A DNA stretch of 64,000 bases from Chlamydiae bacterium Ga0074140. Its GTDB lineage: Bacteria > Chlamydiota > Chlamydiia > Chlamydiales > Rhabdochlamydiaceae. Positions 1 to 64,000 of the stretch are shown here, piece after piece (within the stretch, counting starts at the first letter, position 1; every line of letters starts with the position of its first letter). The notes below the pieces were generated by a model, which was not told where the DNA came from, made no database searches, and was given only the letters and a program-made list of their open reading frames with translations. The DNA is taken from NCBI GenBank assembly GCA_001464115.1, contig LNES01000003.1, positions 516,943 to 580,942 on the forward strand, given 5' to 3'. The position numbers and the translations under genes are program-made.

Positions 1-18163: not shown

Positions 18164-19078
18164 TCAAATCAACAGGACATAATGCCCATCCGGATCCACG
18201 AGTAGTGCGGCTACGGTTTTCCCCTTCTCTTCGATTTTTCCGCGCATATGCTCTTTGCCAAGCTTCTTCAAAATCGGTTCGAGATTGGGGGTTTTGATGA
18301 TCGTTTTCGTGGCGGTGAGGTCGTGGGGAGCGTGTTTGCTAAGACGCCCCCTTTTTCCTCCGATGTAGTGGAGGAATTCCAGGCCGATTCCTTTCTCTTG
18401 TTTATCTCGGAGGCCAGTGATTCTGACTTTAGCGCCGGGGATGGAGGTGAGTCTCTCCTGCGTCTCCCCATAATTTAAGCTCTCTCCCATAACCTGAAGC
18501 CCTAAAATATCCTGGTAGAATTTCAGGCTTTTTTCGGTATCGGAGACGGCGATTGCGGTGTGGTCGATTCCTAAAAAGAGGCGGCCTCGATGCTCTTGCC
18601 ACTCTGCGCACCCCTTTCCTGGTGGATAAAAGATGATCTCTAATGGGTGGTGATCGGGTGAGCGAAAATAGAAGGCTTTGATGCCTGCTGCTGGTTTATT
18701 CCATTCTGGGATGGTTTGAGGGGAGTGGGAGATGGCATAGGCGTGATGTTGAGAGAGCTTCTTGTACGCTTTTTCCATATCAGAGACAACGATCGCAATG
18801 TGTTGGAACCAGAGATCGGAGCTGATCGAATCGGGAGGGAAGGGTTTTCCTTTTGGATTCAGCATTTCTGTGAGATAGATCTCCGCATTCCCTAGTTTCA
18901 TGCGCGTGCGTTTTGCATGTACCTCTGGATGGTGGTAGAGCTGTGCGAAAAAGCTGCTTTTTTCTTCCCGGGTTTCGAGTTCGGTAAATTCGAGGACTTC
19001 TCGGAAAAATTTGACCGCTTTCGAGAGATCGGTCACAACAAAATCAACGGCTTGAACGTAACTCACGCCGCGCTCCAA
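18164..19078 (-). CDS. VOC family protein, two-domain
   Basis: Two glyoxalase-like modules: QHIAIVVSDMEKAYKKL and IDHTAIAVSDTEKSLKFY. DPDGHYVLL is at the C-terminus. Confidence 0.7.
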   Translation of the reverse strand: MERGVSYVQAVDFVVTDLSKAVKFFREVLEFTELETREEKSSFFAQLYHHPEVHAKRTRMKLGNAEIYLTEMLNPKGKPFPPDSISSDLWFQHIAIVVSDMEKAYKKLSQHHAYAISHSPQTIPEWNKPAAGIKAFYFRSPDHHPLEIIFYPPGKGCAEWQEHRGRLFLGIDHTAIAVSDTEKSLKFYQDILGLQVMGESLNYGETQERLTSIPGAKVRITGLRDKQEKGIGLEFLHYIGGKRGRLSKHAPHDLTATKTIIKTPNLEPILKKLGKEHMRGKIEEKGKTVAALLVDPDGHYVLLI

Positions 19079-20166
19079 TTCACGACCGTTTTGATCTCAT
19101 CTTTTCCTGGATGCTCAATCGCTTCTAAAATCTTGTCGGGTGAAATATGCGAGGTAATGAGAGCTTGGAGCGATCCCTTCCACTTTGTGGTGGCAAGAGT
19201 GAGATCACGAACAGCCATTTCCCAGTGGTTTTTGCCCGCGTTGACACTACCGAGCGCGACCTGATTTTTCATGACGAAGTCGTGGACGATGTGGCCGCCA
19301 TTGATTTCGAAAGAGGAGGTGGGAGGAACGCCGGTGAGGACATAGCCGCCGTTGATGCCGAGCGCGCTAAAGAGATCGAACTCAACACGAGCCACACCCG
19401 CTGCCTCTAAAATGAGATCGATCTGCCCGAATTTTGTGGGGATATCACTGGTTTTTGTTGTTCGTGCATCGATGTAGGTTCCGCCTAGCTCTTGCAGAAT
19501 TTTGGTGCGAGGAGTTCCCGTATCGACGATATCCATGCCGAAGAGTTGGAAGCCTCTGAGGCGAAGCGCGATGCACGCCAGGAGACCGATGGGGCCAAGT
19601 CCCGCAACGAGCGCCTTTTTGTTTTTGTAAAGTGTGGTGTCTCTCCAGTCGGGAAGGCGAGCTTGCTGGATTGTGAGAATCTCATCGATCGCCTTTTCAA
19701 CGACAGACATCGGTTCTGTGAGCACTCCGTAAAGTTTAAGCTCGGGTGGAACTTTCACGAGGTACTGCTCCTCATCGATCACATACTCGGCATGAAACCC
19801 GTGTCTCCCTTTAATGCCTCTTTCGGTGTAGTTGCCTGTATAACAAAAATCCGAGCGCCCGCTTTTACAGGGAGCACAGCTGCCACAGCCGCGTCGCACA
19901 GTAATCACAGCGAGATCGCCCTTCTTGAAGGTGCGTACAGCCTGCCCCACCTCGACAACTTCAGCAACACTTTCGTGGCCGAGAATGAGAGTGTTTTCTC
20001 CTGCGGGAGGGAAGGCTCTTCCTCCTGCGACCTCTTCACGGTCGGTCCCACAGATGCCCACCTCGAGCATCTTGAGTTTGACCTCTGTCTCCTTCTGAAT
20101 CTTCGGCTCGGGAATCTCCTCGATGGAGAGCTTTTGAGTTTGAATGTTGAGAGCAATGGCTTTCAT
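19063..20166 (-). CDS. Zinc-dependent glucose 1-dehydrogenase (MDR family, archaeal Entner-Doudoroff type)
   Basis: GICGTDREEVAGG, LGHESVAEVVEVG, RRGCGSCAPCKSGRSDFC, LTEPMSVVEKAI and VAGLGPIGLL. The overall pattern closely follows Sulfolobus/Thermoplasma GDH as I remember it. Confidence 0.75.
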   Translation of the reverse strand: MKAIALNIQTQKLSIEEIPEPKIQKETEVKLKMLEVGICGTDREEVAGGRAFPPAGENTLILGHESVAEVVEVGQAVRTFKKGDLAVITVRRGCGSCAPCKSGRSDFCYTGNYTERGIKGRHGFHAEYVIDEEQYLVKVPPELKLYGVLTEPMSVVEKAIDEILTIQQARLPDWRDTTLYKNKKALVAGLGPIGLLACIALRLRGFQLFGMDIVDTGTPRTKILQELGGTYIDARTTKTSDIPTKFGQIDLILEAAGVARVEFDLFSALGINGGYVLTGVPPTSSFEINGGHIVHDFVMKNQVALGSVNAGKNHWEMAVRDLTLATTKWKGSLQALITSHISPDKILEAIEHPGKDEIKTVVNWSAA

Positions 20167-22808
20167 GATTTCCTCGTGAGTTCATCGATGAAGTTGGCGA
20201 CAAGACCGCTCCAGCCGGTCTGATGGGAGGCGCCGAGGCCCTTGCCTGTATCGGCGTGGAAGAATTCGTTGAAGAGAATCCAGTCTGAAAAATGGGGATC
20301 CTTTGCGAAGGGGTTGTCTGCCCCCATGCAAGGCCGGATCCCATTTTGATCTTTTTTAAAGAGAGAGATCATTCTCTCTTCGAGATGGCGGAGGATCTCT
20401 TCGATTGTAACAGGTTTTTCATCTTTCACAGTGATGCGGAAATCGGAATTGAACACGTCAGCAAAGACTCTGAGTGATTGGACGAGAAGGTAGGTGGTGG
20501 GAAACCAGAGAGGTCCGCGCCAGTTGGAGTTGCCACCCTTCAGTTTGGAGACCGCTTCCCCAGGCTCGTAGGTGATCTGCCTGTCTTTGTAGAAGAAGGG
20601 ATTCGCTTCATGAAATTTTGAAAGACTGCGGAGGCCAAAAGGAGAGCGGAACTCCTCGGGATCCCAGATGTAGCGAAGTACGCTCTGAAGCTGATCACGG
20701 GTGACGAGGGTGAGAAGGTAATTTTTCGCTCCTTTTTCAGCGAAGGGGATGACGCAATCTTTTGTGTGTACCTTTCGATTTTTCAGGAACCAGAGAAAGT
20801 TGCGCTTAAATTCAGGGAACTGGTTGAGCTCTTCCTCCGTGATGACCTCTGTCGCGTAAAGAGGGATGATGCCCACGAGGGAGCGGACGCGAAATTTCGC
20901 GAACTGTCCATCGGGGTAGGTGAGGACGTCATAGAAAAATCCATCCTTTTCGCTCCATAGCTCATAGTGCTTGCTGCCCCGCATCTTCATTGCGTGAGCG
21001 ATGTAGATGAAGTGCTGGAAGAACTTAGTCGCCATCGCTTCATAGGTCTTATCCTCTTTTGCAAGCACAAGCGCGATCCGCATCAGATTTAAACAGAAGA
21101 GCGCCATCCAGCCCGTCCCGTCCGATTGCCTCAGTGTGGCTCCTCCCTCAAAATCGAGAGAGCGGTCGACAATGGTGATGTTGTCGAGACCTAAAAATCC
21201 CCCCTCGAAAACATTGAGGCCTGAGCTGTCGACACGGTTAACCCACCAGGCGAAGTTGATGATGAGCTTCAAAAAGCATTTTTTCAGAAAGGCCCGATCT
21301 TCTATGCCCTCTTTCTTTTTCTGGATCTCATAAAGACGGAGAGCCACCCAGCTCTGGATCGGCGGATTGAGATCGGAGAACTCCCACTCATAAGCGGGAA
21401 TGGCGCCGTTCGGATGTTGGAACTGATCGAAGAGAAGAAGCCAGAGCTGCTCTTTTGCAAACTCGATATCGAGTAGAGAGAATGTCAAGCAGTGAAAAGC
21501 AAGATCCCACGCGGCGAACCAGGGATACTCCCACTTGTCGGGCATCGAAAGAATGCGCATCGAATTGAGGTGGCGCCAGTGGACATTGCGGATGCTCTCT
21601 CTAGATGCGGGCGGCGGAGAGTAGCTGTTATCTCCCTGCAGCCATTGATTGACATCGTAGAGGTAGATCTGCTTGCTCCATAGCATCCCCGCAAGCGCTT
21701 GTCTCTGGATCGCCTTCTCTTCTTCCGAAATATTTGCTGGATGTACAGAGGCATAGAATGCATCAGCCTCCTTTCTTCTCCGGTCAATGATCTGCTCAAA
21801 GTCTTTTAGAGGGTTTTCTTGAGGCGTATCAGAAAATCTCAACTGAACGATGGCGGATTTTCCGGGTGGAATGTTCTCGAAAAAGTAGTCAAAGCAGGCT
21901 TTTGTGCCCCTCTCTTCCGGATCCACCGTGTGTTGTTTGTGAATAATTGCGTTGTGAAACCCATCTTTGTAGTAGGAGATATCGGAGGAAAAATTTTCGT
22001 TATTCGTAAAAAGGGCTCGTCCCCCCTCTGATCCGTAGAGGTAACGTTTTCCAAGATGATAATCGAAGGAGAGCGTAGGCGGAGAGAGGAGCGCAGCGTC
22101 ATCTGCAATGAGACAGACCGTTTTTGCATCTTTTGTAATAACCGGTTCAGGAAGACGCGTGTCACCCCATGCCCACTGGTTGCGAAACCAGAGCTGGGGG
22201 ATGATGTGAAGTGAAGCCGGCTCGCTTGCGCGATTGATCGCTTCGATGCGAATGCAACAATCTTCTGGTGAGACCTTCGCATACTCGATGAAAATGTCGA
22301 AATAGCGATTCTCCGCAAAAACGCCCGTGTCGATCAGTTCATACTCGGGATCTTTGGCTCCTCGCTGGGCATTGACCTCTTTTAACTGCGCATAGGGAAA
22401 TTCCCCCTGCGGGTATTTGTAGAGGTATTTCATGTAGGAGTGTGTCGGCGTGCCATCGAGATGGTAGTAGCACTCCTTCACATCTTCACCGTGATTTCCT
22501 TGCAGGGAGGTGAGCCCGAAAAGGCGCTCCTTTAAGATCGGGTCTTTTCCATTCCAAAATGCCGGTGCAAAGGTGAGAATCTGATACCGGTCGCACCAGC
22601 CAGCAATCCCATCCTCCCCCCAACGGTAGACGCGCTTGTGAGAGTCTTCAAAAGGAAAGTAGCTCCAAGCGTCTCCATTCCAGCTATAATCTTCGCGTAC
22701 GGTTCCCCATGCACGTTCCGAGACGTAGGGTCCCCACTTTTGCCAAGGAGGAACGACCGTTGTGAAGGCCTCTTTAAGACGTGATTGTTCGTTTGCACTT
22801 TCGGGCAT
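20163..22808 (-). CDS. GH63-like glycoside hydrolase (MGH1-like glucosidase)
   Basis: 881 aa. The N-terminus WQKWGPYVSERAWGTVREDYS...AWSYFP is characteristic of bacterial GH63-related glucosidases of about 880 aa. It overlaps the next gene through an ATGA. Confidence 0.75.
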   Translation of the reverse strand: MPESANEQSRLKEAFTTVVPPWQKWGPYVSERAWGTVREDYSWNGDAWSYFPFEDSHKRVYRWGEDGIAGWCDRYQILTFAPAFWNGKDPILKERLFGLTSLQGNHGEDVKECYYHLDGTPTHSYMKYLYKYPQGEFPYAQLKEVNAQRGAKDPEYELIDTGVFAENRYFDIFIEYAKVSPEDCCIRIEAINRASEPASLHIIPQLWFRNQWAWGDTRLPEPVITKDAKTVCLIADDAALLSPPTLSFDYHLGKRYLYGSEGGRALFTNNENFSSDISYYKDGFHNAIIHKQHTVDPEERGTKACFDYFFENIPPGKSAIVQLRFSDTPQENPLKDFEQIIDRRRKEADAFYASVHPANISEEEKAIQRQALAGMLWSKQIYLYDVNQWLQGDNSYSPPPASRESIRNVHWRHLNSMRILSMPDKWEYPWFAAWDLAFHCLTFSLLDIEFAKEQLWLLLFDQFQHPNGAIPAYEWEFSDLNPPIQSWVALRLYEIQKKKEGIEDRAFLKKCFLKLIINFAWWVNRVDSSGLNVFEGGFLGLDNITIVDRSLDFEGGATLRQSDGTGWMALFCLNLMRIALVLAKEDKTYEAMATKFFQHFIYIAHAMKMRGSKHYELWSEKDGFFYDVLTYPDGQFAKFRVRSLVGIIPLYATEVITEEELNQFPEFKRNFLWFLKNRKVHTKDCVIPFAEKGAKNYLLTLVTRDQLQSVLRYIWDPEEFRSPFGLRSLSKFHEANPFFYKDRQITYEPGEAVSKLKGGNSNWRGPLWFPTTYLLVQSLRVFADVFNSDFRITVKDEKPVTIEEILRHLEERMISLFKKDQNGIRPCMGADNPFAKDPHFSDWILFNEFFHADTGKGLGASHQTGWSGLVANFIDELTRKS

Positions 22809-22874
22809 ATGTCTTCTTCTAGAAGAAGAGAATTAAAAGCGCAAGGGGCTGCGGAGACAAGAAAAAGGAGATTT

Positions 22875-22898
22875 TTAAACACCGAGAACACCGAGAAG
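22875..22898. repeat. Family A half-element (CACCGAG heptads)
   Basis: TTAAACACCGAGAACACCGAGAAG, preceded by a GGAGACAAG word like those in family B units. Confidence 0.4.
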
Positions 22899-22912
22899 AA
22901 AAGAGAGAGAGA

Positions 22913-23338
22913 TTAAGAACCCTTTTCGGTTTTTGATTCTTCTTTTCGTTCTGCAGGGTTTCTAGAAAGCAAATTCTGCATGCGTATTTGGAAATCTTTT
23001 TCGCGCGCCCGTGCCATTGCCTTTTCAACCCATGCCATCATGAGTCCATAACCGCGCTCACTAACTCTTTCTTTGCAGTATTCTTGATTTCTTTTGAGAC
23101 GCTCGACGTTTTCTTGAAGTTTCCGGTTCACCTCTTGAACACGCTTTGCAAGGTCTTGGTCGGAAGGGTGCATGCTTGCGCACTGTTTTGTTTCCGCATA
23201 TTTCGTAGTGAGATGTTCTACTTTTCGCGAGAGGCGAAAAATTCTTGTAGCTTTCATCAATCTCCACTCGTCTGTTTTGTAACGAGGGGTATCGCGTAGG
23301 TCAACGGGTTGTGTTGTTGTTGAAACTTTTAAAGACAT
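22913..23338 (-). CDS. Hypothetical protein, predicted helical and charged
   Basis: 141-aa ORF rich in K/E/R/Q, with coiled-coil-like stretches. No recognisable family. Confidence 0.45.
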   Translation of the reverse strand: MSLKVSTTTQPVDLRDTPRYKTDEWRLMKATRIFRLSRKVEHLTTKYAETKQCASMHPSDQDLAKRVQEVNRKLQENVERLKRNQEYCKERVSERGYGLMMAWVEKAMARAREKDFQIRMQNLLSRNPAERKEESKTEKGS

Positions 23339-23438
23339 TGTTTTACCTTATTTGTTTTCGGAAATTATCCTATTTTATGTAAAACAAAATCAATTTAAGT
23401 TATTATTAAAACATCAATTAAACTATTTAATTATGTTG

Positions 23439-24467
23439 TTAGTTGATCGGTCTCCGTTGGGTATGCTTTTCGATGGGGATGATCTCAAAGCGGGAGACGG
23501 GCTCTAGGAAGCGCTCCTGAGGGGTATAACGCCATTTGCGGCACTCGCCATACTTAAGGTCGGAAAGGCGCCTTCCAAACGGAATATTGAGTGAGAGCTC
23601 GCCCTGACCGATCCATTTAAAGTTGGGGTCGTAGGACCCTTGTGCGGCAAATCCGATGTAGGGGGAGAGGTGGCCGGAGAGGCGCAAGAAACCGCCGATC
23701 ACGTTTTTCCCGAAAAAGCCGTTCAGATAGTAGGCGCCACCTGTCAGTTTGCCATGCAGCCCTGCCCACTTAAAAATAACTCGTCCGATCTCAAGATCAC
23801 CCCCATAAAAATCATATTCGATCCTCTTCTGGATAAATAGCCGGCCATCATGCTCGACGATTTTTTTCGAGAGTGTTTTTCTTCTCCATCGCAGGGGAAT
23901 GTATCCATTTGCACGAAAATCCCACTGCTCTCCGAGGATTTCAATCCCTAGGCCGAGTTGTTGAAAGTGTGTATGTTTAACTTGTCGAAAGTCGTAAAAT
24001 GCATTGATGCCAAAGACGAGGCCGAGAGATTCTGAAAGATCGCGAAAACCTAGGCCCCCGTTTGCTGCCCATTTGCCTTCCTTCCACTTGCTATCTCTGA
24101 AATAATGTCCTCGCAGATCGAGAAAAGGAGTGAAGTTTCTTTCAGTTGTGTAAGAGAGAAAAAGGTCACTAGAGGTGTACCCTTGATGGTAGCCAATGCC
24201 CTTGCCCTCGTTATGGCGCACATCGAGAAAGTTCGGGTGGGCACGATTTTGGCAGTTCCAGTTAGAGTGTGATTCTGAGTGACAACTGGGAGAATTGGGA
24301 TCTGTTTTGCAGGAGTCTTTCGTTTGTGCAACCAGTTGCTCTTTTCTCTTAAGGTTGGTATCAAAGGTCGATTCTTGATTTGTGAGTATGAAGCGAGATG
24401 TAGGAGCCTTTTCCGCAAAAAGTGGAGGGGCGACGCAAAGCAAGAAAAGAGCTGTTCTCTTTGGCAA
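23439..24467 (-). CDS. Inverse-autotransporter beta-domain protein without passenger (outer-membrane beta-barrel)
   Basis: Signal peptide and a Cys-rich N-terminal stretch. Then KWAANGGLGFRDL, FGINAFYDFR, LGLGIEILG, WDFRANGYIPL and the linker RFLEPVSRFEIIPIEK. It is a paralogue of the barrel in the CDS at 1-2347 but ends about 10 aa after the linker. Confidence 0.7.
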   Translation of the reverse strand: MPKRTALFLLCVAPPLFAEKAPTSRFILTNQESTFDTNLKRKEQLVAQTKDSCKTDPNSPSCHSESHSNWNCQNRAHPNFLDVRHNEGKGIGYHQGYTSSDLFLSYTTERNFTPFLDLRGHYFRDSKWKEGKWAANGGLGFRDLSESLGLVFGINAFYDFRQVKHTHFQQLGLGIEILGEQWDFRANGYIPLRWRRKTLSKKIVEHDGRLFIQKRIEYDFYGGDLEIGRVIFKWAGLHGKLTGGAYYLNGFFGKNVIGGFLRLSGHLSPYIGFAAQGSYDPNFKWIGQGELSLNIPFGRRLSDLKYGECRKWRYTPQERFLEPVSRFEIIPIEKHTQRRPIN

Positions 24468-24525
24468 AATGACCTCCCGGTCAGTATGATGTGTTAAGAA
24501 AAGTTTTTATTACATTGTTTAATTT

Positions 24526-25509
24526 ATGACAAAAAAAACTCCTCCTCCCTGTCAGATGGAATTTGGGTATGACGAGTTTGGACATGAGATTCTTCTCAAA
24601 GATGGCCGCTTTCAGGTAATGATGGAGTGGGAAAGACCCTATATGGAAGCGTGTATCGACGCGCTTAAGCCGACAGGCGATGTTCTTGAGGTCGGGTTTG
24701 GTTGTGGCTACTCTGCCACAAGAATTCAAAGCTATCATCCTAAAAGCCACACGATTATCGAATACCATCCTGTTGTTGCAGCTCGTGCAAGAGAGTGGGC
24801 CAAAGCGTACCCAAATGTTGTGATTGTCGAAGATACCTGGCAAAACGCGCTCGAGCGTCTCGGGCTTTTCGACGCGATCTTTTTCGATGACTACCCGCTC
24901 GAGAGCGGCGCTCGGATGCAAGAGATGAAAGAGAAAAAAGAAAAGGCTCATCTGATCGTGGAGTCGGGAAAAAAGAAGATGGAAACGTTAGAAATGCAGG
25001 TTCCATTTCTGAAAGAGATCCGTTATTCCGATGAGGATATCCACGTGTTTTTCTCGTTGCTCGAACGGGAAGAGCAAGTAGAGGCAAAAGTGTTTCTCCG
25101 TTTCTTTTTCGATCTCGTCGATAAAAGCCAAATCACTCCCAAGCAACTGGAGAAGATTCTCGAAAAGCTGAAACAGGAAAAAGATCTTTCTGAGGAAGAG
25201 CTTGCCCGTTTCATCGCTGAACGTACACGCAACCCTACGCAGCAAGAATGGAGTGCCCGAGCAGCCGGCGATCGACTCTTTCAGTTCCTTGATCTTTGTC
25301 TGAAAAATCACATGCGAGAGGGATCTCGCTTCTCCTGCTTTTTGGAAGATCCCACATCGAAATTTGAGGATGAGAAATTCTTCAATCTCATTATCACCAA
25401 TCCTGCGCTCGAATATCATGAGTCGCGCATCCCGATAGAGGTGCCTGCAAACTGCGCCTATTACAAGGGCGATGAAGCTCTAGTGATTGTCATCACCAAG
25501 AAAGGATAA
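24526..25509 (+). CDS. Guanidinoacetate N-methyltransferase / RMT2-like SAM-dependent methyltransferase with an internal insertion of about 100-120 aa
   Basis: VMMEWERPYM, VLEVGFGCGYSA, IIEYHP, FDAIFFDDYPL, FQFLDLCLKNHMREGSRF and a C-terminal VPANCAYY...VITKKG. These parallel mammalian GAMT motifs (VMQAWETPYM, LEVGFGM, YDTYPL, PPADCRYY...VTKG), recalled from memory. Confidence 0.75.
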   Translation: MTKKTPPPCQMEFGYDEFGHEILLKDGRFQVMMEWERPYMEACIDALKPTGDVLEVGFGCGYSATRIQSYHPKSHTIIEYHPVVAARAREWAKAYPNVVIVEDTWQNALERLGLFDAIFFDDYPLESGARMQEMKEKKEKAHLIVESGKKKMETLEMQVPFLKEIRYSDEDIHVFFSLLEREEQVEAKVFLRFFFDLVDKSQITPKQLEKILEKLKQEKDLSEEELARFIAERTRNPTQQEWSARAAGDRLFQFLDLCLKNHMREGSRFSCFLEDPTSKFEDEKFFNLIITNPALEYHESRIPIEVPANCAYYKGDEALVIVITKKG

Positions 25510-25554
25510 AAAAGAAGGGGAGAGATCGGACGCGGAAGAAAGAGGGATTTTTTT

Positions 25555-25595
25555 GCGCGAAGCGCCTCGGTGTTCTCGCTGCGCTCGGCGTTTAA
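25555..25595. repeat. Family A half-element
   Basis: GCGCGAAGCGCCTCGGTGTTCTCGCTGCGCTCGGCGTTTAA closely matches the reverse complement of the left arm of the element at 31277-31368. Confidence 0.5.
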
Positions 25596-25611
25596 ATTCT
25601 TTCTTCCCTTT

Positions 25612-26349
25612 CTAAGCGCACAGCTCTTCGTTCACCTTATCGCTCTTCTTGAGGGGCAAGAAGCGCTTAAATGGCTGTATGTACTGGTCTAGTTGTTGAC
25701 TGGGTTGTTGTAGGAGGTCTTTCAGCATGTTGTTCAAGTTTTGCTGGATGAAGACCTTTTTCAACATCTCTCCAAGAACGCTATTCATCAGCTGGTCGAC
25801 GGGGAATCCCCCCTCGCTGCTGATGTTATTGAGTTCCATATAATCGATGCGGGGGAGATGGCGAACCTTTCCATCATCGAGGTAGACGAGGTCTGTATTG
25901 ATATTTGTGAGAACCACTTTTTTGATCAGAAGGGTTCTCTTGGTTTCTTTTTCGACAGGAGCAGGGGAAGATTTCTGGAGGTTATTCATGATTTGTGTCC
26001 AGTTGCCGTCGGTTCCCTTCGCGTTTTTAAACTCTAATCCCAAGTAGATGTTATCGATGTGAATCTCTTCTATCACAATATCTTTATTCAGATAACGGCT
26101 GACCGGCGCTTTCACATCAATCTCTTCGGCTGAAAAAGCCTTTTGGAGAACTCCGCCAGGAACGTTTCCAATGACAAGATCATCTACTTGGATTGTTCTT
26201 GGCCCCAGAATAATCCCATCGATGGAGACCTTTACACCCATCTCTTTTGTCAGTCTAGCGGAGAGCATGCCTGGGACTCGACCCCAAGCGAAGAAAGCGA
26301 CGACGACAATTACTAAGAGCAAAACGAGAAAAATTGTAGTTGGACGCAT
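25612..26349 (-). CDS. Hypothetical membrane-anchored protein
   Basis: 245 aa with a single N-terminal TM segment (IFLVLLLVIVVVAFFAW). The remainder is soluble. The family is uncertain, possibly AsmA/DUF748-like. Confidence 0.55.
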   Translation of the reverse strand: MRPTTIFLVLLLVIVVVAFFAWGRVPGMLSARLTKEMGVKVSIDGIILGPRTIQVDDLVIGNVPGGVLQKAFSAEEIDVKAPVSRYLNKDIVIEEIHIDNIYLGLEFKNAKGTDGNWTQIMNNLQKSSPAPVEKETKRTLLIKKVVLTNINTDLVYLDDGKVRHLPRIDYMELNNISSEGGFPVDQLMNSVLGEMLKKVFIQQNLNNMLKDLLQQPSQQLDQYIQPFKRFLPLKKSDKVNEELCA

Positions 26350-26472
26350 GGGTGAATCCTCTGGTTCTACCCCCTACACTAATAAAGTAATTTTTAACGT
26401 GCAACAAAAAGAAAAACCAAGGAAGAGATCTTCCTTGGTTTTGACTTTTGCATTCTGCGTTCTGATTTTTCA

Positions 26473-26499
26473 AAACGGGGGCCTTCGCCCCCTTTTTTT

Positions 26500-26500
<1 letters not shown>
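26473..26500 (-). terminator. Rho-independent terminator downstream of groEL, potentially bidirectional
   Basis: Stem GGGGGC, loop CTTC, stem GCCCCC, flanked by an A-run on one side and a T-run on the other. It lies immediately after the groEL stop. Confidence 0.6.
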
Positions 26501-28143
<1,643 letters not shown>

Positions 28144-28156
28144 CTAAATTTTTTAA

Positions 28157-28468
28157 TTATTCAACAATTGCAATGATGTCGTCAGCACGAACGATGATGA
28201 GCTCCTCGTCATCAATCGTCACCTCTTGTCCCGCGTACTTATCCATAAGAATTGTATCGCCGATTTTGACGGGGATAGGGAGTGTCTTTCCCTCTTTTGT
28301 GGTGATGCCCGATCCAATTGCAACGACCTTTGCGGTCTCCTGTTTCTTCTTAGCAGAATCAGGAAGAATGATGCCCCCCTTCAGGGTCTCTTCCTTTTCT
28401 AAACGTTTTGCCACAACTCGATTTCCGAGCGGTTTTAAAGATGTTTTTTTTGCTGTTTGTTGTGCCAT
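28157..28468 (-). CDS. groES: Co-chaperonin GroES
   Basis: 103 aa with LKPLGNRVVAKR and GGIILPDSAKKK. It sits directly upstream of groEL and has an AAGGAG RBS. Confidence 0.97.
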   Translation of the reverse strand: MAQQTAKKTSLKPLGNRVVAKRLEKEETLKGGIILPDSAKKKQETAKVVAIGSGITTKEGKTLPIPVKIGDTILMDKYAGQEVTIDDEELIIVRADDIIAIVE

Positions 28469-28556
28469 AGTTTCATCTCCTTAAAAATGGGATTTCCCAG
28501 ATTGTTAATTTCTGAAATTGCCAGTCTATCCTCTTTCTCTATTTTCTCGCAACAAT

Positions 28557-28583
28557 TTAGCACTTTGCCGCCGAAAGTGCTAA
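28557..28583 (-). promoter_or_regulatory. CIRCE operator (HrcA binding site) upstream of groES
   Basis: TTAGCACTT-N9-AAGTGCTAA against the consensus TTAGCACTC-N9-GAGTGCTAA. There is one compensated mismatch per arm. It lies 89 nt upstream of the groES start. Confidence 0.85.
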
Positions 28584-28624
28584 CCTGTGGTCTGCGGGTT
28601 TTGTTCGTTGAACTAAGAAAGACC

Positions 28625-28814
28625 CACCACAGAGACACAGAGTAAGATGAGGTAGCACAGAGAAAAACAAACTCTTTTTTTGTAAGAGAACAAAAAAAGA
28701 GGTTCCCACTGCCGCGAATAGCGGCGGGAGCTTTTTCTTTTTGCTCTCCAGCAAAAAGGAGAAATTTCTTTCTTTCCTCTGCGCTACCTCATCTTACTCT
28801 GTGCCTCTGTGGTG
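28625..28814. repeat. Palindromic MITE-like element, family A long form, copy 2
   Basis: Termini CACCACAGAGACACAGAG ... CTCTGTGCCTCTGTGGTG. The internal part matches the reverse complement of copy 1 (10986-11190). It lies between the divergent groES and pepF genes. Confidence 0.8.
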
Positions 28815-28886
28815 AATCTTTTTTCAATTTGTAAGGAAAATCTTGACTTACACACAAAGTCGCGCTTGTGATATCAGGTTTTACAT

Positions 28887-30734
28887 ATGGCAACCACTTT
28901 ACAAAACAGTTCTGCTGAAGAGAAAAAGACGCGATCTCGAGAAGAGATTCCTCATGAAGATCGTTGGAATGTTGAGGCCCTTTACCTCTCTTTTGAGGCG
29001 TGGGAAGCGGATCTCAAAAAATGGGGGAGAGAGGAGAGGAGAGAGGGCCATTGGCAAGAAATTACCGCATTTAAAGGTAAACTTAACGAGGGGGCCGACT
29101 TACTTCGCAATCTTTTTCAGACCTGTTTTGAGTTTGAAAGGGCGCTCTCGAAACTTTACACATATGCTCATCTTCGCCACGACGAAGATGTGGCGAATGA
29201 TCAGTGCAAAAAGGCTTACACGCGGATCTCCTCGCTCCTTTTTGATTTTCGGCAAGAGACCTCATGGGTTGAACCCGAAATTTTAGCGCTCCCAGAAGCC
29301 AAATTAAAAGAGTACCTCACGGCGCCGGCGCTTGCGGAGTTTCGCGTCTATTTAGAGAAGATTGTACGGCTTAAGCCTTATACGCTCTCTGCGGAAAAAG
29401 AGGAGCTGATGGCTCTTGCAGGGAACGCCCTTGAAACACCTTCGCGTGCTTTCGGTTCTTTCAATAATGCTGATCTCAAATTTGCCCAGATCGAAGATGC
29501 GCAGGGGAGAAAGCTCGAACTTACGCATGCTAAGTTTCTGCTCTATTTGCGGGGACGTGATCGAAAGTTGCGCAAAGAAGCCTTTGAGACGCTGCATCAC
29601 AGTTTTGCTGCCTATGAAAATACACTGTGCGATCTCATTAATGGGGAGATGCAGAAGCATTTATTCAACGCACGTGCGCGTGGATACAAGAGCTGTTTGG
29701 ACGCGGCGCTCTTTTCACATCAGATCGACACGAGCGTTTATCACTCTCTGATTGCGACAGTCCGCAAAAACTTGAGTGTTCTCCACCGCTACATGGGTGT
29801 TCGCAAGAAACTCCTTGGGTATGACGAACTCCATCTCTACGATTTGCATGTTCCTCTCGTGCCAGAGATCACCTTCACGATGAATTACAATGAGGCCGTA
29901 CGCGAGATTGCGCGTTCCGTGCTTCCTCTGGGTGGTGAATATCAGACGGTGCTAGAAAAAGGATTGGGTCAAGATCGCTGGGTCGACAAGTATGAAAACC
30001 TGAGAAAACGATCTGGGGCCTATTCAAGCGGCTGTTTTGACAGCATGCCCTACATCCTCATGAACTACCAAGGCGCCTTCCACGATCTCATGACACTGGC
30101 GCATGAAGCCGGCCATAGCATGCACTCGTTTTTGAGCGGACGCAATCAGCCCTACCACTACTCCCACTATCCCATTTTTGTCGCAGAGGTGGCCTCGACC
30201 TTTAACGAAGAGCTTCTGATCACAGATCTCCTTGCGAAAACAAAAGATAAGATGCAGCGCGCCTACTTGATCAATCAAAAGATTGAAGATATCCGTGGGA
30301 CTCTTTTCAGACAGACGATGTTTGCCGAATTCGAACTGCGACTTCACACCTGGGTAGAGCAGAATGTGCCTCTCACACCCGCGCTTCTCAAGAGTGAATA
30401 CCGAAAACTCAACAGCGATTATTTTGGCGCCCATCTTGTCATTGACGATGCAATCGATATCGAATGGGCCCGCATTCCGCATTTCTACTACAACTTCTAC
30501 GTCTACCAGTATGCGACAGGCATTAGTGCAGCTCACGCCCTCTGTGAAAAAGTCCTAAAAGAGGGAGCTCCAGCCAAAGAGCGGTATCTTAAATTCCTCT
30601 CTTCGGGTTCTAGTCGATACCCCTTAGAGCTGTTAGAGCTTGCCGGAGTGGATATGCGCAGGAGCGATGCTGTTGAAGCGACAATCCGCCACTTCGACAC
30701 TCTTGTAACTGAGCTCGAGCAGGCGCTACGTTGA
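28887..30734 (+). CDS. pepF: Oligoendopeptidase F (M3B metallopeptidase)
   Basis: 615 aa with the zinc motif HEAGHSMH, plus typical PepF N-terminal and C-terminal regions. Confidence 0.9.
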   Translation: MATTLQNSSAEEKKTRSREEIPHEDRWNVEALYLSFEAWEADLKKWGREERREGHWQEITAFKGKLNEGADLLRNLFQTCFEFERALSKLYTYAHLRHDEDVANDQCKKAYTRISSLLFDFRQETSWVEPEILALPEAKLKEYLTAPALAEFRVYLEKIVRLKPYTLSAEKEELMALAGNALETPSRAFGSFNNADLKFAQIEDAQGRKLELTHAKFLLYLRGRDRKLRKEAFETLHHSFAAYENTLCDLINGEMQKHLFNARARGYKSCLDAALFSHQIDTSVYHSLIATVRKNLSVLHRYMGVRKKLLGYDELHLYDLHVPLVPEITFTMNYNEAVREIARSVLPLGGEYQTVLEKGLGQDRWVDKYENLRKRSGAYSSGCFDSMPYILMNYQGAFHDLMTLAHEAGHSMHSFLSGRNQPYHYSHYPIFVAEVASTFNEELLITDLLAKTKDKMQRAYLINQKIEDIRGTLFRQTMFAEFELRLHTWVEQNVPLTPALLKSEYRKLNSDYFGAHLVIDDAIDIEWARIPHFYYNFYVYQYATGISAAHALCEKVLKEGAPAKERYLKFLSSGSSRYPLELLELAGVDMRRSDAVEATIRHFDTLVTELEQALR

Positions 30735-30817
30735 GAAAAATATTGATTGAAATCATGCAGACGCAGTATGTCATTTGTAGTTTGCAAAAATAAATTTACG
30801 GTTTTTGCGGGTATAAA

Positions 30818-31096
30818 ATGTCAACTAAGTTCAAAGACTACTTCGTCGTTGTCAACGAAAAGGGGTTACACACACGTCCTTCCACGGAGCTCGTGCGGTG
30901 TGCAGCATCTTTTAAATCTCAAGTAACTTTGAGTTATCAGGATCAGCACGCAAGCGCCAAATCTCTTCTCGAGATTTTGATGTTGGCTGCTTCTAGAGGA
31001 GCGAAGGTAAAGGTGGAGGCTGAAGGAGAGGATGCCGAGGCGGCTATTAAATCGATCCTTCAACTCGCTCGCAACAAATTCAACATCAAATACTAA
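30818..31096 (+). CDS. ptsH: Phosphocarrier protein HPr
   Basis: 92 aa. GLHTRPS contains the active-site His, and SAKSLLEILMLAA carries the regulatory Ser region. Confidence 0.85.
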   Translation: MSTKFKDYFVVVNEKGLHTRPSTELVRCAASFKSQVTLSYQDQHASAKSLLEILMLAASRGAKVKVEAEGEDAEAAIKSILQLARNKFNIKY

Positions 31097-31259
31097 GAGA
31101 CAATCTCTGAATTAAACGCGGAACCTCCTGGGGCTTTTTGCAATCTTTTTATTCCCTTCGGGCATCCATATGCTCGTCCCGATATTGAATGCCCGAAGAA
31201 AATAAAAATCTCACTAAAAATCCCCTAGGATCTTCTCACGTTTAATTCAGAGATTGTCT
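31097..31259. repeat. Hairpin element of 163 bp with perfect 22-bp terminal inverted repeats
   Basis: GAGACAATCTCTGAATTAAACG ... CGTTTAATTCAGAGATTGTCTC. An internal nested hairpin is TTCGGGCAT ... ATGCCCGAA. The element starts at the last base of the ptsH stop codon. Confidence 0.8.
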
Positions 31260-31276
31260 CTAAGACAGGAAAGAAT

Positions 31277-31368
31277 TTAACCACCGAGCACACAGAGAAC
31301 ACCGAGGCGATTCGCGCAAAAAAATTGAAGCCGGGGCTCCCTCTTCATCTCGGTGTGCTCGGTGTTAA
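31277..31368. repeat. Family A short palindromic element (CACCGAG/CACAGAG heptads)
   Basis: The left arm is TTAACCACCGAGCACACAGAGAACACCGAGGCG and the right arm is CATCTCGGTGTGCTCGGTGTTAA. Confidence 0.75.
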
Positions 31369-31374
31369 AAATCT

Positions 31375-31785
31375 CTATTCTTCGACGGCGACAGCTTTTT
31401 CCAGAACTTCTTTTTTACAGAAAACCGGCGCGTTGTACATGAGCGCAAGAGTCATGCAGTCGCTTGGGCGAGCGTCGATTTCAAGGATATGGCGCTCTTC
31501 ACCGATCTGCTGTTCGAGGAAGAGGCGCGCAAAATAGATCGTGTCTTCAATATTGTTGATGACGATCTGGAGAACTTTGACCTCCAAGCCATCTAAAATC
31601 GATTGGATCAAATCATGTGTGAAAGGACGGGGTTTGTGTTCTTCTGTGAGGTAGGTCTGGATATTTTTACCCACATGCGGATCGGTGTAGATCGCAAATT
31701 TCTTCGTCTCATTGCCTAAGATGATAACCGTGTAGGCTCGTGACTGCAAAATCTTATTAAACGATACAGGGACAAGTTCAGACAT
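31375..31785 (-). CDS. Bifunctional nuclease family protein (BFN/DUF151)
   Basis: Motifs PFTHDL, IEDTIYFARL and IDARPSDCMTLAL. I placed the start at MSELVPV. Confidence 0.8.
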   Translation of the reverse strand: MSELVPVSFNKILQSRAYTVIILGNETKKFAIYTDPHVGKNIQTYLTEEHKPRPFTHDLIQSILDGLEVKVLQIVINNIEDTIYFARLFLEQQIGEERHILEIDARPSDCMTLALMYNAPVFCKKEVLEKAVAVEE

Positions 31786-31825
31786 GAATCCTCCGACCAA
31801 TCAACTTTGTTGCGCGAATAGTTTT

Positions 31826-31919
31826 TTAACCACAGAGAGCACCGAGAACACAGAGGCGCGTTGTGCGAGAATAAAACTCTCTTATATCTTCTCGGTGCCC
31901 TCGGTGTGCTCGGTGGTAA
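31826..31919. repeat. Family A short palindromic element
   Basis: The left arm is TTAACCACAGAGAGCACCGAGAACACAGAGGCG and the right arm is CTTCTCGGTGCCCTCGGTGTGCTCGGTGGTAA. Confidence 0.75.
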
Positions 31920-31959
31920 AACTCCACCGTTAGAAAACACCCCATTCAAAAACGTATGT

Positions 31960-32643
31960 TTAAGGTTGGATCACAATTTGTCCATCGAAAAAACCGATGA
32001 TCACGCGACCTGCGAGATTAAAGAAGAATCCGGTATCAATGACACCGGGTATTCGCAGAAGGGCATCGTGCTCTTTTTCCGGTCCGCTGCACGGTTCGTC
32101 GAATTGAATATCGAAGATTAGATTCTGATTGTCAGTGATGTAATGCGAGCCATCGGGGTTTTTTCGCCAACTTCCCTTGTATCCACCTTTGGCGAGGTGA
32201 TGCGCTGTAGCATTGTGTGCAAAGGGGAGCACTTCGACTGGTAGCTTGCGCGTCCCTAGTTGAGGAACAAGTTTGCTCTCATCGACAATCACAACCATTT
32301 CGCGGCTCATGGCGGCGACGATCTTCTCTCTTACGAAAGCTCCTCCTCCTCCTTTAATCATCCGCTTTTCTGAGTCAATTTCATCAGCGCCATCGACGGT
32401 CAGATCGAGGGTTGAAATCTTCTCAATGTCGATCAGAGGAATTCCATGTTTTTTTGCGAGCACACCAGAGGTTTTCGAGCTAGCAACAGCTTTAATAGAG
32501 AGACCCTCTTTACATCGCTTTGCAAGACGTTCGATAAAAAATTGAGCTGTTGAGCCCGAGCCGAGCCCCACCAGCATTCCATCTTCAACGAACTCTGCGG
32601 CAGTATTCGCCACAGCTTTTTTCGCAAGGTCTTCAGGAGACAT
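31960..32643 (-). CDS. rpiA: Ribose-5-phosphate isomerase A
   Basis: Motifs VGLGSGSTA, DGADEID, KGGGGA and REK. Confidence 0.92.
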   Translation of the reverse strand: MSPEDLAKKAVANTAAEFVEDGMLVGLGSGSTAQFFIERLAKRCKEGLSIKAVASSKTSGVLAKKHGIPLIDIEKISTLDLTVDGADEIDSEKRMIKGGGGAFVREKIVAAMSREMVVIVDESKLVPQLGTRKLPVEVLPFAHNATAHHLAKGGYKGSWRKNPDGSHYITDNQNLIFDIQFDEPCSGPEKEHDALLRIPGVIDTGFFFNLAGRVIIGFFDGQIVIQP

Positions 32644-32684
32644 AGGTTTGATTCTATACGATTACGTATAAAAGAAGTACAGGC

Positions 32685-33017
32685 TTGCAGAAAATGCAGG
32701 TAAAAAATCAGACTGGAGTCATGAGTAATGAGAAGAAGAAAGACTTTGCAGAAGAGAGTCCTAAAACACGAAGAGCGCGCGAGAAGCTCAAAAAGCATCT
32801 CGACGCATTCGAAGGCAAGATCACTCCCCAGGCTCTGCAGAAAAAGGCGATTGAGATCCACCGATGGATTTCACGTCATGCTGCAGACCGGATCGTTCTG
32901 AAAAGCAAGACAATCTCCCTCTTTGATGAAAATAAAAATGCTGCCGAGATCAGTCAGAAAATCTCTAAGCTCACCGAACAGATACAATCATGGAAGATGG
33001 ATACCAAAATAACATGA
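32685..33017 (+). CDS. Hypothetical basic protein
   Basis: 110-aa ORF that is K/E-rich. Its TGA overlaps the ATG at 33014 as ATGA. No family recognised. Confidence 0.4.
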   Translation: MQKMQVKNQTGVMSNEKKKDFAEESPKTRRAREKLKKHLDAFEGKITPQALQKKAIEIHRWISRHAADRIVLKSKTISLFDENKNAAEISQKISKLTEQIQSWKMDTKIT

Positions 33018-34423
33018 AGAATCGAGAGTTTGGCAAGGAGGCGCCCCAGAATTTTGATTCGGAGCGAGCGACCATTGCCAAGGGGCAAGGCGCGAGTGAA
33101 AATCAAAATTCGGGGGCAAAGCCGACGCAGCAAAAATCCGATTCTTCAGGTTGTTTTGGTATAATCGATTGCCTGAAAAGGCGCGGTTTTATCGACGCCC
33201 TCACGAGCGAGGAGATCCATCTTCTCGTTAAGAAACCGACTAAAATTTATGTGGGCTTTGATCCAACAGCCGATAGTCTTCACCTGGGAAACCTGATGGG
33301 GATTGTGGCCCTTGGATGGTTCCAGCGTTTTGGGCACACACCTTTTGTTATCTTGGGAGGAGCAACAGGTAGAATTGGAGACCCTTCAGGAAAGAGCGTC
33401 GAGCGTCCGCTTTTAGACTCCGCAACAATCGCGCACAACGTTTCACGTATCCGCACTCACTTCGAACAGATCCTTGACTTTTCAGATCCTGCAACGCGCC
33501 CCGTAATTTTAAACAATGAAGAGTGGTTTTCTTCGCTCTCTCTTATCGATTTTCTACGCGATGTGGGCAAACACTTTCGTGTTGGAACCATGCTCGCTAA
33601 AGAGATGGTTCGCTCAAGAATCGAATCGGAAGAGGGGATTAGCTATACGGAATTCAGCTACCAGATCTTGCAAGCGTACGACTTTTACTACCTTTGCCGT
33701 GATTATGATGTAATGGTCGAGATGGGGGGGAGCGATCAGTGGGGCAATATCACAAGTGGGATTGAGCTGACGCGTAAGCTCCTTGCAAAGCAGACATTTG
33801 GCTTGACTTTTCCTCTGCTCACGCGCAGCGATGGTAAAAAATTTGGTAAGACAGAAGAAGGGGCGATCTGGCTCTCGCCGGAGCGCTGCTCTCCGTATCA
33901 GTTTTACCAGTATCTTTTCCGCATGCCCGATGCTGATGTCATCAAACTTATGCGGCTTCTCACATATATGGAGATGGAAGAGATCGAGGGGTATGAGAGG
34001 ATGATGAAGGCTCCCGACTACACTCCCAATACAGCGCAACGCAGACTTGCAGAGGAGCTAACGCGACTTGTGCATGGCGAAGAGGGTTTGCAGGCTGCGC
34101 TGAAAGTGACGGAGGGGGCAAAGCCTGGCTCTGAGGCAAAACTCGATCCCGAGGTTTTAAAAGAGATTGCAAACGATATGCCTAATCTCTCGCTGAAAAC
34201 AGAGGATGTTGTCGGTATAAAATATGTCGACCTCACCGTGAAAACAGGCTTTCTTTCCAGCAAAGGAGAGGCTGTTCGCCTCATCGAGAATGGCGGCGCT
34301 TATCTCAACAACGAGAAGATCCAAGATCCCCAGCTAAAGATCTCCCCCGAACATCTCATCGGTGGCCGCTATCTGCTCCTCGGCTCCGGCAAAAAAAAGA
34401 AACTCCTCCTCTCCATCACCTAA
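33014..34423 (+). CDS. tyrS: Tyrosine--tRNA ligase with an N-terminal extension of about 45 aa
   Basis: HIGH-type motif DSLHLGNLMG, KMSKS-type motif KFGKT, and a C-terminal S4-like domain. The start was chosen at the ATGA overlap; the track alternative is 32990. Confidence 0.9.
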   Translation: MKNREFGKEAPQNFDSERATIAKGQGASENQNSGAKPTQQKSDSSGCFGIIDCLKRRGFIDALTSEEIHLLVKKPTKIYVGFDPTADSLHLGNLMGIVALGWFQRFGHTPFVILGGATGRIGDPSGKSVERPLLDSATIAHNVSRIRTHFEQILDFSDPATRPVILNNEEWFSSLSLIDFLRDVGKHFRVGTMLAKEMVRSRIESEEGISYTEFSYQILQAYDFYYLCRDYDVMVEMGGSDQWGNITSGIELTRKLLAKQTFGLTFPLLTRSDGKKFGKTEEGAIWLSPERCSPYQFYQYLFRMPDADVIKLMRLLTYMEMEEIEGYERMMKAPDYTPNTAQRRLAEELTRLVHGEEGLQAALKVTEGAKPGSEAKLDPEVLKEIANDMPNLSLKTEDVVGIKYVDLTVKTGFLSSKGEAVRLIENGGAYLNNEKIQDPQLKISPEHLIGGRYLLLGSGKKKKLLLSIT

Positions 34424-34449
34424 TTTATTGTTGAAGAATAGGGGGATGA

Positions 34450-34925
34450 ATAGACATGTCGGGTGCCAGAGCACTAGCGTGTCCCTGTCCCCCGCGACCC
34501 CCCTTGCGCCTCATCTCGCTTTGAAAAATCCTGTGCTCGGAGGCGGGGTGTGCGAAGCACTACCCCGAAGCCATCGGCTGCTCGCGCGCTCGTCTTCCCG
34601 CGGGACTAACGTCTCGTCGCGGGGCCCTTTTCTCGCGTCGTCTCGCAGAGCGAGGTGAAGACCTCCAAGCCGTTTTCGGAAATCTTAACTTGGCACTGCG
34701 AGACGACGCGAAAAGGGGACCCAACCGCAAGGTTGGGGAAGTGAGCGCGCGAGCAGCCCGACGACTCAGATCGCGCAGAAAAATCATAGCGCAGGAGAGC
34801 GGAGCGGGCGGGGTAGTGCTTTGCACACCCCGCCTCCGAGCACTCGATTTGTCGAAGCAGATCGAAGACCTAGGGGGCAAGCGGGGGACAAAGACACGCA
34901 GTGCTTTGTCCCCGACATGTCTTAT
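34450..34925. repeat. GC-rich imperfect palindrome of about 480 bp built from stacked hairpin modules
   Basis: The left arm (34450 to about 34648) matches the reverse complement of the right arm (about 34697 to 34925) in conserved blocks. Those blocks are GACATGTCGGG..AGCACT.GCGTGTC..TGTCCCCCGC, GTGCTCGGAGGCGGGGTGTGC.AAGCACTACCCCG, GGCTGCTCGCGCGCTC and CGCGTCGTCTCGCAG. Confidence 0.85.
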
Positions 34926-35038
34926 TGGAGCGCATGGAGAGATTGTTTTGCATTTCATTTTTTCGGCTTACACAAAAGCGCTTGCTTGAAAATCAGTGTG
35001 ATACAACAATGGGCTAAAGACATGAGCTGATAGGAGTT

Positions 35039-35365
35039 ATGCATATGACCACGATCACAAAAAAGAAACTGATTCAAGTCATCTCTCAAGAAAGAGGAAT
35101 CCATCCAAATGATGTGCGTAACGTCGTGCAATCTTTTCTCGATGCAATGACACAATTTCTAGCGCAGGGCGATCGTTTAGAGTTCCGCGATTTTGGCGTT
35201 TTCGAAGTCGTCGAGAGAAAACAGAAGATCGGCCGCAATCCAAAGAACGCCGGAGTGCCTATCGTGATCCCCGCGCGCAAAGCTGTCAAATTCACACCTG
35301 GAAAAGAGATGCGCAAACTGATTGGCAAGGGCGCCTCTCCCAAACCTCCCGCTCCGACTCTCTAG
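35039..35365 (+). CDS. HU/IHF family DNA-binding protein
   Basis: Motifs FRDFGVFEVVERKQKIGRNPKNAGVPIVIPARKAVKFTPGKEM. The start could instead be the ATG at 35045. Confidence 0.85.
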   Translation: MHMTTITKKKLIQVISQERGIHPNDVRNVVQSFLDAMTQFLAQGDRLEFRDFGVFEVVERKQKIGRNPKNAGVPIVIPARKAVKFTPGKEMRKLIGKGASPKPPAPTL

Positions 35366-35595
35366 AAAAAAGGACGGCCCCTCCAATGGACAAAGGACTA
35401 CCCTTTTCTTTTTGTCCTTTGGCCCCGTCCATTCGTCCTTTTACTTCCGTTTTCGTCCCTTGGGGCCTGTCCGTTGTCCTTTGGGAGGGTGGGTTATTGA
35501 ATTTTTCTTTTAACACTCCATGGTGTTAAAATTCTTAATATTGAAATTTATTCAGCAATAGGGATAATTATTAGCTAAATTGGAGAATTTAGATT

Positions 35596-36612
35596 TTGAC
35601 TTTCCCCAAGATTATTTTATTTGGAACCATAGCATTATTTTCAATCATCGGCATCGTCGGTCTCGGCAAAAAAATGTCGAGCAAAGAGCCTGGAGAGTCC
35701 GTTTCATCTGCCAAAATCCAAACCCCCGCTGCTCAATCACCTAGCATTTCGAGGCAGGAAACTGCTCTAGAAGTTGAAAAAATTCCTGCTAAGCTTGGCA
35801 AGGAAGTTCCTAAAGGCCCCATTGATGATTTCCCGAATATCGACCGAACCTTTCAATTATTTACTACCGGCCCTACAAAGCTGCCGATCGTTGAGACAGT
35901 GACCTATTCAACTACCGTACCTTGGCTAAAAGGGCGACCCGCATGGCTTGCAGACTACGCAACTCATTACGCGACGTCGCGACATTTTATCGCGCGTAGT
36001 TTGAACGGGAAGCCAGACTATTTTACCCAGAAAATCTCTCCTGGAAGCGCTTTCAATGTTTTCCGAAAAGACAAACGAATTCAGTTCTATCTTCTGGTTG
36101 ATCTCACGCGTTGCAAAATGGGATTCTATTATGTCGATTTAGACACTAAAGAGCGCCTACTTCTGAAAACCTACTCGGTAGGAGTCGGAAAAAGCGATCC
36201 GAAAAGCTCGTCGGGCTCGCTAACACCACTTGGAGTGTATTCGCTCGGGAGCAAGATTGCGATTTACAGCCCTGGAATCACCGGCATTGCACGCGAGCAA
36301 AAGGTAGAGATGATCACGCTTTTTGGCACTCGTTGGATTCCTTTCCACGAAGCAATCGAGGGGAGCGCTGCGCTCACAAAGGGATATGGTATCCATGGTG
36401 CCCCTTGGATTTACCCAACTCCAACGAATTCTCCTGTTGAGAACACAAGTGCGATTGGAAAACATGAGAGTGATGGCTCAATTCTTCTTTCCCACGAGGA
36501 TATGGAAGAGCTTTTTTCGATCGTGATTACAAAACCCACATTCGTCGTCATCGTGAAAGATTTTCACGAAGCGAGAATGCCCGGTATAGAGGTCGCAACA
36601 CCAACGCGTTAA
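35596..36612 (+). CDS. L,D-transpeptidase (YkuD) domain-like protein in which the catalytic Cys position is Ser
   Basis: N-terminal TM segment. YkuD-like blocks are TPLGVYSL, GYGIHGAPW and SDGSILLSHEDMEELF, where the canonical sequence is S-H-G-C-I-R. It uses a TTG start with a GGAGA upstream. Confidence 0.65.
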   Translation: MTFPKIILFGTIALFSIIGIVGLGKKMSSKEPGESVSSAKIQTPAAQSPSISRQETALEVEKIPAKLGKEVPKGPIDDFPNIDRTFQLFTTGPTKLPIVETVTYSTTVPWLKGRPAWLADYATHYATSRHFIARSLNGKPDYFTQKISPGSAFNVFRKDKRIQFYLLVDLTRCKMGFYYVDLDTKERLLLKTYSVGVGKSDPKSSSGSLTPLGVYSLGSKIAIYSPGITGIAREQKVEMITLFGTRWIPFHEAIEGSAALTKGYGIHGAPWIYPTPTNSPVENTSAIGKHESDGSILLSHEDMEELFSIVITKPTFVVIVKDFHEARMPGIEVATPTR

Positions 36613-36626
36613 TTTAGGATAAGTTC

Positions 36627-37583
36627 ATGTTAACACACGAAAAACAGATTCAAGATTACGAGAAAACAATTGCTGATGTGAAAGAGCAGAGCAGCAAGAA
36701 TTCACTCCTGTCTAAAACAGAATTGCGCAACCTGGAAAAGAAGCTTGAACTCTTGAAGCAGCGCGTATACTCGAAACTCACCCCATGGGAGAGAGTGACG
36801 ATCTGTCGCCATCCTGCCCGTCCTCGTGCGGTCGATTACATAAAGCATCTTTGCGAAGATTTTACCGAACTTTCAGGAGATCGTCTTTTCCGAGACGATG
36901 CAGCAGTGATTGCGGGTCTGGGGAAGATCGGCGGCGTTAAATTCATGATCATCGCGCAAGAGAAGGGGTGCGATACTGAAAGCAGGCTCAAGAGAAATTT
37001 TGGGATGCCCCATCCAGAAGGATACCGCAAAGCGATGCGTTGTATGCGTCTAGCTGCAAAATTTAACCTTCCTGTCCTTTCGATCTTAGATACGCCTGGA
37101 GCATATCCCGGCTTAGATGCTGAGGAGCGTGGACAAGGATGGGCGATTGCTCAAAATCTCTGGGAGATGGCAAAACTGCCTACACCAATTATTGTTCTGC
37201 TTGTCGGTGAGGGCTGTTCGGGTGGAGCTCTGGGAATGGGGGTAGGGGATGTGATCGGCATGCTAGAACACTCCTACTATTCAGTGATCTCTCCAGAAGG
37301 TTGCGCTTCGATTCTCTGGAAGGATTCAAATAAGAAAGAGAGCGCGGCCACAACCCTTAAAATTCATGCAGAAGATCTCATTCAATTTGAAATTGTAGAT
37401 GAGATCATCAAAGAGCCCCTTGGAGGTGCACATCATGCCCCCGAGGTTGTGTATCAAAATGTAAAAACATTTGTTCTCCATCAATGGGAGATGTTAAAAC
37501 ATACATCTTCTGATATCCTGATCGAACAGCGTTATCAAAAATTCCGCAAGATGGGGAAATTTACGGATGAAACTTCTACTTAA
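36627..37583 (+). CDS. accA: Acetyl-CoA carboxylase carboxyltransferase subunit alpha
   Basis: Blocks [38 protein letters not shown] and [10 protein letters not shown]. Confidence 0.93.
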
Positions 37584-39366
37584 AGCCGCTCTACGTAGCC
37601 GTAAGCATCTCACTCTGCTCATGGCCACATTCTTGACTCTATTTGCTCTCACAATTGCCAACACAATGGAGATGTTTGCTCTCGGCGTGCTTTCAAGCTT
37701 GCAGGAGACTAAAGTCTCCGCTCCAATCCAGAAGGAGACTAATCCTCTCAACTGGCTGATCCAGGAGGTCAAGCAGGAGTTCCAGGTATCAGATAATATC
37801 AATGCCTTGGTAGCCATTTTAGTTGCTGTTGCGGTCTTTAAAGCGATCTGGCTGTTCGCAAGTCGTTATACCACGCAAATCCTCTCGATTCGTGTGAGTC
37901 GAGATCTTCGCCAACAGTATTTTGAGCATATCCAATCTCTGCCGATGAGTTTTTATCAGCAGCACAACATTGGGGGGCTTTCCTCTCGAGTGGTCGGAGA
38001 TGCAGGACAGATCGCCAACTCGATCAACTCCTGGATGACAAACTATCTTCAGACACCCTTTACTATCGTGACCAACCTCGGGATGTGTTTCTACCTCTCG
38101 TGGGAGCTCTCTCTGGTGATTTTTTTTGGCGTTCCTCTCATTATTCTTCCCATTGTTTTTCTGGCGAAGCGCGTGAAACGCGTATCGCGCCAACTGCAAA
38201 AAAATCAGGAAAAATTTGCCTCAGTATTAATCGATTTTCTCGCAGGCATTCAGACTGTAAAAATCTTTGCCATGGAGCTCTTCTCGCTGAAAAAATACAA
38301 AGAGCAGAATGACAGAATGGCGGTGCTCGAGAGCAAAACAGCAAAATATGGACTCCTGACACGCCCAATTTTACACGCCGTTACCACGCTTTGTTTGGCG
38401 AGTGTTGTCCTATTTGGTCTTTATACGCTCGAGATGAGCATCTCGCATCTCATCGTGTTCTGTGGACTCCTCCATTTGATCTATGAGCCTGTAAAAAAGT
38501 TTGCCGATGAGAACGCAAATATCCAGAGAGGTGTCGTCGCTGCAGAGCGTATGTTTGAAGTTTTAGGACAGCGTTCTATTTTGGAGGATAAGCCAGGCGC
38601 TATCGAACTCAAAAAGTTCGACGACAGCATCGAATTTGACCACGTCTGGTTTCGCTATGAAGGGGAGTGGGTGCTCAAAGACCTCAGTTTTAAAGTTCGC
38701 AAAGGGGAGACAGTTGCGATTGTAGGTCCCACCGGAGCCGGTAAATCCACAATCGTCCAGCTCATGCCGCGCCTTTATGATGTTCAAAAAGGTGAGATCC
38801 GTGTTGATGGTAAGCCACTTTCAAGCTACACACAGAAGTCGCTCCGCGAGTGTATCGGGTTCGTTTCGCAGAGACCCTTTCTTTTTTATGATACCGTCGC
38901 ATCGAATATCGCCTACGGCCGTAACTTCACAAGGGAAGCAATCGAAAGTGCCGCACGACGTGCACATGCAGAAGAGTTTATTGTCCGTCTTCCAGAGAAA
39001 TATGACTCTCTGCTTGCCGAAGCGGGAAAGAGTCTTTCCGGCGGGCAGCAGCAGCGGCTCGCAATTGCGCGAGCTCTCGTAAAAAACGCTCCCATTCTGA
39101 TCTTGGATGAAGCGACATCCGCGCTCGATGCAATCAGCGAGAATCGGATCAAAAAGGCGATCGCAGAGCTTCACGGCGAGGTCACGCAGATCATTATCGC
39201 CCACCGTCTAGCCACAATCGAACATGCCGATAGGATCATCTACCTCGAGCGCGGCGAAAAAGTTGCCGAAGGCACGAGAGACCAACTTCTGCAGACCTGC
39301 AAAGGCTTCAAGGAGATGTGGGAAGCCCTCTACCGAACCGATAGAGAAGCGCTAGTCTCTGAATAA
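37567..39366 (+). CDS. ABC transporter permease/ATP-binding protein (MsbA-like exporter)
   Basis: A six-helix TMD followed by an NBD. Walker A is GPTGAGKST, the signature is LSGGQQQR and Walker B is [12 protein letters not shown]. Confidence 0.85.
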
Positions 39367-39387
39367 CGACTCAACGACCTTAGGACA

Positions 39388-40458
39388 CTAGACGTAAATG
39401 CGGGGAACGCGCTCGTTTAATCCGCAGAGGATTTCATAGGGGATCGTGTTGCAGATATTGGCTATCTCTTGAAGAGGGATCTCTTCGCTGCCTTGTTTGC
39501 CAATAAGCACAACCTCATCTCCAACGAAAACGTCATCATTGCCGATATCAACCATAAACTGGTCCATGCAGACGGTTCCAACAATCGGATATTTTTTTCC
39601 CCGAATAAGGACATACCCTTTGTTAGAGAGATCTCTGCGATATCCGTCGCCATAGCCTACGGGGATGGTCACAATGCGAGAACTGCTCTGCGTATGAAAA
39701 GTGTGGTTGTAGCTAATTCCTTTTCCCTTTTCTACTACCTTGAAATAGGAGACTGTAGATTTGAGTGAAAAGCAAGGTGCAATGCCTTCCAAGTCCATGT
39801 ATCCAAATGTCAAAAGCGCAGGGCGCACCATATCCATTTGCGATTCCGGAAATGCCAACATGCCCGTTGAATTCTCAATGTGTCGAATAACCGGTTTGTC
39901 GATTTTTTTACAGACTTCTTGAAAGACCTGCATCTGCTCTTTGCCGTAGGCATCGGTTCCCGCTAGGTGGGAATAGATCCCTACGATCTCAAAGCATGGA
40001 TCGTGTGCGAGCTCCCGATACAACCCGAGCGCGGTTTCTGGTCGCATGCCCGTACGGTGCATCCCTGTATCCACTTCGATGTGTACTTTACACCGGTTTC
40101 CAAGAAGTTTGCACTGTGTACGGATCAGCTCTGCTTTTAAACGCGAGCTTACAGAGATCTCTAGGCCGTTTATAAGAAGATCTTCAACCTGTTCTTTATG
40201 TATCGCTCCCAATACCAGTATCGGTATTTTCACTCCTGCTCGACGCAATAGAGCTCCTTCATTCGCATGCGCCACCGCTAAATAATCGACGCCCTCTTCC
40301 GCAGCGATCTTGCCCATTGCCACAAGCCCATGCCCGTATGCATTCGCTTTAATCGGCAAACAGAAGAGTCTTTTCCCAATAAATGCGCGCACGGTTTGCA
40401 GATTCTTGCGGAACTGCTGTACGTTGATTTCGATCCAGGTAGGGTGCCAATCGGACAC
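39388..40458 (-). CDS. alr: Alanine racemase
   Basis: PLP site PIKANAYGHG, plus VDTGMHRTG and GYGDGY. I prefer the GTG start at 40458 (AGGA 9 nt upstream) because it sits just after the upstream stop. The track version starts at 40551 and would overlap the upstream gene by 88 nt. Confidence 0.88.
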   Translation of the reverse strand: MSDWHPTWIEINVQQFRKNLQTVRAFIGKRLFCLPIKANAYGHGLVAMGKIAAEEGVDYLAVAHANEGALLRRAGVKIPILVLGAIHKEQVEDLLINGLEISVSSRLKAELIRTQCKLLGNRCKVHIEVDTGMHRTGMRPETALGLYRELAHDPCFEIVGIYSHLAGTDAYGKEQMQVFQEVCKKIDKPVIRHIENSTGMLAFPESQMDMVRPALLTFGYMDLEGIAPCFSLKSTVSYFKVVEKGKGISYNHTFHTQSSSRIVTIPVGYGDGYRRDLSNKGYVLIRGKKYPIVGTVCMDQFMVDIGNDDVFVGDEVVLIGKQGSEEIPLQEIANICNTIPYEILCGLNERVPRIYV

Positions 40459-40463
40459 TGTTT

Positions 40464-41198
40464 TTATCCTTTCAGTTTTCCGAGCTTGATAAATGCGGCT
40501 TTTAGGTCCTGGTTCTCTTTGCGATCGAATGAACCGCTTGATGCAAGCCAAGCAACGTAGTCACCGGGAATGCTTTCTAACGCTTTGCCTTGATGCTTCC
40601 CAAATGGCATGCGCGTTACATTTGTTGGTGCGGAGAGAAGATCGATAACCTGCTGCATTTTGAGATCATCTGTCATCAGCGAGAAGACCTGGCTTAAAAC
40701 CATCACGTCATCAAGGGCGCGGTGCGCTTGATTCGCAGGGATCTGATAAACTTCGCGTAGGGATTGAAGCGTGTGCCGTGGGAGATCGTTGCGATACTTG
40801 CGGGCCCACTTAAGCGAATCTATAAAGGTCCACTTGGGCATTTCCATGCTATGGCGCTTGAACTCTTCTTCGAGGAAAGGCTTATCGAATGCATCGTTGT
40901 TATGTGCAATGAGGACAACCTCCCCTTCGCAGAACGCACAAAATGAGGCACCAACCTCTTTCCAGGTGGGAGCATCTTTTACCATCTCGTCAGAGATATT
41001 ATGAATCGCTGTTGCCTCTTTGGGGATCGGCATTCCTGGATTTACAAGCTCGATAAATGTGCGGTTTTGTAGGAGATCATAGGCCGCAATTTCAATGATG
41101 CGATCTTTGTCGGAACGAATGCCTGTTGTCTCGGTGTCGTAAAAAATTGGACGCATGGGTGCTCTTTTGGTTTTGCTTTCCATTCTAGAAAATTGCAT
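40464..41198 (-). CDS. DEDDh 3'-5' exonuclease (DnaQ-like) with a DUF3820-like C-terminal domain
   Basis: Exo motifs FYDTETTG, IAHNNDAFDKPFL and HRALDDV. The C-terminus MPFGKHQGKALESIPGDYVAWL is DUF3820-like. The true start is probably an internal Met (41183 or 41156). Confidence 0.8.
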   Translation of the reverse strand: MQFSRMESKTKRAPMRPIFYDTETTGIRSDKDRIIEIAAYDLLQNRTFIELVNPGMPIPKEATAIHNISDEMVKDAPTWKEVGASFCAFCEGEVVLIAHNNDAFDKPFLEEEFKRHSMEMPKWTFIDSLKWARKYRNDLPRHTLQSLREVYQIPANQAHRALDDVMVLSQVFSLMTDDLKMQQVIDLLSAPTNVTRMPFGKHQGKALESIPGDYVAWLASSGSFDRKENQDLKAAFIKLGKLKG

Positions 41199-41203
41199 GA
41201 TTT

Positions 41204-41761
41204 GTGTTTATGATTTTCATCGCTTGTTTTCTTGCTCTCTTTTCTCCACTTACCGCAGCGGCTCCTGCAGAAACCCCACTCGAAGTCTTTTTCTCTCCAG
41301 AAGATCATCTTGCGGATCAACTCACTGGTCTAATTGAAAAAGAGGAGAGTTCGATCAAAGTTGCGGCCTATGCGTTCTCCCATTGGAAAATTGCTAAGGC
41401 GCTTTGCGAAGCTAAAGAGAGGGGAGTTAGCATTGAAGTGATCGTCGACCCTTTCTCGCTGAAATTTTCCTCGATTTTAAAAAAGCTTGCAAAAGCAGAG
41501 ATTCCCATCTGGGTGTGGGACCCCGCCTCCTCTTCTACAGGTTCTTCGCTCATGCATGACAAGTTCTGTGTTTTTGGCGAGAGAGCCGTATGGACAGGCT
41601 CCTTCAATTTCACCTACTACGCAGACCACTCCAATCGAGAAAATGCGATTATTCTGAACAACCCCGATGTCGCTAAAAAATTTAACAGGCATTTCGAAAA
41701 GCTGAAAAAGAGCGGCTGTAAGCGCTATACGCCTCCTCCCATCCTCGAAAAAAGACGATGA
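41204..41761 (+). CDS. Phospholipase D family (Nuc-like) protein with signal peptide
   Basis: HKD-type motif HDKFCVFGERAVWTGSFNFT and an N-terminal signal peptide FIACFLALFSPLTAA. Confidence 0.8.
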   Translation: MFMIFIACFLALFSPLTAAAPAETPLEVFFSPEDHLADQLTGLIEKEESSIKVAAYAFSHWKIAKALCEAKERGVSIEVIVDPFSLKFSSILKKLAKAEIPIWVWDPASSSTGSSLMHDKFCVFGERAVWTGSFNFTYYADHSNRENAIILNNPDVAKKFNRHFEKLKKSGCKRYTPPPILEKRR

Positions 41762-41770
41762 AGGAGAAGA

Positions 41771-41800
41771 GATCGGGCCCGTCCACGTGCGTGCCCGATC
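41771..41800. repeat. Family C hairpin (GATCGGGC word)
   Basis: GATCGGGCCCGTCCACGTGCGTGCCCGATC. It is related to the 3' part of the element at 52151-52224. Confidence 0.5.
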
Positions 41801-41855
41801 CCTCCCCTTGCCTCCGGATTGACTTATTCCTCCTCCTCTTGCTACTCTTGAAGGC

Positions 41856-42020
41856 ATGAAAAGCCTAATTTTTCTTATAGTTTTTGCTGGTCTGCTCTTT
41901 TCTCTTTCTGGCTGTTATCAGGCCCATTCTGGCGATGATCTCAGGACCGTTCCTGCGACCAATAATCCCAATATCATCATGCGAGAGAGGAACCCGAGTG
42001 TTCCTGGAGCAAACTTCTAG
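41856..42020 (+). CDS. Small lipoprotein (54 aa)
   Basis: My translation is MKSLIFLIVFAGLLFSLSGCYQAHSGDDLRTVPATNNPNIIMRERNPSVPGANF. It has the lipobox L-S-G-C. It is below the ORF-track cutoff and ends 2 nt before pdhA. RBS spacing is poor. Confidence 0.45.
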   Translation: MKSLIFLIVFAGLLFSLSGCYQAHSGDDLRTVPATNNPNIIMRERNPSVPGANF

Positions 42021-42022
42021 GG

Positions 42023-43066
42023 ATGAAACACGCTAAACCCACCTATAATTTTTTCCCGCACCAGACTGAAAAGGTCGTGCGCGCTCTCGGGAAGGAGAAG
42101 CTGCTCGAGATCTTGAAATCGATGCTTCTCATTCGCAATTTTGAAATCCGCGCAGAATCGGCCTATCAACAGGGAAAGATCGGTGGATTTTTCCACTCCT
42201 ACATGGGACAAGAGGCAGTAGCGGCCGCAGCCTACTCTGCCATTGGAAAGGATCAATGGTGGTCTGGCTCGTATCGTTGCCATGCCTACGCCCTTCTTCT
42301 GGGAGCAACTCCAAACGAACTGATGGCCGAGCTCTACGGAAAAACGACAGGTAATGCAAAAGGTCGCGGTGGATCGATGCACTTTTTTACCGACCGACTT
42401 CTCGGCGGATTCGGCATTGTCGGTGGGCAAATTCCCATAGGAACCGGTGCGGCATTTACGGTCAAATACGCCAAAAATGTAAAACTCAATAAACCAGTAG
42501 CTCCTTGCGAAATTTCGATCTGCTTTTTTGGAGATGGTGCCGTAGCACAAGGCTCTTTCCACGAGTCACTCAATTTAGCCTCTTTGTGGGATCTTCCCTG
42601 CCTCTACGTGATTGAAAATAATCAGTGGGGGATGGGAACCCATGTCGATCGCGCCATCTGCGTAGAGCCTATTGCCGAGAGAAAAGCTCCCGGTTACGAT
42701 ATGCAGAGCTACACATTCGATGGAATGGACTTCTTCAACTGCTATGCAGGATTTCTGCATGTATACGAAGAGATGAAAAAAAATTCTCGTCCTGTCCTGG
42801 TAGAGGTGGTTACAGAGAGGTTCCGCGGACATTCGATCTCTGACCCTGCTCTTTATCGCTCAAAAGATGAGCTCAAATTCTGCATGGAGCGCGATCCTCT
42901 TCTCATTATGCTGAAAACATTATCATCGATGGGAATGCTCTCCGAACAAGAGTATCTTGCAATGGACAAACAGCAGAAAGAGATCGTCTTTGCCGCAATG
43001 AAATTTGCTGATGAAAGCCCTTGGCCCAATCCGATCGAACTCGAAGAGGATGTGTTCGCAAAATGA
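42023..43066 (+). CDS. pdhA: Pyruvate dehydrogenase E1 component subunit alpha
   Basis: ThDP motif region GDGAVAQGSFHESLNLA...IENNQWGMGT, plus the RFRGHS phosphorylation-loop-like motif. Confidence 0.92.
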   Translation: MKHAKPTYNFFPHQTEKVVRALGKEKLLEILKSMLLIRNFEIRAESAYQQGKIGGFFHSYMGQEAVAAAAYSAIGKDQWWSGSYRCHAYALLLGATPNELMAELYGKTTGNAKGRGGSMHFFTDRLLGGFGIVGGQIPIGTGAAFTVKYAKNVKLNKPVAPCEISICFFGDGAVAQGSFHESLNLASLWDLPCLYVIENNQWGMGTHVDRAICVEPIAERKAPGYDMQSYTFDGMDFFNCYAGFLHVYEEMKKNSRPVLVEVVTERFRGHSISDPALYRSKDELKFCMERDPLLIMLKTLSSMGMLSEQEYLAMDKQQKEIVFAAMKFADESPWPNPIELEEDVFAK

Positions 43067-44043
43067 GTACACAAGTTGTTGAGATGCGAGAGGCCCTCCG
43101 CCAGGCGATGGATGAAGAGATGCAGCGCGATCCCGCCGTCTTTATCATCGGAGAAGAGGTCGCAGAGTACAATGGCGCCTATAAGGTCACCAAGGGCATG
43201 CTCGAAAAATGGGGCCCCAATCGTGTAATCGATACGCCGATTGCTGAACTCGGTTTTGCCGGACTCGCCATTGGAGCCGCGATGACTGGTCTTCGCCCCA
43301 TCGTCGAATTCATGAGTTTTAACTTCTCTTTTGTGGGGTGCGATCAGATCATCTCCAACGCGATTAAGATGCACTACATGTCAGGGGGGCGCTATTCAGT
43401 CCCTATTGTGTTCCGCGGACCCAATGGAGCAGCCGCGCAGGTCTCCTCACAACACTCTCACTGCGTTGAGGCGATCTATGGCAATCTTCCAGGGCTTATC
43501 ATCATCGCGCCGAGTAATCCCTACGATGCAAAAGGACTTTTAAAATCCGCGATCCGCAGCAATAATCCCGTTCTCTTTTTGGAAAGCGAACTCTCCTATG
43601 GCGACAAGATGGAAATTCCGACAACGGAGTATCTCGTACCCATCGGGAAGGCGCGTATCGTTCGCGAGGGGACCCATCTCACACTGATCTCGCATAGCCG
43701 CATGGTAAACCTATGTCAAGCTGCCGCAGAGGAGATGGCAAAGAAGGGGGTTTCGGTCGAGCTGATCGATCTTCGTACCATTAAACCCCTCGACATTACA
43801 ACCATTGCCGAATCGGTACGTAAAACACATCGATGCGTTCTTGTGGAAGAGGGACATGTTTTCACGGGAATCTCCGCGGAAATCGGCTTCCAAATTATGG
43901 AACACTGCCTCGATTATCTCGATGCGCCCATTAAGCGAGTGGCACAGCGAGAGACGCCGATGCCCTACTCCAAAGTGCTCGAGAAAGAGACAATGCCGAC
44001 AAAAGAGCGCATCATCGATGCGATCAACGAAGTATTAAGATAG
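43063..44043 (+). CDS. pdhB: Pyruvate dehydrogenase E1 component subunit beta
   Basis: Blocks MREALRQAMDEEM, VIDTPIAELGFAG and a transketolase C-terminal-like region. The start is at the ATGA overlap with pdhA. Confidence 0.92.
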   Translation: MSTQVVEMREALRQAMDEEMQRDPAVFIIGEEVAEYNGAYKVTKGMLEKWGPNRVIDTPIAELGFAGLAIGAAMTGLRPIVEFMSFNFSFVGCDQIISNAIKMHYMSGGRYSVPIVFRGPNGAAAQVSSQHSHCVEAIYGNLPGLIIIAPSNPYDAKGLLKSAIRSNNPVLFLESELSYGDKMEIPTTEYLVPIGKARIVREGTHLTLISHSRMVNLCQAAAEEMAKKGVSVELIDLRTIKPLDITTIAESVRKTHRCVLVEEGHVFTGISAEIGFQIMEHCLDYLDAPIKRVAQRETPMPYSKVLEKETMPTKERIIDAINEVLR

Positions 44044-44052
44044 AGTCATCAT

Positions 44053-45351
44053 ATGCCATTTACACTCACCATGCCCAAACTTTCGCCGACGATGGAAGAG
44101 GGAACCATTGTAAAATGGCGAAAAAAAGAGGGAGAGCGCGTAAAGGTTGGCGATGTTCTTTTCGAGGTTGCAACGGATAAAGCAACCGTTGAACATAGCT
44201 CTCTCGACGATGGCTTTGTGCGCAAAATTCTTGTCAAAGAGGGAGGATCGGCGCAGGTCAATCAAGCTGTTGCTGTCATGACAGAGAAAGCAGACGAGAG
44301 TATCGAAGGCTATGTTCCTGAAGGGGTTGTCCAAAAAGCCGCAGCTCCTGCACCGGCCGCCGCAGAGAAGAAGCAAGAAGAGAAAAAAGTAGAGAGTGTA
44401 AAGCCCTCAGGACTCGGGCTCGAACAGCCTGCATTTGTTCCAGAACCTCCACTCACGAAATATGAATTTGCTGGAAGAGAAGGGGGAGTAGGGGAGCGAG
44501 TTTTAGCCTCTCCGCTCGCAAAACGCCTTGCTAAGGAGCGTGGCATCGATCTCTCCAGCGTGAAGGGATCGGGGCCACATGGGCGCGTCACAAGCCGCGA
44601 TCTCGATCTCGGCCAGAGCGCAGGCGCTGTTGCTTTCGGAAGAAGAGAGACTCCAACAATTGCTCCTGGTACATACGAGGAGATTCCACTCACGCCGATG
44701 CGCAAAGTCATCGCGCGTCGCCTCCAAGAATCAAAGACCTTTATTCCCCATTTTTATGTCTCGCAAGAGGTGAAAGCAGATCCACTCTTTCACGCACGTG
44801 AGCAACTTAAAGCAGGCGGCCTCAAAGTCTCATTTAACGATTTTGTCGTCCGCGCTTCCGCGCTGGCTCTCCGCGAACATCCCGAGATCAACAGCGGCTT
44901 TAATTCGACAAGTGCCAGTATCATTCGCTTCAAAACCATCGATATCAGTATTGCTGTTAGTCTTCCTGAAGGGCTGATCACACCCATCGTTCGCCATGCT
45001 GACTACAAAAACCTTGGGCAACTCTCCTCAGAAATTAAACATCTCGCTGAGAAAGCGCGTCACGGCAAGCTCGCCAGAGAAGAGTATGTAGGAGGATCGT
45101 TTACGATCTCTAACCTCGGCATGTTTGGGATTTCAGAGTTTTTTGCCGTGATCAACCCCCCGCAAGCCGCGATTCTCGCTGTAGGCGGTATCGAAGAGAA
45201 GCCAATTGTAAATAACGGACAAATTGTTCCTGGAAAGACGATGATGATGACGCTCTCAGTCGACCATCGCGTCATCGATGGTTCTGATGCTGCTAAATTC
45301 CTCAAATCAGTGCAAAAATTCCTCGAAAATCCCGCACTTCTCCTGCTTTAG
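44053..45351 (+). CDS. pdhC: Dihydrolipoamide acetyltransferase (E2)
   Basis: Lipoyl domain (EVATDKATVE), a P/A-rich linker, the E3-binding domain SPLAKRLAKERGIDL, and the catalytic DHRVIDG. Confidence 0.9.
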   Translation: MPFTLTMPKLSPTMEEGTIVKWRKKEGERVKVGDVLFEVATDKATVEHSSLDDGFVRKILVKEGGSAQVNQAVAVMTEKADESIEGYVPEGVVQKAAAPAPAAAEKKQEEKKVESVKPSGLGLEQPAFVPEPPLTKYEFAGREGGVGERVLASPLAKRLAKERGIDLSSVKGSGPHGRVTSRDLDLGQSAGAVAFGRRETPTIAPGTYEEIPLTPMRKVIARRLQESKTFIPHFYVSQEVKADPLFHAREQLKAGGLKVSFNDFVVRASALALREHPEINSGFNSTSASIIRFKTIDISIAVSLPEGLITPIVRHADYKNLGQLSSEIKHLAEKARHGKLAREEYVGGSFTISNLGMFGISEFFAVINPPQAAILAVGGIEEKPIVNNGQIVPGKTMMMTLSVDHRVIDGSDAAKFLKSVQKFLENPALLLL

Positions 45352-45365
45352 CCCCCCTCTTTTTT

Positions 45366-45394
45366 GGAGTGCGGTGACAAGTCACACGCACTCC
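45366..45394. terminator. Bidirectional hairpin terminator, minimal family B unit
   Basis: TTTTTT-GGAGTGCG-GTGACAAGTCAC-ACGCACTCC-AAAAA, lying between the convergent pdhC and the 129-aa gene. Confidence 0.65.
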
Positions 45395-45513
45395 AAAAAG
45401 AAAATCCAGAATTTTGTGTAAAATTTTAATAAGAATTGCAGGAGCAGACTAGTGAGAGCTTAGTTATAAATTCTCTATGTAACAAGTTCTTAAGGAATAT
45501 TGGAAGGGTGTTA

Positions 45514-45903
45514 TTATTTGATGGTGCGCGGTAACGAGCCACTCGCATCATTACGCAGGAGCGCAATGGCACTAGAAACGGTGATCGTATCGAGATGGAT
45601 GCTCTCATATGAGCCGCCTTTGACAAGCGTATCGAAGAGGCGCTTCATCTGGATTTTGAGATCTTGGAGATGGGTTTTGAAATTTTCTTCGCTTGAGACG
45701 GGCAATCTTGGAAGAAGCTGGTTCATCTTTTCGACAGTCTGTAGATACTCATCGCGCAGGTGCATGAGCATCTCGACATTGCCGCGATTCTGGCTCATCT
45801 GCTGAACGATCTGATCTACATTCTCCACAAGTTCTTTCAGGTCATGCTGAGGAGAGAATTGCGAAGGAGGAATCTGGCTGCTACCAAGTGGAGGAATGCG
45901 CAT
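45514..45903 (-). CDS. Hypothetical protein
   Basis: 129-aa ORF, predicted helical and Q/E/L-rich. No family recognised. Confidence 0.45.
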   Translation of the reverse strand: MRIPPLGSSQIPPSQFSPQHDLKELVENVDQIVQQMSQNRGNVEMLMHLRDEYLQTVEKMNQLLPRLPVSSEENFKTHLQDLKIQMKRLFDTLVKGGSYESIHLDTITVSSAIALLRNDASGSLPRTIK

Positions 45904-45970
45904 GGGATCACCTTTTTCTCACTCCTTACAAGATCTGTGAATTAAAAGGGAAGAGATGAAAAAAGTTCTC

Positions 45971-47020
45971 TTAAATTTTCGAGGAGGTCGCTTCTAGGAC
46001 AGCCAGTCTCTTTTCTAGCTCTTCGATCTTTTTGACGTATTCGCCGATCTTGCGCAGCTGGACTTGCTGGCGATTATAGTCTGCAAGAGGCATTACAGGG
46101 CCGCCCGCGTATTTGCCGGGTTCGGTGATCGTCTTGCTGACGCCACCTCGGGTCGCGATCATGACATTATCGCAAATCTCTAGATGCCCGACAACGCCGG
46201 CTTGACCTCCGAAGATCACATGTTTGCCCGTTTTTGCAGAACCGGCGATACCCGTTTGCGAGACGATGATGTTATGCTGGCCAATGGTGACGTTGTGGCC
46301 GATTTGTACGAGGTTGTCGATTTTTGTGCCTTTACAAATGCGTGTGACCTTAAAGCGTGCCCGGTCGATGGTGGTACAGGCACCAATCTCGACATCATCT
46401 TCGATGACGACAGTTCCGAGTTGATCAAGCTTCTGGTGTTTTCCTTGTGCATCTGTGACGTACCCAAACCCGCACGATCCGATAATCGCACTGGGTTGCA
46501 AGATGACGCGAGAACCAATCGTGCATTTTTCACGGACAACAACATGCGCGTGGAAAATACAATCTGCACCGATTGTCACGCCGGGACCAATCGACACAAA
46601 GGGTCCAATGCGAGTTCTGTCTTGAATCGAGCATCCTTTATCAATCACAGCGTAAGGGCCAATCTGCACATCGTTGCCGATTTTCACGCTTGGGTGAACG
46701 ACAGCAGTAGGATGGATCCCGACAAAACCAGAGCGCATCTCCTCAGTTAAGAGGAATGTTTCTGCGATCTTTTGAAAAGCGCGCGACGGATCATCGGCAA
46801 CAAGAAAATTTTTCCCTGCAGAAACAGGAACATCTTTGCCGATGCAGATGACCCCGGCTTGCGATTTTTCCATCAATTCGCGGTAGCGGAGATTGGCCAA
46901 AAAGGAGGCCTCTTCACCGGTTGCCGACTCTAGATTGTCGACACCGGAGATCCGGTGATCCGGATCTCCGATCAGTGTAGCGCCACAAATTTTTGCAAGC
47001 TCCTCAAGCCGATAGCTCAT
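45971..47020 (-). CDS. lpxD: UDP-3-O-acylglucosamine N-acyltransferase
   Basis: Hexapeptide-repeat LbH domain, N-terminal LEELAKICGATLIGD, and a C-terminal coiled coil. It has the conserved position after skp. Confidence 0.93.
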   Translation of the reverse strand: MSYRLEELAKICGATLIGDPDHRISGVDNLESATGEEASFLANLRYRELMEKSQAGVICIGKDVPVSAGKNFLVADDPSRAFQKIAETFLLTEEMRSGFVGIHPTAVVHPSVKIGNDVQIGPYAVIDKGCSIQDRTRIGPFVSIGPGVTIGADCIFHAHVVVREKCTIGSRVILQPSAIIGSCGFGYVTDAQGKHQKLDQLGTVVIEDDVEIGACTTIDRARFKVTRICKGTKIDNLVQIGHNVTIGQHNIIVSQTGIAGSAKTGKHVIFGGQAGVVGHLEICDNVMIATRGGVSKTITEPGKYAGGPVMPLADYNRQQVQLRKIGEYVKKIEELEKRLAVLEATSSKI

Positions 47021-47841
47021 TTCGTTTTGGTCTCAGCTTTAGGTGCTTGTGCAGGCTTAGCTTCTGCTTTTGGGGTAGCAGGCGCTTGAGCTGTTTTTGC
47101 ATCAGCTTTAGGCTCAACTTTTGGGGCCTGCGCAGTTTTTGCTTCCACTTTAGCTTCTGCTTTAGGAGCAGGTGCAGGAGCTTGTGCGGTTTTTGTATCC
47201 GCTTTTGGAGCAGCAGCAGGAGCCGGAGCCTGAACGGTTGCAGACGCTGGTGCTGGCGCGATGTCAGCCTCTACGGGAGCCTGTTGAATAGCAGGCGCCT
47301 GTGCATGTTTCTTTCCATCCTGATCATAAGTTCTGTCCATCTCACTCACAACTTGCGCTGTGATTTCTAGCTGTGGCGAATAGAAGAAGCAGGCCTCTTT
47401 GTTGATGACCATAGTGAGCTTCTTATCTTTAGCAACTTTTTCCGCGGCGGTGCTGATGCTGTTTGAAAGCATCTGAATGATGCGCATGTTTGCTTGATTG
47501 AGAACTTGGTAATACTGAGACTGGTAGCGGTTGAGCTCTTCGTTCAAGTTTTGAAACTTGTTCTTCAACTCTTCTTCGCCCTCAGGAGAAAGACCGTCCA
47601 TGAACTCTTGATCGTTCAATTTGGTGCTGATCTCGGTGAGTTGTTTTTCAGTGTCTTCTAAAAGAGAGGAGAGTTGCTTTTTCAGCGCTTCGAAAGAGGC
47701 CTGCTCTTGCTTGCCGAGCTTAGAGTCGGTCACGCAGTTTCCGAAATTGACAACGCCAACAGAGGCAGACTCTGCAGCAAAAGCACTACCTGTGCAAAGC
47801 AGTGTTGAAGTGAGTAAGCTAAAAAGTAAACGGTTCTTCAT
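47017..47841 (-). CDS. skp: OmpH/Skp periplasmic chaperone with an A/P/K-rich repetitive C-terminal extension
   Basis: Signal peptide, a Skp-like coiled-coil core, then about 95 aa of repeats of KTAQAP and PKAEAK type. It lies between bamA and lpxD. Confidence 0.8.
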   Translation of the reverse strand: MKNRLLFSLLTSTLLCTGSAFAAESASVGVVNFGNCVTDSKLGKQEQASFEALKKQLSSLLEDTEKQLTEISTKLNDQEFMDGLSPEGEEELKNKFQNLNEELNRYQSQYYQVLNQANMRIIQMLSNSISTAAEKVAKDKKLTMVINKEACFFYSPQLEITAQVVSEMDRTYDQDGKKHAQAPAIQQAPVEADIAPAPASATVQAPAPAAAPKADTKTAQAPAPAPKAEAKVEAKTAQAPKVEPKADAKTAQAPATPKAEAKPAQAPKAETKTK

Positions 47842-47869
47842 AAAATTTGCTCCTTGTTCATGTAAAACA

Positions 47870-50236
47870 TTAAAACTGTCCTCCCATCGAGAAGAAGAAG
47901 TGTTTGACTTGTTCTTTACGCGTTGGGTTTACAGGGAATCCATATCCAAGCGTCACTGGGACGCGATTGATGAGTTCTATTCTTGTACCCACACCATAGC
48001 TCAAGTTGTAATGGCCAATTGCGAAGCGGTGGCTTGACACAGATCCCGCATCGATAAAGGCGAAGAGATCCAAGAATCTAAAAACCTCGTGCGAATATTC
48101 TACCGAGAAGAGTGAGGAGGAGATACCGCCCGATGGATCGTCTCCCTTCCCGAGTCGAGGACCCAGATCAAAAGCTCTATAACCGCGGACAGAGTTCTCT
48201 CCGCCCAAGAAGAAGCGCTCAGCAAGAGGGATCTGGTCAAAGGTATTTGTCTTCCAGACCGGCTCAATAAAGCGGAATTCAGCGCGATACTTCATCGTGC
48301 CGCGTCTCCAAAGGTGCTGGTAGATATTGTTGATGAAGCCGAAACGGAAGAAGGTGAAATCTCCTCCAATACCTGTGTACTCTGTATCGAGGACGGAACG
48401 GACGCCGCGATGGGGCTTGATCGCGCTGTCTGTCGAATCGTAAGAGAGAGAGATGCCAGCTCCGGAGAGGAGACCTTCGCTATCTGCGGTTTCTCTCGCC
48501 TTCTTTTTGATGTCATGTGTGAAGTTGACGCTATCATTGCGAATGCGGTACTTGGTTCCAAACGTCCAATAAGGAGTTAAGGGGTAGGAAGCGTAAACGG
48601 TGAGTCCCAGAGTGTTAATTCTATAATCACTAGATTGCAGGTTGCTGACCGTCTTCTCGCCGTTGAACCCGAAACGCCAGAGCGTATCGCGGAAATAGGG
48701 AGTCATCCAGGAGATCGAATAGGAGCGTTGTTTAGCTCCAATGCTCACACGCGCATGGGCGTACTCGCCACCACCACGCACAGCGGAGAATCCCTTTGTG
48801 AAAATTTTGGTAATGCCGCGGATGTTGAAATTACTTTCTGAGAGATCGAGCCCTCCGAAGATATTATCCGCAGAGCTAAATCCAGCGAAGAGGCTCACAT
48901 TTCCGGTGTGGGTCTCTTCAACTTCGATGAATACGTCGCGGTAGTTCTCTCCAAGAGATTGATCCTCTTGCGTTCTAACCGCGTAAACATTGACCTGTTT
49001 GAAGTAGCCAATACCTTCAAGACGTGTTTGCGTCGCTTTCAATTTGGCAGAATCAAAGGTCTCTCCAGGGATCAGGAGCGATTCGTGCAAGATCACGTTC
49101 TCCTGCGTCTGGACGTTACCGATGATATGGATCATCCCGATCTTGTACTGCAAGCCCTCTTCAATCTCGTAATGGACGTTGTAGACCGGTGCGACTTCGC
49201 TTAATCGAGTTTCGTATTGGACGGTGGCATCGATGTACCCTTTTCGTCCGTAGAGCTCTTTAATCGCTTGCGCCGTCTCTCTCAGCTTGTCAGGAGAGTA
49301 GACACCCTCGGGACGTGCGAGAAACTGCGTTTCGATCTGCTCATCGGTGAAGAGCGTGTTGCCATCAAAAGTAACCTCTCCAAAGTGGAAGATCGGCCCG
49401 CGGTTTGCGGTGATCTCGATGATGATCTTGCCTTCAGATTTTGCAGTGGAAATTTTGATGTCGACCTTTGCATCGGCGTAGCCTTCGTTCTGCAAATAGT
49501 TGACGATCGTGAGCTTGTCTTGCTCAAGCGCTTCTTCGTTGTAGAGACCAGAGCCGAGAATCCAATAGGTGAGAAGATTGTACTTCTTCGTGTGGACCAT
49601 CTCGAGGATTGCCGACTTCTCGTCGCTGGTAAAGCCCTTAAAGATGATGCTGTCGATCTTTCCCGAACGCCCCTCTTTCACATGGATTTCGATATCCACT
49701 TCATTCGTTTTTGGATCAGGGATAATGCGGTAGTCGAGTTCCGATTCAAAATACCCCTTTTTGACGTAGAACTCTTTAACCTTGTTGAACGCCTTGCTAA
49801 AGGTTTGACGATTGAATGTTGAGGAGGGTTTAAGACCCAACTCTTTTTGAAGCTTTTTTGTCTTGAAATGCTTATTTCCTTCCCAACGAATCGTGCGGAT
49901 TGTAGGACGTGGCCAGAGTTTTAGCGTGATGTACACCTCGCCATTCACCACATCAATCAGAGGTTCTACGCGATCGTAGTCATCGGAAAGAGCCTTTAAG
50001 TCGCCGTCAAAAGTTGTCTGTGAAAATGGATCACCGATCTTTGTTTTTAAGCGGGAGACAACGGTCTTAGGATCGAAAGAGAGGTGAGGCGGAGCATTTT
50101 CGAGCGTGACATCGATATTTCCAACAGGCTTCTCTTCAAAAGCTTCGATCGGTGCAGCGTGCAAAACACTCGTCTGAGCAATGGGCGCGCAGGTAAATGC
50201 GATCAGGGAGATGCAGAGTAGTGTAGTTTTATTCAT
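47870..50236 (-). CDS. bamA: Outer membrane protein assembly factor BamA (Omp85)
   Basis: 788 aa with a signal peptide, POTRA repeats and a C-terminal barrel ending FFFSMGGQF. Confidence 0.93.
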   Translation of the reverse strand: MNKTTLLCISLIAFTCAPIAQTSVLHAAPIEAFEEKPVGNIDVTLENAPPHLSFDPKTVVSRLKTKIGDPFSQTTFDGDLKALSDDYDRVEPLIDVVNGEVYITLKLWPRPTIRTIRWEGNKHFKTKKLQKELGLKPSSTFNRQTFSKAFNKVKEFYVKKGYFESELDYRIIPDPKTNEVDIEIHVKEGRSGKIDSIIFKGFTSDEKSAILEMVHTKKYNLLTYWILGSGLYNEEALEQDKLTIVNYLQNEGYADAKVDIKISTAKSEGKIIIEITANRGPIFHFGEVTFDGNTLFTDEQIETQFLARPEGVYSPDKLRETAQAIKELYGRKGYIDATVQYETRLSEVAPVYNVHYEIEEGLQYKIGMIHIIGNVQTQENVILHESLLIPGETFDSAKLKATQTRLEGIGYFKQVNVYAVRTQEDQSLGENYRDVFIEVEETHTGNVSLFAGFSSADNIFGGLDLSESNFNIRGITKIFTKGFSAVRGGGEYAHARVSIGAKQRSYSISWMTPYFRDTLWRFGFNGEKTVSNLQSSDYRINTLGLTVYASYPLTPYWTFGTKYRIRNDSVNFTHDIKKKARETADSEGLLSGAGISLSYDSTDSAIKPHRGVRSVLDTEYTGIGGDFTFFRFGFINNIYQHLWRRGTMKYRAEFRFIEPVWKTNTFDQIPLAERFFLGGENSVRGYRAFDLGPRLGKGDDPSGGISSSLFSVEYSHEVFRFLDLFAFIDAGSVSSHRFAIGHYNLSYGVGTRIELINRVPVTLGYGFPVNPTRKEQVKHFFFSMGGQF

Positions 50237-50283
50237 CTAAAATTCTTTCCAGTATCAGCTGATTATAGGGAGGGGGTGGGGTT

Positions 50284-51495
50284 TTAATAAAGAAGATGTT
50301 TTTCGCGCGTCTTTAGGAAGGCCTCACGTTCAGATTGCTGAAAGGGGATGAGCTTCCATGCCACATATTTATCGCGCATGATGATATCCAACATTTCGGG
50401 GTTTCCGCAAATCTGACAAAAAGATTTTTTCTTGGAAGAATTCAAAGCGGAAAGCCGCATGCCGACCTGCTTGGGGTAGAGAGCTTTCAACATCCCAATG
50501 AGAAGAGATTGCACAGCATTGGGTCTATACTGGGTAGAAGAGGTGATAACGATTTTGACACCCTGACAATCTTTGCCTTTGTAAGGGCCGTAAAAAGGGC
50601 GAAAGTAGAAGGGGAGAAATTTCACGCCAGCAAGATTCTGCTCATTGAGTTTTTGTGCGAAGTTTTTTGCATGGATCCAAGGAGCGCCGACAATTTTGAA
50701 CGGCATCGTGTAACCGATACCGATATTTACTAGATCGAGCATCCCCAAAATCCCGGTCGATGCGTAAAAGAAGGGGGTATCGGGCTCTGGGATGTAAGGG
50801 CTAGTGGGAATCCAAGGAAGCCCCGTCTCTTTAAAACTCATCTCCCGTTTCCATCCCTCCATCGAAATCACTTTAAGCGCGCACCCAACTTTGTACTCTT
50901 CATTGAAAAAACGGGCAAGTTCGCCCACCGTCATTCCGTGGCAGTAGGGGACGTTGAGATACCCCACAAATGAGCGCAAATCCTCTCTCATCATCGGCCC
51001 ATCGACGATGACCCCTCCCATAGGGTTAGGTCTATCGAGGACGATCACCGAGATTCCGCGTTTTGCAGCTTCTTCCATCACGTAAAATAGGGTCGATACG
51101 TAGGTGTAGGAGCGACAGCCCACCTCTTGAATGTCAAATACGAGGGTATCGATCCCTTTGAGCATCTGCGCCGTGGGTCTTCTTGTCGCGCCATAGAGGC
51201 TATAAACCGGAGTCTTTCCGATCTTGTGCGAGATCTTCTCATCCGCGTAGGCATTTCCATTAAGGCCATGTTCGGGCGCAAAGAGAGCAACGAGGGTAAA
51301 TTCTTTCGATTCGCTGAAGAGCTCTGCCGCCGTTCGCAGCTCACGGTTTACACCCGTTTGATTGGTGATGAGCCCTACTTTTTTCCCCTTTAAAGCTTGG
51401 GCGTGGCCATCCCTAAAGAAGAGGTCGAGCCCCACTTGCACCTCTGCGGCTAATGTGCTCGCAAACACGAGAAATAGGAGGCAAAGTTTGCGCAT
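50284..51495 (-). CDS. DUF1343 family protein (NamZ-like exo-beta-N-acetylmuramidase)
   Basis: 403 aa with a signal peptide and the blocks VGLITNQTGV, LFAPEHG, DIQEVGCRSYTY and LDRPNP. Confidence 0.8.
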   Translation of the reverse strand: MRKLCLLFLVFASTLAAEVQVGLDLFFRDGHAQALKGKKVGLITNQTGVNRELRTAAELFSESKEFTLVALFAPEHGLNGNAYADEKISHKIGKTPVYSLYGATRRPTAQMLKGIDTLVFDIQEVGCRSYTYVSTLFYVMEEAAKRGISVIVLDRPNPMGGVIVDGPMMREDLRSFVGYLNVPYCHGMTVGELARFFNEEYKVGCALKVISMEGWKREMSFKETGLPWIPTSPYIPEPDTPFFYASTGILGMLDLVNIGIGYTMPFKIVGAPWIHAKNFAQKLNEQNLAGVKFLPFYFRPFYGPYKGKDCQGVKIVITSSTQYRPNAVQSLLIGMLKALYPKQVGMRLSALNSSKKKSFCQICGNPEMLDIIMRDKYVAWKLIPFQQSEREAFLKTREKHLLY

Positions 51496-52091
51496 TAGAA
51501 ACCCAGCCTTCCTGTAAGAGCGTGTGATAAAGTTCCACCGTCGACAAAATCGAGAGAACTTCCCATCGGCAGGCCAAATGCCAACCTAGAAACTTTAATA
51601 CCACTCTCGCTCAACTGCTCCTTAATGTAGAGAGCGGTGGTATCTCCCTCGAGGGTGGAATCAAGAGCAAGAATGACCTCTTGTACCCCATGCTCAGCAA
51701 TGCGCTTTTTCAGCCCCGGAAGATCGAGATGGTGCGGATGCCGGCCATCAAGAGGGGAGAGAAGGCCGCCGAGCACGTGATAAAGGCCGTTAAAAGCCTT
51801 GGTCTCTTCAAGGGCAAAAACATCTTTGGCAGAGGCGATAACGCATAGCGTACGCGTCTCGCGTTTCGAAAGATTACAAAATTCGCAGCCCGTCTCATCC
51901 ATCAAACAATGACATTCAGGGCAGGCGGCGATCCGCGCCTTGGCTGTGGCAACGCTTTCAGCAAGATCTGCAAGATGGGACTCAGGCCAATTTAGGAGGT
52001 GAAAGGCGAAGCGTTCAGCCGTTCGGCTGCCCACGCCTGGGAGCTTTTTGAGGTTAGCGATCAGTCTCAAAAGAGGAGCGGGGTATTTGGG
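51495..52091 (-). CDS. recR: Recombination protein RecR
   Basis: LIANLKKLPGVGSRTAERFAFHLL, C4 zinc finger CPECHCL...CEFC, and a Toprim domain. I placed the start at MPKYPAPL. The longer track ORF extends into a repeat element. Confidence 0.9.
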   Translation of the reverse strand, partial: PKYPAPLLRLIANLKKLPGVGSRTAERFAFHLLNWPESHLADLAESVATAKARIAACPECHCLMDETGCEFCNLSKRETRTLCVIASAKDVFALEETKAFNGLYHVLGGLLSPLDGRHPHHLDLPGLKKRIAEHGVQEVILALDSTLEGDTTALYIKEQLSESGIKVSRLAFGLPMGSSLDFVDGGTLSHALTGRLGF

Positions 52092-52150
52092 CATAATAAA
52101 GTAAGGTAACTGAGCGATGGTTTGTTGCGCAACCGGAGATAGGGGAGAAA

Positions 52151-52224
52151 GATCGGGCACGAAAGAAATCTAAAAACGCCTTTTCTTTTTCGTGCCCGAG
52201 CCCGTTCCCGTGTGCGTGCCCGAT
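52151..52224. repeat. Family C palindromic element
   Basis: GATCGGGCACGAAAG ... CCTTTTCTTTTTCGTGCCCGA-GCCCGTTCCCGTGTGCGTGCCCGATC. It shares a template with the sequence at about 35395-35470 but uses different stem words. Confidence 0.6.
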
Positions 52225-52344
52225 CTCTCTTATATTTTTATTTATTCATATTAAATTTTTTACTACCCACTTCTCTCGAAGTTCTTCCAATTTTTCTCTC
52301 ACTGGTGTAAAATTGAACGAAGTTTAACATTAAAATTTTGTTTT

Positions 52345-53337
52345 ATGAAGACAGCCAGAATTATCGGAACAGGCTCCTATTTACCCGAGCGCATCTTAAC
52401 CAACGCCGACTTGGAGAAGATGGTTGAGACATCGGATGAGTGGATCGTCACGCGTACCGGCATGAAAGAGCGTCGTCTTGCACGTCAAGATGAGTTCCCC
52501 TCCGATATGGGCGTTGAAGCTGCTAAGAGAGCTATTGAAGCCGCGGGGATTAAAAACGAAGAGATCGACCTCATTCTCGTTGCTACCTTGACATCTGATC
52601 ACATCTTTCCGAGCACCGCGTGCCTGATCCAGGCGCGTTTAGGGTTGACTAACGCGTCCGCTTTTGATCTTCAGGCTGCGTGCACGGGCTATATCTACGC
52701 GCTTTCAACTGCAAAAGCGTATATCGAATCGGGCCTGTATAAAAATGTTCTTATCGTCGCATCAGAAAAACTCTCTTCGATTGTTAACTACAAAGACAGA
52801 AATACCTGTGTTCTTTTTGGAGACGGAGCCTCTGCGTGTGTCGTGAGTCACCAGGGTAAAGGGCTTCTCATCCAACAGGTTTGTTTAGGTTGCGATGGGG
52901 AACAGGCAGAACTTCTCATCCAGCCCGCAGGAGGATCGCGCCGTCCAGCTTCTCAGCAGACGGTCGCAGAAAACCTCCACACGATCCATATGGATGGAAA
53001 AGAGACCTTTAAACACGCCGTGCGGCGTATGGAATCTGCTTCAAAGCAGTGCATCGAACGCGCTGGCTTAAAAGAAAGTGAGATTAGCTGGCTTGTGCCG
53101 CATCAGGCGAACATACGCATCATCGAAGCGATCGCTAAACGTTTTGACATTCCGATGGAGCGGGTCTATCTCACCATCCACAAGTATGGAAATACCTCCG
53201 CCTCTTCGATTGGAATTGCACTCGACGAGCTCCTAAGAGAAAAAACAGTTGCAAACGGAGACAACCTTCTCCTCACCGCCTTCGGTGCAGGACTTACTTG
53301 GGGATCCTCTCTTTTAACTAAGACGGAGGGAAAATGA
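52345..53337 (+). CDS. fabH: 3-oxoacyl-ACP synthase III
   Basis: Active-site region AFDLQAACTGYIYAL, plus HQANIRI and GNTSASSI. Confidence 0.93.
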   Translation: MKTARIIGTGSYLPERILTNADLEKMVETSDEWIVTRTGMKERRLARQDEFPSDMGVEAAKRAIEAAGIKNEEIDLILVATLTSDHIFPSTACLIQARLGLTNASAFDLQAACTGYIYALSTAKAYIESGLYKNVLIVASEKLSSIVNYKDRNTCVLFGDGASACVVSHQGKGLLIQQVCLGCDGEQAELLIQPAGGSRRPASQQTVAENLHTIHMDGKETFKHAVRRMESASKQCIERAGLKESEISWLVPHQANIRIIEAIAKRFDIPMERVYLTIHKYGNTSASSIGIALDELLREKTVANGDNLLLTAFGAGLTWGSSLLTKTEGK

Positions 53338-54269
53338 GTAAAAAGATCGTCTTTCTATTTCCAGGCCAGGGAGCACAGTATGTGGCGATGGGTAAAGACT
53401 TTTACGACCAGTTTCCCTCTGCTCGTGAGGTGTTTGAAGAGGCAGACGACCTTCTTCGCTTTTCCCTCTCGAAACTCATTTTTGAAGGTCCGGCAGATGA
53501 ACTCATGCTCACCAAAAACAGCCAGGTCGCAATCTTTGTCACAAGCCTTGCAATTCTCCGCGTTTTCCGCGAACAGTTTCCCGAAATCGAACCGACGATC
53601 TGCGCAGGCTTAAGCCTAGGGGAGTACACAGCTCTTGTAGCCGCGGGCAAGATCTCGTTTGCAGATGGCCTTTCTCTTGTCCGCGCGCGCGGACAGTTCA
53701 TGCATGATGCATGCCTCTCAGCGCCGGGAACCATGCGCGTTGTCCTAGGGCTCTCTCCCGAAAAGGTGCAGAGCGTGCTTCCGGAAGGAGTCTGGATCGC
53801 CAATCTCAACTGTCCAGGCCAGGTCGTGATTGCTGGCTCTCAGAAGAAGCTTGAAGCAGTCGAACCTCTTTTAAAAGAGCAAGGTGCAAAAAGAGTCCTT
53901 CCTATCGATGTCTCTGGAGCCTTCCATACACCACATATGCGAGAAGCGGAAGAGAAGCTCAGACCTCTCATCGAGCGCACAGCAATTAAAGATAGCTCTG
54001 CAAGTGTCGTGATGAACACACTGGGAGCTCCCGCGAATTCTAACACCGAGCTCAAAGAGGCACTCATTCGACAAGTCACATCATCTGTGCTCTGGGAGAA
54101 AGGGATCCGACATATCGATGCTGAAGGCGTCGATCTCTACATCGAAATCGGCTGCGGAACAACCCTTCGCGGAATGAACAAGAAGATCGATGTAAAAGCG
54201 CCAACACTCAACATCGAAAAAATACAAAACTTAGAGGAGTTTTCACAGCATGTCTTTGCTCAAAGATAA
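53334..54269 (+). CDS. fabD: Malonyl CoA-ACP transacylase
   Basis: Blocks FLFPGQGAQY, GLSLGEYTAL and VSGAFHTPHM. Confidence 0.92.
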   Translation: MSKKIVFLFPGQGAQYVAMGKDFYDQFPSAREVFEEADDLLRFSLSKLIFEGPADELMLTKNSQVAIFVTSLAILRVFREQFPEIEPTICAGLSLGEYTALVAAGKISFADGLSLVRARGQFMHDACLSAPGTMRVVLGLSPEKVQSVLPEGVWIANLNCPGQVVIAGSQKKLEAVEPLLKEQGAKRVLPIDVSGAFHTPHMREAEEKLRPLIERTAIKDSSASVVMNTLGAPANSNTELKEALIRQVTSSVLWEKGIRHIDAEGVDLYIEIGCGTTLRGMNKKIDVKAPTLNIEKIQNLEEFSQHVFAQR

Positions 54270-55005
54270 AAAAGCTCTCGTCACCGGTGGTACCGCAGGG
54301 ATCGGCAAAGAGATTGCACTCCGTTTTGCAAAAGAGGGTGCGCATGTTGTCATTTTTGGAACAAGCACAGAGCGTGCTGCCGAAGTGTTGAAAGAGCTCG
54401 AACAGGCCCGCATCTCTCCTGAACAGAAATTTGCTGCAGAAGTTGTCAATGTCGCAGATAAAAAATCAGTTGAGGGTACCCTCCAAAAGCTACAGGCTAC
54501 ATTTGGAGCCGTCGACATTCTCGTCAACAACGCCGGAATCACACGCGATAACCTTCTGATGCGCATGAGCGAAGAGGAGTGGGATGAGGTGATCGATGTC
54601 AACCTTAAATCGGTGTACAACACCTCGCAAGCGCTCATCCGCGCGATGCTCAAAGCACGTAGTGGAAAGATCATCAATATCTCATCGGTCGTCGGCTTGA
54701 CAGGAAATGCAGGACAAGTCAATTATGCAGCTTCCAAATCCGGGATGATTGGCTTTACAAAAGCCCTCGCTCAGGAGCTTGCATCGCGAGGAATCTGCGT
54801 CAATTGCATCGCACCAGGTTTTATTAAAACCCGGATGACAGATTCTCTTACGGATCCTCAAAAAGAGATGATCCTGAAGAAGATTCCTATGGGAAGAATG
54901 GGAGATGCAAAAGAGATTGCTGATGCAGCTCTCTTTTTGGCGAGCCCTTTATCCAACTACATCACCGGCCAGGTTCTGACGGTAGATGGTGGAATGGTGA
55001 TGTAG
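54250..55005 (+). CDS. fabG: 3-oxoacyl-ACP reductase
   Basis: Blocks VTGGTAGIGKEIA, NNAGITRD and YAASKSGMIGFTK. Confidence 0.93.
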   Translation: MSLLKDKKALVTGGTAGIGKEIALRFAKEGAHVVIFGTSTERAAEVLKELEQARISPEQKFAAEVVNVADKKSVEGTLQKLQATFGAVDILVNNAGITRDNLLMRMSEEEWDEVIDVNLKSVYNTSQALIRAMLKARSGKIINISSVVGLTGNAGQVNYAASKSGMIGFTKALAQELASRGICVNCIAPGFIKTRMTDSLTDPQKEMILKKIPMGRMGDAKEIADAALFLASPLSNYITGQVLTVDGGMVM

Positions 55006-55045
55006 AAAGAATAGATTTAGTATGTAGAAGAAGTAAGGAGAAACT

Positions 55046-55294
55046 ATGGAAGAAAAAACAGTAGCCATTGAAAAAGAGGTGATGGACATCGTGACCGAGC
55101 AGCTCGGCGTCGATGCCGCTGATGTCACTCTCGAGAAGTCCTTCGTGGAGGACCTCAACGCCGATTCACTCGATCTCACAGAGCTCATCATGACATTTGA
55201 AGAGAAATTTGGGTTCGAGATCTCCGAAGAAGAAGCTGAAAAGCTCAAAACCGTCGGAGACGTCGTAGCCTATATCCGCAAAAAGAAACCTTAA
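55046..55294 (+). CDS. acpP: Acyl carrier protein
   Basis: 82 aa with the phosphopantetheine attachment motif [13 protein letters not shown]. Confidence 0.92.
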
Positions 55295-55300
55295 CCGGTT

Positions 55301-55386
55301 TGGAGTGCGGTGACTTGTCACCGCTTTTCTCCGCCGCGACTCGTCGCGGTGGAACAAGAGGCGACGTTCAAAGCGTCGCCTTTTTT
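55301..55386. repeat. Family B multi-hairpin element, left-half variant
   Basis: TGGAGTGCGGTGACTTGTCACCGC-TTTTCTCC-GCCGCGACTCGTCGCGG ... GGCGACGTTCAAAGCGTCGCC followed by TTTTTT. It lies directly after the acpP stop. Confidence 0.75.
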
Positions 55387-55493
55387 CTTATCCAGTCGCC
55401 ATTTTTAAATAAATCTTTTGCGTCGAGTTTAAGGAGAAATTCTGCTAAAATCTCTGCAGTTTTTCACATCTCAACACGGAGTTTTAAGATAAA

Positions 55494-56597
55494 ATGAGCA
55501 TCTACCTTCAGAGTAGTCCCTACGCGCTGCCTGCGCACCTGCTTCTCAATGTACTTGAGTATGCTGGCGACAGAGAGTGTGGACCGTTAGTAGAGCCAGC
55601 AAGTTTGCTCGATTCTATGGAGAGTGTTCGTTCGCCCAACTGCACCGAAGTTGCTGTGCGCTTTTCGTACGAAAAAATCCTCAAGCTGATGGAACGGTTT
55701 CTCAAATTTGGTCAGGAGTGGAATCTTCTGAATGAGGTGCATGTCGGGATCGCAGATCTCGCGCGGACGCCGATGCTCTGTTGCCGACGAACCGTAGTGA
55801 ATATGCGAGAAGACAGGGTGCACCGCTTTGCCCTAACAAATGCACAGTCGATCTATCCCACAGGCACCGAAGTGGTGCGTTTGCATCTGCATGAAGATAT
55901 CACCGCAAAAGCAGGTGCAAAAGAGTTTCAGCAGCATGTGTGCATTCAGAAATTGGACACCCTGTTTAAAGCTGTAGTTCCCTTCGGTGCAAGTAGCGAG
56001 ATCATCAGGCTCACCAGCTGCCATCTAGAGCGCTGTGTGGTCCCACCAGTTGAGGAGCCCGCCCCGCTTGCCAATGTTGCAATGGGTCTTATTTTTGAAT
56101 ATATGCTACCCACGACCAAAGAGATGCTTGCGGTAACAAGAGATGAAACAGACGACCGGTTTTCGGCGATCAAGATCGACTTTAGATACCCCGAAATTGC
56201 CACCTGTTTGGCTTCGATTTACGAGGCTTCTCGCTATTACGCCATTCAAGGGGAAGGCGATCGAGTCCTCGGTGTATTTGCAAAAACCATCTTTCACTTG
56301 GCAGAAGGCACAGGCGTAAAGCCTTTGAATGCACACCGCAAAGAGGCCGTTCGCAGTGAGGTAGGGCGCTACAGAGCTTTTCACTGGGATATGGCTTTAT
56401 GCCAAGAGATTCCTAAAGTCTACAGCGGAATTGTATGCAATGACAGCTCTATTATTCGCATCTACAACATCCTTCTCATGTGCAAAATTTTACCGACAAA
56501 TAAAGCTGAAAAAGCAGCGCCGCGAATTGTGGAAGTAGCACCGAATGAAGATTCCACGACCGTCAAGATTGTATTTAGCAAAGAGGAGGATGCATGA
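55494..56597 (+). CDS. Hypothetical protein consisting of two copies of a module of about 180 aa with an F-box-like start
   Basis: 367 aa. Module starts are LPAHLLLNVLEYAG (aa ~12) and LANVAMGLIFEYMLP (aa ~200). Each is followed about 35-45 aa later by a V-x-(V/I)-x-F-x-Y-(E/P)-(K/E)-I block. It is a paralogue of the next gene. Confidence 0.6.
   Translation: MSIYLQSSPYALPAHLLLNVLEYAGDRECGPLVEPASLLDSMESVRSPNCTEVAVRFSYEKILKLMERFLKFGQEWNLLNEVHVGIADLARTPMLCCRRTVVNMREDRVHRFALTNAQSIYPTGTEVVRLHLHEDITAKAGAKEFQQHVCIQKLDTLFKAVVPFGASSEIIRLTSCHLERCVVPPVEEPAPLANVAMGLIFEYMLPTTKEMLAVTRDETDDRFSAIKIDFRYPEIATCLASIYEASRYYAIQGEGDRVLGVFAKTIFHLAEGTGVKPLNAHRKEAVRSEVGRYRAFHWDMALCQEIPKVYSGIVCNDSSIIRIYNILLMCKILPTNKAEKAAPRIVEVAPNEDSTTVKIVFSKEEDA

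Positions 56598-64000: not shown

Follow-up and report, generated by a model that had tools for sequence, protein, structure and literature searches.

A foldback element between tyrS and an HU/IHF-family gene is probably one copy of a mobile repeat family dispersed through an environmental chlamydia genome

In the 64-kb window, the whole stretch of DNA that was analysed, the spacer between tyrS and a gene of the HU/IHF family is occupied by an imperfect palindrome of 475 bp (34450-34924), a whole element copy reaching from the left terminal tag to the right one. The element begins 26 nt past the tyrS stop codon and ends 55 nt short of a conserved block located upstream of the HU gene. Because tyrS homologues measure about 423 aa, the true start of the 477-aa open reading frame probably lies near 33150. 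The features of the locus, with coordinates counted along the window, are the following.

32990..34423, plus strand: tyrS, left flank, open reading frame of 477 aa
34450..34463, plus strand: left terminal tag ATAGACATGTCGGG (family consensus ATAGACRTGYSGGG)
34460..34494, plus strand: left subterminal hairpin H1, a weak version here (-12 kcal/mol, folding)
34503..34532, plus strand: S1 segment, 'a' variant; in canonical copies the 5' half of a long intra-arm stem whose partner is module E1
34533..34567, plus strand: B hairpin, GTGCTCGGAGGCGGGGTGTGC-GAA-GCACTACCCCG, the most conserved module; 35-bp inverted repeat with 34809-34843
34567..34568, no strand: junction without the 44-nt E2 module (GCACGCCTTCGGCTCTCCTGTGCTTCGATTTCTCATTGCAGCTC) relative to JGI contig L001 (contig comparison)
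34568..34808, no strand: interior between B and B', 241 bp, in opposite orientation in the ENA assembly of the same organism
34577..34648, plus strand: third hairpin domain of the left arm (C 34577-34591, F1 tip hairpin 34592-34627, D1 34631-34648; C pairs with D)
34649..34695, no strand: palindrome centre, 47 nt, partly self-complementary (fold and inverted-repeat analysis)
34696..34757, minus strand: third hairpin domain of the right arm (D1' 34696-34711, F2' tip hairpin 34715-34742, C' 34743-34757)
34758..34807, minus strand: E1 module, the large indel of the arm alignment; linked to the 'a' arm in canonical copies, here on the 'b' side
34809..34843, minus strand: B' hairpin, inverted copy of B with one mismatch
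34844..34874, minus strand: S1 segment, 'b' variant
34884..34913, minus strand: right subterminal hairpin H1', GGGGACAAAG...CTTTGTCCCC, -20 kcal/mol
34911..34924, minus strand: right terminal tag, read on the minus strand as TAAGACATGTCGGG
34980..35015, plus strand: HU-upstream block GCTTGCTTGAAAATCAGTGTGATACAACAATGGGCT, conserved in all relatives, intact, outside the element; candidate HU promoter
35045..35365, plus strand: HU/IHF-family gene, right flank, 106 aa as called in other assemblies

At the level of symmetry, the strong collinearity of the two arms corroborates the original prediction of a GC-rich imperfect palindrome in this spacer. Local alignment of the left arm with the reverse-complemented right arm reached a score of 141, against 18.7±2.2 (maximum 25) for 200 shuffles, and the arms of the window copy are 87% identical across 198 aligned columns, interrupted by one large indel that corresponds to a module of about 50 nt present only in the right arm. 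The four collinear blocks and the two example hairpins lie where they had been predicted: block 1 at 34453-34496 versus 34879-34921, block 2 (B) at 34533-34567 versus 34809-34843 (34/35 identical), block 3 at 34576-34591 versus 34743-34758 (16/16 identical) and block 4 at 34625-34648 versus 34696-34717. The central loop, expected to span about 48 nt, measures 47 nt. Folding gave a minimum free energy of -323.9 kcal/mol for RNA (shuffles -190.8±7.1; z -18.7) and of -188.5 for DNA (shuffles -93.1±5.1; z -18.8), and GC content rises to 0.58-0.625 over 34400-34900 from 0.45-0.52 in the surroundings. A half-element profile run with nhmmer on the whole window recovered the two arms (34450-34648 on the plus strand, E=1e-41; 34923-34696 on the minus strand, E=7e-70), and neither this search nor blastn detected a second copy inside the 64-kb window. 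Several other palindromic repeat families occupy intergenic spacers of the same window.

The coding potential of the element was also evaluated. The three mirrored open reading frames (34362..34658 plus, 34560..34958 minus, 34690..34989 plus) are present as described, and none of the element's reading frames, including these three and a gene in stretch L025, belongs to a Pfam family; the protein-coding reading was accordingly rejected. A comparison of an element reading frame with 5.8 billion proteins yielded only 10 matches, all lacking both a Pfam family and an organism name; six lie on the source contig, one on the 313-kb JGI contig of the window locus and three on other contigs. Rfam returned zero matches at the gathering threshold for the whole window, and only chance-level ones for the element region at a permissive E-value (SRP and mir-M7, best E-values 2.8 and 4.1).

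Every short-read assembly examined at these loci breaks inside the element, which would suit an assembly artefact, either a fold-back chimera or a wrong join of repeat-sharing contig ends. The junction at 34567/34568 is supported by the window's own assembly only, the otherwise identical JGI contig L001 having 44 nt more, and JGI contig L029 ends at 34566, the point of divergence between the two forms. However, arms that are only 87% identical and differ by indels are unlike a fold-back artefact, each arm is joined to its own unique flank in four independent assemblies, and complete copies with the same architecture exist elsewhere in the genome. Since independent assemblies recover both arms with the same flanks (JGI L029/L001, ENA L008/L003 and Logan L002), the palindrome as a whole is not the chimeric read junction contemplated at the outset; the doubt is confined to the missing 44-nt module, and the probability that the element is an artefact is close to negligible.

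The element is not unique to this locus. A search for copies elsewhere located it at many unrelated loci of the same genome, with at least 9 further sites in this genome or in a 97%-identical strain. Scanning metagenomes with an exact 21-mer of B retrieved 10 contigs from the same sample bearing at least 13 copies or fragments, none of them syntenic with the window, and the proteins beside those copies are exact sequences on the 1,744,624-bp contig that carries the window's tyrS (JALHQY010000001.1, GCA_022841725.1). Profile searches of three stretches of that contig found five complete copies, one in the window, two in L025 and two in L032. Copies range from 310 to 680 bp, all those seen are intergenic, and their GC content of 0.56-0.62 exceeds that of the host (0.48-0.49). 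One lies within a type III secretion operon, between sctR and sctS, and other neighbours include sufB/kdsB, an RF-1-domain gene and a FAD-oxidoreductase-like gene, among others. BLAST of the element against plasmids and phages gave no match. The sole match to the B 21-mer in species-representative genomes, a collection that evidently lacks the source genome, lies in an Acidovorax MAG (L009) and was treated as chance in GC-rich DNA, the surrounding sequence sharing nothing else with the element. Judged from the genomes compared, the family is restricted to one species-level lineage.

Comparison of the locus between relatives informs on how the window copy arrived. The tyrS-HU spacer measures 621 bp in the window versus 75-80 bp, without the element and with the same HU-upstream block, in L010, L011 and L013, whose tyrS is 78-82% identical, these relatives being about 80% identical and not close strains. 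Because the spacer of relatives is this short, the comparison shows that the window copy was inserted into the interval from the tyrS stop codon to the conserved HU-upstream block. Related genomes carry unrelated palindromes in the same spacer. At a shorter evolutionary distance, the L017a/L032a and L017b/L032b copies occupy orthologous sites common to two strains about 97% identical, so these insertions predate the strain split (a flanking protein of the L017 strain is on record from an 864,547-bp contig); at a third locus compared between the two close strains, copy L025a matches JGI contig L021. The suggestion of a recently duplicated mobile repeat is thus supported as to mobility, given the many unrelated loci and the empty spacer in relatives, and only in part as to recency, in view of the shared L017/L032 insertions of two other copies. 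Copy L025b itself harbours another, different MITE that has a 9-bp target duplication.

The distribution of copies also bears on the idea that the element serves the locus where it was first noticed, either as a structured non-coding RNA or as a site where the neighbouring HU/IHF protein would bind or take part in recombination. The extreme stability of the predicted fold and the adjoining HU-family gene would suit such a role; however, copies of the element occur at many loci unrelated to this one, relatives do without it in their tyrS-HU spacer, Rfam has no match, and the IHF consensus WATCARNNNNTTR is absent from all ten element copies tested. A consensus scan found no promoter-like site in 34200-35200, and the HU-upstream block itself, a candidate promoter, did not pass. 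Only one weak, internal terminator-like match falls inside the element (34611-34625; 3 sites in the scanned region versus 1.0±1.0 in shuffles), and the terminator scan detected no T-run after the terminal hairpins, which therefore do not qualify as intrinsic terminators. A function tied to this locus is hence highly improbable, and the proposed association with the HU/IHF gene is not supported, other copies lying beside unrelated genes and the HU-upstream block lying outside the element. The argument that an unstable palindrome must persist because of a function is likewise not supported, since a selfish element in many copies, whose arms mismatch at 13%, contain indels and flank a 47-nt centre, can persist without serving the host. 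A link of the element to HU or tyrS is not demonstrated, and for both genes it is most likely a neutral passenger, whose sole plausible local effect would be to give any tyrS read-through transcript a highly stable RNA fold at its 3' end.

Alignment of copies revealed sharp ends and a fixed internal plan. The consensus tag, inverted at both ends, is present at the 22 termini examined, three times as a degenerate variant, and conservation stops sharply outside ATAGAC. All 22 termini have a subterminal hairpin (mean -20 kcal/mol) formed by 22 distinct sequences of at least 6 stem types; its sequence varies and its structure is kept. Each arm consists of a fixed series of three hairpin domains, namely H1, an S1:E stem with B at its tip, and a C:D stem with F at its tip. 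Across copies, 94.3% of the cells of this intra-arm structure are paired, and pairs changed on both sides number 15 versus 6.6±1.7 in shuffles (0/500 reach 15) and 2-8 in slid controls, a count to be read with the caveat that template-switch correction of quasi-palindromes can produce compensatory changes in hairpins without selection. The original prediction envisaged either one giant stem or a row of small hairpins and looked to compensatory changes between the arms; both folds are possible, and the compensatory changes found, which occur across copies in local hairpins within the arms, favour the row of hairpins over the giant stem as the conserved feature. Internally deleted derivatives (L022b, L023 and L020) keep both tags. 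Aligning the 45-nt flanks of the termini revealed no direct repeat beyond the tag and only a weak A/T-rich, purine-rich context, and a possible TA target duplication is palindromic and indistinguishable from an extension of the inverted repeat (ATA...TAT).

These features have to be weighed against a scenario in which the copies are structural repeats maintained by the host, like REP/BIME, spread and homogenised mainly by recombination and gene conversion and kept for a role in RNA (3'-end protection, operon punctuation) or DNA topology. Compensatory changes that conserve local hairpins, exchange of modules between copies, copies placed directly behind stop codons, with one even within the sctR-sctS operon, the lack of a detected transposase or target duplication, and the other palindromic families in spacers of the window would all suit such repeats. 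Nevertheless, sharp conserved ends and deleted derivatives retaining both tags are typical of transposition, the hairpins have no terminator-like T-runs, and the confinement to one species-level lineage, together with unrelated palindromes in the relatives' spacer, points to a recent invasion rather than an old host function. Host maintenance is therefore considered unlikely.

Copies also differ by rearrangement. Between L017a and L032a a module is swapped and a hairpin added, while the interior of L017b is inverted in L032b, with 88/88 nt being the exact reverse complement after an identical flank. Inversion was discarded as the cause of all mosaicism, the L017a/L032a difference being the replacement of one module by another variant. 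At the window locus, the orientation of the interior differs between independent assemblies, with the joins falling within the 35-bp B inverted repeat, an observation made at assembly level: ENA contig L008 runs from the left flank through the tag, 'a' and B into the reverse complement of 34808..34785, and ENA contig L003 consists of the exact reverse complement of L001 1-98, five bases and then the window from 34819 onwards (761/761 identical). Across copies, 'a' is linked with E1 in 9/11 cases and 'b' with E2 in 6/7.

A programmed inverton, in which a site-specific recombinase controls the HU gene or tyrS by flipping the 241 bp enclosed by the B repeats, would account for a nearly perfect 35-bp inverted repeat, for B being the best-conserved module and for both orientations turning up, in independent assemblies of one population, at the window locus and at a second copy. 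However, the interior is quasi-palindromic and its flip changes little, it contains no promoter-like site while the HU-upstream block is outside the element, and no recombinase gene was found nearby among window reading frames of at least 110 aa, although an enzyme encoded elsewhere in the genome could act in trans. Furthermore, the predominance of one linkage across copies (9:2 and 6:1) fits rare recombination better than frequent switching, and the orientation evidence comes from assemblies rather than reads, where PCR template switching at inverted repeats could generate minor junctions. Programmed inversion is thus very unlikely. A broader proposal, distinctly unlikely in its turn, is that the family, instead of being a passive MITE, is a recombination element recognised through its hairpins. 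A dedicated recombinase, HUH or site-specific, would cross over at the near-invariant B hairpin, moving the element and flipping or swapping its hairpin cassettes at dozens of loci. If it were true, a dispersed, cassette-shuffling, invertible DNA system would exist in an obligate intracellular bacterium, and a functional substrate, as single-stranded DNA or as RNA, could be seen in the covarying three-hairpin arm.

The preferred reading, to which a probability of about 0.78 is assigned, is that window 34450-34924 is one copy of a lineage-restricted, non-coding foldback family, MITE/REPIN-like, dispersed through the genome of an uncultured environmental chlamydia. On the sequence comparisons made here, the family would be new and its MITE/REPIN-like kind already known. 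According to this mobile foldback model, a transposase encoded elsewhere would move the element in trans by recognising the terminal tag and the subterminal hairpin, the enzyme being possibly a DDE transposase that targets TA, in the manner of IS630-type MITEs, or an HUH/RAYT-like protein acting on hairpins. Once inserted, copies may diversify through swaps of entire hairpin modules among copies and through recombination within a copy between its two inverted arms, and a crossover in the 35-bp B repeat would flip the interior, which would explain both orientations in assemblies of the same population. Neither the 64-kb window nor the fetched loci encode a transposase, integrase or invertase, and no autonomous element with the same ends was found; the search for transposases and recombinases comprised a Pfam run on 54 of the 59 non-overlapping window reading frames of at least 110 aa and precomputed Pfam calls for the other five stretches. 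Similarly, no RAYT gene was seen in the approximately 107 kb read of the 1.74-Mb genome.

Pathogenic Chlamydia genomes are known for lacking repeats. The environmental relative analysed here carries several palindromic intergenic families, with one copy within a type III secretion operon, and in a full-text literature search no report of MITEs or palindromic repeats from Chlamydiae came up. The source paper of the sample (PMC4863621) does not mention chlamydiae. From a practical point of view, the elements give rise to spurious reading frames of 100-250 aa that are deposited as proteins, and short-read contigs break inside them. For the field of mobile DNA, they bring together in compact form hierarchical palindromes, variation that preserves structure, the exchange of modules between copies and, within one natural population, orientation isomers.

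Among known systems, bacterial MITEs (Correia/NEMIS of Neisseria, ERIC/IRU, RUP and the QMITEs of Coxiella) resemble the family in being short, non-coding, multicopy, intergenic and lineage-restricted, in having inverted ends and folding whole into a long hairpin, and in generating internally deleted derivatives that keep their ends and receiving insertions of other MITEs. In agreement with this, the element is non-coding and below about 1 kb, has dispersed copies and terminal inverted repeats, and shows filled versus empty sites, the latter in distant relatives; TA at both element ends is compatible with the TA duplication of IS630-type MITEs. At 475 bp, and up to 680 bp, it stands at the large end of the MITE size range. 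Classical MITE terminal repeats are conserved in sequence, whereas here an 11-14-nt tag is accompanied by a hairpin conserved in structure only. Neither a parent insertion sequence or transposase nor a demonstrable target duplication was found for the family, and the IHF site of Correia elements is missing. The REP/BIME/REPIN class (RAYT, HUH Y1) shares the GC-rich extragenic hairpins, a short conserved tag beside a compensatorily varying stem, units in inverted pairs forming a larger hairpin, as they do here, and, in BIMEs, mosaic combinations of modules. REP units of 20-40 nt and REPINs of about 100 nt contrast with the fixed seven-domain architecture of 310-680 bp. REP heads read GTAG or CGTC (Di Nocera et al. 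2013, PMC3733652). Here, the tag is ATAGACRTGYS (core ATAGACRTG), the hairpins are 30-45 nt long, and GTAG/CGTC is absent at their foot, unlike a REP head.

Rickettsia palindromic elements (RPEs) are selfish repeats of palindromic form that have multiplied in a bacterium with an obligate intracellular life; they are 100-150 bp long and often lie in frame within genes. The likeness resides in the palindromic selfish nature, the difference in that all copies seen here are intergenic. With invertons the family shares a segment between 35-bp inverted repeats found in both orientations in one population, at assembly level and at two loci, although its interior is quasi-symmetric and contains no promoter, no invertase is encoded nearby, and the feature is that of a dispersed repeat. 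Finally, yeast mitochondrial GC clusters and eukaryotic Foldback elements belong to another domain of life and have no sequence relationship with the family, yet by analogy they may provide a comparable picture, one of mobile DNA that is palindromic, modular and richer in GC than the genome around it, its long arms being composed of sub-repeats.

The palindrome at 34450-34924 lies between tyrS on its left and a gene of the HU/IHF family on its right, beyond which come YkuD, accA and a gene for an ABC transporter. The four collinear blocks, both example hairpins and the centre of about 48 nt described in the original prediction were all found. Alignment of the left arm with the reverse complement of the right arm scored 141, compared with 18.7±2.2 in 200 shuffles, with 87% identity over 198 columns and a single large indel, a module of about 50 nt present in the right arm only. 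On folding, the full-length single strand forms one giant hairpin, the energy being -323.9 kcal/mol as RNA (z = -18.7) and -188.5 kcal/mol as DNA (z = -18.8). The predicted GC enrichment (0.58-0.625 versus about 0.48 for the window) and the three mirrored ORFs, none of which matched a Pfam family, are likewise present. Named tyrS homologues come mostly from MAGs of Chlamydiales, Parachlamydiales and Rhabdochlamydiaceae, and a tyrS protein identical to that of the window is found on the 1,744,624-bp NCBI contig JALHQY010000001.1 (GCA_022841725.1). The samples come from a drinking-water plant and are filters of activated carbon (PRJNA301005; PMC4863621). The tyrS ORF from 32990 spans 477 aa, its homologues have 421-430 aa and cover 88% of it, and the true start probably lies about 54 codons downstream (region 32990-33150). 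Elsewhere, a 455-aa ORF on the reverse strand (11513-12880) has a single Pfam match, to a ubiquitin-interaction motif (E=1.3e-7); eukaryote-like features of this sort are typical of amoeba-associated chlamydial effectors.

Features of the locus (window positions)
34450-34924: GC-rich palindromic element between tyrS and the HU/IHF-family gene
34533-34567 and 34809-34843: B and B', a 35-bp inverted repeat with one mismatch
34568-34808: interior between B and B'
34980-35015: HU upstream block, 55 nt right of the element, conserved in relatives

In three relatives whose tyrS is 78-82% identical (L010, L011 and L013) the gene order is unchanged and the tyrS-HU spacer measures just 75-80 bp, a block CACTTGCTTGAAAATCA...GATACAACAATG directly upstream of HU being common to them and the window. 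By this comparison, the window element is evidently an insertion relative to its relatives. In two other relatives (L014 and L031) unrelated palindromes occupy the spacer, their arms consisting of ACGGAC or CGTCCA motifs every ~10 nt; the tyrS-HU spacer is thus a place where hairpin elements have landed repeatedly within this clade. These palindromes (L014 3296-3498 and 3950-5100; L031 1-90) lie in the spacer and also beyond HU, and their arrays, which include GGAC as well, have a spacing of ~10-11 nt that approximates the helical period.

The reading of the palindrome as a site specific to the tyrS-HU spacer is disfavoured by the presence of the same element at many non-syntenic loci of this genome. 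The 64-kb window holds no further copy besides 34450-34924. A scan of JGI metagenomes with an exact 21-mer of block B retrieved 10 contigs (L015-L024), all from one sample series and with a GC content of 0.47-0.50, which jointly hold at least 13 copies or fragments in non-syntenic contexts, with 75-98% identity to stretches of the window element; in many cases the contig breaks off within a copy. The proteins adjacent to the copies on L018, L019, L021 and L022 are exact sequences on the window's 1.74-Mb contig. Those of L015 and L017 are exact on other contigs and have versions more than 90% identical on the 1.74-Mb contig, and these two evidently represent a second strain. Among species-representative genomes, the sole match to the 21-mer is intergenic, in GC-rich sequence of an Acidovorax MAG (L009 1771-1791), and is probably due to chance, since similarity ends beyond the 21-mer. 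Two stretches of JALHQY010000001.1, L025 and L032, also carry the element, L032 with two further copies and L025 with the following:

L025 10855-11368: 514-bp copy in the type III secretion operon, flanked by sctR (FliP family) and sctS (Bac_export_3)
L025: 674-bp copy between sufB and kdsB

A half-element profile identified complete copies in the window (1), L025 (2) and L032 (2), and no copy in the relatives' loci or the Acidovorax locus. The observed copies are all intergenic and often start within tens of nucleotides of a stop codon. The 514-bp copy is annotated as a 194-aa gene that matches no Pfam family. On L022, the stop codon TAG (1488-1491) of a 345-aa gene (454-1491) is provided by the terminal ATAGAC of the element, indicating that the insertion lies against the gene's original 3' end or has taken its place. 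The 3.4-kb contig L024 bears exact reverse-complement copies of the same inner modules at 1-60 and 3358-3417, with a 3-kb gene block between two inward-facing 'a' arms, which might represent two copies or else a fold-back of the assembly graph. A protein search using an ORF that was called over a copy yielded just 10 relatives among 5.8 billion sequences, all of them lacking both a Pfam family and a name; seven belong to this organism, six being on the source contig and one on the 313-kb JGI contig of the window locus, and three are on other contigs. The family is thus non-coding and, it appears, lineage-restricted.

Both ends of every copy consist of the tag ATAGACRTGYSGGG in inverted orientation, and conservation drops abruptly outside ATAGAC. 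The inward module order is tag, H1 (the subterminal hairpin), S1 (a or b), B hairpin, E (E1 or E2), C, F hairpin (several variants), D and a partly self-complementary centre. A hairpin is located directly inward of the tag in 22/22 termini examined (mean -20 kcal/mol), all 22 differing in sequence and falling into at least six stem types, several of which share the loop GCACTNNGTGTC. Almost every complete copy combines one 'a' arm with one 'b' arm, which means that the family has polarity and that the arms are diverged partners and not a freshly made palindrome. In an alignment of 11 half-elements, each arm folds into three local domains, namely H1, a long S1:E stem tipped by B, and a C:D stem tipped by F. 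Support for this intra-arm folding is good: 94.3% of the cells are paired, and two-sided changes, which template-switch correction of quasi-palindromes can also yield without selection, occur in 15 pairs, versus 6.6±1.7 in column shuffles (15 is reached in 0/500) and 2-8 in controls with partners displaced by 1-3 columns. As expected from the structure, 'a' is linked with E1 in 9/11 cases and 'b' with E2 in 6/7. It had been proposed that the region can form either a giant cruciform or a row of hairpins. Both folds are possible, the inter-arm giant hairpin of the full-length strand reaching -324 kcal/mol versus -198 for the halves folded separately, but conservation supports only the row of local hairpins, since the two terminal hairpins within one copy are usually of different types and 47-70% identical (the window copy is exceptional at 82%).

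The best-supported reading is that of a non-autonomous mobile element, as the family is multicopy, non-coding and lineage-restricted, has sharp inverted ends, is inserted relative to relatives and includes internally deleted derivatives that retain both ends (L022b, of 317 bp, L023 and L020). A transposase acting in trans would read the terminal tag and subterminal hairpin and move the element. It might be a DDE enzyme with TA duplication, with which A-TA-GAC...GTC-TA-T is compatible, the TA being inseparable from the palindromic end, or a HUH/RAYT-type enzyme working on hairpins; the window and the fetched loci contain no transposase, integrase or invertase genes. For tyrS and HU the window copy looks like a passenger, because the HU upstream block is intact and outside the element, there is no promoter or terminator consensus inside it, and an IHF consensus site occurs in no copy, which also speaks against the suggested link with the neighbouring HU/IHF gene.

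Comparison of independent assemblies revealed rearrangements within the copies. The second strain (L017) and L032 are collinear, with 97.2% identity across 12.3 kb, and both copies occupy orthologous sites. In the first pair (L017 11137-11679 versus L032 8821-9432) the outer arms are nearly identical, one end has an additional hairpin, and the entire C-F-D domain and centre are swapped for a different variant, which looks like a cassette-like exchange between copies. In the second (L017 14467-14652 versus L032 12187-12755) identity is 100% through the left flank, tag, H1, S1a and the 5' part of B, and beyond this point the L017 copy matches its partner's right-hand interior exactly in reverse complement (88/88 nt). 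Likewise, the ENA contig L008 reads left flank, tag, 'a' and B, and then E1 as the reverse complement of 34808..34785 (L008 5719-5742). The start of a second ENA contig, L003, is the exact reverse complement of positions 1-98 of the JGI contig L001 (98/98 nt), followed by five differing bases and by the window sequence from 34819 onwards (761/761 identical; the part before it is L003 1-103). The window and L001 thus have the non-canonical arrangement (a-B-E2 ... E1'-B'-b') and the ENA assembly the canonical one. At both loci the switch point falls inside the 35-bp B inverted repeat. We consider it rather likely, from these assemblies of the same population, that the interior is invertible by crossover in the B repeats and that both isomers coexist, a confidence tempered by the fact that low-frequency junctions can arise from PCR template switching at inverted repeats. 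The window copy also differs in length: the JGI contig L029 stops at 34566, the point of divergence between the forms, and L001 agrees with the window only from its position 48, and joining them via a 4-nt overlap gives the canonical B-E2 junction of other copies and an element 44 nt longer (a 44-nt E2 module; L001 is otherwise 100% identical). The junction at 34567/34568, supported by the window's own assembly only, represents a genuine deletion variant or else a local error in the assembly GCA_022841725.1.

Several unrelated hairpin-repeat families evidently share this genome. The centre of one copy (L025b) hosts a different, nested MITE of 158 bp (L025 19068-19225) with inverted ends GACCTTGTTGCGTAA/TTACGCAACAAAGTC and a target duplication of 9 bp (GTATCAGGT); the motif GGAGTGCGG...CCGCACTCC in its interior recurs in another repeat family of the window. 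Further repeats in the window are:

45345-45407, 55299-55349, 57215-57350 and 63019-63163: second palindromic repeat family, hairpins GGAGTGCG(C)GTGACAAGTCAC...GCACTCC between T-runs and A-runs
10976-11199, 28615-28824; 25547-25610, 31262-31325, 31886-31924; 31093-31264: other intergenic palindromic repeats, arm motifs CACAGAG and CACCGAG

With its T-runs and A-runs, the second family looks like a bidirectional terminator; some of its sites contain inner GCGACAAGTCGC hairpins, and that at 63019-63163 is a foldback of ~135 nt.

A full-text literature search on Chlamydiae returned no description of elements such as the palindrome family. Among known kinds of element, bacterial MITEs and REP/BIME/REPIN elements come closest. 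The family resembles MITEs in size, copy number, inverted ends and empty sites, and REP/REPIN elements in having a conserved tag beside a hairpin of variable sequence, although this tag is neither the GTAG nor the CGTC head motif. Like an inverton, it is seen in both orientations at the assembly level, but it lacks the regulatory attributes of that class. Its size, hierarchical palindromy, covarying hairpin cassettes and orientation isomers are the unusual features of the family.
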